From positions 4,723-68,722 of the IMG/VR virus record IMGVR_UViG_3300042453_002197: a stretch of 64,000 nucleotides of DNA; one strand, 5' to 3'. Positions 1 through 64,000 of the stretch are shown in pieces. The stretch is from a virus. Numbering within the stretch: position 1 is the first letter of the stretch; each line of letters opens with the position of its first letter. The notes beneath the pieces are model-generated. The model ran no database searches, was not told where the DNA came from, and was given only the letters and a program-made list of their open reading frames with translations. Made by a program: the position numbers and the translations under genes.

Positions 1-153
1 ACGGTCCAGTCGCTTTTCATTCTCAATCACAACTTCACCGACCCACATCAGAATGTTACCCTTCATAATGCGAGCCTGAATCAGATCGGGTTCAAGACCC
101 AGACGGGTACGCAGATCAGTACTGTTAACTTTTTGCTTAACGACGGTGTACAT
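1..153 (-). CDS. hypothetical protein, 5' part only (runs off window start)
   Basis: Manual translation MYTVVKQKVNSTDLRTRLGLEPDLIQARIMKGNILMWVGEVVIENEKRLDR, open to the edge; AAGGAG RBS upstream. Confidence 0.75.
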   Translation of the reverse strand, partial: MYTVVKQKVNSTDLRTRLGLEPDLIQARIMKGNILMWVGEVVIENEKRLDR

Positions 154-183
154 ATCCGACTCCTTAAATCAATCAATACATAT

Positions 184-212
184 ATTGTATATCCAAACCC
201 ATTTATTGTCAA
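184..212 (-). promoter_or_regulatory. sigma70-type early promoter
   Basis: TTGACA-17 nt-TACAAT on minus strand upstream of the 1..153 gene. Confidence 0.75.
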
Positions 213-216
213 ATTT

Positions 217-293
217 TGGTGCCCTAGACAGGATTCGAACCTGCAAAACCTGATATCTCAAACCAGTATGTTTACCACTTTCATCACCAGGGC
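217..293 (-). tRNA. tRNA-Leu(GAG), short variable loop
   Basis: Acceptor GCCCTGG/CTAGGGC, anticodon arm CTGGT-TTGAGAT-ATCAG, T arm GCAGG-TTCGAAT-CCTGT, encoded ACCA. Confidence 0.85.
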
Positions 294-304
294 ATTATTT
301 CGTT

Positions 305-392
305 TGGCGGAAGATCACGGAATCGAACCGTATCCACATTACTGGACCATCTGTTTTCGAGGCAGTGATAATCCCAGATTATTTGATCTTCC
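305..392 (-). tRNA. tRNA-Ser(CGA)
   Basis: Acceptor GGAAGAT/ATCTTCC, loop CT-CGA-AA, long variable arm, TTCGATT T loop, GCCA end; anticodon stem has two mismatches. Confidence 0.8.
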
Positions 393-485
393 TGGCAGAA
401 GGTGTGGGAGTCGAACCCACGTGTCCATTATACGTGAACCATCATCTTTCCAAGATGCGCCGATAGGCCTCTCCGGCAACCTTCT
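393..485 (-). tRNA. tRNA-Ser(GGA)
   Basis: Acceptor AGAAGGT/ACCTTCT, loop TT-GGA-AA, long variable arm, GTGGG-TTCGACT-CCCAC, GCCA end. Confidence 0.88.
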
Positions 486-492
486 AATATTT

Positions 493-568
493 TGGTAGGT
501 CTTGTTGGAGTTGAACCAACGATCTTCACTATGTCACAGTGACGATTTTACCACTAATCTAAAGACCT
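493..568 (-). tRNA. tRNA-Val(GAC)
   Basis: Acceptor AGGTCTT/AAGACCT, anticodon arm TCACT-GTGACAT-AGTGA, GTTGG-TTCAACT-CCAAC, ACCA end. Confidence 0.85.
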
Positions 569-784
569 AAGAATACCTTTTAGTCTAGTCAAATCTTGGG
601 CGGATAGAAACATTTCAAACTTCAGTTCTTCCCGCATAGGTTCAGACTTTACTATTTCTACCGTTTTAAACTTTAGATTATAAATCTTATTATCGTGATT
701 GTCTATTAATGAAGTTAGTTCCGCATAGGCACGATAGTCTTGATTGTCTACTAGCAACGTGCGAGATTGTTCAACTAACTTCAT
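554..784 (-). CDS. hypothetical protein
   Basis: 76-aa ORF, same strand as neighbours; last 15 nt overlap the tRNA-Val 5' end. Confidence 0.65.
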   Translation of the reverse strand: MKLVEQSRTLLVDNQDYRAYAELTSLIDNHDNKIYNLKFKTVEIVKSEPMREELKFEMFLSAQDLTRLKGILRSLD

Positions 785-805
785 TTTATGACTTCACCCA
801 AATAG

Positions 806-991
806 TTAATCTACATCAGAGTCTGAAGACTTTTCACGCTTGCCTGCTGTTTTACGTGCTTGTTCTGCACACAGTTCAGCGTCTATCATAGCACGTTTCC
901 AGTGTGGATAAACTTCACGTGAATAACGCATAGATGCTAGACGCATCTTTAGTGGCTTACTCATTTTATAACTTGATGTTGGTTTTTGCAT
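806..991 (-). CDS. hypothetical protein
   Basis: 61-aa ORF with AAGG RBS-like sequence and an upstream sigma70-like promoter. Confidence 0.65.
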   Translation of the reverse strand: MQKPTSSYKMSKPLKMRLASMRYSREVYPHWKRAMIDAELCAEQARKTAGKREKSSDSDVD

Positions 992-1014
992 TTTTTCCTT
1001 CTATAGTTTTGTTG

Positions 1015-1043
1015 AGTTTAATTTGTAACGAGATATTTGTCAA
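1015..1043 (-). promoter_or_regulatory. sigma70-type promoter
   Basis: TTGACA-17 nt-TAAACT. Confidence 0.55.
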
Positions 1044-1050
1044 ATACTTT

Positions 1051-1230
1051 TATTCCAAAACACACGTATTTATGATGTGTTTTGGAATATCCAGACTAGC
1101 TGGATATATCAGAGCTATACTCTGATCTGCTATTTATACTTATGTGTTATCGCCACACTTTCATCCAGCAGTCCGCCCGTTTAGTAGTTTATTTAATGTG
1201 CTCTACTAGGACCTCGTTTCCTGTTAGCAC
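1051..1230 (-). ncRNA. putative structured RNA (several stems, possible pseudoknot)
   Basis: Stems GUCC/GGAC, UAGUAG/CUACUA, GUGU/ACAC, AUCAGAG/CUCUGAU, UAUCCAG/CUGGAUA, UUCCAAAACACA/UGUGUUUUGGAA; 5' GUGCU complementary to loop AGCAC. Confidence 0.5.
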
Positions 1231-1235
1231 CAAGT

Positions 1236-1269
1236 AAAACCCCCGAGACTTTTTAGGTTTCGGGGGTTT
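1236..1269 (-). terminator. intrinsic terminator (probable attenuator hairpin)
   Basis: AAACCCCCGA...TCGGGGGTTT stem followed by a short T run. Confidence 0.7.
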
Positions 1270-1302
1270 GGTTTAAAGAACTTTACAATATTACTGTTTC
1301 AT

Positions 1303-1434
1303 CTACCCCCGAATTATTTTTCCTTTATTCTGGTCGCCACGTAAACTAATAAAATATGTGGGCGCCGGCATCTGTTCGCATAGTCTAGACCATGAGAAGG
1401 CTGATGGTGAAAAATGATTCATGTAGTTTTTCAT
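1303..1434 (-). CDS. putative 43-aa leader (attenuator) peptide
   Basis: MKNYMNHFSPSAFSWSRLCEQMPAPTYFISLRGDQNKGKIIRG*; TAAATA 5 nt before ATG; last codons complementary to the 5' arm of the downstream terminator. Confidence 0.6.
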   Translation of the reverse strand: MKNYMNHFSPSAFSWSRLCEQMPAPTYFISLRGDQNKGKIIRG

Positions 1435-1494
1435 ATAAGTATTTAGTAATTACCTAATAATATGATTATTTATCTCTGTTTTTAATGAAATAAT

Positions 1495-1851
1495 TTAATT
1501 GTGGTAATTCAAATCTGGGTCTATATCTGTTATTTCAAATTCATATGGATAATTTATAGATAACTCTTGCATACTTTGATTTAAAAAACTTATATATTCC
1601 TCAATAGCTTCTTGATTACTCCATAAACGTATGGTAGTATAGTAAGTGTATTTATTTAAATATAAACCAGTTGTTGCGGCTTGATTGACAAGTGGATTAT
1701 ATTGTATAGCATCAGTTTTACCTTCCAATAACATTGCTTCACGTTTATTTTTTACCAAATTAAAAATATTGTTTGAAGTATAGTCAATCAATGATAAGCC
1801 CGTTGCAGGGACATCAGTCCAAGTAATTGTTAATTGTTTCGTCATTGACAT
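1495..1851 (-). CDS. hypothetical protein
   Basis: 118-aa ORF with upstream TAAATA element. Confidence 0.75.
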   Translation of the reverse strand: MSMTKQLTITWTDVPATGLSLIDYTSNNIFNLVKNKREAMLLEGKTDAIQYNPLVNQAATTGLYLNKYTYYTTIRLWSNQEAIEEYISFLNQSMQELSINYPYEFEITDIDPDLNYHN

Positions 1852-1923
1852 TTTATTTTATTCTCTTATATGAGATATTTAGTGTTTCATACTAAATTTA
1901 CGACTCTGATAAGATAATAAATC

Positions 1924-2478
1924 TTAATTTTCAACAAATTTTAGTTGATTAATAATGTTTAGTGTATTCTCTTGAAACGATTTGTACATTATCCATTGCC
2001 AATTATTTTTGTATTTGAGTTCAATTTTTTCACGATACACTGACCAGTCATTAAATAGTGAAGAATTCTTAATAATATATTTTAATATACCACTATTTGA
2101 AGCTTGTCTTGAAACGAAAATAAAATCACAGGATTCTGCAATTCTTTTAGTTTGTAATGTAACTGTTTCATCATTATCCGGTAAACACCAATAATTAGTT
2201 CTATATGTTGGATGTACAAATGTTCGTGAAAAAACTCTAAAAATTTTGTCTCCGAACGGTTCAACACCCATCATTAAAACTAAATTAGCTGGATCTTTAT
2301 CGTACACATATCCGTATTCAAGCATTCTATCTATGCTTTCAATAGTGTAATTTCTACTAAGCTTTTCATTTAAGTTTAATGCATATCGTAGATGATTTAA
2401 AAAATTTTCATCGTAATCCACTTTATCATGATGCTTTACTATTTTATAGTAAAAACCACATTTCAATTTAACTATCAT
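1924..2478 (-). CDS. hypothetical protein, possibly GNAT-like
   Basis: FRVFSRTFVHPTYRT resembles GNAT motif A (V.P.YR). Confidence 0.45.
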   Translation of the reverse strand: MIVKLKCGFYYKIVKHHDKVDYDENFLNHLRYALNLNEKLSRNYTIESIDRMLEYGYVYDKDPANLVLMMGVEPFGDKIFRVFSRTFVHPTYRTNYWCLPDNDETVTLQTKRIAESCDFIFVSRQASNSGILKYIIKNSSLFNDWSVYREKIELKYKNNWQWIMYKSFQENTLNIINQLKFVEN

Positions 2479-2480
2479 AA

Positions 2481-2963
2481 TTAAGATTCTACCGATCCCA
2501 TTAAATGTAATCTTTGTCTATTGCTACAATTAATAAAAGTATGTTCTTTAGTTGTGTCAACCAAATATATCTGTCCCACTGGCAAATGTTCTAAATGACC
2601 ATTTTTAAATAAAAAGTAACATTCTGAATTTGTAATGATTGGTATATGGATTCGTGGTGTTGTATCCGCGTGGATGCTATAACATGACCAAGGTTCAACC
2701 ATCATAAATCTGGTGCGTTTTAAATTGTATTGAATTATTAGATTTTCAAAAAAAGTATTTTTGTAGTTCTCATTCAAATTCACATATTCTAAATCCGTGC
2801 CATCACCTTTTCCTAAACCACTTATATATGGATTTTCATTTGTTTTATATTGCAGACTTGCTTGTTTACACTTACCATAATCAACCCACTTGATATTGTC
2901 TTTAAAAGAATCATACGCAGATAAGAGTTGAGTTACATCAATTGAATTAATAATTTTAATCAT
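2481..2963 (-). CDS. aspartyl/asparaginyl beta-hydroxylase-like Fe/2OG oxygenase
   Basis: HAD...RIHIPIITN...HTFIN...RLHL motifs. Confidence 0.75.
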   Translation of the reverse strand: MIKIINSIDVTQLLSAYDSFKDNIKWVDYGKCKQASLQYKTNENPYISGLGKGDGTDLEYVNLNENYKNTFFENLIIQYNLKRTRFMMVEPWSCYSIHADTTPRIHIPIITNSECYFLFKNGHLEHLPVGQIYLVDTTKEHTFINCSNRQRLHLMGSVES

Positions 2964-3582
2964 AATTTATTTTAAAACGCAGTGTTATTCCTGTTTTTAC
3001 TCCCTTAAATTTTGACGTAGCATGTATACGTCTATTATCAAATAGTATTAAACTACCTATATCAAACGGATAAGCTTTGCCACTTAACCCATAAAGAGTT
3101 TCTTTTGGATAATGATTCAAATGTGTGTAAAGTTCATCGCAAATATTTTCATTTGTTAAATTTCTAACGGGATATTCAAATGGGCAACCTTTTACGCCTA
3201 TATTAGTTGTAAAATACTGTACGGGTAAATGCATGCACCAGGTAACGCTGTCTAAATGCCATTCTTGATCAAATATGATCAAATTTGGTAATGCTTCGGT
3301 ATAAGCTAAAGGTATTACTACATTAATTTCATTTTTCTGAAAAGTTTTGAAATCTGTGTGAGGCAAATAAGGTTCAGAATGTTTATAGAAATTACCTGTG
3401 CAATATGTAATCTTATATTCACAGTAACTTTGTATTAATGGTACAAGTAAATGCAAACATTCACGCGGAGTGAGTTTGTTCATTGTAGTAGTGTCATAAG
3501 TAGTAGAAGAATTATATTCATCTAAGCAAAGTCGTATAATATTTTTGTCTATACAATTGAATTTTTGAATCACCGATGACAT
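2956..3582 (-). CDS. Fe/2OG oxygenase-like protein
   Basis: PHTD and distal FDNRRIHAT facial triad; start moved to the ATG after TAAATA. Confidence 0.6.
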   Translation of the reverse strand: MSSVIQKFNCIDKNIIRLCLDEYNSSTTYDTTTMNKLTPRECLHLLVPLIQSYCEYKITYCTGNFYKHSEPYLPHTDFKTFQKNEINVVIPLAYTEALPNLIIFDQEWHLDSVTWCMHLPVQYFTTNIGVKGCPFEYPVRNLTNENICDELYTHLNHYPKETLYGLSGKAYPFDIGSLILFDNRRIHATSKFKGVKTGITLRFKINYD

Positions 3583-3594
3583 AAATATATTTAT
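3581..3594. promoter_or_regulatory. back-to-back T4-like late promoters
   Basis: Perfect palindrome ATAAATATATTTAT gives TAAATA on both strands at the divergence point. Confidence 0.55.
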
Positions 3595-3613
3595 CAACTA
3601 AAATGTTTAGAAA

Positions 3614-4636
3614 ATGAAATGTGGATGGATTGAAAATAGACTTAGTATAGAAACAGATGGCTATACTAGAGCTTGTTGTTTAGAGACAGATAACGCGGCA
3701 AGAATTAGTTATATAAATTCAGGAATTAATAGTTCTTTTAACAATAAAATTTTACTTCAATTACGAGATGATTTATCAACTGGATTTAATGAAAAAACAA
3801 AGCCATTTTGTAATCGTTGTGCAGAACTAGAATTTAACAAAGAACCAAGTTTAAGAACTACCACATCTTTTTTAAGTGATAAAAGAGAATTAAAGTATTT
3901 ACAATTTAAATTAAGCAATCAATGTCAACTAGCATGTGCTCATTGTGGTAGTGATCGTAGTAGTACATGGGCAAAAATTAATAACGAAAATCCTCACGTA
4001 AAAAAAGCATTTGATATTACTGATTCGTTTTTAAATGAACTTAAAAGCATTTTGCCAACATTATCAGTAATTAAATTTTCAGGCGGTGAACCATTTTTAC
4101 AACCAGAACATTGGAAAATTTTAGAAGCGTTAAAATCGGAAAATAGAAGCAACTGTGAATTGCATTATATAACTAATGGAATAAGTCCTTTCAGACAGGA
4201 ATTATGGGAAGGATGGAAAAACATAAACTGCTCAATAAGTGTTGATGGTTTTGAAAAAAGTTATGAATGGTTTAGACGAGGTAGTAATTGGGATATGTTG
4301 TTGCAGAATATTAACAAACTAAAAAAATATAGTAATGTTTCCATAAATTATTCAGTAACACCATATACTATTTCTGATTATTTAAAAGCTAAAGAATTTT
4401 GGTCCGATAAATATCACTTCAGTGAATTTTCTATCGTATATCCTGATCACTGTAGTATGCTTAAATTTCCCATGAGTTTTATAACTAAACTTAAGAATTT
4501 TGAAAAAATTCCATATACATCGTCATGTGCGACTACTGGAAATATTCATATATTTAGAGAGTGGGCAAAAAAGTCCGATTTGTATTGGAATACGATTGAT
4601 CAGTCAAAAAAACTATTTTGGTGGATGAATGACTAA
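3614..4636 (+). CDS. radical SAM protein with N-terminal SPASM/twitch-like Cys cluster
   Basis: CQLACAHC (CX3CX2C), SGGEP, YITNG, SVDG; N-terminal C...CC...CNRC. Confidence 0.9.
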   Translation: MKCGWIENRLSIETDGYTRACCLETDNAARISYINSGINSSFNNKILLQLRDDLSTGFNEKTKPFCNRCAELEFNKEPSLRTTTSFLSDKRELKYLQFKLSNQCQLACAHCGSDRSSTWAKINNENPHVKKAFDITDSFLNELKSILPTLSVIKFSGGEPFLQPEHWKILEALKSENRSNCELHYITNGISPFRQELWEGWKNINCSISVDGFEKSYEWFRRGSNWDMLLQNINKLKKYSNVSINYSVTPYTISDYLKAKEFWSDKYHFSEFSIVYPDHCSMLKFPMSFITKLKNFEKIPYTSSCATTGNIHIFREWAKKSDLYWNTIDQSKKLFWWMND

Positions 4637-5168
4637 TTTCTATAAAGAATTAAACGATATTGATAATTGGCAAGAATTAACTAATTTTGTTCTTTACGAA
4701 ATACAGCATAAATATGCTGATGTATTTAATCGTATAAACAATCTAAGTTACATAGAACTGCCAGAGGAGTTTTTTGTGGGTTTAAAACCAAAAATAGACA
4801 AAGTTTTTGAAAAATATAATATTCATTGCAAACTTGCCGCAGTATACGTAACGTATGAAGATAAACATGGCGATATTCATTGTGATAATAGACCTGAAAA
4901 TTATCGAATAAATTTGCCCGTTTTAAATTGCCAAAATACTAAAACTCAATTCTATTCTGTTTCAAATTTTAGATGGTATCGTAATTCTCTATATATTGTA
5001 AAATTGCCAGCACACGACGCAGACGTAAAACTTATTGATGAATTTGAGCTTAGCATGCCAACAGTGGTCAGTGTAAATGATTGGCATTGTGTAAAAGTAT
5101 CTAATCAATTGCCTAGAATTTCTTTAACACTTTCTTTTGAAGAAGATTTGCAATTTTTAATAAAATGA
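4629..5168 (+). CDS. cupin/Fe-2OG oxygenase-like protein
   Basis: IHCD...RINLP...WHCV...RISL. Confidence 0.6.
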   Translation: MTNFYKELNDIDNWQELTNFVLYEIQHKYADVFNRINNLSYIELPEEFFVGLKPKIDKVFEKYNIHCKLAAVYVTYEDKHGDIHCDNRPENYRINLPVLNCQNTKTQFYSVSNFRWYRNSLYIVKLPAHDADVKLIDEFELSMPTVVSVNDWHCVKVSNQLPRISLTLSFEEDLQFLIK

Positions 5169-5731
5169 ACTTTTTTTATCTTAACTTGCCACGAATTCCA
5201 TCTAATTTAACAAAACTATGCTTTAAAAATATATCTTTAGCCTCTTCTGATCCTTTTTTAATAGAAATGAACAAAAAAGAAGGTGTAAGTCATAGTATTA
5301 CTTATTTGCCACCAGAAGTAAAAATCTGGCTAATTGAAAACATAATCAAAATATTAGATCCAACTTTCGAACATCCAGAATTAATTAATAACATGTATTT
5401 ACACATAAACAAATACATAGAACATCGTGAAGGGAACGGTGTACATCCAATTCATATAGATTACGGAAGAAAATTTGCTTTCAATTATATACTAACCCTA
5501 GGAGCAAACAATTTACCAATTACCACCTGGTACGAGAATGATAAAACAACTATAATAGAACAACACGCTATAGAACCTAATCGATGGCACTTAATAGCAG
5601 TTAATCCTGTATTTCACGGCGTAAGAGGACAGGAAAAAAATCAATTACGTACCATCATTAGTTTATGTTATGATCCTTTTGATTTGAATAATTTCAATCC
5701 AAAAAAACAATTTGAAAATATTATTATATGA
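5165..5731 (+). CDS. cupin/Fe-2OG oxygenase-like protein
   Basis: IHID...AFNY...FHGV...RTIISL. Confidence 0.6.
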   Translation: MNFFYLNLPRIPSNLTKLCFKNISLASSDPFLIEMNKKEGVSHSITYLPPEVKIWLIENIIKILDPTFEHPELINNMYLHINKYIEHREGNGVHPIHIDYGRKFAFNYILTLGANNLPITTWYENDKTTIIEQHAIEPNRWHLIAVNPVFHGVRGQEKNQLRTIISLCYDPFDLNNFNPKKQFENIII

Positions 5732-6228
5732 GCTATTTTTATGAACTAAACATTAAATGCACCATTAACGAAAAATTATGTGATTTCGTTACACAAAGCC
5801 AAAAATGGCAAGTCAAATCAGCATTTGAATATATTGAAATTCCTAATAATTTAATTCAAATGGATCAAACTATTAAGTATTTCGTAAACGAGTTTAACGC
5901 AGAACCACTGATATTACGTATGTCACCGAACACTTTTTATAGATTTCATATAGATACTTCCAGAACATGTGCAGTAAATATGTTGATATCTGGATCAGAT
6001 AGTAATTGTTACTTTGGACAAGTTTCCGAGAATGAAGAAATCATAAAAAACGTTACGGAATTAAAATACAGTCCAAATCAATATTATCTATTTAATACTA
6101 AAGAAAAGCACGCAGTATTAAACAAAAATAATTTTAGATATTTGCTTAGTTTAGGTATTTATAAATTAGATTATGAAACTGTCTATAACAAATATAAAAA
6201 GGATCATTGCTATGACTATGGACTTTAA
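5728..6228 (+). CDS. cupin/Fe-2OG oxygenase-like protein
   Basis: FHID...AVN...KHAVLN...RYLLSL. Confidence 0.6.
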   Translation: MSYFYELNIKCTINEKLCDFVTQSQKWQVKSAFEYIEIPNNLIQMDQTIKYFVNEFNAEPLILRMSPNTFYRFHIDTSRTCAVNMLISGSDSNCYFGQVSENEEIIKNVTELKYSPNQYYLFNTKEKHAVLNKNNFRYLLSLGIYKLDYETVYNKYKKDHCYDYGL

Positions 6229-7043
6229 ATATTTGTTAGCTTATGATCTTTTAAATCGTAATCTGAATAATTAATCAATAAGTGTTTATCTTTTTCCCAT
6301 TCTGAACGATTAATAATTAAACTCTCCAAATCATTATTAGCGTATTTTGTTTTTAATGACTCATTATGATAATTTTTAATTTCACTTATACCTAAACTTA
6401 ATTTTTCAGCAAGTTGCTCTTCTGATGCATTGTACCATTCGTCTTCATAAATAAAAGTTCTTTTATTTAAAAAATAATCTATATCTAGCTTGTTACCATG
6501 AAGATTAGATAAAAAATTCTTATATGTATTTTTAAACTTATCATAACACTGCAATATGTAAATAAAGTCGTTAAGATGTTCTTTACTATAATAGAATGAA
6601 GTTATTTGTGGTTGTGAATTACTAACATTATAATGAGACAATTTTAATTCGCTGAATAATCCTAAATATGATAAAAATTGATTTATTTTATTTTTGCGTT
6701 CTAAAAATATCAAATCATAATTTTGAATTATAAATTTTTCAATATCATCAGGCAAATCAAATGGATGAACTTTTATCATATTATTTGGATAAGATTTTAT
6801 TAACTCCAATCTTTCCATTTGTATTTTATATTTGTCATCCCACCATTTTCTATAAACTCTGTTGTGAACATTCTTTACAATTTTATTGTTTTTCAAAACG
6901 TAATTTGATTCAATAACACGATCAACACTAAAATATTCTGCTAAATTAGCAACATATCCCCAATTATCTCTGGCTATATTAAATAATTTAGTTGTTAATA
7001 TAGTGGATGCTGTTCGTGGAGTAGATATGACTAATGGCTTCAT
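6225..7043 (-). CDS. sulfotransferase-like protein (Stf0-like)
   Basis: N-terminal STPRTAST 5'-PSB loop; LERKN..QFLS 3'-PB-like; YED. Confidence 0.6.
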   Translation of the reverse strand: MKPLVISTPRTASTILTTKLFNIARDNWGYVANLAEYFSVDRVIESNYVLKNNKIVKNVHNRVYRKWWDDKYKIQMERLELIKSYPNNMIKVHPFDLPDDIEKFIIQNYDLIFLERKNKINQFLSYLGLFSELKLSHYNVSNSQPQITSFYYSKEHLNDFIYILQCYDKFKNTYKNFLSNLHGNKLDIDYFLNKRTFIYEDEWYNASEEQLAEKLSLGISEIKNYHNESLKTKYANNDLESLIINRSEWEKDKHLLINYSDYDLKDHKLTNI

Positions 7044-7052
7044 TATTCTAAA

Positions 7053-8627
7053 TTATCTACGTGCTCTTGGCGCTTTTTGAAGTTCGTTTTGATCATTACC
7101 TTTTTTATAACTCTTTGCAGTAATACCCTTCACACCATACGTTACATCCTCAATGTCTTCTGGCTTCTTATACTTTGACTGCGCAGGTAATTCATTAATT
7201 TCATCAGTGTCATCTTCAACATCGGCAGCATTATTCTTAAGAATCTTGAATGTAAAGTTACCTTTAATACCAGTACTGTAATAAGTTTTACTAGCACTAA
7301 ATTTTACTCCTGTTACTGTGTCGCTGGGCCAAACAGTACGAAAATTTTCAATAGTCCAACTATCGCCACTTTCACTAGCAGAAGTATATACTTGAATTAA
7401 TGCACCATTATTAAGAATTTCACTAGCTGCTTCACCAAATTTTGTTTTTTCATTTACGTGATCCGCTACTTTATGTGCGACTGCCGCTAATGCATGAAAA
7501 TAAAGATTAACGTTTTCTGGATCATCAGTTTTTCGCTCTAAAATTAATTTCTTTAATTTAGAACTCATGGCCATATTCTTAACCGATACTAGTGTAACAC
7601 GCGATTGACCTTTCAAACTTTTGATCATATCAGAGTCACCTGCATCTATAATACCATACTTTACACCAAGCACTAATGGTGCGCCGCCTTGGCCCGCTGT
7701 TACCATTTCTTGTATGACGCCTATAATTTCTTTATGCTTTCTAGCTAACTGTGGATTAGTACCACGTAATTCATTTACAGCATCTAACAAATTTTTTGCA
7801 CTAGCTTGTGCGCCGCCAGCACCTTTACTACTTACCTTTATCTTTTTGCCATCATCTGAAATTAGTATGCTATCACTTAGTCCTTCTGTTTTATCAGTGC
7901 CAAAATTTATACTTGTTCCAGAAAAACTATCTTGATTCAAAAATTTCATGGCTGCTTGTCCAGCATTGCCTCGATAATTACCAGTTTGAAGAGCTATAGG
8001 ATGCAACAGTTCACAAAAATAATCACGGAAAGCGGTAAAACTAATACCAGGCGGAGCATCAATAGTTAATGGTAATCGCTGACCACGTGATATATTTTTT
8101 GCAACTTTAGTTAAAGGACTATCAGTGCCAAACTTCTCAGCTATCTGCGAAACAATATCAGCAGGTGTTAAATTACTTTGGCGTGTTAATATATCCTGCG
8201 GGGTTAAACCAGCTTGTGTTTTTGCTGCACTTTTACTATTATACTTGTAGCCAGGAATTCCAGTTTGATTATCCCATTTATTTTGAGTTGGATCTAAATT
8301 TATTGATCTATATGGCTTAACATAAGCTAATCTACTTCCTTCTGGATTGTCAAATATTGCAATACCATAGGCACGATCACTTTCTTTGAACTTGCTAATT
8401 AAATCAACATATGCTCCGGGAATGTTATTAACTCGCTGTTTTAAGTCATTGACCATTTCTTGATAAGATGGAAATTCAGTTGCATTTTCAGGATAAAAAC
8501 GAACAGAATTAACATAAATTTTTTCATTTGGATTTGACGTACTTACAAATTCTTCACCGGTTTTTCTAGCTCCTAAACCACGGCTCTCAACTATTAAGTT
8601 ATCTAGTATGTTTATAAAATTTCGCAT
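7053..8627 (-). CDS. hypothetical protein, possibly head-packaged with PD-(D/E)xK-like fold
   Basis: Long ORF; LSDSILIS...IKVSSK motif; N-terminus MRNFINILDNLIVE resembles protease-cleaved leaders. Confidence 0.55.
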   Translation of the reverse strand: MRNFINILDNLIVESRGLGARKTGEEFVSTSNPNEKIYVNSVRFYPENATEFPSYQEMVNDLKQRVNNIPGAYVDLISKFKESDRAYGIAIFDNPEGSRLAYVKPYRSINLDPTQNKWDNQTGIPGYKYNSKSAAKTQAGLTPQDILTRQSNLTPADIVSQIAEKFGTDSPLTKVAKNISRGQRLPLTIDAPPGISFTAFRDYFCELLHPIALQTGNYRGNAGQAAMKFLNQDSFSGTSINFGTDKTEGLSDSILISDDGKKIKVSSKGAGGAQASAKNLLDAVNELRGTNPQLARKHKEIIGVIQEMVTAGQGGAPLVLGVKYGIIDAGDSDMIKSLKGQSRVTLVSVKNMAMSSKLKKLILERKTDDPENVNLYFHALAAVAHKVADHVNEKTKFGEAASEILNNGALIQVYTSASESGDSWTIENFRTVWPSDTVTGVKFSASKTYYSTGIKGNFTFKILKNNAADVEDDTDEINELPAQSKYKKPEDIEDVTYGVKGITAKSYKKGNDQNELQKAPRARR

Positions 8628-8650
8628 GATAACTATATTTATCAAAAATA

Positions 8651-9431
8651 CTATGTTTTGTTGTGTCTAACAATATCATCTTCTATACAGTTTTCACCGT
8701 ATTGAATTTCAACTAATTTTAGTGGTACAGTGTCCTCATTGCACAACATATGCCATTCATTGGCGCTAATAGTTAAAAATTCATGTTGATTTAGTTCGGT
8801 TCTTAATTCAGAATCACTGCTTCTATTAAGAGTATACACACTGGCTTTACCAGCAGCAACGAACCAAATTTCACTTCGTTTGGCGTGACGTTGCATACTC
8901 AGACAAGAACCAGGATCGACCGTTAATTCTTTTACTTTGGTTGTATTATCGTGTTCATGTAAAATTCTATAATAGCCCCATGGACGATCAGTTTTTGGCT
9001 TTCGCCAGTCTTGTAATATCCAACTACTTGAATTCTTTTTGTCTTCACCACCTACGCCAAAGGCAAAACTTAATCTAGGATTAACAATTTCCATTTCTGG
9101 AATATTTTCTTTAGTTCTATCTCCGCCGTTGGCAAAAATGATCTCATCGTTCGGAAAAATGTCTAATGTTTCACGAATGAAATGCTTGGCGCTGCCATCA
9201 GCATCCGCGGCATCGTCAAAAAATACCACACTATCAACTATCTTTAAAGCTTGAATAATTGAAGTTCTTTCCCATATCGGCATAAATGGTCTACCTTTTT
9301 TTCTGGTCAACCATGTATCTGAATTAACACCAACAATAAGGTGGTCACCTAATTTTTTAGCCGCATGAAAATATGCTATGTGTCCGCTGTGTAGCGGATC
9401 AAAATCCGCCAGTAACAAGAACTATCTTCAT
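8651..9431 (-). CDS. cytidylyltransferase-like (HIGH) domain fused to mannose-6-phosphate-isomerase-type cupin; frameshift near 5' end
   Basis: MKIVLVTGGF then DPLHSGH in the +1 frame (extra T in run 9401-9404); FANGGDR, RPWG, SMQRH..RSE.W; strong AAGGAGGT RBS. Confidence 0.8.
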
Positions 9432-9433
9432 TG

Positions 9434-10147
9434 TTACACCTCCTTTTCAAATTTAGTTGATTTCATTTTTCTACCTTTTACATATCCACATGGTACTTCA
9501 TGTTCAAAACAACACAAATTTTTATTTGTTAATGGATCATGATACCAATGTTTACCTCTATTACCATTACCCGCTGCATGTCTCATTATTGGATCAGTCA
9601 TTTGCAATAACGATTTAATTCTATAAGACTCTCGCATGGCAGGATCTTCAAATTGTTTTTTAGCAGCGTCTCTCCATCGTTGCAATGTTTCTTCTGAATA
9701 TATTTTATTCATCCGTTTTGGCATAATCTGCATTGCTCTTTTAGCTTTCATTTTTGCTATCACTTCTTGAGAGTGTTTTTTCCCATAATATGGATTGTTT
9801 ATACCTTTTTGATATTTAGAAATAATTTTTTTTGTATCAGAAATTATATTCTCATATACGTGAGATGTAACTTTATATCGGTGTTGATACGAATTTTCTC
9901 TATTCATTAAACATCTTATTGCATAGGACATTTTCATTTTATTTTTACCACTAGTCATTTTTGTCAGTAATCGATGGCAAATAAAATGCTCTCTTGCAGT
10001 TAAAGCAACTATATTTTCTTTTTTATTACTGCCTCCTAAACTTTTTGGTATTATGTGATGTTTTTCAGTGTAGCCAATAACTGGATTATTTTTTCTATTT
10101 TTTATTATAGAATTATACCACTTTGTATATTTGTTTTCAATAAACAT
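9434..10147 (-). mobile_element. free-standing HNH homing endonuclease with NUMOD3-like motif
   Basis: EKHHIIPKSLGGSN..ENIVALTAREHFICHRLL; NPYYGKKHSQE. Confidence 0.9.
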
Positions 10148-10168
10148 AATAACTCCATATAGTTATGA

Positions 10169-10219
10169 TTATTTATACAACATGGGATCAAATCCACCCG
10201 TTACAAGAACTATCTTCAT
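10169..10219 (-). pseudogene. stranded original 5' end of the cytidylyltransferase gene
   Basis: MKIVLVTGGFDPMLYK*, ATG overlapping the upstream stop; duplicates the N-terminus encoded from 9431. Confidence 0.8.
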
Positions 10220-10668
10220 AGTGAAACATCCTCCATACCCGCTGTTCTTAATCTTGCCACATGTCCTAACATAAAGTTTTTACTCTCTAAACCTTTTATT
10301 AGACCTAGCCACTTATTTCTAATTAATGCAACTTCATTAATCAGAGTTTCATAGTCAATTACTTCATCTTCTCCATCAACGTATTTTTCAGCATCTCTAC
10401 TACTTAGAGCACGCGGATATGACTCTAAATATTTTTGAAAGTGTTTACGTCTGATTTTTCGTAATTGAATATTCATATAATTCAGCACTGCTTCGATTTC
10501 TTGAAGCTGATTAAATCGTCGTTCAGTTATACCTGGCAAATCAGCAACATTACGTTCTAATTTGCCACGAATAGAACATTCAATTTTTGCCTGAACTAAT
10601 TCATCTTCATAGTATGAAATAAAATCAGGTAATTTACCCAAGTCTTGTATTATTTGACTATACCACAT
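10216..10668 (-). CDS. uvsY: UvsY-like recombination mediator
   Basis: Size, position after UvsX, C-terminal AEKYVDGE...LRTAGMED pattern. Confidence 0.7.
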   Translation of the reverse strand: MWYSQIIQDLGKLPDFISYYEDELVQAKIECSIRGKLERNVADLPGITERRFNQLQEIEAVLNYMNIQLRKIRRKHFQKYLESYPRALSSRDAEKYVDGEDEVIDYETLINEVALIRNKWLGLIKGLESKNFMLGHVARLRTAGMEDVSL

Positions 10669-10910
10669 TAATTTTCGTAATCATCTGAACCATCAAACTC
10701 ATCCACTTCGCTTTCGCCAGCATACTCTTCGTAGCTACGTTTGGTGTATGAATCTGTAGCTTTGAATTCCGTAAGTTGCTCATCTGATAGAGCATCAATC
10801 AGATAGCTCATTAAGGTATCGCTGGCCTCTTGTCTATCCTTTGATGGAATATATTGCTTTAGAGTTTGATATGTTTCTATTAATACGTCTGTCTCAATGT
10901 TCATGTTCAA
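10668..10910 (-). CDS. hypothetical acidic protein
   Basis: 80-aa ORF tightly coupled between UvsX and UvsY. Confidence 0.75.
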   Translation of the reverse strand: MNMNIETDVLIETYQTLKQYIPSKDRQEASDTLMSYLIDALSDEQLTEFKATDSYTKRSYEEYAGESEVDEFDGSDDYEN

Positions 10911-11942
10911 TTATACCTTTGTTTTTTTATTACTTATATCAGACATAATTGTATCTAAACTATTTTCCTCGTTACGTTCCCATGCTTTTCTAAACTGTTT
11001 AATGATTACTCCATCATCATTAACATATTTCAAGCTGTTGCCATCTTTTTGCAACAAACCCTTGCCTTCAAAAAGATCAACTAGTCCACTATATGGATTC
11101 AATCCGGTTTCATATGGAATTTTTACTTGTACACTTTCAAAAGGCTTGGAATAACGTGTTTTCATAATTTTACATGCACTACGAATACCGCGCACTTCGG
11201 TAATCTTATTGCCATCCTCATCCTCTTTGAGTTTGAGTTTCTTCATAGCAACTACGATACTACTTGCATATATAAATCCTTGGCCACCCGAAATCTTATC
11301 ATCTGGGTCAAACATGTCCTGACTTGCATATGTATGATTTGTGGCAACTAATCCAATATTCAAATCACCAAACATATTAACACAGTTACGAACAAGTGCG
11401 GTTAGTGCTTTGGGCTTGCGACCTAAATCACCTTTAAGATCACCACTTTCAAACTGATTAACATCAGTCGGAGTCAACAACATACCAATACTGTCAAGTA
11501 CAAATAATACCTTTGGTCGTTGATCTTCTGGCATTGTTTTATATTCTTTGACAAATTCACTAATCAATTTGGCCACATCATCAATCATGGCCATGTTTAA
11601 CTTTAGTAACTTATCTTCACTAGTATCTACCCCAAGTGCTTTCAGCCAAGTTTCATCTAGTGCGTTTTCTGTATCGATCAAAATTACATAGATTCCACGT
11701 TCCTGTGCATTTCGCACTAGATTACCACTGCATATAAAACTTTTGCCACTGCCACTCTCACCGGCGAATACCGTTACTTTTCCCATGGGAATTCCAAGAT
11801 TGAAATCACCGCTAATAAGATAGTTTAATGCATAACTTCCCGTACTAATCCAATCAGTTGGATCATTAAATCCAACACTAATTCCTTCAATTGATTTTGT
11901 TACTGATTTTCTAAATTTTGCTACGTCAAATGGTTTAGCCAT
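10911..11942 (-). CDS. uvsX: RecA-like recombinase UvsX
   Basis: ISTGSYALN, Walker A GESGSGKS, DTENA, VLDSIG, SGG.G..YASS. Confidence 0.95.
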   Translation of the reverse strand: MAKPFDVAKFRKSVTKSIEGISVGFNDPTDWISTGSYALNYLISGDFNLGIPMGKVTVFAGESGSGKSFICSGNLVRNAQERGIYVILIDTENALDETWLKALGVDTSEDKLLKLNMAMIDDVAKLISEFVKEYKTMPEDQRPKVLFVLDSIGMLLTPTDVNQFESGDLKGDLGRKPKALTALVRNCVNMFGDLNIGLVATNHTYASQDMFDPDDKISGGQGFIYASSIVVAMKKLKLKEDEDGNKITEVRGIRSACKIMKTRYSKPFESVQVKIPYETGLNPYSGLVDLFEGKGLLQKDGNSLKYVNDDGVIIKQFRKAWERNEENSLDTIMSDISNKKTKV

Positions 11943-11975
11943 ACTATATTCCTTTTAATTACAATAGTTTATACG

Positions 11976-12002
11976 AAAAAAGGGTACTGTTACATACCCT
12001 TT
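11976..12002 (-). terminator. intrinsic terminator after gp32
   Basis: AAAGGGTA/TACCCTTT stem with T tract. Confidence 0.6.
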
Positions 12003-12024
12003 GTGTGGTTGTTTTATTTTTTAA

Positions 12025-13068
12025 TTAAGCTTTTTGACGATTACGAATCATAGCCAAAATATCTTCTGCACGTTGTGCAGGCTTAACTGTTATAGATGGC
12101 TGTGATTTTACCTCTGGTACAAACGGAGAATCATCATCTTCGTCTGGTGTAGATACTGGTGATTTCACAGACGCTGTTTTAGTAGCCGATGTCATAGATA
12201 TAGAACTATTGTTTTCGGCTCTCTTTGGTGAAGGAGTTTCTTCATCATCGCCACCATAACTAACTTTACCTCCAGAAGTAAAGCCAAGTGGCTTAAAGTA
12301 TGATGCCCAACGTTCAGCATCGTACAGTTCACCATTTACGCTAGCCTCGAACATTTCTTTAATTATTGAAACTTCTTCAGGAGTTGGCTTCTTAGGCAAA
12401 AAGTCTGCCAAATTAAACAGTCCATATTGTTCAATTGCTGCCAATTCTGCTTGAGACAATGCACTTTCTTTACGAGCCCATGAACTGGTGCTGTAATCAG
12501 CATATCCACCCTTGCTTGTTTTCTTGATATTAAAATCAAGACCTTGCTCATAATCAGTTGGCATATTTTCCAACTCTGGATCTAGCAATGCATTCTTTAC
12601 CAGATTGAAAATCTGTGGGCTAATTACGAACCTACGAATAGGATTCGCTGGTTGCTTGTCGTCTTGTACGGGATTATCACGAACAAATCCTTGAAACAGA
12701 TAGCTCTTCTTTTTCCAGTACTTACGACCCATTTCTTCCATGCTCTTGTCCTTGAACCAAGTTCTGACTTCAGTCAAAATTGGACAGGATTCATTCCACA
12801 TTTCCATACATGGAACTTGTACAGTAACAAGCTTGCTTTCTGCTTGACCCTTTACACCGATAAAAGGTAGCTTAATTGTTAGTTTTTCTAGCCAAAAGTA
12901 TGGATTTTTTTGATTTGCGTCTGGGAGAAATCTAACGCGAGTGATTGTATTTTCTGGCATATTCCAATGTGCGAATAAGCCGTTGTCTGCTCCCATTGAA
13001 CTACCAGAAAGTTTGGTATTTTCTTGTTCTTGTAGTTTTGCTCTAATTTGTGCTAATGTTGTTGCCAT
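12025..13068 (-). CDS. single-stranded DNA-binding protein (T4 gp32-like)
   Basis: RFLPD, C..M....CPI, YWKK, DF.IKKT..GGYADYS.S, acidic low-complexity tail. Confidence 0.9.
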   Translation of the reverse strand: MATTLAQIRAKLQEQENTKLSGSSMGADNGLFAHWNMPENTITRVRFLPDANQKNPYFWLEKLTIKLPFIGVKGQAESKLVTVQVPCMEMWNESCPILTEVRTWFKDKSMEEMGRKYWKKKSYLFQGFVRDNPVQDDKQPANPIRRFVISPQIFNLVKNALLDPELENMPTDYEQGLDFNIKKTSKGGYADYSTSSWARKESALSQAELAAIEQYGLFNLADFLPKKPTPEEVSIIKEMFEASVNGELYDAERWASYFKPLGFTSGGKVSYGGDDEETPSPKRAENNSSISMTSATKTASVKSPVSTPDEDDDSPFVPEVKSQPSITVKPAQRAEDILAMIRNRQKA

Positions 13069-13222
13069 GATGTTTTTCCTTAATGTTTAACCATGATGAT
13101 GTGCCTAGATACAAAGTCGCCCTGTGCAACTTTGTAACATTATTATTTATCTTTTTTCTTGGAAGATGTAAATTTTCTTAGGCATGAAGCACATTATATG
13201 CATCACATAATCGAAAATCAAT

Positions 13223-14605
13223 TTATTTGGCTAAACCGGCTAACTGAAGAAGTTTTGATATATCTTGTTCCATTACGCCTTTGCCATTTGGTAGTTCTCT
13301 ATCAAATGTACTACTACCATAGGAACCATAGTCGTAATTTCTAACTTTCATAGGCGGAAATTTTTCTGTTGGATCATGGGAGGCAATGATGTCTTTTGCT
13401 CGCTCAACTTCTGATTTACTTGTGAAGTAAAAAATACCATCAATAAGTTTGTAATCAAAATTATTTTTATCCAACAAATTAGTAAGACTTGAGCTTTCAA
13501 CATCATAATCAAATTCACTATTTGAATCCATGTCTCTGGGAGTAGGACTAATAGTATTAACGTCTGTACTCATGTCCTCAATCATATTATTGGCCCAGGA
13601 TTCAAATTCTTTACCTATTCCACCAACATCAGTTTCGTAAGCTTTTTTGACTACAGGTAATGCACTCATTAATCTATCATCGAATATTCTTTTTACAAAA
13701 CGCTCTTTTAATTCATTTAAATCTATACTGTCATCAGTTTCATCTAACTCTGGAGTCCATAAATTTTTATATTGATCGTAACCTCGTTGACTACGCATGG
13801 TAAATAAATCACGATGTAATTTACCATAGTAGTTTATAGCCGATTCAATCATTTGATTAGTTTCAACGTCTTCAAATGTTCTACCACGCATGTTTCGCAC
13901 AAACGTCTTTAGTGATTTCATTTCTGAAACAATTTTAGTAATATGTTTACCGAAATCATCATGTAGATGACCACCATTTTTAACATGTCTTGCAAAGACT
14001 CTAGCACCATTTAAGGTAGTACCCTCTGGTAATTTATATCTCTCACCTTCAGCATTTTCTATATAAAAAGTGCTTATATTTCTACTTCTTGCGGCTGGAT
14101 CAGTATCATCAATGATAGGTTTGCTATGTCTGGTAATTATTCGAACATCATCTAAATTTTCATAGCTACTTTTACTTGTGCCATAACGTTTAGATTCACT
14201 AACTTCATTTTTGTTTTTTGTGGTATCAGTGCTTTTAATATGTACTAAATCTTTAATGTTTAAGCCGCTTTTATCAATGTCTCTGACATCGAAAGTTTCA
14301 ATAGTAGGATAATTACTTTTAGCAAAAAGACGTAAACTTTTTAAATAGTCAAACCATTCTTTTTTATCGGTAGGATCCAAAAATTTATCTATGTTTTTAT
14401 CATAGTATACTTTTAAAGTATTGTTGATCAAAGAAATATTTACATGTCCTAATGATCTACCATCCTTTTCAAAATCGAAATAGTAAAATCTTGCAGTTTC
14501 AGGATCAAGAGTTGTTTGTAGCTTTTCATCTTTGATTACCAAATTTGAAAATCTATTTCTAATCTTGTTAAAGAGTTCTTTTGCTACTAAATTTAATTCG
14601 TCCAT
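13223..14605 (-). CDS. hypothetical probable head-associated protein
   Basis: 460-aa ORF after terminase; late promoter; C-terminal LLQLAGL motif. Confidence 0.6.
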   Translation of the reverse strand: MDELNLVAKELFNKIRNRFSNLVIKDEKLQTTLDPETARFYYFDFEKDGRSLGHVNISLINNTLKVYYDKNIDKFLDPTDKKEWFDYLKSLRLFAKSNYPTIETFDVRDIDKSGLNIKDLVHIKSTDTTKNKNEVSESKRYGTSKSSYENLDDVRIITRHSKPIIDDTDPAARSRNISTFYIENAEGERYKLPEGTTLNGARVFARHVKNGGHLHDDFGKHITKIVSEMKSLKTFVRNMRGRTFEDVETNQMIESAINYYGKLHRDLFTMRSQRGYDQYKNLWTPELDETDDSIDLNELKERFVKRIFDDRLMSALPVVKKAYETDVGGIGKEFESWANNMIEDMSTDVNTISPTPRDMDSNSEFDYDVESSSLTNLLDKNNFDYKLIDGIFYFTSKSEVERAKDIIASHDPTEKFPPMKVRNYDYGSYGSSTFDRELPNGKGVMEQDISKLLQLAGLAK

Positions 14606-14622
14606 AGTTTTATTTATCACAT

Positions 14623-16176
14623 CTAAGCAATAATAAATGGCATTGGCAATACTAGATCATCTGATTTATCTTTTAATTGTTCATCTAAATTCATATCAAA
14701 TTCTCTCAGGAATGTTGCCATTCTCACTGCTAATAATAAAGCCATAACTAAATCATCTGTTTCGCCTGCTTTTGCCTGAAAGGTAACACCAGACGCAACA
14801 AACGTTTTAAGTTCACTTATTAAGTTTTTACTAGCAACAGTCATTTTTTTATTTTCAATCAAACTTTTCAATTTACTACATACTGCAATTTTTGATTTAT
14901 TAGTAGTTGTAAATCCTTTTCTATAAGCACGGGTAGTACCCGCCCGTTTCGGTTCACTTAGAAACACACCTTTGATGTTTTCTTCTCCGATTTCAGATAT
15001 TGCCAGTAAAGCTGCTTCACCTATTGCATTATTTTCTACACTGTAATACACAGTATTTGAAGTTTGTGTTACTTCAACTAATGTTTTAGTAATTTCAGAT
15101 AAGATTTTTATTTGTTGTTGAATTGGTGTTTTATTGTGAGTCCATTCAGCAACTTGATACATTGATGGCAATTCAAGCACTTGAATAGCTGCCGGATCGC
15201 CACCAGTGCCCAAACTTGGGTCTAAAGCTACTATATATGTTTTGTTTGCTTCTGGTTTTTTATACCAACGAATTTGTCCCTGCTTTGTCAGTGGATCTAT
15301 ACCACCTAACTCAAGCAATGTAATTGAATTTATTAGGGTTTCTTCTTCGATAATAAATTCACAGTTCATTTCTCTACGAAAACGTTCTTCACCTAACTGA
15401 GCCCGTTGTTGTTTTTCCCAATTTTCATCACGGTCTGGATGTTCTTGCCAGTAACTACGGAAAGCCTTGAAACCATTTATTCCTATCTCGGTTTCATTGC
15501 CATATTCATCCACACATTTGTTTGCTTGTTTCCAAATAATAGCAAATTGATCTTCATCACTGTTCGGTGTACTAGTAATTATACATTTACCACCAGTTGC
15601 TAGAGTTGGACTGATAGATGTCCAGAATTCTTTTGCCATTCGTGGTTTTACGAATGCAAACTCATCTAAGTACAATAGTGATATAGCCATACCACGACCT
15701 GTATTATCTGTTGTAGTTGTGCTGACAATACGCGATCCATTATCGAAATCTATGTTACCTTTATTGTATGTAGTTACACCTGCACGTATAAAATCTGGAA
15801 CACTTTCATATCCATATCTTATACGTTGCATTATTTCTTGTGATCCTGTATATTTGTGCGCTGCAACCAGAATAGTACTATCTGGTACAAACATAGCATA
15901 CCATAACAGATATCCGGCAGCAGTGGTCGATTTGCCAGTTTGTCGTGGCATCAGACTAATGCTGAATCTATACTTATGATAAGAATTTACTAATCTTTTT
16001 TGATATTCAAAAGGACTATATCTAAGTCTTCCCTTTACGGGATGCTGTATATAAAAATAATTACTTAAAAAGTATTCTGGTCCGGTAATAGGATCTGCAC
16101 ACTTTAGTATTTCATTTATTTGTTCTAATGTGTAAGATTCTTGTAAGTTTGGCTTTTTAATTAAAATTGATTCCAT
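14623..16176 (-). CDS. terminase large subunit (T4 gp17-like)
   Basis: PRQTGKST Walker A, LYLDEFAF Walker B, ITSTPN, nuclease ALDPS and DDLVMA. Confidence 0.96.
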   Translation of the reverse strand: MESILIKKPNLQESYTLEQINEILKCADPITGPEYFLSNYFYIQHPVKGRLRYSPFEYQKRLVNSYHKYRFSISLMPRQTGKSTTAAGYLLWYAMFVPDSTILVAAHKYTGSQEIMQRIRYGYESVPDFIRAGVTTYNKGNIDFDNGSRIVSTTTTDNTGRGMAISLLYLDEFAFVKPRMAKEFWTSISPTLATGGKCIITSTPNSDEDQFAIIWKQANKCVDEYGNETEIGINGFKAFRSYWQEHPDRDENWEKQQRAQLGEERFRREMNCEFIIEEETLINSITLLELGGIDPLTKQGQIRWYKKPEANKTYIVALDPSLGTGGDPAAIQVLELPSMYQVAEWTHNKTPIQQQIKILSEITKTLVEVTQTSNTVYYSVENNAIGEAALLAISEIGEENIKGVFLSEPKRAGTTRAYRKGFTTTNKSKIAVCSKLKSLIENKKMTVASKNLISELKTFVASGVTFQAKAGETDDLVMALLLAVRMATFLREFDMNLDEQLKDKSDDLVLPMPFIIA

Positions 16177-16202
16177 AATATCTATTTATTATAGAATTTT
16201 TT

Positions 16203-16940
16203 TCAAATTGGTTTTTCGCCAGTTAGTTTAGGAAGTGAAAACCAAAGTTTAAACCCTTTATAAAAACTTCCTCTATACGATGCTGTTTTTAAACCTTCTC
16301 TGTTGATTTTATTATCTTTACACCATTTTGATAAATTTATTACTTCTAAAATTTCTCCGTTTTCTTTTATTATTTTATGTTTTTTACTATTTTTGTGAAT
16401 TTTAGGTTTATATTTATTTTCTATGCTTGTATCTTTGTCAATCTGTAATAAGTAATAATCGTCGTATGGGCGATTTTCTATATAAGCACAGTTCATTCCA
16501 CTTCTAGATACTTTATTTTCTTCACACCACTTATTCAATGACAATATAATTGTATCAATATTCCTACTTGGACTTATTATTCTCCATTGTTTTGAGTTTA
16601 ATTCATCAGTTGTTTTTTTAATAGTTGGATCAAAAATTCCTACTTTATTTTTGTAATTATTGAGGCCTGCCACTCTTGCTAAATTTGCTCTTTTTTCTTT
16701 TCCTTCTGTCGTCCAAAATTTATGTCCAACACTTGCCCACAAAATGAAATCATTTTCATGAATTCTTGCATGTTCGTCGGCCGATATTGCTTTTAAATTA
16801 TTTATCTCGTTATTTTCTGGATTTCCATCAATATGATGAATATGATAACTTATTCCATTTTCATCTTTCGGTATGTTACCGTAATGCTCTTTCCATATTT
16901 TTCTGTAATTGACTTTTGCTTTTCTATGCTTTTTACTCAT
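16203..16940 (-). mobile_element. free-standing HNH homing endonuclease
   Basis: YHIHHIDGNPENNEINNLKAISADEHARIH; two repeated L.KWC..N DNA-binding modules; ATG overlaps upstream TGA. Confidence 0.88.
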
Positions 16941-17149
16941 ATCGGAGTCTCGCCTGTTAACCATGGCTTAGCAAAAAATAACCGAAACCAGGCCTGATCC
17001 CCTGGTCTAATATCATGCTTACGCATTAACTGCGCTTTTTCTGTCCCAGTATAACTAATGTTTTCCGTTTGTCCTGGTTTATATTCTTGCCACTTAGGTC
17101 TATTAGAAATTCCAGCTAAGACTTTTAGTTCTTGTAATGAATCCATCAT
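16937..17149 (-). CDS. hypothetical protein
   Basis: 70-aa coupled ORF; LKVLAGI motif; C-terminus duplicated at the end of the HNH. Confidence 0.8.
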   Translation of the reverse strand: MMDSLQELKVLAGISNRPKWQEYKPGQTENISYTGTEKAQLMRKHDIRPGDQAWFRLFFAKPWLTGETPI

Positions 17150-17529
17150 ACACCATAACGATTTTTCTTTTTACTAGCAACTGGACTTACTTTATTTGTT
17201 GACTTCATTTCCTGACTACGTAAATCGCCACCATTTAAATCTTCGTAATGTGAACCAACAGCACCATATGCTTGCTTTAACATTTTTTGTTCAATTTCAG
17301 TGTATGGAACCGCAATGTTGTTTCTTCCAGCCCATGATTCGGCATCTATCTCTGGGCGTAATGGTGAACTTCCATCAGAAGATGCTACCGCCATCATTAC
17401 TCTATTAAGTTCGTATATTCTATCAGCAAAACGTTTATCTCTGAATTTATTAAGTCCTGCACTTGCTTGTTGATATCTACGAGGTGCATTGCCTACATGT
17501 TGTTCAGAGATGATTTCTTTTATTTTCAT
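17146..17529 (-). CDS. hypothetical probable internal head protein
   Basis: Start MKIKEIISE matches the neighbour's N-terminus. Confidence 0.7.
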   Translation of the reverse strand: MKIKEIISEQHVGNAPRRYQQASAGLNKFRDKRFADRIYELNRVMMAVASSDGSSPLRPEIDAESWAGRNNIAVPYTEIEQKMLKQAYGAVGSHYEDLNGGDLRSQEMKSTNKVSPVASKKKNRYGV

Positions 17530-17533
17530 TTCT

Positions 17534-18238
17534 TTACCATTTCCTGCAAGACCAATATCTAGCTTTCCATCTTGGCCCAGGAGTCTCACAACGGTGTCTT
17601 GCTCTAAAACTTTTTCTACGAGCAGGATTTGATTTTTTAATTCGCATGTTAGGATCGCCAAAATTAACTTTGACTACATTACCCTTTGGTCCCTTGACAT
17701 AAACTTTGAATTTTTTAACATCGCCGCGTGTAGGTTTACCTAAAGAGACTTTATTGCCTCTATACTCTGCCTCTGTTACTACTGGTGGCTTAATGTCATT
17801 TTTATCGTCGTCAGTTGTAGTAAATTCATCGGTAATTCTGTCTGTCAAAACATCTATTATTTTATTGTAGTCAACATCAGGATTTAAATCATAATCCATT
17901 ATTACTTCATCAAACATGTCTTGAAGTCTAGAAGAAACATATCTTTCTTCTCCCGTAGCAGGATTATTCATTACATCGGTAATACCACGAGTGCCGTCCG
18001 CTAACTGTCGAAATATCATATCTACATCACGCATTCTACTTTCAGTAAATATGAACTTAGTGTCCAGCAATCCATTTGTTTTAAAAAGATTGAACACAGC
18101 AGAATCAGATTCAACTATAACACCGTCTGGCATAAATCCTATGATGCCAGTTTCAATTAGAATATTTCCCAATTCAATATCAAAACTGTCACCTAAACTA
18201 GGAACATTTTCTGACAATAAAATTTCTTTTATTTTCAT
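17534..18238 (-). CDS. hypothetical probable internal head protein with basic C-terminal domain
   Basis: MKIKEILLSE; C-terminal KVNFGDPNM...RRKSFRARHRC...ARYWSCRKW. Confidence 0.75.
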   Translation of the reverse strand: MKIKEILLSENVPSLGDSFDIELGNILIETGIIGFMPDGVIVESDSAVFNLFKTNGLLDTKFIFTESRMRDVDMIFRQLADGTRGITDVMNNPATGEERYVSSRLQDMFDEVIMDYDLNPDVDYNKIIDVLTDRITDEFTTTDDDKNDIKPPVVTEAEYRGNKVSLGKPTRGDVKKFKVYVKGPKGNVVKVNFGDPNMRIKKSNPARRKSFRARHRCETPGPRWKARYWSCRKW

Positions 18239-20211
18239 TTTACTTTTTTAATACTTTCGTATTCCTTCATTAGTTTTAATGTCATACTTTCTTTCATAGC
18301 TATCGGATTATCTGCAAATTGATATCCATGAGGAGTCATCTTTTTTTCTTTTCCAGCTACTTCTCCATCACCACCTTTTAATTGTGTTTGTATTGGTAAT
18401 ACCTCTTCTTCTGGAGTAGTATTTGCTTCGTATCTATCATCTTTTTCCTCTGACATTTTTTCAATGTCAGTGTCCTCACTACCATCTGCATGCAATCCAG
18501 CCATTTTTAACATTTTCATAAGTTCAACTGCTGAATCTCCATCTGCTGTGATCGTTACGCTTTTATTGCCATCAGTACTCATATTAGTGTTAATACTCAT
18601 GCGTCCTTCAGCATCGTTCATATATTGACCACTTATAGGACTCATTCCGCACTCAGCGATTTCGGCTTCTGAAATGGAATTTTTTATACCTGCCAAATTT
18701 AACATTTCTGCTAGTCCAGTATCAGTAGTGTCAACTTCTGCTTTCTTTTGTGATTTAACGGGCTTAGCTGGTTTTGTAGGAGGAGGAGCACTTCCACCAT
18801 CTATATTTTGTGGTACAGGCACGCCAACTTCACCCTTTTTGGGTGGGTCTGCTGTCCAAACACCACCTTTATAGGTTCCTACAACTGGTTTGTTAGCAGG
18901 CTTGGTAGTTGCTTGTTCAAAAGACATGCCTTCATTTATTTTTTTTTTGCTTGGTGCTACATTTTCCATAACTGTATTATGAATATTCCACATAGTAATT
19001 AGTGTGCTATTCACATCACCATCAAAATGTTCATAAATCTTTTTAGCCAATGAGCGTGGGAAATTTGGCGGAATTGGTGATCGGCCTTCCGCCACACCTT
19101 GCTTTTTAAATGCTTTTACCCCAGGAAACTCTTTGGCGGGATCATATTGGGTATGTCCACGTGGCTTTTTGGCTGGAATATCTTTTAGTGAAACATATAA
19201 ATCTTCTGGCTTAACTGGTTTGTTGCTTGCCGGGATCTTCTTATTTTTTGAGCCTTCCGCCACACCTTGCTCTACACTTTCATCTTTCATTTTGTGCTTG
19301 ACGCTAGCTTTACCAGGTAATGTTTTTGGCTTACTACCAACAATCCAACGTTGCAATGTATCAGTATCCCACTTTTTAACTTCACCGGTATCGCTATCAG
19401 CACCTTTTTTAGGACGACCACGGCCGCGTTTCACCGCTGGTTCAGCTTTCTTTTCATCGTCATCCTTGTCTGGATCAGTTTCCGGATTGTAACCACCATA
19501 ACGTCCTGGTTTAGCTTTATGTATTGTACCAGTTTTAGTTTCTTTTTTCTCTTCTTTAACTGTTTCCATATCTCCATCACCATCAAGATCAGCTTTCTTT
19601 AATCCTTTGGCGCGAGCTTTAGCTAGATTACCAGTAAATTTATTACCTTCTTCCATATCATCTTCTTTAACTGCCGGTTCTTGTGCGTTTTGTTTAAGAG
19701 CGTTATTAATAACGTTAGAATCTGTTTTTACATAAGGCTGTTGAGATGGAATATTTAATCCAGGAAATCCGCCAGATGGACGTTTTATAAATGTTTGTGT
19801 TGGTTTACCAGTTGAATCTCTGGGAACAGTATCACTGTAATTGGATTGCTGTTGATTCGACGGGCGAATACTGCTCGAAAAGGGACCATGAAATTCACCT
19901 GTTTCCGGATCTGTCCATGTTCTTTCAGATAACCTAGCATTCTCGCCTAACTTTTTACCGGCCGCTGCCGCTTTTTGGAATTTTTCTTTGCCATACTTTT
20001 TACGACCTATACTAGCAGCAACTGCTTCAGGATCTCTAGCTCCACTTTTTTTAGCAGATGCAACAACTTTGTCAAAACCCATGTATTTTTCACTCAACAC
20101 TTGATTCATAGTAGATTCAAGTAGTGTAGCATTTTTGGGTTCTTGTGTTGGTTTATCAATGCTTTCTACAGCATTTAGTTTTTTCATGATATCGTATATA
20201 TTGTTACTCAT
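18235..20211 (-). CDS. modular low-complexity protein, probable prohead core/internal protein
   Basis: Charged and disordered; AT-hook KRGRGRPKK; two QGVAEG; L..LAG motifs. Confidence 0.65.
   Translation of the reverse strand: MSNNIYDIMKKLNAVESIDKPTQEPKNATLLESTMNQVLSEKYMGFDKVVASAKKSGARDPEAVAASIGRKKYGKEKFQKAAAAGKKLGENARLSERTWTDPETGEFHGPFSSSIRPSNQQQSNYSDTVPRDSTGKPTQTFIKRPSGGFPGLNIPSQQPYVKTDSNVINNALKQNAQEPAVKEDDMEEGNKFTGNLAKARAKGLKKADLDGDGDMETVKEEKKETKTGTIHKAKPGRYGGYNPETDPDKDDDEKKAEPAVKRGRGRPKKGADSDTGEVKKWDTDTLQRWIVGSKPKTLPGKASVKHKMKDESVEQGVAEGSKNKKIPASNKPVKPEDLYVSLKDIPAKKPRGHTQYDPAKEFPGVKAFKKQGVAEGRSPIPPNFPRSLAKKIYEHFDGDVNSTLITMWNIHNTVMENVAPSKKKINEGMSFEQATTKPANKPVVGTYKGGVWTADPPKKGEVGVPVPQNIDGGSAPPPTKPAKPVKSQKKAEVDTTDTGLAEMLNLAGIKNSISEAEIAECGMSPISGQYMNDAEGRMSINTNMSTDGNKSVTITADGDSAVELMKMLKMAGLHADGSEDTDIEKMSEEKDDRYEANTTPEEEVLPIQTQLKGGDGEVAGKEKKMTPHGYQFADNPIAMKESMTLKLMKEYESIKKVK
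19084..19271. repeat. exact 20-nt direct repeat (19084-19103 and 19252-19271)
   Basis: GCCTTCCGCCACACCTTGCT twice, 168 nt apart, encoding QGVAEG. Confidence 0.9.
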
Positions 20212-20227
20212 GGTAGGTCTTTCCGAG

Positions 20228-20827
20228 TTATTTCTTTAAAGAAGGCAATTTTGGCTTATGTGATCCTAATGGACTTATTTTTCCAACAGGCACATCGTTA
20301 GTTGTTTGTGGGTTTTTAGTTTTACCACCAGCAATTTGACTATACTCATATTTTCTAGTCTCTTCAAGTTCCTTAATTAGTTCAGGAATTCTAGCGTCAC
20401 CAACTAGATTTGCTGGGACTTTTTCAGCTTTCATTTCATCCTGTAACAATACACTTTGTTTACTGTCACCTAGATTACTCTTTTCTAAGCCACTAGCTAC
20501 TGCTTCATAAGGACTGTGAGCTGGAGTTACTTTAACCATCGCTAAACTTAAACCACAACGTTCAGCGATTAGCGTCCTAACTTGTTCGTCATTACATGGA
20601 TAATGTAAACTGACATCAAATATGTTTATTTCAACAGGTCCTAAACTTGGAAATTCAGGAGTTTCCTGTATTGGTAATCTCTTTGGCTTGCTCACAGATG
20701 ATACTTTATAAGCCTCTAAAACTGACTTTATTTTACCCATCATGTCATCTGGCAATTCGCAAGCAAGTCGCACCTTAAAATCGTAGGTGTGATGACTTTC
20801 TGTTAAATATGCTTTAAAACTCTTCAT
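20228..20827 (-). CDS. hypothetical probable head protein
   Basis: N-terminus MKSFKAYLTE resembles the T4 capsid-targeting sequence; TATAAATA upstream. Confidence 0.7.
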   Translation of the reverse strand: MKSFKAYLTESHHTYDFKVRLACELPDDMMGKIKSVLEAYKVSSVSKPKRLPIQETPEFPSLGPVEINIFDVSLHYPCNDEQVRTLIAERCGLSLAMVKVTPAHSPYEAVASGLEKSNLGDSKQSVLLQDEMKAEKVPANLVGDARIPELIKELEETRKYEYSQIAGGKTKNPQTTNDVPVGKISPLGSHKPKLPSLKK

Positions 20828-20865
20828 AGTAATTCCTATATGTAATATTTATACAAAAAGCAATT

Positions 20866-21336
20866 TTATGTGGTTGTTTTACCAAGAATTGCCGCCAATA
20901 GACTATTTCTATCCATTATTTTACTTTCACCCTCAACTGGGAAATTGCCTTCGTCTTTATATTGCTTATCAATCTTTTGTTTTTTCAACTGTAGATCAAT
21001 CATACGTAGTTTTTTATCTAATTTAGCCTGCTTAGCAGTTATAGCATGACCTAACAATACTCCAGCCGTTTGAAACACTGTTCCACTGAATCTAGCTTCC
21101 ATGTTCATACCAAGATCCATCAAGTCATTAAATTTTTCTTTAGCTAAATTTGCTAACTCATCCATTTCAGCTTCGGTGACATCTAAACCTCTAACAAGCG
21201 GCAATGCCGCGTCAATTTTATCTATAGCAGTATCTATTTCTTCTATAAGAACTTTGTTTTCTTCTATGATTGCTGCTGTTTCAGTCGCCGTATTTTCTGA
21301 CGATAAATTGAATAATTCTTCCAGTTTCTTAGTAAT
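20866..21336 (-). CDS. probable terminase small subunit (gp16-like), apparent ATT start
   Basis: Frame open upstream of 21204 to ATT ACT AAG AAA CTG GAA, 7 nt after AGGAG; helical; C-terminal MDRNSLL. Confidence 0.55.
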   Translation of the reverse strand: MTKKLEELFNLSSENTATETAAIIEENKVLIEEIDTAIDKIDAALPLVRGLDVTEAEMDELANLAKEKFNDLMDLGMNMEARFSGTVFQTAGVLLGHAITAKQAKLDKKLRMIDLQLKKQKIDKQYKDEGNFPVEGESKIMDRNSLLAAILGKTTT

Positions 21337-21351
21337 TTTGATTCTCCTAGA

Positions 21352-21786
21352 TTAACGCTTTTTGCCTTGATGAAAAATATCAGATTCATTTACTACACGA
21401 AATGTTAGTCCTTGTGTCGCACAAAATTTTCTAGCTGCATCCCATTTATATGCATTTAATGCTACCATTGCTTTATCACGTTTACTTTTTGCTGATTCCA
21501 TAAAAGTTTCTTTGGTTGGCTTTATTTCAACAACTTCGCCGTGTTTTTGTCCATTCTTATCAACGTATACAATTAAGAAGTCAGGCACATATATAGTATT
21601 TTTTCCCGTAAATGGATTTCTGTAATTTATATGTAGGGCTTCACTTGCCCATTGTTGAATATTGGGATTGTTATCACAAAAATTCATCATGGCTAATTCC
21701 CAAGATGATCTATAATGAGGTTGTTTATTGCCCACATATTTTTGTGGATTTTTCATTTCATAAAAACCATTTGCATATTTTGCCAT
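21352..21786 (-). CDS. head completion nuclease (T4 gp4-like, TnsA-like fold)
   Basis: YRSSWE...CD.NP.I.QWASE...Y.PDF...EIKP. Confidence 0.88.
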   Translation of the reverse strand: MAKYANGFYEMKNPQKYVGNKQPHYRSSWELAMMNFCDNNPNIQQWASEALHINYRNPFTGKNTIYVPDFLIVYVDKNGQKHGEVVEIKPTKETFMESAKSKRDKAMVALNAYKWDAARKFCATQGLTFRVVNESDIFHQGKKR

Positions 21787-21787
21787 G

Positions 21788-22117
21788 TTAGTTAATTATA
21801 CTCCGTGTAACGAATTGATTTTGTTTTGGTTGTATTTTTACTCCTAGATAACTCGTATTGGCTCTACTAGAATTAAGATATAATGCAAGTATTGGACTTA
21901 ACTCAGAAGTTTTTAGATTAACAAACGTATTCAATACTGATAATGGATCTATATTTTGTGCAGTGGCTGTATCTATAATAGATTGTACTAATTGTTTGGC
22001 TGTTTCCAAGTTTCCAGTTTGTTGTTCAAAATAACTCAAGATAGCATCATTTACATCCTGATTTATCTGAGCTTTAGGATCAAAATAAGTATTAAAATAT
22101 TGTTGTGTGTTTATCAT
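21788..22117 (-). CDS. hypothetical protein
   Basis: Coupled ORF within the tail operon. Confidence 0.75.
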   Translation of the reverse strand: MINTQQYFNTYFDPKAQINQDVNDAILSYFEQQTGNLETAKQLVQSIIDTATAQNIDPLSVLNTFVNLKTSELSPILALYLNSSRANTSYLGVKIQPKQNQFVTRSIIN

Positions 22118-24573
22118 AGCCAATAAAAGTCACTATCAAAATCAAATCCATCATCAATACCAGAAGCAAATCCATCACTGATACCAGAATCAAATAATCC
22201 TCCAGGCACTTCACCTGGAGCGAAATCAATACCTAAATCATCGCCGTAAATTGAATTATATAAAGCTTGTTGATCGCCTAGTGAAAGTGCATCCCATGAT
22301 TCGTCAGTAAGAGCAGTTGGAATAAATGTAGTATCGCCTGCAGAAGTTAAATATTGTCCTGATCCATCTAAAATTGGGTTACCACTACCATCTGTCCATA
22401 TAGATCCATATTCTGCACCTAATGATGGTCCAGCAACATCAATGTTTTTACCGAACGGATTATTAAAGAAACCTTTTAATCCAACATCACTGGTTCCTTT
22501 ATTAAATATAACATTTCCAGCCGCATCTTCGTATAAAGTGTCACCATTTTTATAAAGATAATTTATACCACCACCAGGTTCAAAAGTTGTACTTACTAAG
22601 TTATCGTATGGCGCACTTGCATTATAACCACCTAATCCTGTCCAACTACCTACCACATTTTTTATTGAGCCTGTAAAATTATCTATACCTTGTCGAATTT
22701 CACCAGTAAGTTTATCCACAATTGGAGTAATACCGCCTGATATTGCGTTACCAATCTGATTACCTGTCCGAGTTGCAATTTCTGTTGTTAATGCTCTTCC
22801 AATTAAACCGCCTACCACTGCACCACCAGCGCCAAATCTACTACCCAACAATGTTCCCGCTGCCCCACCCAAATCAACTATTCTAGCAGTAGCTATTCCA
22901 CCAACGGCAGAAACAACATTATTTGTTGTATTGGTAATTATCTGTGTTGCTGTAGTAGGAACTGTTTGTCCTTGTACTATTTGAGTTCTTGTATCAATTG
23001 GTGCAATGTTTATTAAATCTGGAGTTCCTAACTCTCTTCTTACATCGGACGCAGACAATGTATCCAGAATATTACCTGTTTGTTCATCAAAAGTCACGAT
23101 TGTTCCATCTTGATACGTTGCTACTATAACATCTCTACCAGATGCATCCGTTGTTAATTGCGAATATTTTAAATTCAAACTCGCATCTGTTGGATCATAT
23201 GATCTAGATGAACTACCGGAAACTGTAAATTGATTGATAGTATTTCCGCCACTATCGACCACATACGCTGTAGATGTACCAGTAGGAGGCATCATTGAAC
23301 TTGAATTAATTGAAATTGCACTTGTAATTCCAGAAACGTCATAAACTCTAGTCCATTCTCCGCTAGTAGGTGATGTAGCACCTGCGATACCTCTACTTAC
23401 TGCTGCTCCTAATTGTATACCCAGTTGCTGACTTGCGTTTATTGATGCTCCTGTAAGTATTCCAGCAAATGTTCCATCTGCTAATGTAACAAGATTAGAA
23501 GATCCACCATCAGCATATGATGGTGTGGCATTAAAAGAATTAGTAAATACTCTAGAAGTATTAGTTGTATTAGTTGGAAAAGACGTAGAACCATTTATTA
23601 CATCGTTAATAACAGATGTGCCTACAGCAGCTATACTCGCGGCGGCAGCACCTTTTAAATTAGCATTTTTTAAATTTTGATAAGTTCTAAAAGCAGTCAA
23701 TAAGCTACCTAAAGGACCTCCAGCACCTTGGGATCCATCTGGCTTACGTAAATCTTTTGGCGCACTGTCAATTAAATTCAGTGCGCCTACGGCGTCGATA
23801 TCTCCTAAAAAATCTCCAGCAATAGGACTTTTTTGATTATCATAATGCAATAGACTAAATCCATCTACATTAACAGGATTTATAAACCCAGTAAAATACT
23901 TCACAGTCTCATAAGAAACTGTCATTGAATTTTCCATTATACCCGTATTTGACGATGCATCGTGTCTGCCATGTCTCCATGAATTAATAATTGGATTCAC
24001 TAAGTAATATTCGGTGAATTTTTTATTATGCAAACTGAATATTCTTATGCTCTTGAGAAAAGTTGCAGTTGATTTATTTCTTGGAGAATATCCCCATCCT
24101 GACAAATTACGTCTAGTATATTTTGATGGCACACCGTAACTTGCGGCAGTATAATCACTATCTCTAAAATAGTAAGTGTAGTAATCATTCCAAAAATTGG
24201 TGATTACGTTAGCAGTATCATCATGAAATACTACACTTATTGGATCGTATGTAATATTTGTTTGAACTATGTTTTTGCGATTATAGGCGTTTAATGTTTT
24301 TACCCCAATACTAAATTTTGGTAGTTCAATATCTTTAACTAAAAGACCATTTTCCAATCTTTGATATCTATTAGCGAATTCTAAAGTATTATTTAATAAT
24401 CCACTTCCTAACTCAGTTTGGGATGGATCAATTTCAAATACCACATAATATAAAAAAGTTTGTTTAGGAGCTAATCTAAATGTATCCGCTACAAATAATT
24501 TAGTTGCGTGTTTATATGGCTGAGTATACTCGCCAGGTGACAATGTTTTAAGATTTGAACTGTATAAGGACAT
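22114..24573 (-). CDS. tail-tube-like/baseplate tube initiator (gp54-like) with long C-terminal extension
   Basis: N-terminal IELPKF...YNRK...YDPISVVFHDD...MTVSYE tube-fold pattern; follows the tube gene. Confidence 0.6.
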   Translation of the reverse strand: MSLYSSNLKTLSPGEYTQPYKHATKLFVADTFRLAPKQTFLYYVVFEIDPSQTELGSGLLNNTLEFANRYQRLENGLLVKDIELPKFSIGVKTLNAYNRKNIVQTNITYDPISVVFHDDTANVITNFWNDYYTYYFRDSDYTAASYGVPSKYTRRNLSGWGYSPRNKSTATFLKSIRIFSLHNKKFTEYYLVNPIINSWRHGRHDASSNTGIMENSMTVSYETVKYFTGFINPVNVDGFSLLHYDNQKSPIAGDFLGDIDAVGALNLIDSAPKDLRKPDGSQGAGGPLGSLLTAFRTYQNLKNANLKGAAAASIAAVGTSVINDVINGSTSFPTNTTNTSRVFTNSFNATPSYADGGSSNLVTLADGTFAGILTGASINASQQLGIQLGAAVSRGIAGATSPTSGEWTRVYDVSGITSAISINSSSMMPPTGTSTAYVVDSGGNTINQFTVSGSSSRSYDPTDASLNLKYSQLTTDASGRDVIVATYQDGTIVTFDEQTGNILDTLSASDVRRELGTPDLINIAPIDTRTQIVQGQTVPTTATQIITNTTNNVVSAVGGIATARIVDLGGAAGTLLGSRFGAGGAVVGGLIGRALTTEIATRTGNQIGNAISGGITPIVDKLTGEIRQGIDNFTGSIKNVVGSWTGLGGYNASAPYDNLVSTTFEPGGGINYLYKNGDTLYEDAAGNVIFNKGTSDVGLKGFFNNPFGKNIDVAGPSLGAEYGSIWTDGSGNPILDGSGQYLTSAGDTTFIPTALTDESWDALSLGDQQALYNSIYGDDLGIDFAPGEVPGGLFDSGISDGFASGIDDGFDFDSDFYWL

Positions 24574-24590
24574 AATATTATTTATCAATT

Positions 24591-24618
24591 AAAAAGGCCC
24601 AAATTTTGGGCCTTTTTG
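24591..24618. terminator. bidirectional intrinsic terminator
   Basis: Perfect inverted repeat AAAAAGGCCCAAAA/TTTTGGGCCTTTTT after the tail tube gene. Confidence 0.8.
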
Positions 24619-24635
24619 TTAAAATAAAAACATTA

Positions 24636-25256
24636 TTATCCAGTGATAGATGAGGCTGGATTAAACTGAGTAATGCCTGGTAATCCTACGCCACCACCAA
24701 CCGTTTGTAAAGCATTATCATAGCGTAATGTTAGTGAAATAGTTACTAATTCATTACTACCATAATCCATATCTTGATAATTGACCTCATTCAAGAAACA
24801 ACCCTCAAGACGCCATGCTTCTAAGACTGTGGGTTCTGTTACTCCATTCGCGCCATCAAGAATTTCGAGAACAGTTTGAAACTTATAATCAATAGCACTA
24901 CTTGCACTTGCTTGTTCAAGAAAGTCATATTGCTTTTGCAATTGCTCACCGACTAATCTGCTTACATTACCACCAGCATCATCACGTAATGTTATCGCAC
25001 TAGTGGCCCATGTAGGGCGACCAGCGAGATAAATTCTGCTATTGTAGATTGGTACCTCGATTGGTTCCATAGTAACACTTGGACGAGCAAAAGTAATAAT
25101 TTGCTTAGTAAGTTCAGTTTTAGGATTACTTACTCCAAAATTTTCAAACAAGGCTCTGAATCTAAACTTAAGTTTAGGCATCAATAAGCCCTGTGTTGAT
25201 GCGCTTTGATTACCTCCTAAAGGTACTGTAAATCTTGTTAATGAAGAAACTGCCAT
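24636..25256 (-). CDS. tail tube protein (gp19-like)
   Basis: RP.V...Y.AG..W..ITLRDD, W.L.GC, ISLTLRYDNA; follows sheath. Confidence 0.85.
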   Translation of the reverse strand: MAVSSLTRFTVPLGGNQSASTQGLLMPKLKFRFRALFENFGVSNPKTELTKQIITFARPSVTMEPIEVPIYNSRIYLAGRPTWATSAITLRDDAGGNVSRLVGEQLQKQYDFLEQASASSAIDYKFQTVLEILDGANGVTEPTVLEAWRLEGCFLNEVNYQDMDYGSNELVTISLTLRYDNALQTVGGGVGLPGITQFNPASSITG

Positions 25257-25257
25257 A

Positions 25258-28200
25258 TTATGCTCCTGCTCCTACTGGGGCTGCCGATGCTAAATTACCT
25301 GATTGAATTTCTCCAGGATTTTTCAATCTAATTGGTATGTAAATAAATTCAACGTCTTTTGTTGGCTGTATTGCTACATCAACATACAATTCATTATTAG
25401 CTATGCGTTGCGGTGTGTTATTTGTTGTATCGCAAACTGCAAGATAATCTGTAATACCACGTTTTGCTACCAAATCAGTCAATAAACTGTTAACAACCGC
25501 AAGGATTGCATTTCTTGTTATTGGATCATTTGGCTCAAACAAGAAAGGTCTAGCTAAATTGTTAAGCTGTTTACGTAGATAATTAACTAATCTAGCAACA
25601 TTGATTCTATCTAATGCACTTGGGGCTGCGCTTAATGTTTTCTGACCATAAACAACTAAACCACTGCCTGGTAAGAAAGTTAATGGATTAATATTATTTT
25701 CATAGAGAACATCACGTAGACCTTGATTTACACCAATACTAACAAATTGTCCACTATTTTCAGTTATGTAACCTATTGCATTTAGATTATCAATTAATCC
25801 ACGTCTGGTTCCAGCTGGTGCTAACCAAGGATAGCCAACGTTATCACTGCGTATAAGTGTTCTCAAAGCAGCATGACTTGCTGGTACAACTATTGTATTG
25901 CCACTTAGATCATTTGTCTGACCTTGAGGATAATAAATTCCAACATAAGGATCAACAGTAACTAGACCATCTTCACCTGTACTTGTTGCATTATTCTGAT
26001 TTTGTGCCCAAGCTACTAGTGAAGTGCCATCACCCTGCAATCTTAATGGAGTATCACCGATAATGAATGCGGTGTTTTCACGTGCGTTGTTTAGCGCAAT
26101 CATGTTTGGAATTAATTCTGGATATCCAGGACATGTCATTAAGTTGAAGCCATACCCATCTTCACGAATTACTTCACTGCCGTCGATAGCTGCTTTTAAT
26201 GCAGCTACAACGATTCCACGTGGAGCTTTACGACCAAAATTAGGAGTTCCAGAATTTAGTTGGAATCCTCCACTTGTTACCCACGCGGAAGAATACAGTG
26301 GTAATCTAGTAATGTCGGTAGGTGACGAGGGATTATATGCCGCTGCACCAGGATAATTTGCACTTATAAAGTAGTTTGTTTTATATTCTTTCACATTATA
26401 AGCACTTGCTCTGGTGTTGAATAGCAACATTCCACGTGGATACAACAATGGACTAGGTGCATCTAAATCAACATATGAACTAGTTAACATACTCTTAATA
26501 GTAGGAATTGGATCTAACGCTGGATCAACTCCGCCGTTTGGTGCCCATCGAGCGTCAGCAAACAGAATACCATTCTGACTGATAACATCGTTATTGTCAA
26601 TTGATACCCACTGATCTATAGCATTTACGCTTTGATATCTATAAAGTTTAGGATAGTTTTCCAAATCACTGGTATCTAACCACAAATCTCCATAAACTAG
26701 ATTATCAACTCCATTATCTTGTTTTGTTGGAGCAGTGGTAGAGATTATTACACCATTTGGATTTGTTAAAGATAAATTATATCCTCTGATATCTGATGTT
26801 AAGGTTTGATAACCTACCCAAGCTGAACCATTATTAATCATGATATCTACTCTATTAGGAGTATTGTAATACCATAATGAATCGTTTGTCGGTGCAACAA
26901 ATGGCTGTGAAATACTAGCAGTGTATGTAACATTTTCTAGTGGCTGCCAATTGGTAGCAATTAGTGCGCTATCACCTAATGTAGGTGTTGCATACACATT
27001 AGTAGCCGAGGTGTTAATTCCAACATTTGCTAGTGGAGTACCTGCTCCATCCACTAATTGCATGTCTCCACCTAGTGAATGAGTTAATGTTACTGCACCT
27101 GTACTTGCTAGCCCAGCTGAAACATAAGGAATGTCAGTAGCTGCTATCGCTTGTATAAAGCCAGCAACTGTTCCTGTTGTTATTGTAACAGTATATGTAG
27201 TTGTATTCGCTGAAGTAGGACTTGGTCTAGTAGTAAGTGTAAAGGAAGAACTCACTCCTGGATTTGTAGGTGTAGTAGTACTGCCGGTAGCCACTGTTTG
27301 TCCTGCCGTTTTCTTTCTCCAAAGATAACTAGCAACCGTATTATTACCGTATGAATTGTATTGATTAAACACAGTACCCTGAGTTACATTTATACCACCA
27401 CCGGTTGGATCCAAATTATAGGATGCAGCAAAAACATTAGCGTAAGAATTTACAACTAGTTGATTCCATGTTTGGCTGGAAGAATTAAATTCTTTAACAA
27501 CCATGTTAACACCACTACCTAATGAACTTACTTTTTGCCAAACGCTGCCAGTTGGCTTGCTTGCAGCTGGACTAGATTGTCCTTGCCAGGTTGGTACAGT
27601 GTTATATGGAGAGAAGGTCGTTGCTGCGGCAGGATATACTCCGGCAGTTATACCTAACGTACTTAATGCAGTGCCTGTAGCATTAGAAATGTTTACATTA
27701 CTACCAATCGCACCAATGTTGGCTGAAATAACTAGTTGATTATTAGCTACTCTTGCAAAAATTCCTGTTAGGCCGCCTGGTCCAACAGCACTGTTTATTA
27801 AACCAGCAACGGTAACTACATTTGCCCCAGCATTTAGTGCGATTGTTGTTCCGTTTATGTCTATATTAGCATTAGATACTATAACTGGACTTGTAACATT
27901 TCCAGTTACTGCAGGAATACTTAATTGCCAACCAGTATTACCAACTAATTGCCATGTATTATTGTATGCCTTGTAGAACACAGGATTATTTTCATCGTAT
28001 GTGTTTACAGCATACTCGCCTATTGATCCTAGATCAACGTTTGGTGTAAACGAATCGCCAGCTAAATTACTAACAGAAGTTATAACTATTGGAGATTTTA
28101 ATGTAAACTGATTTGTGCTGTAATTCCACTCATATATACCAAAGTTAGATGATGCTACATCTAACCATAATGAACCATTACTTGGATTTGCCAAGGGTCT

Positions 28201-28572
28201 GTTTACACTACCGTTTAAAGCTGAAAGATCAACGTTTGCTCGTTGAACGTACATTGTATTGCTTACGTCCAGACTGCTGTAAGCAGCCATTAATCCATAT
28301 TCATTTTGTTCATCACCGTTGATTGAAGAGCCACCAGCAGTTGTTTTAAAGATTGGATCTCCAAAAGTCGTTGCTAAATCACGCTGACTAGTAATTGTCC
28401 ATATTTTTTCAGCATTTGCTGCTGTTGTTCCCGCTGCAACTCCTGTGCCACCCGGTGTTGCTTTATTTTGCGCGGTGGCTAGTAATACATACGCAACAGT
28501 TCCTACTGATGTTGGTGAATAATTGCTTTGATCTATTACAGTAACTTGTACGCCTGGGCTGATTAATGCCAT
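25258..28572 (-). CDS. contractile tail sheath protein (gp18-like), enlarged
   Basis: LISPGVQV, PWLAPAG..RG, LY.N.INP, GQKT, LDRINVARL, FEPND..TR. Confidence 0.95.
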   Translation of the reverse strand: MALISPGVQVTVIDQSNYSPTSVGTVAYVLLATAQNKATPGGTGVAAGTTAANAEKIWTITSQRDLATTFGDPIFKTTAGGSSINGDEQNEYGLMAAYSSLDVSNTMYVQRANVDLSALNGSVNRPLANPSNGSLWLDVASSNFGIYEWNYSTNQFTLKSPIVITSVSNLAGDSFTPNVDLGSIGEYAVNTYDENNPVFYKAYNNTWQLVGNTGWQLSIPAVTGNVTSPVIVSNANIDINGTTIALNAGANVVTVAGLINSAVGPGGLTGIFARVANNQLVISANIGAIGSNVNISNATGTALSTLGITAGVYPAAATTFSPYNTVPTWQGQSSPAASKPTGSVWQKVSSLGSGVNMVVKEFNSSSQTWNQLVVNSYANVFAASYNLDPTGGGINVTQGTVFNQYNSYGNNTVASYLWRKKTAGQTVATGSTTTPTNPGVSSSFTLTTRPSPTSANTTTYTVTITTGTVAGFIQAIAATDIPYVSAGLASTGAVTLTHSLGGDMQLVDGAGTPLANVGINTSATNVYATPTLGDSALIATNWQPLENVTYTASISQPFVAPTNDSLWYYNTPNRVDIMINNGSAWVGYQTLTSDIRGYNLSLTNPNGVIISTTAPTKQDNGVDNLVYGDLWLDTSDLENYPKLYRYQSVNAIDQWVSIDNNDVISQNGILFADARWAPNGGVDPALDPIPTIKSMLTSSYVDLDAPSPLLYPRGMLLFNTRASAYNVKEYKTNYFISANYPGAAAYNPSSPTDITRLPLYSSAWVTSGGFQLNSGTPNFGRKAPRGIVVAALKAAIDGSEVIREDGYGFNLMTCPGYPELIPNMIALNNARENTAFIIGDTPLRLQGDGTSLVAWAQNQNNATSTGEDGLVTVDPYVGIYYPQGQTNDLSGNTIVVPASHAALRTLIRSDNVGYPWLAPAGTRRGLIDNLNAIGYITENSGQFVSIGVNQGLRDVLYENNINPLTFLPGSGLVVYGQKTLSAAPSALDRINVARLVNYLRKQLNNLARPFLFEPNDPITRNAILAVVNSLLTDLVAKRGITDYLAVCDTTNNTPQRIANNELYVDVAIQPTKDVEFIYIPIRLKNPGEIQSGNLASAAPVGAGA

Positions 28573-28665
28573 GGTTTATTCCTCATAAGACTAATAAACT
28601 TATTTATCGTTTATGAGAAATTATAGCGGCTTGACGATCATATCTCCGTTAAAAATAGCATATTA

Positions 28666-29268
28666 TTATGCTAGCTCATCTATACATTTTAGAAATTCTT
28701 CAACAGTGGTATTATTGTCTATAACACTATCGAATTGAATAGACGCCCAACTATACTCGCTGGCATGCACTTGTGGGTACAAAATTTTCATTTTTTCTGG
28801 ACAGATTCTAGCAATGCTACACCATTTTGGATCATCACCTCTCGCAACTCTGAATATTTTAGCTCCTAAATTTCGTAGCATGGCTGCTTCATTAGGAAAT
28901 CTACAATCACTTATGACGACATTACAATTTAAATCTAGTATCTTTTTTTCTAAACTATAAATCCAAATAGCATCATTGAAATGATTTCTAAATAAATCTG
29001 TTGCGATATACTGCATTGCCATTCTTGGAGTAAAGTTGGCAATTTGCAATTTTTCAGACCAATAACGATCAACGGTTTCTCGCCATTCTCTGCCTTCTGA
29101 TGTATTACCCTCTAATAAATTTCTATCCCAATGAAAGATTACCGATAAACAATCTTTTACCGATGCAGCGAAGCTTAAACCTACATAATTATGATTATTA
29201 ATCAGATGATCGGCAGCAGTACCTTTGCCACTACCGATAAGTCCAGCAAAACCTATTATTTTACGCAT
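28666..29268 (-). CDS. deoxynucleoside monophosphate kinase (gp1-like)
   Basis: GLIGSGKGT, SFA..VK, PR..MQ, ISDCRFPNE, HASE. Confidence 0.92.
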   Translation of the reverse strand: MRKIIGFAGLIGSGKGTAADHLINNHNYVGLSFAASVKDCLSVIFHWDRNLLEGNTSEGREWRETVDRYWSEKLQIANFTPRMAMQYIATDLFRNHFNDAIWIYSLEKKILDLNCNVVISDCRFPNEAAMLRNLGAKIFRVARGDDPKWCSIARICPEKMKILYPQVHASEYSWASIQFDSVIDNNTTVEEFLKCIDELA

Positions 29269-30425
29269 TAACCTATCACCCATGTCAATGGTTGTGAGCC
29301 ATCAACATAGTTCTTTAACTCCTCTTCTAGTTTTTCCATTTCTGCTTGCGATTCTTGCATCAATGCTGCACCATTAAGTTGTCCACCACCCTGTGGTCCA
29401 GCAATGCTGGAATGTTTACCACGTGCCTGACCCAAAATACTTTTTACGAAAGCCAAGGCATACTCTTGTAACCAAGGATAAACCTGTGGATCACTCAATA
29501 ATACACTATCAGGCTTATGATTGTAAATCCATAACAATACACTTTCACTACTGGCAATGCCATCTACCTCTGGGCTCCATATTTTAGTAGAACTTAAATT
29601 GAAGCCAGTAACACTAGTAGCACCTAAACTCTGATTGGCAGTTATAGTAATAATTGTTCCTGTGCTATCGACAGAATTAACAATGTATTGGCCACTATAA
29701 CCTGACACTGGACAATTTTCTATGTACAAACTGTTATTTGCCGCTATAGTTATAGGATTATTCAATCTAATTGTTATAACAGAATTTGTTGTTGTTCCTG
29801 CACTAGTCAAACTATTAATCGAGAAATATGTATGTCCATAGTCTGGCATCTTACGAACTAATGTAAGTTTTTTGGTGACACGATTGAATACGAAATTCAT
29901 GTAGCCACCAAACATAGTCATAGCTAGTTCTTGATACTGGGTGAACAGTTCATAATTCAACAAGCCACCAACTCTACCAGCAACCAACATATAGGTATTG
30001 AGATATCCACTAGCGAATGGTTCAAACTGACTGGCTGTGGTACCTGTTGTGCTGCCTATACCTCTTCTGAATATCTGTCTGACATCCATGATGTAGTTAG
30101 GCAATATATATTCTTGAACTTCTGGCAATAAGTCCAAAAATGCATAACTTTCCTCTACCGCGTTGGCTGCTTTTTGACGGTACTTGATCAGAGCTTGTTT
30201 AATTGCCAAATCATAATGTTCTTTGTCTAATTCAACGTCAACAATCTGATCCGCTAAACGCAGTCGCATGTAATCAACCATCTCATTGCGTAGTTGATTT
30301 AACGTTTGAATATTACCTGCCGCGTCAATAGCACTAGACTGACTGATAGGCCCAGGCCCACCAAGATTCTGTGTTCTTAGTGATAAATCATTTTGTAAAT
30401 TTGGTTGTATGGTTACTGTGGTCAT
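29268..30425 (-). CDS. neck protein (gp13-like) with inserted beta-rich domain
   Basis: LRL...VDVEL, WLQEY.LA..K..LG..R.K...GPQGG..LNG. Confidence 0.85.
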   Translation of the reverse strand: MTTVTIQPNLQNDLSLRTQNLGGPGPISQSSAIDAAGNIQTLNQLRNEMVDYMRLRLADQIVDVELDKEHYDLAIKQALIKYRQKAANAVEESYAFLDLLPEVQEYILPNYIMDVRQIFRRGIGSTTGTTASQFEPFASGYLNTYMLVAGRVGGLLNYELFTQYQELAMTMFGGYMNFVFNRVTKKLTLVRKMPDYGHTYFSINSLTSAGTTTNSVITIRLNNPITIAANNSLYIENCPVSGYSGQYIVNSVDSTGTIITITANQSLGATSVTGFNLSSTKIWSPEVDGIASSESVLLWIYNHKPDSVLLSDPQVYPWLQEYALAFVKSILGQARGKHSSIAGPQGGGQLNGAALMQESQAEMEKLEEELKNYVDGSQPLTWVIG

Positions 30426-30465
30426 AAAAAAATCCCGATAACAATATTTATGTCATCGGGATTTT
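30426..30465 (-). terminator. terminator hairpin with a TAAATA element in its loop
   Basis: AAAATCCCGAT/ATCGGGATTTT stem plus T run directly before the gp13 ATG. Confidence 0.65.
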
Positions 30466-30469
30466 AATA

Positions 30470-31639
30470 TCAAGATACCTTTAGCAGAAGAATATCAGCG
30501 TTAATTCTTCCATTCATCCTACTTTCAACTGCTTTGATTTCTGTCAGAAATTTTCGCAATTGGACTTTGCCAGCTTTGGCAAATTCTTTAAGCTTTTCTT
30601 CAGGCTTACGAATCGTTTTGTTTACACTCTTAGATTCATCGAAGTTTTCGATTGAACTTCCCTTGATACTCAGAGTTTTAAACTCTTGTGCCACATATTT
30701 GCCAAGTTTTCTAGTTTTTGAGTTATAAACCCACAATTCCGTAGCGCCGATAATATCGGTAGGATTAATACTGACGATCTTTAGTTCCTTGTTTTCCGCA
30801 GCATACTTCAACTTAGAAATAAGCTTCATTTTGCTTGGAACTTTTTTGGTCCTTGCTTTCTTTGTAGCCTGTTTTACACCACGATACTGTCCAATCGCGG
30901 CAAGAAGATTGTCAATCCAGACAATAATCCTCTTAAAATCCGTTGCTTTGTAATGCTTATATGCTTCTGTCAATTGAGCATCTTGCTTAGATTGTGCTGC
31001 AATCAGTTCATCACGCTTTCGCTCAAAAACACGTTCATACTTGGTAAGTTGTGCTTGAGGCACATTTCTTGCCACAAAAAAATCGTGCGGCTTAAATTCT
31101 GCCTTAACGTTTTGCACCACGTTATCAAACTGACCTTCAAGGTCGCCGATATTTTCTGAAGTTTTTTCAGCCAGGCGATCCTGAATAGAAACTTTAACTA
31201 CTGGCTCCTGTACTTGTTCTTCGTCTGACTCGTTGGAATCATCCCGATGCTTTGTAAGCAAAGTTTTCACTGTAGAACTAAGAAATTCTACATGACGTTC
31301 TTTCAGAGGCATGCCAACATTGTGTGCCATAATAAGACTACACGCGGTCATTGGCACATGCTTGTCAGAAATCTTGTCAAAAGACTTACTTTCCTCCTTC
31401 GAGAAGGCACCACACTTCTTAACCCAGTCGTTAAGATGCTTTCGACTAGATTTAACGGTGTAGTAATAATTGTAGTAATAGAAGGATCTACGGAGATGAG
31501 AATCAAACTTGTCATCTTCCCAGTTGATAGCATCACTGGTCCACTGGGGTTCAGAACCCGTGTACTTTTCGTCAAAAAATGCAGGATTTTTTGACTTAGG
31601 AGTCTTGGATTTTACTTTAATACCAGCAACAACTGCCAT
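30470..31639 (-). CDS. hypothetical basic protein (probably early)
   Basis: 389-aa ORF with AAAGG RBS and own sigma70 promoter. Confidence 0.8.
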   Translation of the reverse strand: MAVVAGIKVKSKTPKSKNPAFFDEKYTGSEPQWTSDAINWEDDKFDSHLRRSFYYYNYYYTVKSSRKHLNDWVKKCGAFSKEESKSFDKISDKHVPMTACSLIMAHNVGMPLKERHVEFLSSTVKTLLTKHRDDSNESDEEQVQEPVVKVSIQDRLAEKTSENIGDLEGQFDNVVQNVKAEFKPHDFFVARNVPQAQLTKYERVFERKRDELIAAQSKQDAQLTEAYKHYKATDFKRIIVWIDNLLAAIGQYRGVKQATKKARTKKVPSKMKLISKLKYAAENKELKIVSINPTDIIGATELWVYNSKTRKLGKYVAQEFKTLSIKGSSIENFDESKSVNKTIRKPEEKLKEFAKAGKVQLRKFLTEIKAVESRMNGRINADILLLKVS

Positions 31640-31669
31640 GGATTAACCTTTCCTAACGAAGAAGTACAT

Positions 31670-31698
31670 ATCTTAACGCATGTCATAATTTTTGTCAA
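31670..31698 (-). promoter_or_regulatory. sigma70-type early promoter
   Basis: TTGACA-17 nt-TAAGAT. Confidence 0.65.
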
Positions 31699-31738
31699 CA
31701 CATTTTTCATAAATACAACAGACTCAAGGATACAAATC

Positions 31739-33121
31739 GTGCCACGTTTATCACTTTGGAAAAATGGACAACATACCAACGACTACAATTTTTTTGATAA
31801 AGTAATATCAGAACAATTTACGATAGGTGGTACTGGTGTTCTACTACACAAATATTTAGGTCCAATAAATCAATCTAATACTTATACCACAACTACCACA
31901 GTCAGTAGTGGAAATACATTATTTTTAAGTAATGTAGCTTCATTAGAAGTCGGTCAAACAGTAAATGGCGCAGGTATTAATGCAAATACAGTAATATTCA
32001 GTACAAACGTATCAGCAAATTCTATTACATTAACATCCAACGTCACAAGCACCGTATCTTCTGGCCAATCTTTAAATATCTTTTGGAAAGACGCTAGTAA
32101 ACCAAACTATTTAAATCAAAGTGCAACGAACATTCAAGATTTATTATTCCTAGAAAACAGAGACAGAAAATATGATACTAGTGTTTATACATTAAGGGGC
32201 ATTTACACTGTTACCGACAATGATTTTAATTTAAGTCAGTTTGGCATTTTTATGAGTGCCGACACAATATACATGACTTTTCATTTAACAGATACAGTTG
32301 CCTATCTTGGCAGAAAAATAATGGCCGGTGATGTTATTGAACTACAACATAAAAAAGATTTTTATCCGCTGGATAATAGTATTCCAAACATATTAAAACG
32401 CTATTATGTCGTAGAAGAAGTAACATTTGCTGCTGAGGGATTCAGCCAAACTTGGTGGCCTCATCTATCGCGTGTCAAACTAAACCCATTAGTAGATAGT
32501 CAAGAATATAAAGACATATTAAATCAAATATCAAATCAAAAACTTAACGGAAATTCTACGCCGTTTAGCAATTATCTAAGCACGTTAGACAAATTCCTAG
32601 AAATAAACGATGCTATTATCGAACAGGCAGAAATAGATGTAGTAAAAAGTGGTACGAATGTTGATGAGCTATACGTTCTGCCATTGAACCCTGATGGTTC
32701 ACCAGGTGATCCAACAGGAATACAGGCAAATAATATGAATCTAAGAGTAAATTCAACTAGAAACTTCGCAGCGGTTGCCGCAACCACACCCGATACAAAT
32801 ATACCAGCATACTTGGGCGGTGATGGTGCTGCACCGAATGGCTGGCCGGTTGGTGTTGGTACATCGTTCCCTACAAACCCAGAAATAGGAGACTATTTTT
32901 TAAGAACAGACTATGTACCTAATCGACTGTTTAGATATGATGGCACTAGATGGACAAAAATCGAGGATAGTGTACGTACAAATCTCACACCTGGTCCAAA
33001 TAATAAAACACAACGTAGTATATTCGTAAATAACACTGATACTTACGTTGATGACAGTGGACAAACATTACCATCGAGACAAAGCCTAAGCAAAGCTTTA
33101 ACACCTAAGGCAGACAGTTAA
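31739..33121 (+). CDS. neck/head-closure protein (gp14-like)
   Basis: LSQFG.F...GDVIEL pattern; lies between gp13 and gp15; TAAATA and AAGGA upstream of GTG. Confidence 0.65.
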   Translation: MPRLSLWKNGQHTNDYNFFDKVISEQFTIGGTGVLLHKYLGPINQSNTYTTTTTVSSGNTLFLSNVASLEVGQTVNGAGINANTVIFSTNVSANSITLTSNVTSTVSSGQSLNIFWKDASKPNYLNQSATNIQDLLFLENRDRKYDTSVYTLRGIYTVTDNDFNLSQFGIFMSADTIYMTFHLTDTVAYLGRKIMAGDVIELQHKKDFYPLDNSIPNILKRYYVVEEVTFAAEGFSQTWWPHLSRVKLNPLVDSQEYKDILNQISNQKLNGNSTPFSNYLSTLDKFLEINDAIIEQAEIDVVKSGTNVDELYVLPLNPDGSPGDPTGIQANNMNLRVNSTRNFAAVAATTPDTNIPAYLGGDGAAPNGWPVGVGTSFPTNPEIGDYFLRTDYVPNRLFRYDGTRWTKIEDSVRTNLTPGPNNKTQRSIFVNNTDTYVDDSGQTLPSRQSLSKALTPKADS

Positions 33122-33123
33122 TC

Positions 33124-34740
33124 ATGCAATTACAGCAATTTTTTTATGACCAACAAATACGCCGCTATATCATTCAATTTATAAGAATGATAAGCAATTT
33201 TCAGGTACAGTTTGGCAAGGACAGAAATGGTATTATTGCACTTCAACGTGTACCCGTCATATATGGAGATAGTAGTAGACAAGTAGCCAGTGTTATCCAA
33301 CAAAACAGCGAAAGTACATTAAATTCTACTCCTTGTATGGCAGTTTATATAAGCGATCTTTCATATGACCGTGAAAGAGTGCAGAACCCAACCTATGTTG
33401 GCAAATTAAATGTACGTGAAAGATACTTCAATCCAGCGACCGGTAATTATTCAACAACTCAAGGTGATGTGTTAACAGTAGAAAGATTAATGCCTGTGCC
33501 ATATAAACTAACATTAAAATTAGATATATGGACTAGCAATACTGAACAAAAATTACAAATTATAGAACAAATCAGTACGCTATTTAATCCAGCTTTAGAA
33601 ATTCAATCTACTGATAACTATATTGATTGGACCAGTATTACCTACGTTTTATTAACACAAACTAATTGGAGTTCAAGAACAATACCAGTCGGTACTGGCA
33701 TAGATATTGACATAGCAACCCTTACGTTCGAATTACCAATTTTCATTAGTGCTCCAGCATTAGTAAAAAAGCTAGGCGTTATACAAAAAATTATCGCAAA
33801 TGTTTTTGATGCTAACGGTAATTTAGATGACGCTATTTACAATGATGCAAATCTACTAAGCAAACAATATATTACTCCATTACAGTATGGTGTAATACTA
33901 CTTGATAATCAACTTAGATTAGTTGCAAGTAATCAATCAGTTGATGACAAATTTGGTACTCAAATAGTGAAAGAATTGGCAGGGAATATATCGGCAAATA
34001 CTACCGTATACTTGACTGATGCAGATGGTATTAAACCGTCAATGATTGTGAGTAATTTAAGTATAACGAGTATAACATCCAATACAATTCAACCTGTATC
34101 GAATTGTGCTGTTATTTCAGTAAGTGGTGACACTGTAATTACCAGTAACGTCATCACTGGTAATATAGGTGATAAGATAGTATTTACCGATTTTACTAGA
34201 AAAAATGGCGCTGACGAACCTTGGCGTAATATTGTAAACATTTATGGCAATTTAGTTAATGGATCAAGTACTGTTAAATTGGAACTGGAAGATGAAACTT
34301 TAATTGTTGGGACAGTCGCATACAGTCCGATAGATGATACCGTATTATTATGGTCGCCTGATATTGATTCTTTACCCACAAACACGCTACCACCAATAAA
34401 TGCAATTATAGATCCTGTGGCTAGTCGTCCCAATTATTCACTTCAGGATCTTGCAGTAGGCACACGTTATCTTTTAGTTAATGATTATGTACTTGATTCG
34501 AATGTAGTACCGTACTATAATTGGACAGGTATAGACGATACACCATTAGAGGCATATAAAAATGACATTATAGAATTTACAGGCCAACACTGGGCAGTTG
34601 TTTTTGATAGTAGAAATGAAATTGTGGCACAGTATGTAACAAATTTAACAACTGGTATACAGTACAAATGGGATGCTACTAAATGGACTAAGAGTTATGA
34701 GGGATATTATCCAGCAGGAAAATGGCAATTAATAATATAA
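33124..34740 (+). CDS. tail terminator/sheath stabiliser (gp15-like) with C-terminal extension
   Basis: FFYD.QIRRY..QF, VP..YG, PVPY.L...L.IW, QIIEQI..LFNP. Confidence 0.85.
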   Translation: MQLQQFFYDQQIRRYIIQFIRMISNFQVQFGKDRNGIIALQRVPVIYGDSSRQVASVIQQNSESTLNSTPCMAVYISDLSYDRERVQNPTYVGKLNVRERYFNPATGNYSTTQGDVLTVERLMPVPYKLTLKLDIWTSNTEQKLQIIEQISTLFNPALEIQSTDNYIDWTSITYVLLTQTNWSSRTIPVGTGIDIDIATLTFELPIFISAPALVKKLGVIQKIIANVFDANGNLDDAIYNDANLLSKQYITPLQYGVILLDNQLRLVASNQSVDDKFGTQIVKELAGNISANTTVYLTDADGIKPSMIVSNLSITSITSNTIQPVSNCAVISVSGDTVITSNVITGNIGDKIVFTDFTRKNGADEPWRNIVNIYGNLVNGSSTVKLELEDETLIVGTVAYSPIDDTVLLWSPDIDSLPTNTLPPINAIIDPVASRPNYSLQDLAVGTRYLLVNDYVLDSNVVPYYNWTGIDDTPLEAYKNDIIEFTGQHWAVVFDSRNEIVAQYVTNLTTGIQYKWDATKWTKSYEGYYPAGKWQLII

Positions 34741-35159
34741 AACGCGGTTGTGGTGCTCTAATTTATGCACATTCTTCACGTAGATATTTGTTCTTGTTAA
34801 GAAATTCGGGTAAATTTCCAAATACATGGGGACTAGTTGGTGGTAAAATAGAAGCAGATGAATCTATTCAAAATGGTTTAATTAGAGAAATTAGTGAGGA
34901 GTTAGGAGGACATGTAGCCGATGCCAAGATAATTCCAATAGATCAATATACCAGTGATAGTGGTATTTTTGTGTATCACACATTCTTGATTCAAGTAGAC
35001 GAAGAATTTATACCTTACTTAAATCAAGAACATAAAGGCTATTGCTGGGTTACATTGGAAGTTTTACCTAAACCACTACACCCAGGCTTAGAAAAAACTC
35101 TAACATCAGCCAGGGTCAAAGAAAAATTACATACACTTGAAAAAATTAAAAATAATTAA
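34722..35159 (+). CDS. NUDIX hydrolase
   Basis: GGKIEADES...GLIREISEELG Nudix box. Confidence 0.9.
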   Translation: MAINNIKRGCGALIYAHSSRRYLFLLRNSGKFPNTWGLVGGKIEADESIQNGLIREISEELGGHVADAKIIPIDQYTSDSGIFVYHTFLIQVDEEFIPYLNQEHKGYCWVTLEVLPKPLHPGLEKTLTSARVKEKLHTLEKIKNN

Positions 35160-35161
35160 TT

Positions 35162-35692
35162 TCAATATTTGTTAAAAAATAACTGAATACTTAATCTAGG
35201 GAATTCAGCATCTAAAGTTATCATTGATGTTGCATGATATATAGGTGGTCTAAACCAAACCATACTGTTTTCATGTGGATATACCCAACCTTGTCCAGTA
35301 TCTGGGTCATCATACAAAAATAATCCGCCCCAATTCCAGTTCCATCGTTCATTGATATATATGGTACTACTTAATCTAGGATTACCACCAGAAGCACTAT
35401 CATCGTGATGAAAATTTATTTGTGAGCCTGGTAGCCATATGTGCATGAAACAAGTTAAATTTCTATACTCTGCGAAATCTGGATGTACAGATTTATATTT
35501 TTCTAGAAAATATCCTTTATACTCTTCCAACGGTAGAATCAAAACTGGACCATATGATCCGCTTTCTAATCCTGCGCCCCATCTTCCCATATTGTTTACT
35601 TCAAATGACGGTGTGCCACGTGCATTTTGAAATTTTTGACGTAATGCAGTAAGCGTTTCGCCATCTAAAAAGTTTGCTACTCTATTGATCAT
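35162..35692 (-). CDS. prolyl-hydroxylase-like Fe/2OG oxygenase
   Basis: FHHD, TIYIN..W...WGG.F, HAT, R.SIQ. Confidence 0.85.
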   Translation of the reverse strand: MINRVANFLDGETLTALRQKFQNARGTPSFEVNNMGRWGAGLESGSYGPVLILPLEEYKGYFLEKYKSVHPDFAEYRNLTCFMHIWLPGSQINFHHDDSASGGNPRLSSTIYINERWNWNWGGLFLYDDPDTGQGWVYPHENSMVWFRPPIYHATSMITLDAEFPRLSIQLFFNKY

Positions 35693-35693
35693 T

Positions 35694-36242
35694 TTAAAAT
35701 TCTGTTGTTAAGAAAAACAATTGAAAAAGTCTACCAGTATTTAAATCTGAACCAAAGTAGTCTAGACTTGTATGAAACATTTCACTTCGATATAACACCA
35801 ATCTATTGTATCTATTAGCTATTATGTCACACAGTTCCCATTTGGTCATGTCCTGTGATTCGTATTCAGACAGTTGACTTGCTATAGTTGCCCCAGTTTT
35901 TTTATACTGATAAATTCCAGTGCCGCCACTCAGAGGTGCATCCGGAGTTAAATAAAGCACACCTGCCCACGTGTTATAATGATCAGTATGAATCCAACTA
36001 CGATCACGGGAGGTTGCTAATTCAAATGACCCTGTTAACCCGTCTATCTCATTCCAATTTGTTATTAGCCCACCGGCATTCATTAATAAATTTTGTATAG
36101 TAAGTTTAGTATCTTCGGTAAGAAAACTCCTAGTACGTAAACCAGGATATTTGTAGTTTTTAAATTCTTGTTGTAATATGTAACTTCTTACACCATCAGG
36201 ATTACTATAAAAATTATCTGTAATAATTACGTTTGTTTTCAT
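35694..36242 (-). CDS. Fe/2OG oxygenase-like protein (DUF6445-like), paralog 2
   Basis: DNFY.NPD, YPG.R, WIHTD, VLYLTP, NRYNRLVLY, H, RLFQ. Confidence 0.75.
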   Translation of the reverse strand: MKTNVIITDNFYSNPDGVRSYILQQEFKNYKYPGLRTRSFLTEDTKLTIQNLLMNAGGLITNWNEIDGLTGSFELATSRDRSWIHTDHYNTWAGVLYLTPDAPLSGGTGIYQYKKTGATIASQLSEYESQDMTKWELCDIIANRYNRLVLYRSEMFHTSLDYFGSDLNTGRLFQLFFLTTEF

Positions 36243-36799
36243 TATATTTGAGTGTCAAAAAAGAATAATTGAAATAATCTACCGTCTTCGGGGGTACTAC
36301 CGAAATAATCATTACTCATATGAAATAAATCACCACGATACAACACTAGTCTATTGTATCTATTTGCAACAGTATCATATTTGTACCATTTTGTAACGTC
36401 AGAAGCATCATACGGCCTGTCGCCCATTTCACCGCTGGTGGTTGCACCATTTTCCTTATACATATAAAGCGAAGTGCCACCACTTAGTGGAGCATTAGGT
36501 GTCAAGTATAAAACTGCTGCCCACTTATTGAAGTGATCAGTATGTATCCAACTACGATCACTGGCATATGTTAGTTGATATGATCCAGTAAATCCGTCTG
36601 TATGAAACCAATTTGTAATTTCTTTTCCGTAATTCCAAATTATGGTTTGAATTGCCTCTTTTAAATCTGGGGTAAGAAAACTTTTCGTTCTTGATCCTGG
36701 GTAATTACCTTTGACATTAAAATCCTGCTTAAGTGCGAATTCTCTTACCATGTCGGGGTTACCCAAAAAATCGTCTACTATAATTAGATTTGTTCTCAT
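36242..36799 (-). CDS. Fe/2OG oxygenase-like protein (DUF6445-like), paralog 1
   Basis: Same motif set as the adjacent gene. Confidence 0.75.
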   Translation of the reverse strand: MRTNLIIVDDFLGNPDMVREFALKQDFNVKGNYPGSRTKSFLTPDLKEAIQTIIWNYGKEITNWFHTDGFTGSYQLTYASDRSWIHTDHFNKWAAVLYLTPNAPLSGGTSLYMYKENGATTSGEMGDRPYDASDVTKWYKYDTVANRYNRLVLYRGDLFHMSNDYFGSTPEDGRLFQLFFFDTQI

Positions 36800-36807
36800 A
36801 TTATTAT

Positions 36808-37647
36808 TTAATCTAAAATATGGGTCAGTAAGAAATTGTTATCATGATCCATATCAAAAAACTTGTCTGATACTATTTCTTCAACTCGTTGATACACTGT
36901 TTTACTCCAGTAAGGTCTTGACAATTCATAATTTTCTTCCATATATGGTTTTAATTCATCATAAACTGATGGATTTAAATTTAACATGATATCGTTAAAT
37001 TCTTCTATGTTATTGAATCTAATAATACCTTTTGGATTAAAATATTTTTCTATGTTGACACAACCATAATATATGGGTATTGTTTTAGTTTTAAAACAAT
37101 CAATTAATTTTTCAGTAAACATATTGTTCATAACTTGATTTTCACATGCCACATTAAATTTTGCATTCGTAAAAAATACATTCTTATCATCTATTCGTGG
37201 CGGACTTCTATGCCAGAACATATCAAAATTTGTAGGCTTGTGCTTTTCTAGCCAACGCATAATCATAAAACGAATATGATAATCATACCCATTAATCTTA
37301 CTACTCATTAAATAAGTAATTTGATTTTTCTTTTCTAAAACAATGTTATTATTTATCCATGATCCTATTGGGCAAAATTCCATAGCTTTTATATTAGGTA
37401 TGCTAAGTATTCGTTCATCATAAGCCAAAACTAAATCAAACTTACGATGATTTTCTTTTACCATATTATAAAAATCAACATATAGATTAGGTGGTTCACA
37501 CTGCATCAATATATTAATATCAGCATTAGGATCATGCACAATTGAATCCATCGTAACAGATATTCTCTTATCGAATTTTTTAGTAAATCTATGCTTATTA
37601 TCTAATCCATAAGCTGGAAAATAACCAATTTGATTAATTACATGCAT
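36808..37647 (-). CDS. GT10-like (fucosyltransferase-like) glycosyltransferase
   Basis: KFNVACEN......TEKL.DCF...TIPIYYG. Confidence 0.8.
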   Translation of the reverse strand: MHVINQIGYFPAYGLDNKHRFTKKFDKRISVTMDSIVHDPNADINILMQCEPPNLYVDFYNMVKENHRKFDLVLAYDERILSIPNIKAMEFCPIGSWINNNIVLEKKNQITYLMSSKINGYDYHIRFMIMRWLEKHKPTNFDMFWHRSPPRIDDKNVFFTNAKFNVACENQVMNNMFTEKLIDCFKTKTIPIYYGCVNIEKYFNPKGIIRFNNIEEFNDIMLNLNPSVYDELKPYMEENYELSRPYWSKTVYQRVEEIVSDKFFDMDHDNNFLLTHILD

Positions 37648-37661
37648 GTTCGAATCTCTTT

Positions 37662-38426
37662 TTAATATCTAAAATATTTTCCGTTCTGACCGCCACGTCC
37701 TTCAATAATCCAATCCACTAAATGTATAGTGTTATTTAACTCTAATTCATTGAATATTTTGTAAAAAATGTATTCTATATCAACATAAAAATACTTTGAA
37801 TTTTCGTCAACCATAGTACAACATGCATTGAGAATAATTTCGTATTTGTTCATCTGCATTGCACCAACTGCATATGCAACGGTGTAATAGCCGCCTAAAT
37901 TATCGTCAACATACATGTCAGTGGGCAAAAAATATTCGGGTATATAGGTTAAATTTTGTCTATTCCAAAATACTGGCTTTTTAAATAAAAATTTGTTTAC
38001 ATTAGCTGCAATCAGATCATCTATAAAATGTGTTGTAAAATAATATCTGCCTGAAACTTTCACCAAGAAATCATAGTTATCTACTATTTTCTTTTTATAG
38101 TGTTTTAAAAACTCAAGTAACATTATGTTTTCACCATACGATTTACTCTTATGTGTTCTAACTATATTTCCAACACTAGCATTAATGGTTTCAAGTTGAA
38201 CATATTGCAATTTTGGAAATTTTTCAATTAAAACATTGAAATAATTTTTACTACCGTCAACTAAAAATATAGTAGCATTTGAATCTTGATTGAAAATAGA
38301 TTCAATTGTTTTTATAGTATCATCTAATCTTTCTTGAGTGGACAATATAGTTCTAATCTGATCTTCTTTCAGCAAACAACTATTGTCTATGTCAATCACT
38401 GAAGTAATCACATAGCAATTATTCAT
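37662..38426 (-). CDS. putative glycosyltransferase
   Basis: ITS.I, T..TI.SI, KSYGE, KVSGRY; cluster context. Confidence 0.5.
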   Translation of the reverse strand: MNNCYVITSVIDIDNSCLLKEDQIRTILSTQERLDDTIKTIESIFNQDSNATIFLVDGSKNYFNVLIEKFPKLQYVQLETINASVGNIVRTHKSKSYGENIMLLEFLKHYKKKIVDNYDFLVKVSGRYYFTTHFIDDLIAANVNKFLFKKPVFWNRQNLTYIPEYFLPTDMYVDDNLGGYYTVAYAVGAMQMNKYEIILNACCTMVDENSKYFYVDIEYIFYKIFNELELNNTIHLVDWIIEGRGGQNGKYFRY

Positions 38427-39265
38427 GGTCTATACACTCTACGAATGGAATTACTAAACACTACTGCCATATTACTTAGATTACTATCACGACATACTAA
38501 ATCACCACATTCGGCTAGTGTCATGCATTCAATAAAAGATTCTATCCAAAACTGTTTACGATAAAACATATCATATTCCCAACTAAAATCGGGACGTTCG
38601 GTTACTAATTCGGTTTTAAGTCTTATCATATTAGGATAACATTTGATATAGCTACCATATCTATTAATTAGTTTTTCCAGCGACTCTTCGTTGTCACTAG
38701 CTACAAAAATATTATTATACTCACCAGTTTCCAAGCGACTATCTATTGTTTGGCAGTACAGATCAAAATTTACTTTCTTTAAATTTTCATGCAAAAGCAT
38801 AGTTGTAATACGAAGATGCACACCTAATGTTTTTAATCCAATTTTATTTTCTGCGCGCCAACGATGAACAAAATTTTTAATATTATTCTTGATATGAATT
38901 TTACTTAGTACACGCTTATAGTCTTGAAGTCGTGAACTAAACTCTATGGGATTATTTCTATCGTATAGTTTACTTAGTGGTAAGTAGCCGCCATAAACAT
39001 AGGTACTGTCAGTATATTGATCTAAAACATATCCCATAATATGATCATAAGGACGTTCTATACCGTAACTTTCCATAGTTTTACGATGATGCTGTACATG
39101 ACGTAATTGATCTTGTAGTATTGGATCCGTTTGCTCTCCTTCTTCAAAAGGACTTAAAGTTAGAAAAACATTGTCAAAGTCTATGTCTGCCAGTGGCACA
39201 ATTCCAAATTGAAAAAATCTACTAAATATTCCACCACCTGGCATCACATAGATATAGTTTTTCAT
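38423..39265 (-). CDS. NodZ/GT23-like GDP-sugar transferase
   Basis: LGVHLR.T, IFVASD, L..C..L....SN.S. Confidence 0.7.
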   Translation of the reverse strand: MKNYIYVMPGGGIFSRFFQFGIVPLADIDFDNVFLTLSPFEEGEQTDPILQDQLRHVQHHRKTMESYGIERPYDHIMGYVLDQYTDSTYVYGGYLPLSKLYDRNNPIEFSSRLQDYKRVLSKIHIKNNIKNFVHRWRAENKIGLKTLGVHLRITTMLLHENLKKVNFDLYCQTIDSRLETGEYNNIFVASDNEESLEKLINRYGSYIKCYPNMIRLKTELVTERPDFSWEYDMFYRKQFWIESFIECMTLAECGDLVCRDSNLSNMAVVFSNSIRRVYRP

Positions 39266-40233
39266 TGTATTTCACTCATCCAATGATTAATCATTTCATC
39301 TATCATGGTTTCAAATGTGTATTTTGGAGTCCAGCCTAGCTTCTGTCTAATTTCTGAACTGTCACCACGTAAATAACGAAGTTCTTCTGGTCGCATGAAT
39401 TTTTGATTTTGCACAACATAGTCTTCGTAGTTCATACCCAGTGTTGCAAATGTATATCTACATAATTCTCTGACACTCCTGGACTCACCAGTAGCAACAA
39501 CCCAGTCTCTGGCCTCATCGTGATTAACTATAAGATGCATCGCACGAACATAATCATAGCTATGGCCCCAATCTCGCCAACTGTCTAGATTGCCAAGCTC
39601 CAACTTTGTAGTTAATCCAAGTTTAATTTCAACGGCCGTTTTTACTACCTTATTTGTTACAAAGTTAGTACCGCGTCTAGGACTCTCATGATTGAAAAGA
39701 ATACCGTTACATGCATGCAATCCATATGCATGTCGATAGTGTCTAGTGAGATTGTAGCCCATGACTTTGCTACACCCATATGGACTTACAGGAGTCATAG
39801 GTGTAGATAAACGTTGCACACCGTCCTCGTCTATACTGTTACCAAACATTTCGCTACTACTAGCTTGATAGAATTTGGCATCAGGTGCAAACTCTCTATA
39901 CGCTTCAAGCATATTTAAAACGCCTAAACTATTTGTTTTTATAGTAAATGCAGGCATATCAAAACTGATGCGAACATGACTCATTGCGCCTAAATTATAA
40001 ATCTCATCAGGCTTAACGTCTTTGATCGTCCTAATAATGCTACTTTCATCTGTTAAGTCGCCATAAATCCGTGTGATTTTATCGTTTACATGCATCAAGC
40101 GACTACTTTGATTTTCTGGTACGCTATGTCTACGAACGATGCCATAAACATCATATCCTAACTCAAGTAGATATTCAGTTAAATAACTACCATCCTGTCC
40201 TGTAATACCGGTTATTAGTGCTTTTTTCTTCAT
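39262..40233 (-). CDS. gmd: GDP-mannose 4,6-dehydratase
   Basis: ALITGITGQDGSYL, YQASSSE, SPYGCSK, GILFNHESPRRG, RDWGH. Confidence 0.97.
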   Translation of the reverse strand: MKKKALITGITGQDGSYLTEYLLELGYDVYGIVRRHSVPENQSSRLMHVNDKITRIYGDLTDESSIIRTIKDVKPDEIYNLGAMSHVRISFDMPAFTIKTNSLGVLNMLEAYREFAPDAKFYQASSSEMFGNSIDEDGVQRLSTPMTPVSPYGCSKVMGYNLTRHYRHAYGLHACNGILFNHESPRRGTNFVTNKVVKTAVEIKLGLTTKLELGNLDSWRDWGHSYDYVRAMHLIVNHDEARDWVVATGESRSVRELCRYTFATLGMNYEDYVVQNQKFMRPEELRYLRGDSSEIRQKLGWTPKYTFETMIDEMINHWMSEIQ

Positions 40234-40922
40234 ATTGTTTTAAATAATTTCTTTTGACTCAAGTCTGCATAACTTTCCCAAGTTGAACAGTCTTCTGTGT
40301 ATTCTGGTACTTGATCCATTAATATGATTCCACGTGCTGCGTCTTCTGGTGTCATGTACATATGCCACCCACAAATATCACCATCGTCTTCCCATTGACT
40401 AACATTTAAATCTCTACCATCATAACGTGCTTTACTTAACCATTCAACCGCTTTGGCATCGTCAGTCAATATCATACCACCACGACCTATCGGTATACGT
40501 TTCTTTATTTGAAAACTTACTACGTGAAATCCACCAGCATACATTCCCTTACGCCAACGTGTAGCCGCATCCCAAATAGGATAAGGTTTTAATTGATATA
40601 TTCCAGACCACGATTCATCTCTAAACGAAACACTACATCCAGCATGTATAATATTCATTGGAATACTCTGATATGTATGTTTAGGTATTTCAATGGTGCC
40701 CGTAGCATGTAAATATTTAAGACATAAAAATAGACCATTAGTGCAACAATCTACACTAACTCCGTATTTTGCTCCAGCAAATGCTGCTACTTTCTTTTCA
40801 AAAATTTCAACAACATCTCTAGGATCTTGCCAATCATATCCTAATTTCTTAACTTGTGCTAATTCAGGCCTTTGAAAATGTGGTGGTAATTTACCACTCG
40901 GCCAGCTATTAAATTTACTCAT
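40230..40922 (-). CDS. DegT/DnrJ-family sugar aminotransferase (short form)
   Basis: FE...A.F.GA, WDAA, SFQIKK....GRGG. Confidence 0.85.
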   Translation of the reverse strand: MSKFNSWPSGKLPPHFQRPELAQVKKLGYDWQDPRDVVEIFEKKVAAFAGAKYGVSVDCCTNGLFLCLKYLHATGTIEIPKHTYQSIPMNIIHAGCSVSFRDESWSGIYQLKPYPIWDAATRWRKGMYAGGFHVVSFQIKKRIPIGRGGMILTDDAKAVEWLSKARYDGRDLNVSQWEDDGDICGWHMYMTPEDAARGIILMDQVPEYTEDCSTWESYADLSQKKLFKTI

Positions 40923-41442
40923 ATTTGTATCCTAACTTTTCAGCATATTCATAACATTTTTGTTTAATTCGTGATCTAAGTGGTTTAGCAGGATTACCTC
41001 CATAAACTGTCCAAGGTTCAGTATCTTCTTTTAACATACTGTTCGCGGCAAGTACAGATCCTTCTGCCATAGTTACTCCTGGTAATACCACACTATTTGC
41101 CAGTGTTCCAGCAAATCTCTTAATGATAATAGGCTTTAGAACTTGATCATCTTTATATTCTTCTGGTATAAGAGGTCCTACTAGCCCATGTCCAAAAAAT
41201 GTTTCACTGCCGCAAATTAGCTTAGAACCAACGCTAATGAAGCAAAAATCTTCTACAGTTAAACTAGTTTTTTTGCCACCTATAACTACAACCTGCGGGC
41301 TAATATGTACATAATCACCTATAGTTAATCCAGTAGTACAATAAAAACCACTATCAATAGCAACATGATTGCCTATTTTTACAAGTTCCTGTCTGGTAAA
41401 CTCTGTATTTTTGTGTATAAAAACGTTTTGACCTTGTATCAT
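40915..41442 (-). CDS. hexapeptide-repeat sugar acetyltransferase
   Basis: IG..V.I repeats; VLPGV....GS, YGGNPAK. Confidence 0.88.
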   Translation of the reverse strand: MIQGQNVFIHKNTEFTRQELVKIGNHVAIDSGFYCTTGLTIGDYVHISPQVVVIGGKKTSLTVEDFCFISVGSKLICGSETFFGHGLVGPLIPEEYKDDQVLKPIIIKRFAGTLANSVVLPGVTMAEGSVLAANSMLKEDTEPWTVYGGNPAKPLRSRIKQKCYEYAEKLGYKYE

Positions 41443-41849
41443 ATAAAAACTTTGTCATGATTTTGACCATAGTATGGTCCAGTTTTGTACTCATAAACAA
41501 CGGTATCATCTTCCAATATGGTATAAGTGTGACCACCTTCAAACGTCATTGAACAGTCGCCACGATTTATTATTTGTTTTTCCAATAAGGTACCATCAGT
41601 ATCATAGAAACTTACTTCAACACTACCTTGTATTACAACCCATGATTCTTGAGCAATAGTCATATCATACATGGGAGTTTTCCAAATATGCTTATGGGGC
41701 TTGAACGTTTTACCCTTTTGCATACGTAGTGTTGCAAGTTGTAAAAATTGATTATCATCCGCTACATTTGTTCGCTCAACAATTTCATCTAATCTATGAA
41801 CTAGGTGTAACAATTTCGTTGAATCACGTTTACTATAAATTTTATACAT
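41439..41849 (-). CDS. WbuC-like cupin
   Basis: PHKH, QE...V..G, GGH, E.K.GPY. Confidence 0.7.
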   Translation of the reverse strand: MYKIYSKRDSTKLLHLVHRLDEIVERTNVADDNQFLQLATLRMQKGKTFKPHKHIWKTPMYDMTIAQESWVVIQGSVEVSFYDTDGTLLEKQIINRGDCSMTFEGGHTYTILEDDTVVYEYKTGPYYGQNHDKVFI

Positions 41850-42897
41850 AGTAGAAGTTCTTTCTTATGATTTTTTGCAACCACTCATCGAATTTATCAT
41901 GAACAACAGTGTCACTAAAATTTTGCATAGCCCATGTACGACATACCGAAGGTGATAGTTGTGTTATTATGTTTGCACAATCTACAAAACTTTTGAAGTC
42001 TTTACAACGATAACCGGTAACTCCATGCACAACACTATCAACATAACCGCCCCAATCGGTAGTTAATACAGGAGTGCCACAAAACTGTGCTTCTGCAACA
42101 ATATTGCCAAATGGTTCGATGTAGTGTGACGGTGCCATTAAACACTGTGCTTTACTTAACAAATCACTACGTTCTTTTGGTCCAACATACCCGACACATT
42201 CTACATGTGATGGCATTTCAGAATAACCTAAATGTTTCAAATCTTTAGTTGGTCCTGCAATTATCAATCTTTTACCTATGTGTTTTGTTACTTGAACGCA
42301 AAGATCAATTCCCTTGTCAAAATTAACTCTGCCAAGATAAACAAAGTAATCATCTTTCTTATCATTAAATTCAAATTCAGATGGTGTAAAAGCATTTGGA
42401 ATAACTGCGTCATACCAACTTGGACTAAGTATCATGCGATGTAAACCATAATAGTAATGCATTTGACTATAGCTGACAAATGCTCTGTAAGGTGCAAATA
42501 CTGCTTCTGGTGGATATCCTATACTAGGCTCAAGTAAAAACAAATCAGGATGATTGTCCATGGTAGGCTTATTTGCCTGACCATAAAAAGCCAATATCAT
42601 ATCGCCAGGGTTTTTTCTCTTCCTTACTATTTCAGTTGCACGTGTATTGTATAGATCAACAAGATGCGGTTTATGTAAGAACAAATCACCATCTTCTGGT
42701 GGTATAAGTTCATCGTTTGTAATACATACCTCATTTTCACAATCTACTTCGGCGGATTGGTGACCGTAATGAATAATATTGTAGCCTCTATTACGCATGT
42801 TGCTAACAAATTTCATTGCAGCAACATTGAATGGCTCCATACGATATCTAGTGTGTGTAATACCGGATGGATTTGTAAGAATGTGTAGTGTAGTCAT
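41842..42897 (-). CDS. GT4 family glycosyltransferase
   Basis: YLGRV...KG, EPFG....EA..CGTPV. Confidence 0.9.
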   Translation of the reverse strand: MTTLHILTNPSGITHTRYRMEPFNVAAMKFVSNMRNRGYNIIHYGHQSAEVDCENEVCITNDELIPPEDGDLFLHKPHLVDLYNTRATEIVRKRKNPGDMILAFYGQANKPTMDNHPDLFLLEPSIGYPPEAVFAPYRAFVSYSQMHYYYGLHRMILSPSWYDAVIPNAFTPSEFEFNDKKDDYFVYLGRVNFDKGIDLCVQVTKHIGKRLIIAGPTKDLKHLGYSEMPSHVECVGYVGPKERSDLLSKAQCLMAPSHYIEPFGNIVAEAQFCGTPVLTTDWGGYVDSVVHGVTGYRCKDFKSFVDCANIITQLSPSVCRTWAMQNFSDTVVHDKFDEWLQKIIRKNFYYV

Positions 42898-43745
42898 TTT
42901 AATCCCATTGATTTTCTAATTTCAGTGCCAGAAATTTGAGTAATTGAATCATTAAATTTTTCTTCCTCAAATGTATAACCAACACCCCGACCATAACCTA
43001 TATGTACAATGTTCGGTACTACCATAATTTCGTATTGACCCTGATATAATAGATCCAAATCACGCTTTATATAATTCTTAACTTGATCAGTATTAAATGG
43101 ATTTGAATTATTCCAACCATTACAGTCACGAATCATTATACATACTTGTCCCGTACGAGAAAGCAATCGCTCAAACAATGCGCGGTGGCCCGAATGCCAT
43201 GGTTGCCAGCGACCTAACATCTGCACAGTTTCTTTACGTGAATCAAATGTAGGTCTACGCATATTTTTTAGTATACGTTCGCCTACATAAGCTACCCATT
43301 TTTCAGCATTTTGTTCATTGATTCTGAAGTCATATATGTCTGGTGGTACGAATGCTTTATTGGTATCTTCATATCTACCAGAATCTATAGTATCCATCCA
43401 TATGGTCCAATCCGCTTTGAAGTTATGACGCATTTCAGGTAGAGGTGCCACAAAATCACATATAACATAATCGCCCGTACATTTGATGGCAAATTCCGCC
43501 ATACGTAAACTCTGTCTGATTCTTCCTTCTCTGGAAAAATCCCAATCATTGAATTTTTTTCTTACCTCATCAGCATTAAACCAATCTACCTTAGATTTAT
43601 AATGTATAGGTGGTAGTTCATATTGTGCCATTCTGTAAGCCGGCATTGAATCGAAACTAGAATTTTCTTCTAGATATTTTTTAAGCCGTTCGGAAAAATA
43701 AGTTTTACCCGAACCAGGCAATCCCATTACTAATATTTTTTTCAT
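42894..43745 (-). CDS. adenylylsulfate kinase-like domain fused to HIGH nucleotidyltransferase domain
   Basis: GLPGSGKT, NADEVR, DFS.EGR; C-terminal GRWQPWHSGH...ISGT.IR. Confidence 0.8.
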   Translation of the reverse strand: MKKILVMGLPGSGKTYFSERLKKYLEENSSFDSMPAYRMAQYELPPIHYKSKVDWFNADEVRKKFNDWDFSREGRIRQSLRMAEFAIKCTGDYVICDFVAPLPEMRHNFKADWTIWMDTIDSGRYEDTNKAFVPPDIYDFRINEQNAEKWVAYVGERILKNMRRPTFDSRKETVQMLGRWQPWHSGHRALFERLLSRTGQVCIMIRDCNGWNNSNPFNTDQVKNYIKRDLDLLYQGQYEIMVVPNIVHIGYGRGVGYTFEEEKFNDSITQISGTEIRKSMGLK

Positions 43746-44517
43746 ATTTTTTCAATGTATTAATTAGTTTAGTAGTATCAGCACATGTATAACTCTGATA
43801 ACTATGAATCAAATTCTTAGGCATTTTTATATACCTATGTATATTAGTTATCTGGTTGGCGACATCTACAAAAGATTTAACTTTACCAGTTCCAACATTC
43901 CATACACCGGATTCAGGGATATCCATGAACGCTAGATGATGTGCGATAACATCATCTACATGAATAAAGTCTCTATAAAAGTTTTCTGATCCATAAAACA
44001 ATTCTATGTATCCATGCTTTTCATATTGTTGTCTGAACTTATGTTGAGGACTGGCTTGATTACCTTTATGATCTTCACCTGGACCATATACATTAAAATA
44101 CCTAAAACCTTGTATAGTAATACCAGTATTTTTCAATCCACTAACATGTCGCTCAAACAAATACTTTGACCATGCATAAGGACTTCGCGGATCCGGTAAG
44201 TCCGTTTCTTTAAATGGAACATTCAAATCATTATGTTTTCCGTAAATACTAGCAGAACTTGAGTATTGAAAATTAACGCCGTATTTTATGCATTGATTCA
44301 GTAGCCATATACTAAAATCCAAATTCTGAATTAATACCTTTTCAACATTAGTTTCAACAGTTGAACTTATTGCACCTACATGTATTACTAGATCCTTGTC
44401 TTCAACCTTGATTGGATGATCATCACCCCACTCATAGGTTGACACTTCATGCTTTGTTAATGCTTTTAAAAAATTAGATCCTATAAACCCTTTATGCCCA
44501 GTTAACAAAATTTTCAA
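43705..44517 (-). CDS. hldD: ADP-L-glycero-D-manno-heptose 6-epimerase-like
   Basis: TGHKGFIGS, H.GAISST, YSSSAS.YG, YAWSK, FRYFNVYGP.E.HKG..AS, RDFI. Confidence 0.88.
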   Translation of the reverse strand: MKILLTGHKGFIGSNFLKALTKHEVSTYEWGDDHPIKVEDKDLVIHVGAISSTVETNVEKVLIQNLDFSIWLLNQCIKYGVNFQYSSSASIYGKHNDLNVPFKETDLPDPRSPYAWSKYLFERHVSGLKNTGITIQGFRYFNVYGPGEDHKGNQASPQHKFRQQYEKHGYIELFYGSENFYRDFIHVDDVIAHHLAFMDIPESGVWNVGTGKVKSFVDVANQITNIHRYIKMPKNLIHSYQSYTCADTTKLINTLKKYEKNISNGIAWFG

Positions 44518-44807
44518 TCAAAAAACTCCTTCAACGAGATGGCTTTGTCATCTATCCACACATCATAAACTGGCTTACGCATTCTTATTTCGTGACACTT
44601 ACAACCCCACTCTGACAATTGTTTGTGTGTAAGTTCAGTATGGTCTTTACCAGAATTCATACCACGTGCTGTCCAATAAATCACAGTGTGTCCACTGTCA
44701 TACAGTTGGTTTATCTGAGTAATTCTATCTGTATATGGAACACTGTTTGCATAGTCTCCATCACTATTGGCGCAAATTGTGCCATCAATATCAACCATGA
44801 ATATCAT
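44514..44807 (-). CDS. small HAD-family phosphatase
   Basis: DIDGT, WTARG, KP, IDDK. Confidence 0.85.
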   Translation of the reverse strand: MIFMVDIDGTICANSDGDYANSVPYTDRITQINQLYDSGHTVIYWTARGMNSGKDHTELTHKQLSEWGCKCHEIRMRKPVYDVWIDDKAISLKEFFD

Positions 44808-45162
44808 TTTGACTATCTCCCTTCATAACTCGATAGTTATCTTCAACACTATCAGGAGTTGAAACTTCAATAATAGTTCCTTCTTCCACACATGTTAATC
44901 TATGTGGTAGTAGTGGTGTATTATTCCAAACGTCACCAACATTTAAATATCTATCACGAACAGTTGCGTCTTTCGTATCAATATATTCAACTATGAATTT
45001 GCCACTTAGAACATACCAAGTTTCGTCTTTCTGTGCATGAAAATGCATACTAAATTTAGCACCTGTATGAAATTTTAATAGTTTACCACAATACTTGTCG
45101 TTAGTAGCAAATATAAACTCACTACCCCAACCTTTTTCTACATGTCCGGATAATCTAGTCAT
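44791..45162 (-). CDS. cupin sugar isomerase-like protein
   Basis: KGWG.E, SMHFH..KDET, H, EVST. Confidence 0.8.
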   Translation of the reverse strand: MTRLSGHVEKGWGSEFIFATNDKYCGKLLKFHTGAKFSMHFHAQKDETWYVLSGKFIVEYIDTKDATVRDRYLNVGDVWNNTPLLPHRLTCVEEGTIIEVSTPDSVEDNYRVMKGDSQNDIHG

Positions 45163-45926
45163 ACAATTTCCTCCAGAGTAGGAGCATAATTTCCCATATG
45201 TTGAACTGTGATCATAGAGGCACGATTAGCGAATCGTATAGCATCCATAATGCAATTCGTTTCTAAAAACTTATATACCAGCGACGATAGAAAAGTATCA
45301 CCAGCACCACATACATCTATTACTTCTATTTTAGGTACTGAAAACATTGTTTCTTTATTATTGCTCTTGTACATTGCACCACGATTACCAAGAGTAACAA
45401 TCAATTTGTCGTTTAAACTATGACATGAACTATATTCAATCTCATTTATTTTTACATAAATGCCATAAAATTTATCTAGTTCCTGTTTCTTAGTATCTAA
45501 GAACATAGGTCCAATGTAATTTTGCCTAATGTGTTGAATTATCTCGTATGATATAAATCCCTTGTTGTAATCACTAATTACTACAGCATCGTAACGTGAC
45601 ATGTCTAATTCATCTACCATCTTAGTAGATAATGGGTTACTTTTCTTATCTTTGTCTATTCTAAGTAGCTGTTGTTTACTTTTTGTATCGATTATTCTAA
45701 TCTTACGTCCTGGGTCAGATACTATTGAATGCACATCCAGACCTAGATTTATTAGATTTTGATTGACATTGCCAGCCATACCTGGCTTAGTTTCATTGTA
45801 TTTGTAGTTAATTATAGGTACAGGCGCTTCTGGACTTATACGATCCACAGAACCATACTGATACTCGTCTATACAATTATCGCCTAGTAATAATATCTTG
45901 TATTTTTTCTGTTGTTGAATATCCAT
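45159..45926 (-). CDS. heptose-7-phosphate kinase-like (RfaE/HldE kinase domain)
   Basis: RISPEAPVP, G.AGNV, SDYNKG, DVCGAGD. Confidence 0.9.
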   Translation of the reverse strand: MDIQQQKKYKILLLGDNCIDEYQYGSVDRISPEAPVPIINYKYNETKPGMAGNVNQNLINLGLDVHSIVSDPGRKIRIIDTKSKQQLLRIDKDKKSNPLSTKMVDELDMSRYDAVVISDYNKGFISYEIIQHIRQNYIGPMFLDTKKQELDKFYGIYVKINEIEYSSCHSLNDKLIVTLGNRGAMYKSNNKETMFSVPKIEVIDVCGAGDTFLSSLVYKFLETNCIMDAIRFANRASMITVQHMGNYAPTLEEIV

Positions 45927-46272
45927 AGATCCTGTCAAAAAATATAATGCGTGGACAAACGTGTGCACCAATTATAGGCTTGTTTATGTAGTCTGATCCT
46001 TTTACCATGATGTCGCAAGTAACTATCATATTAATTAGTTGTTGATCAGAATCGAAAATCTGTACACAATCTACCGCTTTAAGATTTTCTAATAAAACTT
46101 TACGCTCAACTTCACCGTTAATTGGTCTTGACTCACCCTTTAATCTTTTTATCCTAAGATCACTATCAATTCCAACTAATAGATAATCGCCTAAAGATCG
46201 AGCATAGTTTAGTAAAGCAATATGCCCTAAGTGTACAATATCAAAACTGCCATTTACAAATATTTTGGTCAT
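45877..46272 (-). CDS. heptose-1-phosphate nucleotidyltransferase-like (RfaE domain II)
   Basis: NGSFDIVHLGH, LKG.SRPIN, VKGSDY, YSTT. Confidence 0.9.
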   Translation of the reverse strand: MTKIFVNGSFDIVHLGHIALLNYARSLGDYLLVGIDSDLRIKRLKGESRPINGEVERKVLLENLKAVDCVQIFDSDQQLINMIVTCDIMVKGSDYINKPIIGAHVCPRIIFFDRIYGYSTTEKIQDIITRR

Positions 46273-47099
46273 ATAGTTTTAACACGCTCGTACTCTATAA
46301 GTGTATCTATAGTATCGTATACTGAGTATTTTGGTAAAAATCCTAATCGCTTAATTTTGTCACAGTTCATATAAAATGATTTAGTTTGAACGATCTTATG
46401 AAATGGACTTGCATCAACGTAATTAATTCTACTTGTAGAGTGTGCTTGTTCAACAATATAGTTGATTGCGTCAATAAATTTAGTTGGTTGACCTGTACCT
46501 ATATTGTAGATTTCATTTACACTACCGTGGGTACATACTAGATTAATCGCTCGCACTAAGTCTCGTACATCTATGTAGTCCCGATAAAATTCACCGCCAT
46601 TGTAGATATTTACCTCTTCGTTCTTTACTATTCGCTGTAGTAGTCCAGTCAATGCATTTTTTTTAAGTGATGCATTTTTATCTCCTATGCCTATGACATT
46701 GGCGAATCTCATGATTCTATAGTTTATATTGAACGTTTTACAGTAACTGATCAACAGTTGCTCGGCTGTACGTTTAGTGATACTATAGAACCCTTGAGGA
46801 TCACAATAGCTATTTTCATCAACGTTTTCGCCATGTCCATATACGAACCATGAACTAGCAAAATTAAACGTAACTGGTCCTGGTAATTTCCTACAGTTTT
46901 CCAATACTCTAATTAGCACTGTTAGATTAGTATCAACGTCGATATGTGGATTATTATGTACATTATAGTTATCTGTTGTACTGATAAAGTACAAAACTTG
47001 ATTAGTTTTAGGTATTAAATCATTACGATCATTCACTACACATTGATATGTAGAACTATAATGTTTACCTATAAAACCGTGACCAAATAAATTAATCAT
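46269..47099 (-). CDS. NAD-dependent epimerase/dehydratase
   Basis: GHGFIG, SS..VYG, YSITK, RDYI.V.D. Confidence 0.88.
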   Translation of the reverse strand: MINLFGHGFIGKHYSSTYQCVVNDRNDLIPKTNQVLYFISTTDNYNVHNNPHIDVDTNLTVLIRVLENCRKLPGPVTFNFASSWFVYGHGENVDENSYCDPQGFYSITKRTAEQLLISYCKTFNINYRIMRFANVIGIGDKNASLKKNALTGLLQRIVKNEEVNIYNGGEFYRDYIDVRDLVRAINLVCTHGSVNEIYNIGTGQPTKFIDAINYIVEQAHSTSRINYVDASPFHKIVQTKSFYMNCDKIKRLGFLPKYSVYDTIDTLIEYERVKTI

Positions 47100-48366
47100 T
47101 GTGTTTTGTTAGAATGTTGACACATTTATCATAAAATAAATCATTGTGCAGATTCATACTAGATTGAAATAAATGATAGAACATTTCTCTATTGTTTTTA
47201 TCAACAAAAGTAGTACCTATTCCGTAAGATGGCATATCGTCTGCCAATGGCCATGGCTCAGTTCGTTTGTATGGTAACTTTTCATATCGTGATGGCATTA
47301 GTGTTTCCATAGGCAAATTAATTTCTTCTGCTCTATACGTTAGACTTTCGCCTACATCACCTTTATTGTTAGGAATAAAACTCGGTTTACCTAATAAATC
47401 AAAATATTCTCTAGAAATACATATTGCACTAGGAGCAATGTAGGTATGTCTGTTATTTTCTAAATGATTTGCACGTTGAATATTGCCAATCATAATATTT
47501 TTTTCAGCAGATTCAAACATGTACTGTAGTGCTTCAGTGCTTAGTGGTATACAATCTATATCCAACATCAATATCGTGTCGTAATTTTGTTCATAAAATA
47601 ATTTGTTAAAAGCATAATCAATAACTGCATCTGGGTAGACTACACCATCTGGTGCATTATACTTTAAATATTCAAAGTAACAATTAGGTATAGTGTTCAA
47701 CTTTTCTACAACTAATCTTTGATATTCAGCTACTCTGTCATCAACTTGAAAATTATTGTAGGTAAATATACAACGTTTTTTAACCGGTTTACTAGGTTTG
47801 TGTAGGTGATATACCCACATGTTAATTTGATGCAGTTGATATCCTATCTTTGGCAATATATCCAGAATTAGTGTGCAATCATTTGCAGCTTGCGGAAATT
47901 TTTGTATATTAGGATATGTAACAAAACTTTTTTTATTTACTACTAGTGGCTGATACCAACCCAAAGCATTGTAACGGACACTTGGTGTTTCTTGTTCATC
48001 AACATAATTTTGGAATTTGTCATATTGAAAAGTAGAATAATCACCGCAATCATATTTGATACATTCTGGCCCTTCTATCATTTTTCCAGGAGATTGCTCA
48101 ACTACATATCCTGTCAATATTGTTTTTTGATTTGAATATATCGGTATAAATTTATCCCAGTGCTTTGCGACGATCATGTCACTGCTGATTAGCACTACTG
48201 TATCGTATTTTGCTCTATAAACACCACGATTGAATGCATAATAAACATCAGTCTCATCTACTATTTCAACAATTTCATGTGGATATAAACTGTTTAATTT
48301 TAAGTAGTAGAAGAATCGTTCTATTTCTTTATTGGTGCTTAGGTAAGGAACTACTACGCTGTACAT
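47092..48366 (-). CDS. two-domain GT-A glycosyltransferase
   Basis: GT2-like N-terminus (YSVVVP, N.GV..AK.D); second domain with LDIDC DXD motif. Confidence 0.7.
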   Translation of the reverse strand: MYSVVVPYLSTNKEIERFFYYLKLNSLYPHEIVEIVDETDVYYAFNRGVYRAKYDTVVLISSDMIVAKHWDKFIPIYSNQKTILTGYVVEQSPGKMIEGPECIKYDCGDYSTFQYDKFQNYVDEQETPSVRYNALGWYQPLVVNKKSFVTYPNIQKFPQAANDCTLILDILPKIGYQLHQINMWVYHLHKPSKPVKKRCIFTYNNFQVDDRVAEYQRLVVEKLNTIPNCYFEYLKYNAPDGVVYPDAVIDYAFNKLFYEQNYDTILMLDIDCIPLSTEALQYMFESAEKNIMIGNIQRANHLENNRHTYIAPSAICISREYFDLLGKPSFIPNNKGDVGESLTYRAEEINLPMETLMPSRYEKLPYKRTEPWPLADDMPSYGIGTTFVDKNNREMFYHLFQSSMNLHNDLFYDKCVNILTKHND

Positions 48367-48367
48367 T

Positions 48368-49102
48368 TTAATGGTAATATTTAAAGTTTATTGGTTGAAT
48401 TTTGACATTCTTACCCACAAAATACTCAATGTTATGATAAATGATGTTTAATATTCTTTCAGCTAAAAATGCTAGCAATCTACGATCATTAGGTCTTTCT
48501 TTGTGCATATCATGCTGTATATGTTCTATTATATATTTGCATCCTTCGTATAGCTCAAAAACTATATCAAATAGTACGCTACAAACTCGGTCGAATAATT
48601 TTTTATGAGCAAAAAAAGAATTGCACGTTGATAAACTATTTTGAAAATGTAATTGATTAGCCATTGATTCAGTAATAGCTATTTTATTTTCTTTAATTGC
48701 TTGATACAACATTTTAACACCAATGTCTGTATGCCAATACGTAAATTGATTCCACACACTAATGTCACCAAAATAAACAAATTTAGATACGTATACAGTA
48801 CTACTATCTAATCGTATGCAATTAAGTTCATGATCATCATAAAATCTACAATATTGATTGACGCCAACGAATTCATTTCTGGTATTTTTCCATACCCAAT
48901 AAAGACCAGTTAAATCACCAATTAGGTGATTTAGATGTGAAATGTTATGAAATGTGTCATCTAAAATATAATCATTTCTTAAGCATTTATCTTTAACTTC
49001 TGTAGATAAAGCATGACTACCGCACATTATAACTTTTTGATTACATTGTGTGTGGCGTGGTTGTATATTATTGTGACTATTACAGTATAGTGTTAAATTC
49101 AT
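48368..49102 (-). CDS. DUF4422-like putative glycosyltransferase
   Basis: NIS.LN....LT.LYW.WKN, VG...Y.R, R..AFLAER. Confidence 0.7.
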   Translation of the reverse strand: MNLTLYCNSHNNIQPRHTQCNQKVIMCGSHALSTEVKDKCLRNDYILDDTFHNISHLNHLIGDLTGLYWVWKNTRNEFVGVNQYCRFYDDHELNCIRLDSSTVYVSKFVYFGDISVWNQFTYWHTDIGVKMLYQAIKENKIAITESMANQLHFQNSLSTCNSFFAHKKLFDRVCSVLFDIVFELYEGCKYIIEHIQHDMHKERPNDRRLLAFLAERILNIIYHNIEYFVGKNVKIQPINFKYYH

Positions 49103-49917
49103 TCTACGTCGATACTATTCCATATTGGCTGCCAATCTATATATGGATCTTTTTCCAGTTCTGTTTGCATATGAAAAGTTAAGCCATTTATTGGTGTCAC
49201 CCCTAGTACGCCTCGTTGTGTGAAAATATAATTTAGAGATTTATTTTCTAATTCTATAATATTGCCGCGAATAATTTTTTTGTTTATTAAATCGTAAAAA
49301 ATATCATACAAATCTGTGTGTTTTTTAAATTGATGATGACTAGTCAGAAAGCTACAGCTAGTGTCATACGTTTGCATCCAATAACTATGTTTGCCAGGTT
49401 CTATTAAACGTGGAATTGATCTACCTTTGTATGAACGAATAAAATCTGGATCAACATATGGACAAATTATAGGATGAGTTTCATAATTATTGTACAGATG
49501 ATAGAACATATCAACACTGTAATACAGTGATTTTTCGGTAAACAAGTAATCATCTTGTACTTGATACACTAAATTATTACCATTGGCTATTAGCCAATCA
49601 TAACAACTTTTAATGCTTTTCATTATTCCCACACCGTTAAGAGAAGTAAGTTCTATGTTAATATTATTACTTGAAAATTGTGCAATACGTTGTTTTATAA
49701 AATTAACTAAATTTTCTGTACAGTTGTCTTCGTAAATTTTTATATGATGTATGGTTTTTGTTTCAGTAACAGATAGATATTTTACGGCGTTAAGAAAAGA
49801 CTGAATTGATTTTTTACTTAATAGAGTTCTATCTTCTGTGCAAAATCTTTTACGGCCTTGAAAACTTGCTACATCGCATGTCTGCAATGCATAATGAATT
49901 TCAATTTTATCACTCAT
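49099..49917 (-). CDS. putative GT-A glycosyltransferase
   Basis: YQVQDDY motif; cluster context. Confidence 0.55.
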   Translation of the reverse strand: MSDKIEIHYALQTCDVASFQGRKRFCTEDRTLLSKKSIQSFLNAVKYLSVTETKTIHHIKIYEDNCTENLVNFIKQRIAQFSSNNINIELTSLNGVGIMKSIKSCYDWLIANGNNLVYQVQDDYLFTEKSLYYSVDMFYHLYNNYETHPIICPYVDPDFIRSYKGRSIPRLIEPGKHSYWMQTYDTSCSFLTSHHQFKKHTDLYDIFYDLINKKIIRGNIIELENKSLNYIFTQRGVLGVTPINGLTFHMQTELEKDPYIDWQPIWNSIDVE

Positions 49918-50645
49918 GTTTTATATCCAAGTAAATTATTATGCACTAGATCATATTTATAGCCATGCAAATTTAAAAAATTAACAATTTCATCAAAATA
50001 ATTATTTTGATTATCAAAATACTCTACAAAAATTACAGGCGAATCTCTTTTAATTGTATCAATACTACCGTGTAATATTTCAACATCCATACCTTCAGCA
50101 TCTATTTTTAATAGATCAAGATGACTAATATTATTTTCAAATACGAAGTTATCAACAGTAATTTGATTTATTATTGATTTTTCAGATTTTGAAATTATAT
50201 TATCAGTTTTTAAACTATAACGGCCAAAATTATTTCTAGTATTGTAATCTGGCTCAGATATTGAAATTTTAGAATTAGTATTACCTAATGCCATATTATG
50301 CGTATAAACATTAAAAATGTTATTTATAGCCAAATTACCGCATAACATTTGATATACCAATCTTTGTGGTTCAAAACTATAGATTTTTCCATTTGGAAAA
50401 TAATTTGCTAACCACATTGTAAAAGTACCAATATTTGCACCTATATCAAAAATGACTGGATTTTTTACATGTTTAATTCGTTCTATACAATGACTAGCTT
50501 CAACGGTAGAAGTATTTCCATGATCTAATATAAATTGACTAATACCTATTGCATTTTCATCATGATCAAATCTGTTTACAATTAACATACCATGATCTGA
50601 GGAAACTAATACGTTACGTCTAACTTTGTCATTTAAATAAAACAT
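49914..50645 (-). CDS. FkbM-family methyltransferase
   Basis: DIGANIG, SFEPQ, KIDAEG. Confidence 0.9.
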   Translation of the reverse strand: MFYLNDKVRRNVLVSSDHGMLIVNRFDHDENAIGISQFILDHGNTSTVEASHCIERIKHVKNPVIFDIGANIGTFTMWLANYFPNGKIYSFEPQRLVYQMLCGNLAINNIFNVYTHNMALGNTNSKISISEPDYNTRNNFGRYSLKTDNIISKSEKSIINQITVDNFVFENNISHLDLLKIDAEGMDVEILHGSIDTIKRDSPVIFVEYFDNQNNYFDEIVNFLNLHGYKYDLVHNNLLGYKT

Positions 50646-50649
50646 AAAA

Positions 50650-51258
50650 CTAGTTTTTTATAAGATGTACATATCTGCCTGGCTTATGAACACGAACAAA
50701 AATGTTAATCGTTTCACAAACGTTTGCTAGTGTATTCAAATTAACTTCCAGTGTTTTAAAACCTATAAGACCTTGTTCTTGTTGTGTTCTCCAGTATGGT
50801 ACTATGTTATAGGTAACATCATATATTTCTAGATCAACAGAATGATAAATTCCAAAAGTGCTTTCACTGCGACGTTGCTCTATAGTTTCAAAGTTATATC
50901 GCTGATCAAACATTTGAAACGTTTTGGCACTTAAAGGTCTTACGTGAGTATAGTCATCCCAGAACAAGTCACAGCGATGATGTGGTACACAAATATACCA
51001 CTCAGCTCCGTGTTTACTTACTCTATACATTTCTTTTATTACTTGAGTAAATACTTTAGGATTTTGACCCAAATGCTCTAATACATTGTCCGCAGTAATA
51101 CGTTCAAAAAAATCATCTTCCCAAGGCCATAGTGTTTGTTCCAAATCTAATACTTGATCTGGATTACATTTTGCCTCTATATCTACATTCCAATGATCGT
51201 TTAATTTTTTCCATCCACAACCTAGGTTTAGTTTTTTAGTTTCTGGTATAATATTCAT
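50650..51258 (-). CDS. SAM-dependent methyltransferase-like protein
   Basis: LNLGCG, LEHL, EMYRV, D.TH. Confidence 0.85.
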   Translation of the reverse strand: MNIIPETKKLNLGCGWKKLNDHWNVDIEAKCNPDQVLDLEQTLWPWEDDFFERITADNVLEHLGQNPKVFTQVIKEMYRVSKHGAEWYICVPHHRCDLFWDDYTHVRPLSAKTFQMFDQRYNFETIEQRRSESTFGIYHSVDLEIYDVTYNIVPYWRTQQEQGLIGFKTLEVNLNTLANVCETINIFVRVHKPGRYVHLIKN

Positions 51259-51917
51259 TACTTCCTCGTTTTAATTATTGTGTCACCCGGTAATTCATAC
51301 GCAAATAAATCTGTTTGTATTATGGCTACATCATCTGCCTTAATCATTACATCAGCACTTTCGTATATTCCACGATCCAACACTTTGTTGAATAAATTTC
51401 TTGCGGCAGCTGGATCTATTGAATAAGCATGTGCTTTGTTAATAAAATTCCAGTTATTATTTATTGATCTCATGTTTGGAACAAGTCTTTTTTTAAATGA
51501 TGCGTTAAAAGCTAAATCGTCTTTTGATCCCAAATATACAATGCCATTGTATATTTCGTGATGAAAGTAAGGCTTTATCATGATTGCATCATGTTCTAGT
51601 ATCACCAACGGTTGATCTTGCTCCATACATTTAACCCAAAGTGAAATATGACTCAAACTACATGCTATTTCAGCCAAACTTTGTAAATGATCTGTAACTT
51701 TGAGCCACTTCACCCAACTTTGATTAATCAAATGTTCTGGTATTATAATATCTGATCCTGTTCCATCAAATCCCGTGTAAAGTTCTGCTGACATATTAAC
51801 TTTATTACAACTATTTAAACATCTATTAGCTAAATCAAAACTAATAGGATTTGTTGGTATGTTAATAATATAAGCTTTTGATACTGATAGATTATAGCTT
51901 TGATATAGAGTTTTCAT
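51258..51917 (-). CDS. GT25-like glycosyltransferase
   Basis: FDG, E.AC.LSH..LW, ILEHDA, AHAY. Confidence 0.8.
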   Translation of the reverse strand: MKTLYQSYNLSVSKAYIINIPTNPISFDLANRCLNSCNKVNMSAELYTGFDGTGSDIIIPEHLINQSWVKWLKVTDHLQSLAEIACSLSHISLWVKCMEQDQPLVILEHDAIMIKPYFHHEIYNGIVYLGSKDDLAFNASFKKRLVPNMRSINNNWNFINKAHAYSIDPAAARNLFNKVLDRGIYESADVMIKADDVAIIQTDLFAYELPGDTIIKTRK

Positions 51918-53109
51918 ATAACAACTCACGCACTAACTTATTACACTTTTTAATTGATCCTGTCCAATCACATGGGACATCTTGATGCACGCACCAGGCA
52001 TCATGATACCATTTAGATTTACTTATGTCTGAATTATGATTCCAAGTAAAATATGCCGCAGCATGCATTAACACTATAGTGCATTTTCCCATAGACGCTG
52101 CTGCATGACTTATACTGGTGTCACATGTAACAACTATGTTGCATGTGTCTATTAAAGCAATTGTATCTTCCCATGTATCAAATGGAATATATCTAATTTG
52201 TTCGTTATGATGATCTATTTCTTTTTGTAAATTGATAATTTCACCAAATTCTTTTAAAGAATCAATCATTTGTTCAATTGGCAGTGTTCTTAATGTGGTT
52301 TCTACATGAGTTTTTTCTCCTTGAACACATAGTCCTATTCTTTTATCTTTTTTTGGATATTTCAAATTATAGGCATCAAGTATACGATAATCTGACTTAA
52401 TGTAAATATCATTCTCTGGTTGTTCAATTGACAAAATATTTGCCAAACTCATTATTGGTATTGCATATATGTTACTAACACTTTTGTCTAATTTAGATAC
52501 TGGTTGAACGTCAAAATTTCTTATAAATGTTTGCGTTAACCCTCCTCCATCAAAATAGATGTTTTTGCAAAACTTTTTAAGTTTAGGTATCCATCGAGAA
52601 AAAATAATCTGATCACCGAATCCAGACTCTTCCACAACTACTAAATGATCTACAACTGATCCATCCCATAATTTAAATTGATAATTTGGTTTTCTTTTCC
52701 ACCAATAATCGTTTTTTCTCGACTGTTCAGTTAAGTAAAAAGCTTCGGCAGTTTTTCCCTCTTTATGTTTAAACCAACTGACTGCAAGATTTCTCATCCT
52801 ATCATCTGAAATTTGCAATGCTACACTATATGCTTCATCGTGTCTATTAACATATCTAAGAAAATTGGACTTGTCTCGTTTAATTTCCCAGTTTTGATTT
52901 ATACCTAATTTTTCTTGTAACTCTAAAATACGCAAAGCATTTTGAACGTCATTACCAAGAAAGAAACACATTCGCATATTGGTATATATTTTATCTAGAA
53001 TAGATACATCTTTAATTTGTTTTGCTACTATAGACAATACGGTCGCAGAGTCTAAATAATTTTTTGTTTCAAACAGAAACTTTGCACCTTCAAGTAAATT
53101 ATCTAGCAT
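51892..53109 (-). CDS. TPR-like helical region plus GT9-like glycosyltransferase, paralog 2
   Basis: WDG, E.GFGD.I.FSR, WEDT.A.I...V.CDTS..H.A. Confidence 0.75.
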   Translation of the reverse strand: MLDNLLEGAKFLFETKNYLDSATVLSIVAKQIKDVSILDKIYTNMRMCFFLGNDVQNALRILELQEKLGINQNWEIKRDKSNFLRYVNRHDEAYSVALQISDDRMRNLAVSWFKHKEGKTAEAFYLTEQSRKNDYWWKRKPNYQFKLWDGSVVDHLVVVEESGFGDQIIFSRWIPKLKKFCKNIYFDGGGLTQTFIRNFDVQPVSKLDKSVSNIYAIPIMSLANILSIEQPENDIYIKSDYRILDAYNLKYPKKDKRIGLCVQGEKTHVETTLRTLPIEQMIDSLKEFGEIINLQKEIDHHNEQIRYIPFDTWEDTIALIDTCNIVVTCDTSISHAAASMGKCTIVLMHAAAYFTWNHNSDISKSKWYHDAWCVHQDVPCDWTGSIKKCNKLVRELLYENSISKL

Positions 53110-53683
53110 AATAAAAATCTTTATAACGTTGTGGCTTGTGAATTTTACATTCAATATAGATATCACTACCCACATTAGTGTAATGTCTACCCGCAAAATT
53201 GATACTCTCTATATTTTCTGGACTGTGGGCTAGGCTATTCCACGGTTCACTTAAATAGAAAAATTCTTTAACAACCTCAATATCTACATTACACATTAAA
53301 CCTAATTTAGTATGATGTCCTCCTGAATTCAAATCATCAAAATTGAACTTTTGATCAAACATACGAAGAGTGGTTGGTGCAATTTTACGAACATGTGTTG
53401 GGTCAATATGAAAAATATCACTATTGTAGTGAGGCACTGTAATCTTCCAAACGCAATTATGCTGACTAACTCTATACATTTCACTTATAAGAAACAAAAA
53501 TTTTTCAGTTGTTTCGCCTAAATGTTCTAGAGTATGAAATAAAATCATCTCACTGACTGATGAATCATCAAGTGGCCATACTTTTTCACAGTCAAAGAGT
53601 AAATCCGGAACACATAGATCGTCCTTGTCTACATTTATATAATCTTTAAGTTTATTAAATCCACACCCAACATTTAGTTTCAT
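53099..53683 (-). CDS. SAM-dependent methyltransferase-like protein
   Basis: LNVGCG, LEHL, EMYRV, DPTH; paralog of 50650..51258. Confidence 0.85.
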   Translation of the reverse strand: MKLNVGCGFNKLKDYINVDKDDLCVPDLLFDCEKVWPLDDSSVSEMILFHTLEHLGETTEKFLFLISEMYRVSQHNCVWKITVPHYNSDIFHIDPTHVRKIAPTTLRMFDQKFNFDDLNSGGHHTKLGLMCNVDIEVVKEFFYLSEPWNSLAHSPENIESINFAGRHYTNVGSDIYIECKIHKPQRYKDFYYAR

Positions 53684-54264
53684 AATTTTTGTATTACGAC
53701 TTCAATCGCACTTTCTGCAAAAGTGTATCTAGTTTGATCCACACCAAACATTGATTTGAAATTTAAGTTATCCAGTAACTCAATTTTTTTAATTCTTATA
53801 TCTTTTTTGTACAAAGACAATAAATCAAACAAATTAATACTCTTTACACACCATGATATATCTTTATTAATAGTAAATGAAAATTTGTGATCGCTATTAA
53901 ACGAGGATGGCCATTGGCCTTGCTCGTATAAATCTTCATCGGGGACTGTTATTACTAAATGTCCACGTGGTTTAATAACTCGCAACCAATTTTTTAGCGC
54001 AATATGTGGTGCAAACATATGTTCTAAACAATGACTGCTTACAGCAAAATTAAAAGTATTATCTTCTATTGTAGCGAGATATTGAGCATCACCATTGGAA
54101 ATATCCCATGAATAAATAGCATTAATTAGTGGAAAAAATTCACCATATTTTGCTAAACTGTCTTCACCAGCGCCTATATCAATCCCTGATCCAACAAAGT
54201 ATTCTCTAATAAATCTAGAATCATTTAAACGTCTGATAACAGACTTTTGCATTTCTTGTGCCAT
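53680..54264 (-). CDS. class I SAM-dependent methyltransferase
   Basis: GIDIGAG, SSHCLEH, RVIKP.G. Confidence 0.88.
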   Translation of the reverse strand: MAQEMQKSVIRRLNDSRFIREYFVGSGIDIGAGEDSLAKYGEFFPLINAIYSWDISNGDAQYLATIEDNTFNFAVSSHCLEHMFAPHIALKNWLRVIKPRGHLVITVPDEDLYEQGQWPSSFNSDHKFSFTINKDISWCVKSINLFDLLSLYKKDIRIKKIELLDNLNFKSMFGVDQTRYTFAESAIEVVIQKL

Positions 54265-54265
54265 G

Positions 54266-54859
54266 TTATTGTTTAAAATTATAACTTAAACTAATTCTCA
54301 GATGATTAGATTCATGTCTTTCCACAGCATGTAATAAATAACTCGGAAATACTATCAAAGTGCCAGGTACACTATTACATATTACTTGACTGACTGTTTC
54401 TTGAGATATACCAGATTGTTTCACATAATACATATTATTTACAGGACTATTTAAAAATATTCTAGCCCCGTCTTTCTCACATGTCAAAATATATATTGCT
54501 GAAACAACACTGGTAGGATGAACATGGTTTTCTTGAAAATCATTACGTTCATAAATATTAAACCACGAACCATTGTTAGTTAAGGATGATACATCTATAT
54601 TAACTTTTTTACAGTAAGTAAAAACTTCATTTATAACCCATGAGTTTAAATTAGCAAATTTTTTATCCGTAACAATTTCATATTTGCCATCACTTGTATT
54701 ATAAGTTTTATTTGATAGCCAACCTTGACCACCTGACTTTACTTGTGAACGTAAATTAATACAGTGTGATACTAGTTCATTTTGTATGATATCGTGATGT
54801 GGGTTAACCGAGGTTCCCACAAGTGTAGGGAAAAATGCGTTTATATCCATGCATTCCAA
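54266..54859 (-). CDS. Fe/2OG oxygenase (TIGR02466-like)
   Basis: SWFN, H.H, S.IY, FPS.L.H.V, RIS.S.N. Confidence 0.85.
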   Translation of the reverse strand: MECMDINAFFPTLVGTSVNPHHDIIQNELVSHCINLRSQVKSGGQGWLSNKTYNTSDGKYEIVTDKKFANLNSWVINEVFTYCKKVNIDVSSLTNNGSWFNIYERNDFQENHVHPTSVVSAIYILTCEKDGARIFLNSPVNNMYYVKQSGISQETVSQVICNSVPGTLIVFPSYLLHAVERHESNHLRISLSYNFKQ

Positions 54860-55635
54860 AAAATTTCTCTATTATATTGTTCATACAAATCTAAACCAAG
54901 ATATTCAACACAATTTACAGTTGTTTTATTAATCTCAGACTTTATTTTGTGTAAATTTGGCAATCCAACTGCATGATCATTATATATTTCATCTTGTTTT
55001 ATGTTTTGAAAATCATGATCAAAATGTGGTATTTCAAAAAAATCATATATTCTTTTTGTTTGTGCTTTTGGACTGCTGCAATATCTGTTGTAATCAACAA
55101 ATAAAAATCTATCTAAATAACCCATAATTATAGCGTCTTTAATATGTCTATGAGCTAATCCCATCGCACCATCTGGTCCCGCGTAATAATATGCTCGTCC
55201 CGCAATGCTACTACCCTCACGTAATGATAGATCGGCTCTAGTAAAAAATAATGGATTTTCTTTTCTAAGACGTTCAAAACTAGCCAGTATTTCGGCAGGA
55301 TTTCTTACACAAACAATTATTTTTACCTGGCGTTGCAGTACTTCCTCAACCGCGGCTAGTATAGGAATCCAACCACGATCTTTATCAAAGATTATAGGTT
55401 TTTCTATATGTGAGTAATATCCTTGTAAAATACCTGATAAAACACCACGTTTGGCTTGATAATTTGGATACTCTTGATTAGATTCAATAGAATTCCAATT
55501 AGCATTAACTGTTCCAAAAATTGAAGCTAACGAAGTCACAGATTCACCATGAATTTTTGGATTTTGTTTTAAAATATTTGTTATAAGAGTTGAGCCTGAT
55601 CTGGGTAATCCAGAAATAAAATGTAGAGTTTTCAT
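54841..55635 (-). CDS. sulfotransferase
   Basis: SGLPRSGSTL, K.I.CVRNP...LASF. Confidence 0.88.
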   Translation of the reverse strand: MKTLHFISGLPRSGSTLITNILKQNPKIHGESVTSLASIFGTVNANWNSIESNQEYPNYQAKRGVLSGILQGYYSHIEKPIIFDKDRGWIPILAAVEEVLQRQVKIIVCVRNPAEILASFERLRKENPLFFTRADLSLREGSSIAGRAYYYAGPDGAMGLAHRHIKDAIIMGYLDRFLFVDYNRYCSSPKAQTKRIYDFFEIPHFDHDFQNIKQDEIYNDHAVGLPNLHKIKSEINKTTVNCVEYLGLDLYEQYNREIFWNAWI

Positions 55636-55665
55636 TGAAGTATTTCCATTTAACTAGTATTTTAT

Positions 55666-56718
55666 TTACTCTGTACCAGTGTTATTGTTATTTTTTTTAG
55701 GATATTTAATTAACAATTCGTTTTTAACTTGCTCAAAAGTATCTTCCCATTTACTAAATTTTTTCTGTCTAAACACTGTGGTATTTTCTGTATACCAAGG
55801 ACTATGTCTGTCTCCATAAGCCCACACGTGATAAGGTAAAATTGGAATTATTACCCAAGTTTGTTTGCCCATGGCTGATGCTAAATGCGCAATGCTTGTG
55901 CATGATGAAATGACTAAATCTAAATTTTCAATACAAGCTGCGGTGTCTTCCCAGCTTATTAAAGTATGATTAAGATCAGATATAGCATCAGGTAATTCTC
56001 GTAGATCGTTATCACGTTGCAGTGAATACCATTGACAATGTGGGAATTCTTTGTGAATGTTAATCAACATTTCTGGTGGAAATATTCTAAATTGTTGATG
56101 TTCAAATTTAGGATTGCCACTCCAACGAATACCTATTTTTGGTTTATCTGATTTTATTAATGTTCTCCAAATTTCTATACTTTCTGATTTGGCAAAAATA
56201 TATGGGTCATTTGGTATTGTTTCTGCGGTGTGACCAAAAACCCAACTACAACTAAACCCTGGAATCCAAAAATCATGATATGTTGACTGAACTTGATCTA
56301 ATGTAATACATTCAGTAACACCTGGTATACGTAAAAATAATGAATGAATAGTTTTGTCGCAACATAATATGCATCTACCACCACGTCGCCAAACCTCAGT
56401 GGCAAATCTTGCCTGTATTATGTTATCGCCGTAACCACCCTCTAAATTTATAATTACTATTTTATTTTTTAAATCAGTTCCATCCCAAATAGGCTTTTGT
56501 GTAGACAATTTAGGTCCACCATATACACTAAGTGATCTACCATATTCAAGACATTGAAATCCTTCTTGAAATTTACCTTGATTAATCAAAAACCAACCTC
56601 TATTAAATTTTGCTCTATAATTATCTGGAACACTTGCCTCTAATTCTTGTGCGATTTTCCAAGCTTCATCAAATCTACCACGTATCATTAAATTTAATTG
56701 TTGATCTATCAAGTGCAT
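55666..56718 (-). CDS. TPR plus GT9-like glycosyltransferase, paralog 1
   Basis: N-terminal TPR; WDG, EGGYGD.I..ARF, GI.W.G, YSLQ, EDTAA.I..LDLVIS. Confidence 0.8.
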   Translation of the reverse strand: MHLIDQQLNLMIRGRFDEAWKIAQELEASVPDNYRAKFNRGWFLINQGKFQEGFQCLEYGRSLSVYGGPKLSTQKPIWDGTDLKNKIVIINLEGGYGDNIIQARFATEVWRRGGRCILCCDKTIHSLFLRIPGVTECITLDQVQSTYHDFWIPGFSCSWVFGHTAETIPNDPYIFAKSESIEIWRTLIKSDKPKIGIRWSGNPKFEHQQFRIFPPEMLINIHKEFPHCQWYSLQRDNDLRELPDAISDLNHTLISWEDTAACIENLDLVISSCTSIAHLASAMGKQTWVIIPILPYHVWAYGDRHSPWYTENTTVFRQKKFSKWEDTFEQVKNELLIKYPKKNNNNTGTE

Positions 56719-56771
56719 TTAAAAAACCCTCATTATTGATATATTTACTTTTATCTTTCAACTAAAATTTT

Positions 56772-59700
56772 TTAAGATTTTAGTGCATGCGTAAAACTGT
56801 TACCCATACTCGCACTTAACATTGTCCAACTACTAGATCCTACTTGCGTTGGACTAGACCTATTAATAGTGTTATTTAATCCTAATTGTCCTTTACTGCC
56901 ATCACCCCAAGCAAACAATTTATAGTCTGATCTAATGGCAGCACTCATACTACTACCAGTGCTTACTGTTGTCCAACTACTGACACCTATTTGTACTGGA
57001 CTTGATCTATTTAAAGTTGTTCCATCTCCTAGTCTGCCACTTGAACCTACTCCCCATGCAAATAATTTGTAGTCTGATCTTATAGCTAAAGAATGATAAC
57101 CGCTAGAACTAATACTAATCCAATTGCTTGTACCAATTTGAGTAGGACTACTTCTAGATAGAGTATCATTTAATCCTAATCTACCAGAAGTCCCTAATCC
57201 CCATGTAAACAATGCGCCATCACTTCTTATTGCTGAAGTAAATGACTCACCGATACTAACAGTGGTCCAACTACTTGAACCGACCTGAATTGGACTGTTA
57301 AAATCACTAATATTATTTCCTACTAATGCTGGACTACTTCTGTCTATAGTTTCATTAATTCCTAGACCCAATCTTCCACTTGTACTAGCACCCCAAGTGA
57401 ATAACAAATTGTCAGAACTAATCGCAGCAGTATGTACTCCTCCAGCCGAGACACTTGTCCAACTACTTGCGCCTATTTGCGTAGGACTACTTCTATCTAT
57501 GATGTCGTTAACTCCTAATCTGCCAGGGTTTCCAACTCCCCAGGCATATATTGTGCCATCAATTTCTTTTCCAATCGTATGATATCTTCCAGCACTAACA
57601 CTGGCCCAGCTACTAGTACCAATTTGCGTAGGACTACTTCTGTTAATGGTATCACCAACTCCTAATCTACCGCTAGTTCCCGGTCCCCAGGCAAATAATA
57701 TATTATCTGATAATATACCGACGGAGTGTTGATATCCCGCACTAACACTAGTCCAACTACTAGTTCCCACTTGTACGGGACTACTTCTAGTTATTGTGTC
57801 GCCTAATCCTAATCTACCACTAGTTCCAATACCCCACGCAAATAGTGCGCCATCGGTTCTTATGGCCAACGTCTGACTGCCGCCACCAGTAACACTAGTC
57901 CAACTACTAGTTCCCACTTGTGTAGGACTAATTCTATCTAGGGTATCATTTACACCTATTTGACCATTTACATTATCTCCCCAAGTAAATAATATTCCAT
58001 CCTGTCTTATAGCAGCCGTGTGATTTGATCCTGCTGCAACACTGGTCCAACTACTAGTACCAATTTGTATTGGACTGCTTCTATTTGACAGAAGACTTGC
58101 TCCCAATTGTCCGTCCGAATCAGTTCCCCACGTAAATAATATACCGTCCGTTCTAATTGCTGCGGTGTGTGCTCCACCTGCTGCAACACTAGTCCAACTA
58201 CTAGTGCCTATTTGTGTAGGACTACTTCTAGAAATGGTGTCGCCGACTCCTAATCTACCGCCAATGCCTGATCCCCACGTAAATAAATATCCATCATTTC
58301 TTATTGCAGCAGTATGTGCATAACCAGAACTAACACTGGTCCAACTGTATATAATCGTTCCTGTACCTAAAGTCCCAGCCGCTCCTTGTCCCCATGTAAA
58401 TAATTTATAATCCGAATTGATAGCAGCACTATGAAGTGTTCTGGCGGCACTAATAACTCTCCAATCACCTGTGCCGATCTGAACCGGACTTGATCTAGCA
58501 ATAGTATCATCTAAACCTAATTGTCCACCAGCATTCAATCCCCAGCCGAACAATTTATTATCTGATCTTATTGCTAATGTTGCATCATCACCAGCACTTA
58601 CGCTAATCCAACTACTAGCTCCAACCTGTGTTGGACTACTTCTAGGAACACCAGTAGCACCAAGTCCTAAAATATCGGTACTAAGTACATTATCCCCCCA
58701 AACAAATAAAAGGTTGTCTGATCGAATAGCAGCAGTATGAGATTCTCCTGTACTCACCATTTTCCAACTTCTTAATCCAATTTGAACTGGACTGGAAGTA
58801 CTTAATATTGAATTAGTACCAACAGTAAACGGATTACTCCTTAGAAGAGTTGAATTGTTACCAAGTTGGCCGTCGGCACCTTGTCCCCAAGCCAACAATA
58901 GTGACTCTGTGTTAATTGCAACTGTATGTGTACCTCCAGCACTAACACTAGTCCAACTATTAGCTGGAAAAGAAACTACAACTGGACTACTTCTGTTTGT
59001 TGTAGATGTAATTCCTAATCTTCCAGAAGAACCTAAACCCCATGCATATAATTGATTGTCTGATCTAATTGCCATGGAATGATTCATTCCCGCCGAAACA
59101 CTGATCCAACTACTAGTGCCAACTTGAGTAGGGCTGCTTCTAGTAATGGTGTCACCTAAACCTAAACCTAATTGTCCATAAATATTTCTACCCCAAGTAA
59201 ATAATTTGTAATCTGATCTTACTGCTAAACTAAAACCACCACCGGCACTAACACTTATCCAACTACTAATGCCAACTTGAGTAGGACTACTTCTGTCAAG
59301 GGAATCTCCTAAACCTAATCTACCATTAATTCCAGTTCCCCACGTGTAAAGAATATTGTCAGATTTCAACCCAGTAGAATGAGCGTTTATACTTATTGAT
59401 GACCAATTATCTAAACCAACTTGCACTGGGCTAAGAAAATCAACTGCGTTATTACCAACTGAAGTAGGACTACTTCTATCAAAAGTATTATTTATTCCTA
59501 AACCTAAAGCTCCAAAACTACCGTTGCCAAAAGTGTACAATATATTAGCTGAATTAATTGCTGAAGTGTGTATTACACCTGCACTCACACTTGTCCAACT
59601 GCTAGTACCAACTTGAGTAGGACTACTTCTAGTTATTGTGTTGTTTAAACCTAGTCTTCCGCTTGTAGCTAAACCCCACGTAAACAAAGCGCCGTCCGTT

Positions 59701-62231
59701 CTTATTGCTCCTGTATGATTAGGTCCTATGCCTATGGTTGTCCAATCGCTAGTACCAACTTGTGTAGGACTTGATCTAGAAATTACATCTGATAATCCTA
59801 GTTTGCCATTTCCACCATCACCCCACATATATAATTTGTTACTTCTGATTCCACCAGTAAAATTATTACCTGCATCAACTATTATCCAACTATCTGTTCC
59901 CATTTGAACAGGACTACCTACACTTCCAGCAGTATTGCCTACTAAGGTAGGACTACTTCTATTTAAAGTTTCCGCTACTCCTAATCTACCGTTGGCTCCT
60001 GAACCCCATGCATAAAAAATACTGTTATTTAGTGTTGCTAATGAATGAGCATCAGCGGCACTTATTAAAGTCCAACTATTAGTACCAATTTGTGTTGGGC
60101 TACTTCTAGAAATAGTATCGTTGGTACCTAATCTACCACTTGAATTTCTACCCCATGTAAATAATCTGCCATCAGACCTAATACCTAACGCATGATCTAC
60201 ACCTGCACTCACGCTTGTCCAACTACTAGTTCCAACCTGTGTTGGACTACTTCTGTTTGACAGATCAGCTAACGCGGTTGATGAAAGTCCTAATTGTCCT
60301 ATACTGCCTTGTCCCCAAGTATATAATAAACCACTTGAAATAATTCCAGCAGTAAAATATCCTCCAGCACTGATAGTTGTCCAACTACTAGATCCTATTT
60401 GAACTGGACTGCTTCGTGATAACGTATCGCCAAACCCTAGTCTTCCACTTGTTCCTAAACCCCAAGTAAATAATGAACTACCCGATCTTATAGCAGCAGA
60501 ATGGGATCTTCCAGCACTTACGCTAGTCCAACTGCTTGTACCAATTTGAGTTGGACTACTTCTATTTAATGTGTCACCTAGTCCTAATCTGCCGTTTCCA
60601 CCTGCTCCCCAAATAAAAAGTGCACCATCACTTCTAATAGCAGCAGCATGATTAGTTCCCGCTGAAATGCTAATCCAACTACTTGTACCAATTTGAGTTG
60701 GACTACTTCTAAGTATTGTATCGTTTAAGCCTATTCTTCCATTTGTACCACTACCAAAGGCAAACAATGCATTATCTGATCTTAATGCAAAAGTGTTATA
60801 ACCGCCAGCACTAACAGCCAACCAACTACTAGTGCCTATTTGTATAGGACTGCTTCTAGCAATGGTGTCACCGGTGCCTAAACGTCCTGAACTACCTGTT
60901 CCCCAAACAAATAACTTATTATCTGATCTTATAGCAGCACTATGTGTGTAACCGGCACTTATACTTGTCCAACTAAAAATAGGAGTTAAAACACCTAATT
61001 GACCATTTATTCCTTCACCCCAAGAAAAAATTACACCATCTGATCTTTTAGCTAATGAATGATTCTGGCCGCCAGTTACTGCAACCCAACTACTTGTTCC
61101 TAATTGCGTTGGACTTGATCTATTTATAGAATCTCCTAAACCTAATTGTTCTGAGCTATTTGCTCCCCACACAAATAACTGATTATTTGAATTAATTGCC
61201 AGTGAATGTGCTATTCCAGCACTGACACTTATCCAACTGTCTGAACCTATCTGAGTTGGACTGCTTCTATCTACCGTACTAAAAGTAGGTATACCTAATC
61301 TACCACTACTTGATGAACCCCATGTAAAAAGTAAATTATCCGATCTTAACGCTAAAGTATGAAAATCACTTGAACTCACACTAATCCAACTATCATTACC
61401 TATTTGTGTAGGACTACTTCTGTTCAAGGAATCTCCTAAACCTAATCTACCACTAGTACCAGCTCCCCATGAAAAGAGTTTGTTATCTGATCTTATTGCA
61501 GTGGTAAATGATGAGCCAGAGCTTACACTAGTCCAACTATAAATTGTGGAAAGAACTCCCAATCTACCACCGTCACCATAACCCCAAGTAAAAAGTTTAT
61601 TGTTAGAGTTTATAGCAGCAGAAAACTCTGTGCCTGCATCTATACTGATCCAACTGCTTGAACCTAATTGAGTCGGACTACTTCTAGTAACACGATCACC
61701 AAGACCTAGTTGCCCACGTTGACTTATTCCCCACACAAATAACAAATTATCTGAACGAATAGCTAAGGTATAATTATCTCCGGCACTAACGGCCAACCAA
61801 CTACTTGAACCTATTTGAGTTGGACTACTTCTGCTTAATGTATCGCCAGTTCCTAAAACTCCATTATTAAGTCCCCAAGCAAATAATAAATTATCATTTC
61901 TAATCGCTAAGGTATGAGTATCTCCGGCACTAACACTAGTCCAACTATACAGGTCAGTTGTTGCACCTAACTGGCCTAAAGTATTATCTCCCCAAGTCCA
62001 TAAAAAAAGATTTGTAGTTATAGATCCAGCTGCCGCAAATAAGGTGCCTATATCAACACCAATACTTTGAAAGTTAGCTGTGCCGTATGGTGTACCCAAA
62101 GCAGCGTCTGCATAAAAATTACTAATGTCTGAACCACTTATTTGATAACTTACGTCGGCACGTTTAGACGTAGAACCTATAGGTTCAAATAAAGTGTCTA
62201 AATCAACGCCATTAACTGTAAAACCAGCCAT
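56772..62231 (-). CDS. giant RCC1-repeat protein (35 blades, five predicted beta-propellers)
   Basis: ~50-aa repeat SSW.SVSAG..H..AIRSD..LF.WG....G.LG.....RSSP.Q.G. Confidence 0.92.
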   Translation of the reverse strand: MAGFTVNGVDLDTLFEPIGSTSKRADVSYQISGSDISNFYADAALGTPYGTANFQSIGVDIGTLFAAAGSITTNLFLWTWGDNTLGQLGATTDLYSWTSVSAGDTHTLAIRNDNLLFAWGLNNGVLGTGDTLSRSSPTQIGSSSWLAVSAGDNYTLAIRSDNLLFVWGISQRGQLGLGDRVTRSSPTQLGSSSWISIDAGTEFSAAINSNNKLFTWGYGDGGRLGVLSTIYSWTSVSSGSSFTTAIRSDNKLFSWGAGTSGRLGLGDSLNRSSPTQIGNDSWISVSSSDFHTLALRSDNLLFTWGSSSSGRLGIPTFSTVDRSSPTQIGSDSWISVSAGIAHSLAINSNNQLFVWGANSSEQLGLGDSINRSSPTQLGTSSWVAVTGGQNHSLAKRSDGVIFSWGEGINGQLGVLTPIFSWTSISAGYTHSAAIRSDNKLFVWGTGSSGRLGTGDTIARSSPIQIGTSSWLAVSAGGYNTFALRSDNALFAFGSGTNGRIGLNDTILRSSPTQIGTSSWISISAGTNHAAAIRSDGALFIWGAGGNGRLGLGDTLNRSSPTQIGTSSWTSVSAGRSHSAAIRSGSSLFTWGLGTSGRLGFGDTLSRSSPVQIGSSSWTTISAGGYFTAGIISSGLLYTWGQGSIGQLGLSSTALADLSNRSSPTQVGTSSWTSVSAGVDHALGIRSDGRLFTWGRNSSGRLGTNDTISRSSPTQIGTNSWTLISAADAHSLATLNNSIFYAWGSGANGRLGVAETLNRSSPTLVGNTAGSVGSPVQMGTDSWIIVDAGNNFTGGIRSNKLYMWGDGGNGKLGLSDVISRSSPTQVGTSDWTTIGIGPNHTGAIRTDGALFTWGLATSGRLGLNNTITRSSPTQVGTSSWTSVSAGVIHTSAINSANILYTFGNGSFGALGLGINNTFDRSSPTSVGNNAVDFLSPVQVGLDNWSSISINAHSTGLKSDNILYTWGTGINGRLGLGDSLDRSSPTQVGISSWISVSAGGGFSLAVRSDYKLFTWGRNIYGQLGLGLGDTITRSSPTQVGTSSWISVSAGMNHSMAIRSDNQLYAWGLGSSGRLGITSTTNRSSPVVVSFPANSWTSVSAGGTHTVAINTESLLLAWGQGADGQLGNNSTLLRSNPFTVGTNSILSTSSPVQIGLRSWKMVSTGESHTAAIRSDNLLFVWGDNVLSTDILGLGATGVPRSSPTQVGASSWISVSAGDDATLAIRSDNKLFGWGLNAGGQLGLDDTIARSSPVQIGTGDWRVISAARTLHSAAINSDYKLFTWGQGAAGTLGTGTIIYSWTSVSSGYAHTAAIRNDGYLFTWGSGIGGRLGVGDTISRSSPTQIGTSSWTSVAAGGAHTAAIRTDGILFTWGTDSDGQLGASLLSNRSSPIQIGTSSWTSVAAGSNHTAAIRQDGILFTWGDNVNGQIGVNDTLDRISPTQVGTSSWTSVTGGGSQTLAIRTDGALFAWGIGTSGRLGLGDTITRSSPVQVGTSSWTSVSAGYQHSVGILSDNILFAWGPGTSGRLGVGDTINRSSPTQIGTSSWASVSAGRYHTIGKEIDGTIYAWGVGNPGRLGVNDIIDRSSPTQIGASSWTSVSAGGVHTAAISSDNLLFTWGASTSGRLGLGINETIDRSSPALVGNNISDFNSPIQVGSSSWTTVSIGESFTSAIRSDGALFTWGLGTSGRLGLNDTLSRSSPTQIGTSNWISISSSGYHSLAIRSDYKLFAWGVGSSGRLGDGTTLNRSSPVQIGVSSWTTVSTGSSMSAAIRSDYKLFAWGDGSKGQLGLNNTINRSSPTQVGSSSWTMLSASMGNSFTHALKS

Positions 62232-62717
62232 TTATTGTCCTTGATACATTGGCCAAACTACATTTGCTAAATCTTCTTGACTTGTAATATCAGCTAACGC
62301 TTGCATATAATTATCCATATTTTGTAAATCGTCAGTCGTAGGTAAATTTAATCGGACTTGCCTTTCATATCTAGTATATCGCCATTCGAATTCTTTCATT
62401 AGTTCATCACGTTTTTGTCTGACAGGCTGTAATAATTCATCTCTTGACGGCGGTGTATATGGCGGTAATGGTGTTATTTCTCTATGCTCATAAACTTCAC
62501 CATTTTGTACACTGTAAGTTGGAAAATCACTCATTCTATGAGTAGAAGAGTCAAATGCAGTAGTATCTGGTATAATTTTAACAAATCCATTATCACGCAT
62601 ATATGTGGCATTATTTTGACAAAGAATATTAAAATTGTTAATGCCATTCCAAAATTTAGGAATAGAGTAATATACTCCTTTTACCTCATTGTCTACCACA
62701 TTCGCATATACCGTCAT
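62232..62717 (-). CDS. tail fibre assembly chaperone-like protein
   Basis: C-terminal VR.KRD.L...W...Y.QAL.DIT.Q...V.WP. Confidence 0.75.
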
Positions 62718-64000
62718 TTTTTACTTTCCTCAATCATTGTTTTAAGATTGTTAATTTGTTGTTGTTGTTCCTTAATAGCCTCTATTAATAATCCAATAAT
62801 ACTATCGTAAGATACAGATTTGATTCCCTTTTCATTTGTTTGAACAACTTCTGGTACAATTTTTTCTATTTCTTGAGCAATAATTCCTATTGATGCTGCC
62901 TTAGTGTCACGCCATGTAAATGATACACCACGAAGATTTAATACTTTTTCTAGTGCATTTTCTAATGTTTGAATATTTTCTTTACTATTTATGTCTGATA
63001 GTGTATTGAAAATTGTTGCATTTAGTGTTCCAGTGTTTGGGTTAAAATAAAATTTAGTGGTAGTAACTTCAGCAGTTTGATTACTTCCTGCGGCAGCAAC
63101 AAATACTGGATAATGTGATGCATTTGTTGTTGTGTCATCAGTTGCATTTATCGTCGTAGATGGTCCAGTTGGTCCCTGAGGTCCTTGTATACCTTGTGGC
63201 CCTTGTATACCCTGAGGTCCCTGCGGTCCTTGTGGCCCTTGTATACCCTGAGGTCCCTGCGGTCCTTGAGTTCCTAATGGTCCAATTGGTCCTTGTGGTC
63301 CTTGTGGTCCTTGTGATCCTAAATTACCCTGCGGCCCTTGTGGTCCCTGTGGTCCCTGTGGGCCCTGCGGTCCTTGTATTCCCTGTGGGCCCTGCGGTCC
63401 TTGTGATCCAGGATTACCCTGTGGTCCTTGTGGACCTTGTGGTCCTTGTGATCCAGGATTACCCTGTGGTCCTTGAGGTCCTTGTATGCCTTGTGGTCCC
63501 TGTGGCCCCTGTGATCCTGTTGGTCCAATTGGGCCCTGAGGTCCCTGAGGTCCCTGTGGTCCTGGATTACCCTGAGGTCCTTGTGGTCCCTGTATACCTT
63601 GCGGTCCCTGTGGCCCTTGTGGCCCTTGTGGCCCTTGTGGCCCTTGTATACCTTGTGGGCCCTGAGGTCCTTGTGGTCCCTGTATACCTTGCGGTCCCTG
63701 TGGCCCTTGTGGCCCTTGTATACCTTGTGGGCCCTGAGGTCCTTGTGGTCCTTGTGGTCCTTGTGGTCCCTGTGGTCCCTGAAGACCTCTTGGTCCTTGT
63801 GGTCCCTGTATACCTTGCGGCCCCTGTGGCCCTTGTGGCCCTTGTATACCTTGTGGGCCCTGAGGTCCTTGTGGTCCTTGTATACCCTGAGGTCCTTGTA
63901 TACCCTGAGGTCCTTGTGGTCCCTGTATACCTTGCGGTCCCTGTGGCCCTTGTGGCCCTTGTATACCTTGTGGGCCCTGAGGTCCTTGTGGTCCTTGTGG
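62714..64000 (-). CDS. collagen-like fibre protein with C-terminal peptidase S74 chaperone domain (5' end outside window)
   Basis: Not in the ORF track; manual translation gives Gly-X-Y repeats then SDINSKENI...LRGVSFTW...GIIAQE.E...PEVV...[14 protein letters not shown]; stop at 62714. Confidence 0.92.
63161..64000 (-). repeat. 9-nt-period collagen repeat (GPQ, GIQ, some GSQ/GNP)
   Basis: About 90 Gly-X-Y triplets, GC-rich relative to the rest of the window. Confidence 0.95.

What the first reader, a model, noticed from the sequence alone, without database searches (positions are those of the whole stretch)
1236..1445. Codon-sampling leader peptide attenuator upstream of a structured RNA and the tRNA cluster
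Seen: a 43-codon ORF (1434-1303) uses 33 different codons and 19 amino acids, including GC-rich codons (CCG GCG CCC CGG GGG) in an AT-rich genome. Its end contains TTCGGGGGT (1313-1305), complementary to ACCCCCGAA (1267-1259), which is also the 5' arm of a terminator closed by TCGGGGGTTTT (1246-1236). The two pairings are mutually exclusive. Known: trp/his attenuators work this way but use runs of one codon. Inference: a ribosome reaching the stop masks the antiterminator and transcription ends; stalling at almost any codon allows read-through. This would be a general sensor of tRNA loss, for example after host anticodon-nuclease attack, that switches on phage RNA genes. Caveat: other promoter-like elements lie between it and the tRNAs.
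Basis: partly seen in the sequence, partly recalled or inferred. Interest (0 to 1): 0.85.

Follow-up and report, generated by a model that had tools for sequence, protein, structure and literature searches.

The report
Translation-sensing transcription switch in a giant phage
A giant lake-water phage carries a tiny, probably translated test gene whose last codons are wired to a switchable transcription stop in front of an unknown structured RNA and the phage's tRNA genes, which looks like a trp-operon-style attenuator used by a virus, though no experiment yet shows it works.

Summary
The 8-mer of A/C and its complement occur 4 times in 64 kb (0.34 expected), 3 of them within 74 nt.

The only three related lineages I could reach (L004, L005, L006) keep the small ORF open with in-frame indels (43, 43, 46, 44 codons). 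All use the same start and the same stop inside segment A.

The peptide evolves almost neutrally (dN/dS 0.70-0.94, against 0.21-0.34 for the neighbouring 61-aa gene). A, B, C, two RNA hairpins and the start context stay conserved. The start has the phage's own gene-start signature TAAATA-N5-ATG, which implies a T4-type late promoter and a leaderless mRNA.

I read it as a ribosome-mediated attenuator (confidence 0.5). It directly gates a conserved ~180-nt structured RNA. The tRNAs have their own conserved sigma-70 promoter.

The "codon-sampling" idea is not supported. Codon diversity matches composition-matched random open frames, and the codons do not mirror the phage tRNAs.

Earlier AI notes of this scan describe similar leader attenuators before phage tRNA arrays in other genomes. 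My searches found no published case.

The parts
1467..1474 (-). GATAAATA, an upstream T4-type late-promoter-like motif. It overlaps a sigma-70-like TTAAAA-17-TATTAT site at 1485-1457.
   Evidence: The motif [GC]ATAAATA precedes many long genes of the window. It is conserved in L005 and L006 although the upstream genes differ.
1432..1445 (-). TAAATA-N5-ATG, a second late-promoter core placed so that the transcript would start at the A of the ATG (leaderless leader ORF).
   Evidence: Five of 65 ORFs of 100 or more codons have TAAATA 5-6 nt before their ATG, against about 0.1 expected. In the relatives, all 6 occurrences of TAAATA-N5-ATG start either long genes (3) or the leader ORF (3). The T4 late promoter lies at -13 to -6 (PMC1524935, passage read).
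1303..1434 (-). Leader ORF of 43 codons plus TAG.
   Evidence: It is open in all 4 sequences with in-frame indels. dN/dS is 0.70-0.94.
1375..1398 (-). Hairpin P1 inside the ORF (inner stem 1394-1379).
   Evidence: It appears in the MFE folds. L005 and L006 have a hairpin of different sequence at the same place. Two pairs have changes on both sides. Three window/L004 substitutions fall in it or beside it and do not break it.
1332..1366 (-). GC-rich hairpin P2 inside the ORF, a possible RNA polymerase pause hairpin (inference).
   Evidence: It is conserved in 4 of 4 sequences. One A-U pair is replaced by G-C in L006 (pair 117/137). L005 extends the stem through a 6-nt in-frame insertion.
1305..1313 (-). 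Segment A (TTCGGGGGT), the 5' strand of the antiterminator. It covers codons ATT CGG GGG and the T of the TAG stop.
   Evidence: TCGGGGGTAGATGAA is invariant in 4 of 4 sequences although CGG and GGG are rare codons, each below 0.5% of codons.
1291..1302 (-). Mini-ORF ATG AAA CAG TAA directly after the stop (TAG-ATG), with the G5 run of A as a Shine-Dalgarno-like element 3 nt upstream.
   Evidence: It reads MKQ*, MKQII* and MKQI* in the lineages, with synonymous AAA/AAG and CAG/CAA changes. The duplex with a generic anti-Shine-Dalgarno sequence is -9.2 kcal/mol, stronger than that of all 55 long genes. Its function is unknown.
1259..1267 (-). Segment B (ACCCCCGAA). It is shared between the antiterminator (A:B) and the terminator (B:C).
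   Evidence: The A-B spacer is 37-39 nt and variable in sequence.
1236..1246 (-). Segment C plus U-tract (TCGGGGGTTTT), the 3' strand of the intrinsic terminator. The whole B-loop-C stretch is invariant in the relatives.
   Evidence: The hairpin alone is -17.4 to -18.4 kcal/mol and the tail is TTTTACTT. The simple scan missed it because the loop is 13 nt.
1054..1230 (-). Conserved structured RNA of unknown family with five helices. It is the first thing reached by read-through.
   Evidence: RNAalifold predicts 57 pairs, 7 of them with changes on both sides. No Rfam family matches. There is no conserved promoter between C and its first helix.
1015..1043 (-). Sigma-70-type promoter TTGACA-17-TAAACT for the 61-aa gene and the tRNAs.
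   Evidence: Both hexamers are conserved while the spacer diverges in L005 and L006.
217..991 (-). Downstream genes: 61-aa ORF (991-806), 76-aa ORF (784-554), then tRNA-Val, Ser, Ser and Leu (568-217). Six more tRNAs lie beyond the window on the same contig.
   Evidence: The 60/61-aa ORF followed by tRNAs is conserved in L005 and L006.

Best explanation
The element is a ribosome-mediated (leader-peptide) transcription attenuator of a giant myophage.

A T4-type late promoter (TAAATA-N5-ATG) would start a leaderless transcript at the AUG of a 43-46-codon ORF. The last codons and the stop of that ORF lie in segment A. A can pair with B, 37-39 nt downstream, to form an antiterminator. B can alternatively pair with C to form an intrinsic terminator.

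- **Ribosome on the stop codon:** it covers A, so B:C forms and transcription ends at about 1236.
- **Ribosome absent, late or stalled upstream of about codon 36:** A is free and pairs with B as soon as B emerges. The polymerase then reads on into a conserved ~180-nt structured RNA, and adds to transcription of the 61-aa gene and the tRNAs.

The output is therefore high when translation is poor.

**Shown in silico:** the parts, their conservation, the open frame and the alternative folds.

**Inferred:** that the ORF is translated, that B:C terminates, that A:B prevents termination, and what the physiological signal is.
For: 1. **The three-way repeat is not chance.** There are 4 copies of the 8-mer or its complement in 64 kb against 0.34 expected, and 3 of them lie within 74 nt. 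This is the only one of 8 terminator-like hairpins with an upstream copy of its 3' arm.

2. **The ORF is kept.** Frame +0 has 0 stops in 43/43/46/44 codons, while each of the other 5 frames has 1-6 stops in every sequence. The lengths are 132, 132, 141 and 135 nt, so all indels are in frame. In a simulation that redraws the changed positions, the frame stays open in 9.0% (L005) and 5.3% (L006) of trials. Multiplied by 1/9 for keeping the frame, this gives roughly 5e-4.

3. **The peptide itself is not selected.** dN/dS is 0.70-0.94 against 0.21-0.34 for the neighbouring 61-aa ORF. dS is lower in the leader (0.38-0.59 against 0.76-1.14), which shows constraint at the RNA level.

4. **A is conserved as nucleotides.** TCGGGGGTAGATGAA is invariant even though it uses two rare codons.

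5. **The energies are balanced.** A:B is -15.4 to -19.2 kcal/mol and B:C is -17.4 to -18.4 kcal/mol. A:B is in the MFE of the nascent transcript before C exists in 4 of 4 sequences. B:C forms when 30 nt around the stop are masked in 4 of 4.

6. **The start is a genuine gene start of this phage.** TAAATA-N5-ATG is the phage's own gene-start signature and is conserved in all lineages. With the T4 late promoter at -13 to -6, the mRNA would be leaderless.

7. **The module travels as a unit.** It stays together at the head of the tRNA region while the upstream genes differ in all three lineages.

8. **There is something to regulate.** No conserved promoter lies between C and the structured RNA, so that RNA depends on read-through.
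Against: - A, B, C and the 13-nt loop are invariant, so not one compensatory change supports either pairing. Invariance of the loop suggests some other constraint, such as a bound protein.
- Only three independent lineages exist in the collections I could reach. L005 and L006 were first found by an exact match to the terminator, though four independent anchors later found the same two contigs and no others.
- At equilibrium the terminator is favoured over A:B by 1.3-6.0 kcal/mol in the full leader, so antitermination would have to be kinetic.
- The U-tract is short, at 4-5 U.
- There is no run of regulatory codons, and the codons do not match the tRNAs.
- Gene callers never called this ORF, although they called its four neighbours.
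- There is no Shine-Dalgarno sequence. That is also true of about half of the 55 long genes.
- No Rfam leader family matches. His_leader scores 23.6 bits against a threshold of 49, with a similar hit on the other strand.
Confidence: 0.5

Rival explanations
1. An ordinary small gene with its own terminator. The 43-46-aa product would be a functional, fast-evolving phage peptide, for example an anti-defence peptide or a precursor peptide for the neighbouring radical-SAM/oxygenase island. On this reading, segment A is conserved for another reason, such as a Shine-Dalgarno element for the following mini-ORF or a 3'-end stabilising structure.
For: The ORF is conserved and has a genuine gene-start signature. 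A few residues recur: MKN, AP.YF and a final RG. A radical SAM enzyme lies within 2-3.5 kb upstream in the window and in L005. The G5 run is a strong Shine-Dalgarno-like element before the conserved ATG AAA CA..
Against: dN/dS of 0.70-0.94 shows almost no selection on the protein, while synonymous sites are constrained. Window and L004, 98% identical, already differ by Arg to Ile and Leu to Pro. The final Arg-Gly is kept with two rare codons rather than common synonyms. The radical SAM enzymes differ (340 aa against a 494-aa B12-binding form), lie on the other strand, and are absent next to the module in L006. No homologous called protein exists among 5.8 billion clusters. This reading leaves the exact A/B/C geometry unexplained.
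Confidence: 0.2
2. An RNA-only switch. The ~130-nt region would be a structured leader (helices P0, P1 and P2 around a junction) that binds a ligand, protein or RNA and sets A free or not, as in a riboswitch expression platform. The open frame would be incidental.
For: P1 is replaced by hairpins of different sequence in each lineage. P2 has a compensatory pair and a conserved 17-nt loop. All 4 window/L004 substitutions in the ORF are compatible with the structure, while 3 of them change the amino acid. Synonymous sites are constrained. Gene callers ignore the ORF.
Against: The frame stays open in three lineages, and every indel is a multiple of three, with a rough P of 5e-4. The ATG sits exactly where this phage's long genes start relative to TAAATA. 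No Rfam family matches. The consensus fold has a covariation term of +0.38 kcal/mol, so there is no net covariation support.
Confidence: 0.15
3. A plain terminator at the end of a small late transcript. The structured RNA would be made or processed independently, and segment A would be a relic of a duplicated terminator arm, or the three 8-9-mers would be DNA sites for a protein.
For: The hairpin plus T-tract looks like the other terminators of the phage. B-loop-C is invariant, including the loop, which a DNA- or RNA-binding protein could explain.
Against: A relic would not stay invariant in lineages that are only 77-78% identical overall. No conserved promoter precedes the structured RNA. A and B are nearly isoenergetic with B and C, and the spacer length is kept at 37-39 nt while its sequence drifts.
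Confidence: 0.1

Closest known systems
Leader-peptide attenuators of enterobacterial amino-acid operons (trp, his, leu, thr, pheA, ilv). General knowledge, plus the abstracts of PMC1183508 and PMC3082878 as shown in the listing.
   Same: A short ORF lies in the 5' leader, followed by an intrinsic terminator. An alternative helix uses the terminator's 5' arm. The position of the ribosome relative to the stop codon decides which helix forms.
   Different: There is no run of regulatory codons and no amino-acid biosynthesis genes. The element has three segments (A, B, C), with the stop codon inside the antiterminator strand, instead of the four-segment 1:2/2:3/3:4 scheme. An untranslated leader is therefore predicted to read through rather than to terminate. 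The mRNA is leaderless and late-promoter driven, the element is in a virus, and the regulated product is a non-coding RNA. It is not a sequence member of any Rfam leader family.
Ribosome-mediated attenuators that sense impaired translation in general, e.g. Bacillus subtilis vmlR (PMC9226507, abstract read).
   Same: A uORF, an antiterminator and an intrinsic terminator are present. Stalling of the ribosome in the uORF allows read-through. Induction is by compromised protein synthesis rather than by lack of one amino acid.
   Different: vmlR uses an anti-antiterminator, NusG-dependent pausing and a specific antibiotic-dependent stall site, and it controls a resistance protein. Here no stall site is identifiable, and the output is an RNA of unknown function in a phage.
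Inducible supernumerary tRNA array of Anabaena sp. PCC 7120 (PMC8421152, abstract read; PMC10272220, searched for leader and attenuation terms, none found).
   Same: Accessory tRNA genes are switched on when the translation machinery is impaired. This is the physiological logic proposed here.
   Different: According to the title and abstract listed, control there is by a transcriptional repressor (TrcR), not by a leader ORF. It is a bacterial megaplasmid, not a phage. Here the tRNAs also have their own promoter.
Earlier AI notes of this scan on leader-peptide attenuators in front of phage tRNA arrays (e1-5618024, e1-4038560 and others).
   Same: A small, sometimes leaderless, ORF plus a terminator/antiterminator lies in a large phage upstream of tRNA genes. 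One note also describes a near-copy of the terminator's 3' arm inside the ORF.
   Different: Those notes report leader codons that mirror the downstream tRNAs. Here that was tested and not found, and the immediate target is a structured RNA. The notes are unchecked AI notes, not evidence.

Membership tests
Leader-peptide (ribosome-mediated) transcription attenuators | A short ORF in the 5' leader that is translated | tested here: inconclusive
   The ORF is conserved in 4 of 4 sequences with in-frame indels and has a genuine gene-start context. Translation itself is not testable: no RNA runs are listed.
Leader-peptide (ribosome-mediated) transcription attenuators | An intrinsic terminator between the leader ORF and the regulated gene | tested here: met
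   There is a 10-bp GC-rich stem at -17.4 to -18.4 kcal/mol with tail TTTTACTT. This is prediction only; termination activity was not measured.
Leader-peptide (ribosome-mediated) transcription attenuators | An antiterminator helix mutually exclusive with the terminator | tested here: met
   A:B has 8-9 bp at -15.4 to -19.2 kcal/mol and uses the terminator's 5' arm. It is in the MFE of the nascent RNA in 4 of 4 sequences. No covariation is possible because the segments are invariant.
Leader-peptide (ribosome-mediated) transcription attenuators | A ribosome at the stop codon occludes the strand needed for antitermination | tested here: met
   The stop codon's first base is the last base of A in all 4 sequences. 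Masking 30 nt around the stop gives B:C in 4 of 4. This is a geometric inference.
Leader-peptide (ribosome-mediated) transcription attenuators | Regulatory codons (runs, or enrichment of codons tied to the regulated product) | tested here: not met
   There is no codon run. Eleven of 43 codons are read by the contig's 10 tRNAs against a background of 0.278, P = 0.68; L005 gives P = 0.12 and L006 P = 0.15. Diversity is not above composition-matched shuffles.
Rfam leader families (His_leader RF00514 and the other curated leaders) | A score at or above the family's gathering threshold | tested here: not met
   The best score is 23.6-24.1 bits against a threshold of 49, on both strands of L076 only, E about 2. 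Nothing matched in the window at E up to 1.
Translation-stress-sensing uORF attenuators (vmlR type) | Read-through induced by ribosome stalling on the uORF | not testable with these tools
   This needs reporter or in vitro coupled transcription-translation assays.
T4-type late promoter giving a leaderless mRNA | TATAAATA-like motif at -13 to -6, so that +1 falls on the A of the ATG | tested here: met
   TAAATA-N5-ATG is present in the window, L005 and L006. The geometry comes from PMC1524935. No transcription start site data exist, and a gp55-like sigma factor was not sought (the contig is about 20% of the genome).

The most novel reading that the evidence does not exclude
The leader is a general gauge of translation capacity with no preferred codon. 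Any slowing of ribosomes in the first ~36 codons lets a late, leaderless transcript run through the terminator. Such slowing could come from tRNA cleavage by host anticodon nucleases, ribosome-targeting defences or starvation. Read-through would switch on a new class of structured phage RNA placed at the head of the tRNA region and would boost the tRNA genes behind it. That would make it a viral counter-measure triggered by translation failure itself.
Probability: 0.15. Interest if true: 0.85.

Novelty: new variant of a known kind. Interest (0 to 1): 0.62.

Why it matters
Leader-peptide attenuation is a textbook bacterial device for amino-acid operons. My four literature searches found no account of a phage using it, or of it gating a non-coding RNA or a tRNA region.

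If real, it would show that giant phages monitor the host's translation machinery in cis and adjust an RNA-based response during late infection. It would also give a functional handle on an unknown, conserved structured RNA, because its inducing condition would be known.

The peptide evolves neutrally while the frame and the RNA are kept. That pattern offers a clean comparative signature for finding more such switches in viral metagenomes.

The side observation may matter too. Several late genes, the large terminase among them, appear to be expressed from leaderless mRNAs (TAAATA-N5-ATG), which is useful for annotating this poorly sampled phage clade.

Tried and rejected
**Relatives**
- Cultured phages hold nothing similar. 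This was checked by blastn of 3 kb and of the 261-nt core, and by tblastn with the 118-aa and 61-aa neighbours.
- The large terminase is only 57% identical to that of Pseudomonas phage PA5oct.
- The 118-aa neighbour found no IMG/VR relative.
- The single metagenome scan gave one 98% identical contig, L004.
- The A 15-mer gave 20 stretches, 18 of them unrelated.
- The gapped G5/C5 pattern gave 45 stretches, 43 of them from unrelated contigs with GC 0.48-0.74.
- Scans with the structured-RNA patterns, the 61-aa protein and the 527-aa protein returned only the L005 and L006 contigs, plus one near-identical fragment.
- The one genome-contig scan hit a GC-rich coding region of a MAG by chance.
- There is one copy of the module per record.

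**Expression.** No RNA holder is listed among the 24 sequencing runs, so nothing can be said about expression.

**Strain variation.** Laying contigs of 4 lake-water DNA runs showed only 3 variant sites in 541 nt, none in the ORF or in A, B or C. It also showed short contigs of more distant relatives that I could not fetch.

**Ideas rejected**
- Codon sampling as design.
- Leader codons mirroring the tRNAs.
- A fourth upstream segment pairing with A, suggested by RNAalifold. It is G-U rich and not kept in L005, so I do not rely on it.
- The lack of a Shine-Dalgarno sequence as an argument against translation: 49% of 55 long genes are as weak or weaker.
- tmRNA, tRNA-like or any known RNA family for the region.
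- The other occurrence of the 8-mer at 36288, which lies inside a coding gene.
- A RiPP-precursor reading: there is no conserved enzyme partner.

**Limits.** Supplementary files of papers were not consulted.
Full report
**What the window is.** The window is 64 kb of a 68.7-kb IMG/VR virus record, estimated about 20% complete. It comes from lake-water metagenomes: 20 of 24 listed runs hold the stretch, and none is an RNA run.
- It encodes a T4-type large terminase (Pfam) that is 57% identical to that of Pseudomonas phage PA5oct, and a 1104-aa tail sheath. It is therefore a fragment of a giant myophage, with 35% G+C.
- Almost all genes near the finding are on the minus strand.
- Four tRNA genes lie at 568-217. 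Six more lie further downstream on the contig, outside the window.

**The observation.** On the minus strand the ORF 1434-1303 has 43 sense codons, 33 of them distinct, and 19 kinds of amino acid.
- A = TTCGGGGGT (1313-1305). It overlaps the stop TAG (1305-1303) and is the exact complement of B.
- B = ACCCCCGAA (1267-1259).
- C = TCGGGGGTTTT (1246-1236). It closes a hairpin with B.
- The 8-mer and its complement occur 4 times in the window against 0.34 expected. None of 100 shuffles reaches 4, and three copies lie within 74 nt. The fourth copy is inside a coding gene.
- Among 8 strand-specific terminator-like hairpins (5 loci), only this one has an upstream copy of its 3' arm.

The three-way arrangement is therefore a real feature.

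**Relatives.** Cultured phages have nothing similar. I obtained three related sequences:
- L004, a metagenome contig, 98% identical;
- L005 and L006, two IMG/VR contigs, 78% and 77% identical over the module.

L005 and L006 were first found through an exact match to the terminator, which biases B and C. Four independent anchors later returned the same two contigs and no further relative. The anchors were the A block, the structured RNA, the 61-aa protein and a 527-aa protein. The invariance of B-loop-C is therefore not just ascertainment.

The genes upstream of the module differ in each lineage:
- in the window, a 118-aa gene and a radical-SAM/oxygenase island;
- in L005, an Fe-S assembly gene, two desaturases and a B12-radical SAM enzyme;
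- in L006, divergent tail-fibre-like genes.

The order downstream is kept in all of them: small ORF, A/B/C, structured RNA, sigma-70 promoter, 60/61-aa ORF, tRNAs.

**The ORF is kept but the peptide is not.**
- All four sequences have an open frame from the same ATG to the same TAG: 132, 132, 141 and 135 nt.
- Frame +0 has no stop in any sequence. Each of the other five frames has 1-6 stops.
- Composition-matched shuffles are open only 6-7% of the time.
- Redrawing just the positions that differ from the window keeps the frame open in 9.0% (L005) and 5.3% (L006) of 20,000 trials each. With 1/3 per lineage for keeping the frame across indels, this gives roughly 5e-4. That is a rough figure, since L005 and L006 are treated as independent.
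- dN/dS is 0.70-0.94 for the ORF, against 0.21-0.34 for the adjacent 61-aa ORF.
- dS is lower in the leader (0.38-0.59 against 0.76-1.14).
- Window and L004 differ at 4 ORF positions, 3 of them non-synonymous (Ser to Thr, Arg to Ile, Leu to Pro). All 4 are compatible with the predicted hairpins: two are unpaired, one turns G-U into G-C, and one turns G-C into G-U.
- P1 is a hairpin of different sequence in each lineage. P2 carries an A-U to G-C compensatory pair.

This is the pattern expected when translation and RNA shape matter but the product does not.

**The start.** TAAATA lies exactly 5 nt before the ATG in all lineages.
- In the window, 5 of 65 ORFs of at least 100 codons have TAAATA 5-6 nt before their ATG, against about 0.1 expected. 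They include the large terminase.
- In the relatives, all 6 TAAATA-N5-ATG occurrences start either long genes (3) or the leader ORF (3).
- The T4 late promoter TATAAATA occupies -13 to -6 (PMC1524935, passage read), so transcription would start at the A of the ATG.

The leader ORF thus looks like a late, leaderless mRNA. That also removes the objection that it has no Shine-Dalgarno sequence, and about half of the 55 long genes have none either.

**The switch.**
- Alone, A:B is worth -15.4 to -19.2 kcal/mol and B:C -17.4 to -18.4 kcal/mol.
- A transcript that ends after B folds A:B in 4 of 4 sequences. The full leader prefers B:C by 1.3-6.0 kcal/mol.
- With 30 nt masked around the stop codon, B:C forms in 4 of 4. 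With a ribosome placed at codon 20 and C not yet made, A:B forms in 4 of 4.
- The spacer between A and B keeps its length (37-39 nt) while its sequence drifts.
- TCGGGGGTAGATGAA is invariant although CGG and GGG are rare codons.

The antiterminator would have to act kinetically, as is usual for attenuators. The predicted default without translation is read-through.

**What is controlled.** Directly after the U-tract starts a ~180-nt RNA (1230-1054) with five helices. RNAalifold predicts 57 pairs, 7 of them with changes on both sides. No Rfam family matches it. No conserved promoter precedes it, so it should depend on read-through. A conserved TTGACA-17-TAAACT promoter (1043-1015) follows it, then the 61-aa gene and the tRNAs. 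The attenuator therefore gates the structured RNA first and can only add to tRNA transcription.

**What is not supported.**
- The high codon diversity is unusual for real genes (1 of 340 slices). It is ordinary for a random open frame of this composition (P = 0.15, 0.46, 0.036, 0.30). It follows from the GC-rich stems in an AT-rich genome.
- The leader codons do not mirror the phage tRNAs, unlike the cases described in earlier notes of this scan.
- Nothing bears on anticodon nucleases.

**Weaknesses.**
- There are only three lineages.
- A, B and C show no covariation.
- The hairpin loop is invariant, which is unexplained.
- The U-tract is short.
- There are no expression data.
- No gene caller called the ORF.

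**Comparison and verdict.**
- The element works like a leader-peptide attenuator. It meets four of the five structural criteria I could test.
- It fails the regulatory-codon criterion and is not a sequence member of any Rfam leader family.
- The nearest functional analogue is the class of uORF attenuators that respond to impaired translation, such as vmlR (PMC9226507, abstract).
- The nearest physiological analogue is the translation-stress-induced tRNA array of Anabaena (PMC8421152, abstract).
- Four literature searches found no phage case.
- I give the attenuator reading a confidence of 0.5.
- I class it as a new variant of a known kind, and score interest at 0.62.

Noticed in passing
window minus strand: 36810, 24584, 16188, 14616, 3593 (motif starts); also L072:167, L072:9996, L071:1707: TAAATA lies 5-6 nt before the ATG of five long genes, including the large terminase. 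This implies T4-type late promoters that give leaderless mRNAs for late genes of this phage clade. The longer motif [GC]ATAAATA also sits 19-28 nt before the tail sheath and other genes.
   Followed up: partly
window 1054-1230 (minus): A conserved ~180-nt structured RNA of no known family. It has five helices, and 7 of 57 predicted pairs have changes on both sides. The stretch GGGCGGAC is invariant and unpaired.
   Followed up: partly
window 1291-1302 (minus): A mini-ORF follows the leader's stop directly (TAG-ATG). It reads MKQ*, MKQII* and MKQI* in the lineages, with synonymous changes in the Lys and Gln codons, and the G5 run sits upstream as a strong Shine-Dalgarno-like element. It could prolong ribosome occupancy of A.
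   Followed up: partly
window 1236-1268 (minus): The whole terminator hairpin, including its 13-nt loop, is invariant in lineages that are only 77-78% identical overall. This is more constraint than a plain terminator needs, and I have no explanation for it.
   Followed up: no
window 1495-7043 versus L006:1039-3147: The radical-SAM/oxygenase island of the window is absent in L006. There, only two tail-fibre-like genes separate the module from the conserved 525/527-aa gene. L005 has yet another set: a B12-radical SAM enzyme, two fatty-acid desaturases and an IscA-like protein. This spot is a hot spot for cargo genes.
   Followed up: partly
runs X15 and X19, over window 1131-1183 and 1236-1274: Short metagenome contigs match only the core of the structured RNA (4-6 differences) or only the terminator hairpin (3 differences in 39 nt), with unlike flanks. 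More distant relatives of both elements therefore exist in the same lakes.
   Followed up: no
L005:10783-10869: ARAGORN reports a tRNA of undetermined identity with a two-base anticodon call (ag) in the relative's tRNA region.
   Followed up: no
window 305-392 (minus): tRNA-Ser(CGA) scores 39.3 bits on the Rfam tRNA-Sec model, below the threshold of 47. The anticodon is CGA, and the likely cause is the long variable arm rather than a selenocysteine tRNA.
   Followed up: no

What the first reader, a model, noticed from the sequence alone, without database searches (positions are those of the whole stretch)
56772..62231. Nested (Matryoshka) architecture: five 7-bladed RCC1 propellers inserted recursively into one another
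Seen: the repeat array breaks at four opening junctions where a blade stops after G.LG and a new one starts at (Y/F)SW (about 61949, 61541, 60977, 58349), and at four closing junctions where an orphan SP.Q.G strand follows VG(N/T) (about 59934, 59451, 58815, 57315). Treating these as brackets gives exactly seven blades at every level: innermost 7; next 4+3; next 3+4; a separate insert of 7; and a base of half+3+3+half. Known: RCC1/BLIP-II domains are 7-bladed. Inference: a base propeller carries two branches, one three propellers deep and one single, each inserted in the equivalent loop. This would be a branched multivalent adhesin or decoration protein built by recursive domain insertion, not tandem duplication. 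I know of no description of this layout.
Basis: partly seen in the sequence, partly recalled or inferred. Interest (0 to 1): 0.9.

Follow-up and report, generated by a model that had tools for sequence, protein, structure and literature searches.

The report
Nested RCC1 propellers in phage protein
A 1,819-residue protein beside the tail-fibre genes of an uncultured phage is built of 35 RCC1 blades whose missing and doubled strands indicate five seven-bladed propellers plugged into each other's loops, a branched design known so far only one level deep in an unrelated yeast protein.

Summary
ORF 56772-62231 (-) encodes 35 RCC1 blades. Four blades lack their outer (D) strand and four linkers carry two D strands, in the order (()). 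Read as brackets, every level holds seven blades; 1 of 200,000 label shuffles does this.

The rule is general. In 240 homologues, 59 of 67 clean simple bracketed units hold 7 blades. 22 of 27 clean split units sum to 7 although the split point varies: 4+3, 3+4, 5+2, 2+5. Relatives with the same N-terminal head have 2, 4 and 4 propellers in different trees.

The structure predictions disagree:
- AlphaFold2 on blades 4-17 put the inner ring at the brackets and closed an outer ring from 4+3 blades.
- A two-chain fold of blades 1-7 with blades 15-21 interleaved them as nesting predicts (score 0.66, best control 0.00).
- AlphaFold2 on blades 1-21 gave three consecutive rings and left the orphan strands disordered.

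I rate nesting about 75% likely. A virion fibre or adhesin role is inferred from context only. One-level propeller-in-propeller insertion is published for yeast Trm734, so this is a new variant of a known kind. This scan noted the same design before on other DNA (46 notes, at least 31 genomes).

The parts
56772..62231 (-). Whole gene, 1,819 aa, 35 RCC1 blades plus a 58-aa N-terminal head
62058..62231 (-). N-terminal non-RCC1 head (aa 1-58). It is shared at 46-79% identity with 9 of the 240 retrieved homologues.
   Evidence: phrog_11610 (unknown function) E 1e-6
61965..62057 (-). Base propeller, split blade: strand C region (aa 59-89)
   Evidence: partial HMM hit at positions 5-33
61947..61964 (-). 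Opening 1: 6-aa linker with no D strand, ending in YSW
61557..61946 (-). Level 1, first part: blades 1-3 (aa 96-225); blade 3 lacks strand D
   Evidence: predicted contacts of blade 3 with blade 18 and of blade 1 with blade 21
61539..61556 (-). Opening 2 (aa 226-231)
60993..61538 (-). Level 2, first part: blades 4-7 (aa 232-413); blade 7 lacks strand D
   Evidence: outer ring in AF2 model 2; contacts
60975..60992 (-). Opening 3 (aa 414-419)
59934..60974 (-). Level 3, innermost contiguous propeller: blades 8-14 (aa 420-766)
   Evidence: AF2 plus VIA-align against UVR8: Z 54.5-55.8, rmsd 1.4-1.7, 346-347 aligned, at exactly these limits
59892..59933 (-). Closing 3: linker with the orphan D strand assigned to blade 7 (aa 767-780)
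   Evidence: a strand in model 2 but pLDDT under 50; in the interface
59451..59891 (-). Level 2, second part: blades 15-17 (aa 781-927)
59409..59450 (-). Closing 2: orphan D strand assigned to blade 3 (aa 928-941)
58812..59408 (-). Level 1, second part: blades 18-21 (aa 942-1140)
58770..58811 (-). Closing 1: orphan D strand assigned to the split base blade (aa 1141-1154)
58365..58769 (-). Base propeller: blades 22-24 (aa 1155-1289); blade 24 lacks strand D
58347..58364 (-). Opening 4 (aa 1290-1295)
57312..58346 (-). Second branch: contiguous propeller of blades 25-31 (aa 1296-1640)
   Evidence: bracket parse; no structure prediction was run on it
57273..57311 (-). Closing 4: orphan D strand assigned to blade 24 (aa 1641-1653)
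56832..57272 (-). Base propeller: blades 32-34 (aa 1654-1800)
56775..56831 (-). Base propeller, split blade: strands A-B at the C terminus (aa 1801-1819)
   Evidence: HMM positions 1-17; the same truncated last unit occurs in P0122, P0032 and P0060

Best explanation
The protein is a single chain of five seven-bladed RCC1-type beta-propellers arranged as a tree, not a string.

The base propeller is closed by a split blade. Strands A-B come from the C terminus, strand C from aa 59-89, and strand D from aa 1147-1152. It carries two guests, each in the loop between strands C and D of a host blade:
- a branch three propellers deep: level 1 is blades 1-3 plus 18-21, level 2 is blades 4-7 plus 15-17, and level 3 is blades 8-14;
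- a single propeller of blades 25-31.

Each guest starts at a strand A, marked (Y/F)SW, and ends at a strand D, marked SP.(L/S/T)VG(N/T). Its two ends therefore lie side by side. The host blade is completed by the 'orphan' D strand that follows the guest. These points are shown or predicted.

The function is inferred. The 58-aa N-terminal head probably anchors the protein to the virion near the tail fibres, and the five propeller faces act as a multivalent binding surface (adhesin, fibre or decoration).
For: 1. Strand book-keeping. There are 35 A, 35 C and 35 D strands. Four D strands are missing and four are extra, in balanced bracket order, with seven blades at each level. Chance gives this in 1 of 200,000 shuffles.

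2. Orphan strands. They keep the D-strand motif and the normal short D-to-A spacing.

3. Homologues, PSSM parser over 240 proteins with this protein excluded. Of 156 matched levels, 94 were clean.
- 59 of 67 simple levels hold 7 blades.
- 22 of 27 split levels sum to 7, with the guest after host blade 4 (8 cases), 3 (6), 5 (5) or 2 (3).
- In 500 shuffles the means were 3.1 and 1.2 and the maxima 13 and 4.

4. Relatives with the same head.
- P0122 is B(P).
- P0060 is B(P; P(P)).
- P0032 is B(P(P(P))) with splits 4+3 and 4+3. Consecutive rings there would need 8 and 6 blades.

5. AF2 on aa 227-928 (pLDDT 85.4).
- The inner ring sits at the bracket limits, not in the consecutive register.
- 1 of 50 rows and 2 of 50 rows align a seven-blade propeller across the whole model (1/4..702): 257-263 residues aligned, Z 15.9-16.0. 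This is an outer ring made of 4+3 blades.

6. Two-chain fold of aa 91-414 with aa 767-1141.
- The score was 0.66 against 0.00 for the best of 3 controls. That mark was reached by 58 of 80 solved complexes and 2 of 110 mismatched pairs.
- The runs agreed in at least 93% of contacts, and partner pLDDT was at least 87.
- There were 451-486 contacts. They join blade 1 to blade 21 and blade 3 to blade 18 (lowest-error pairs).
- The named interface stretches fit blade 7 against its orphan D and blade 15, and blade 4 against blade 17.
- Because RCC1 rings are solved structures, this pass may come partly from memory of the fold.

7. Context. A collagen-like tail fibre gene and a tail-assembly-chaperone-like gene lie directly upstream on the same strand. 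Relatives lie in IMG/VR viral contigs.
Against: - AF2 on aa 91-1141 (pLDDT 84.5, pTM 0.48) built three rings from consecutive blades. In one search, 5 of 50 rows align to model 686/689..1042/1051 and 2 of 50 to 1..316. In one search, 1 of 50 rows aligns to 705..1051. No row shows a ring that joins the first and last blades. One row (5ov3_A, 1..680, 260 aligned) is ambiguous.
- In both AF2 models the orphan D segments have pLDDT under 50.
- A stricter regex parser gave only 4 of 12 clean split levels equal to seven, with four at six.
- 62 of the 156 matched levels were set aside as unclean.
- The base ring and the second branch were never folded.
- No coordinates could be inspected. Topology was read from aligned ranges and the contact list only.
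- Nothing here shows that the protein is in the virion or binds anything.
Confidence: 0.75

Rival explanations
1. Mixed layout. The base propeller still hosts guests, but blades 1-21 form three consecutive rings (1-7, 8-14, 15-21). Blades 3 and 7 are then three-stranded and the two orphan D strands are loose loops.
For: AF2 model of aa 91-1141: 5 plus 2 of 50 rows and 1 of 50 align propellers to contiguous ranges. The orphan D segments have pLDDT under 50.
Against: - It leaves two strands that keep the D-strand motif without a sheet.
- It is possible only because 3+4 = 7 here. In P0032, with the same head at 79% identity, the left parts are 4+4 and the right parts 3+3.
- 22 of 27 split levels in homologues sum to seven.
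- The two-chain fold interleaved the pieces although each chain could have closed on itself.
Confidence: 0.15
2. Plain tandem array. There are five consecutive propellers, and the short and long linkers are only loop-length variation with no topological meaning.
For: - Many homologues of 14 blades show no brackets at all.
- 161 of 331 long linkers in homologues carry only one recognisable D motif.
Against: - The bracket arithmetic is far beyond chance.
- 276 of 292 short linkers lack any D motif.
- AF2 on blades 4-17 placed the ring at the brackets (model 190-540) and not in the 7+7 consecutive register.
Confidence: 0.03
3. Strand exchange between chains. The missing and extra D strands complement each other across subunits of an oligomeric fibre, not within one chain.
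For: Phage fibres are commonly oligomers (general knowledge). The sequence book-keeping is the same for exchange in cis and in trans.
Against: - The linkers around the orphan strands are short: about 6 aa before and 2-3 aa after.
- The in-chain solution satisfies all strands.
- No oligomer test was run.
Confidence: 0.05

Closest known systems
Trm734 (yeast WD40 triple propeller; PMC6847430, passages of 'Overall structure' read)
   Same: The chain starts with strand d7 of propeller BPC. Propeller BPB is placed between strands c7 and d7 of BPA, and BPA is completed by the returning d7. This is the same c-to-d insertion site and the same 'orphan D' logic as here.
   Different: - It is the WD40 family, not RCC1.
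- Insertion occurs only in the last blade.
- It is a fixed three-propeller layout with no recursion into internal blades, no branching and no variation among relatives.
- It is a cellular tRNA-methylation cofactor.
- Its Supplementary Figure S6B could not be seen.
UBR5 interrupted RCC1-like domain (PMC10830417, passages read; PDB 8p82/8p83/8d4x)
   Same: It is an RCC1-type seven-blade ring that tolerates large domains inserted in its blades. VIA rows align about 250 residues over chain range 35/41..873.
   Different: The guests are UBA and small beta-barrel domains, not propellers, and nesting is one level deep.
Single RCC1-like domains: UVR8, HERC2 RLDs, RPGR, RCC1, BLIP-II
   Same: The innermost unit superposes on UVR8 at Z 55.8, rmsd 1.4, 346 of 370 residues and 32% identity. 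The other families listed score Z 27-47.
   Different: Those are single rings, and no solved chain matched more than one ring. The guest rings here begin at strand A and end at strand D, so by sequence they have no split closing blade.
phiKZ gp131 C-terminal propeller (PDB 4gbf)
   Same: It is a seven-blade propeller from a phage protein (Z 17.6-18.0, 268-272 aligned, rmsd 4.5-4.8).
   Different: It is not of RCC1 type (10% identity) and is a single ring. Its place in the virion is recalled and was not checked here.

Membership tests
RCC1-like domain (Pfam PF00415 / PF25390) | RCC1 repeat sequence signature | tested here: met
   PF00415 at E 1e-294 in 29 stretches; PF25390 at 1,113.6 bits against a cut-off of 150
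RCC1-like domain (Pfam PF00415 / PF25390) | Seven four-stranded blades closing one ring | tested here: met
   Predicted only. The inner unit aa 416-766 aligns to UVR8 at Z 55.8, rmsd 1.4, 346 aligned. DSSP shows four strands per blade.
RCC1-like domain (Pfam PF00415 / PF25390) | Ring closed by a blade built from both chain ends | tested here: inconclusive
   The base ring has a split blade by sequence but was not folded. The guest rings run from strand A to strand D, so they have no split blade by sequence.
Propeller-in-propeller insertion (Trm734 type) | A complete guest propeller lies between strands c and d of a host blade, and the host blade is completed by the returning d strand | tested here: met
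   - By sequence: four C-to-A jumps and four D-D pairs.
- By prediction: an outer 4+3 ring and interleaved contacts.
- One AF2 model disagrees.
- There is no experimental structure.
Phage tail fibre / receptor-binding protein | Part of the virion, attached through an N-terminal anchor | not testable with these tools
   Only gene position is available. The head matches phrog_11610, of unknown function.
Phage tail fibre / receptor-binding protein | Sequence match to a known fibre family | tested here: inconclusive
   PHROGs gives 'regulator of chromosome condensation' families. The one tail family (phrog_13857, E 7e-7) has no stretch that passes on its own.

The most novel reading that the evidence does not exclude
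Phages possess a reusable, self-closing seven-blade RCC1 cassette with conserved entry and exit joints. It can be dropped into the C-D loop of any blade of any other RCC1 propeller, including one that is itself a guest. This yields single-chain 'propeller trees' whose shape changes between close relatives. It would be a recursive way of building branched, multivalent host-binding proteins, with no described counterpart in protein architecture.
Probability: 0.6. Interest if true: 0.8.

Novelty: new variant of a known kind. Interest (0 to 1): 0.7.

Why it matters
Domain insertion is common, but recursive insertion of the same fold into itself would be a distinct way to build large proteins. Here it runs three levels deep, branches, and gives trees that differ between relatives sharing the same head.

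It gives structural biology a compact test case of 1,819 aa, with natural versions of 2 and 4 propellers. It warns annotators that long RCC1 arrays are not simply tandem, and it shows a case where two predictors disagree on topology. If the protein is a virion adhesin, the tree would present five propeller faces from one anchor. That bears on how large uncultured phages diversify host binding.

Tried and rejected
- **Blade similarity.** A blade-by-blade similarity matrix within the protein was meant to show whether nested or consecutive sets correspond in order. All blades are near consensus (mean scores 0.46-0.59 at every shift), so it was uninformative.
- **Looking for one clean indel.** Pairwise global alignments (P0085, P0105 and P0122 against P0062, P0066, P0032 and P0060) scattered the gaps over many blades. 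Only the length difference (317 aa for P0085/P0062) fits about one propeller.
- **Strict regex D-strand parser.** It loses many closings and gives 4 of 12 split levels equal to seven. I replaced it with a PSSM calibrated at 92% sensitivity and 0.3% false hits.
- **Nucleotide search.** Megablast of the gene against phage records found no match. A distant search with the tail sheath gene found only short 79-81% stretches in Pseudomonas jumbo phages.
- **Protein Atlas.** The head (aa 1-75) gave no usable hit.
- **Literature.** searched RCC1/propeller/nested, propeller inserted, nested propeller, propeller-in-propeller, discontinuous, interdigitated or intertwined propeller, and RCC1 with phage, virion or tail fibre. 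No paper on nested RCC1 propellers turned up. The TREAD preprint (passages read) uses 'nested' in another sense.
- **Model files.** They are not available to scripts, so no contact map of the AF2 models could be made.
Full report
**What is there.** The finding covers one minus-strand ORF, 56772..62231, of 1,819 aa. It lies in an IMG/VR virus record of 68,722 bases with an estimated completeness of 20. All 33 RCC1 matches in that record fall in this ORF. Pfam scores it as RCC1 (E 1e-294, 29 stretches) and RCC1-like domain (1,113.6 bits). A 33-position HMM of strands A-B-C, built from the protein itself, finds 34 full cores, a partial one at aa 59-89 and a half one at the C terminus.

**The junctions.** Linkers between cores are 16-21 aa and hold one D strand, with eight exceptions.
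- Four linkers of 6 aa have no D strand and end in (Y/F)SW.
- Four linkers of 29-31 aa have two D strands, the first ending VG(N/T).

In order they read (()). Parsed as brackets they give 7, 4+3, 3+4, 7 and a base of half+3+3+half. Shuffling the 34 linker labels reproduces four matched levels of seven once in 200,000 trials. The DNA copies are only 60-84% identical, so assembly collapse is not an issue.

**Why brackets mean nesting.** A unit that begins at strand A after a short linker and ends at strand C before another short linker has one D too few. A unit between two long linkers has one D too many. Tandem propellers with any kind of split closing blade would show normal-looking junctions, so they cannot produce this pattern. 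The orphan D is followed by the normal 2-3 residue step into the next strand A. It therefore occupies the D position of the blade that precedes that next blade in the ring, and only in the nested reading is that position vacant. This paragraph is inference from the sequence and the known blade order.

**Homologues.** The 120 best long homologues listed (1,488-3,183 aa) and the 120 best short ones listed show the same two extra linker classes. Linker lengths peak at 16-18, with side peaks at 6 and 30-31.
- 276 of 292 short linkers have no D motif.
- 3,161 of 3,906 normal linkers have exactly one.
- 122 of 331 long linkers have two, 161 have one and 45 have none.

Three parsers were run, with this protein excluded each time.

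| Parser | Proteins | Matched / clean levels | Simple levels = 7 | Split levels = 7 | Null mean (max) over 500 shuffles, simple; split |
|---|---|---|---|---|---|
| Linker length only | 120 | 186 / 105 | 40 of 73 | 20 of 32 | 3.25 (9); 1.6 (7) |
| Strict regex | 240 | 118 / 66 | 42 of 54 | 4 of 12 | 2.62 (8); 0.71 (4) |
| Rebuilt core HMM plus calibrated D-strand PSSM | 240 | 156 / 94 | 59 of 67 | 22 of 27 | 3.1 (13); 1.2 (4) |

In the third parse the guest sits after host blade 4 (8 cases), 3 (6), 5 (5) or 2 (3). A variable split point that always sums to seven is what nesting predicts. Consecutive rings do not predict it.

**Relatives with the same head.** Residues 1-75 match the N termini of nine of the 240 retrieved homologues at 46-79% identity. 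Hand parsing of three of them gives:
- P0122 (796 aa): a base with one guest in the split blade, 14 blades;
- P0060 (1,500 aa): a base with one simple guest and one guest that itself holds a guest, 28 blades;
- P0032 (1,488 aa, head 79% identical): a three-deep nest with splits 4+3 and 4+3, 28 blades.

Blade number therefore moves in sevens and the tree shape differs. In P0032 consecutive rings would need 8 and 6 blades.

**Structure prediction, first model (against nesting).** AF2 on aa 91-1141 (blades 1-21, 41-row alignment) gave mean pLDDT 84.5 and pTM 0.48. pLDDT fell below 50 at the orphan D segments and at one opening.
- VIA-align placed UVR8 on model 327..678, the innermost bracket, at Z 54.5, rmsd 1.7, 347 aligned.
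- Other rows aligned propellers to 705..1051 (1 of 50 rows), to 686/689..1042/1051 (5 of 50) and to 1..316 (2 of 50).
- This model therefore has three consecutive rings. Blades 3 and 7 are three-stranded and the orphan strands are unplaced.
- This counts against nesting of levels 1 and 2. It is possible here only because 3+4 and 3+4 also make seven.

**Structure prediction, second model (for nesting).** AF2 on aa 227-928 (blades 4-7 | 8-14 | 15-17, the same 40 homologues) gave pLDDT 85.4 and pTM 0.56.
- The ring was placed at model 190..540, the bracket limits, and not in a 7+7 consecutive register (UVR8 Z 55.8, rmsd 1.4, 346 aligned).
- Three rows align one seven-blade propeller across the whole model. 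5i2t covers 2..677 with 250 aligned, Z 16.5 (1 of 50 rows). 7c72_B covers 4..702 with 257 aligned, Z 16.0, and 8wt1_A covers 1..702 with 263 aligned, Z 15.9 (2 of 50 rows).
- Those scores equal what such targets give on the inner ring (5yzm_A, Z 15.8).
- The orphan D is a strand in this model, but its pLDDT is under 50.

**Structure prediction, two-chain fold (for nesting).** A two-chain fold of aa 91-414 with aa 767-1141 tests whether the pieces close on themselves or interleave. The tool calls its model ESMFold2.
- The score was 0.66 (runs 0.68, 0.66, 0.65), against 0.00 for the best of 3 controls.
- That mark was reached by 58 of 80 solved complexes and 2 of 110 mismatched pairs. These counts hold only roughly, because my own alignment was used.
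- The runs agree in at least 93% of contacts, and partner pLDDT is at least 87.
- There were 451-486 contacts, 407-415 of them confident.
- The lowest-error pairs join blade 1 to blade 21 and blade 3 to blade 18.
- The named interface stretches fit blade 7 against its orphan D and blade 15, and blade 4 against blade 17.
- Those are the four junctions nesting requires, and they are spread around each ring.
- RCC1 rings are solved structures, so the pass may owe something to memory of the fold. It supports interleaving but does not show it.

**Context and function.** A collagen-like tail fibre gene with a Peptidase_S74 chaperone domain and a tail-assembly-chaperone-like gene lie directly upstream on the same strand. 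The latter ends one base before the RCC1 start. A tail sheath gene lies at 33124-34740. Downstream come a TPR/GT9-like protein, a sulfotransferase, a 2OG-Fe(II) oxygenase and a methyltransferase. Two IMG/VR contigs carry related RCC1 giants beside the same accessory genes. Cultured-phage hits reach at most 42.5% identity (Synechococcus phages). PHROGs offers only the generic name 'regulator of chromosome condensation'. A virion fibre or adhesin role is therefore an inference from position, the conserved head and lectin-type inserts in relatives. I put it near 50%.

**Known comparisons.**
- In Trm734 (PMC6847430, passages of 'Overall structure'), BPB sits between strands c7 and d7 of BPA, and the N-terminal strand belongs to the last blade of BPC. 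This is the same insertion logic in WD40, one level deep and fixed.
- UBR5 has an interrupted RCC1-like domain with UBA and dSBB domains in blades 2 and 5 (PMC10830417, passages).
- DDB1 is named there only as another three-propeller protein. Its chain path is recalled and was not checked.
- Six literature searches found no nested RCC1 propellers.
- This scan noted the design before on other DNA: 46 notes in at least 31 genomes. One follow-up also reported that prediction failed to reproduce a three-deep nest.

**Verdict.** Nesting is the best-supported architecture, at about 0.75 for all levels. It is more likely still that at least the bracketed contiguous units are guests of a split base ring. 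The function is inferred. In novelty it is a new variant of a known kind.

Noticed in passing
window 55666-56718 (-); L001:15980-17029; L002:4685-5725: The 350-aa TPR/GT9-like protein directly downstream of the RCC1 gene is 70% and 64% identical to proteins beside RCC1 giants in two other viral contigs. A sulfotransferase-like protein (phrog_27463) travels with it. This conserved neighbourhood hints at a functional link, possibly modification of the Ser-rich blades.
   Followed up: partly
L001:5-11524 and L001:11521-15954: Two abutting RCC1 ORFs of 3,839 and 1,477 aa lie in an IMG/VR contig. The first has 57 cores, at least 5 openings and 9 closings, and three non-RCC1 inserts of 230-251 aa. 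This suggests much deeper nesting, possibly continuing across the gene boundary.
   Followed up: partly
homologues P0062, P0080, P0085, P0105 and others (strings; Pfam columns): Non-RCC1 segments of about 230-310 aa sit at the innermost bracket position. In these proteins the precomputed Pfam lists include PF13385 and PF02210 (laminin-G/lectin type). The C-D loop therefore seems to accept foreign domains as well as propellers.
   Followed up: no
window 62714-64000 (-) and 62232-62717 (-): A collagen-repeat tail fibre with a C-terminal Peptidase_S74 chaperone domain runs off the window end. It is followed by a 161-aa tail-assembly-chaperone-like gene that ends one base before the RCC1 start codon.
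   Followed up: partly
junction linkers in 240 homologues: Opening linkers share a loose consensus ending in (Y/F)SW: about 48% have Y or F at that position among the 84 linkers of 8 residues. Guest-ending D strands tend towards SP.(L/Q)(V/I)G. This hints at conserved entry and exit joints.
   Followed up: partly
whole record G000 (window = bases 4723-68722 of it): The virus record is 68.7 kb at an estimated 20% completeness. Its tail sheath gene gives only short 79-81% DNA matches to roughly 285-kb Pseudomonas jumbo phages. The source may therefore be a very large phage.
   Followed up: no
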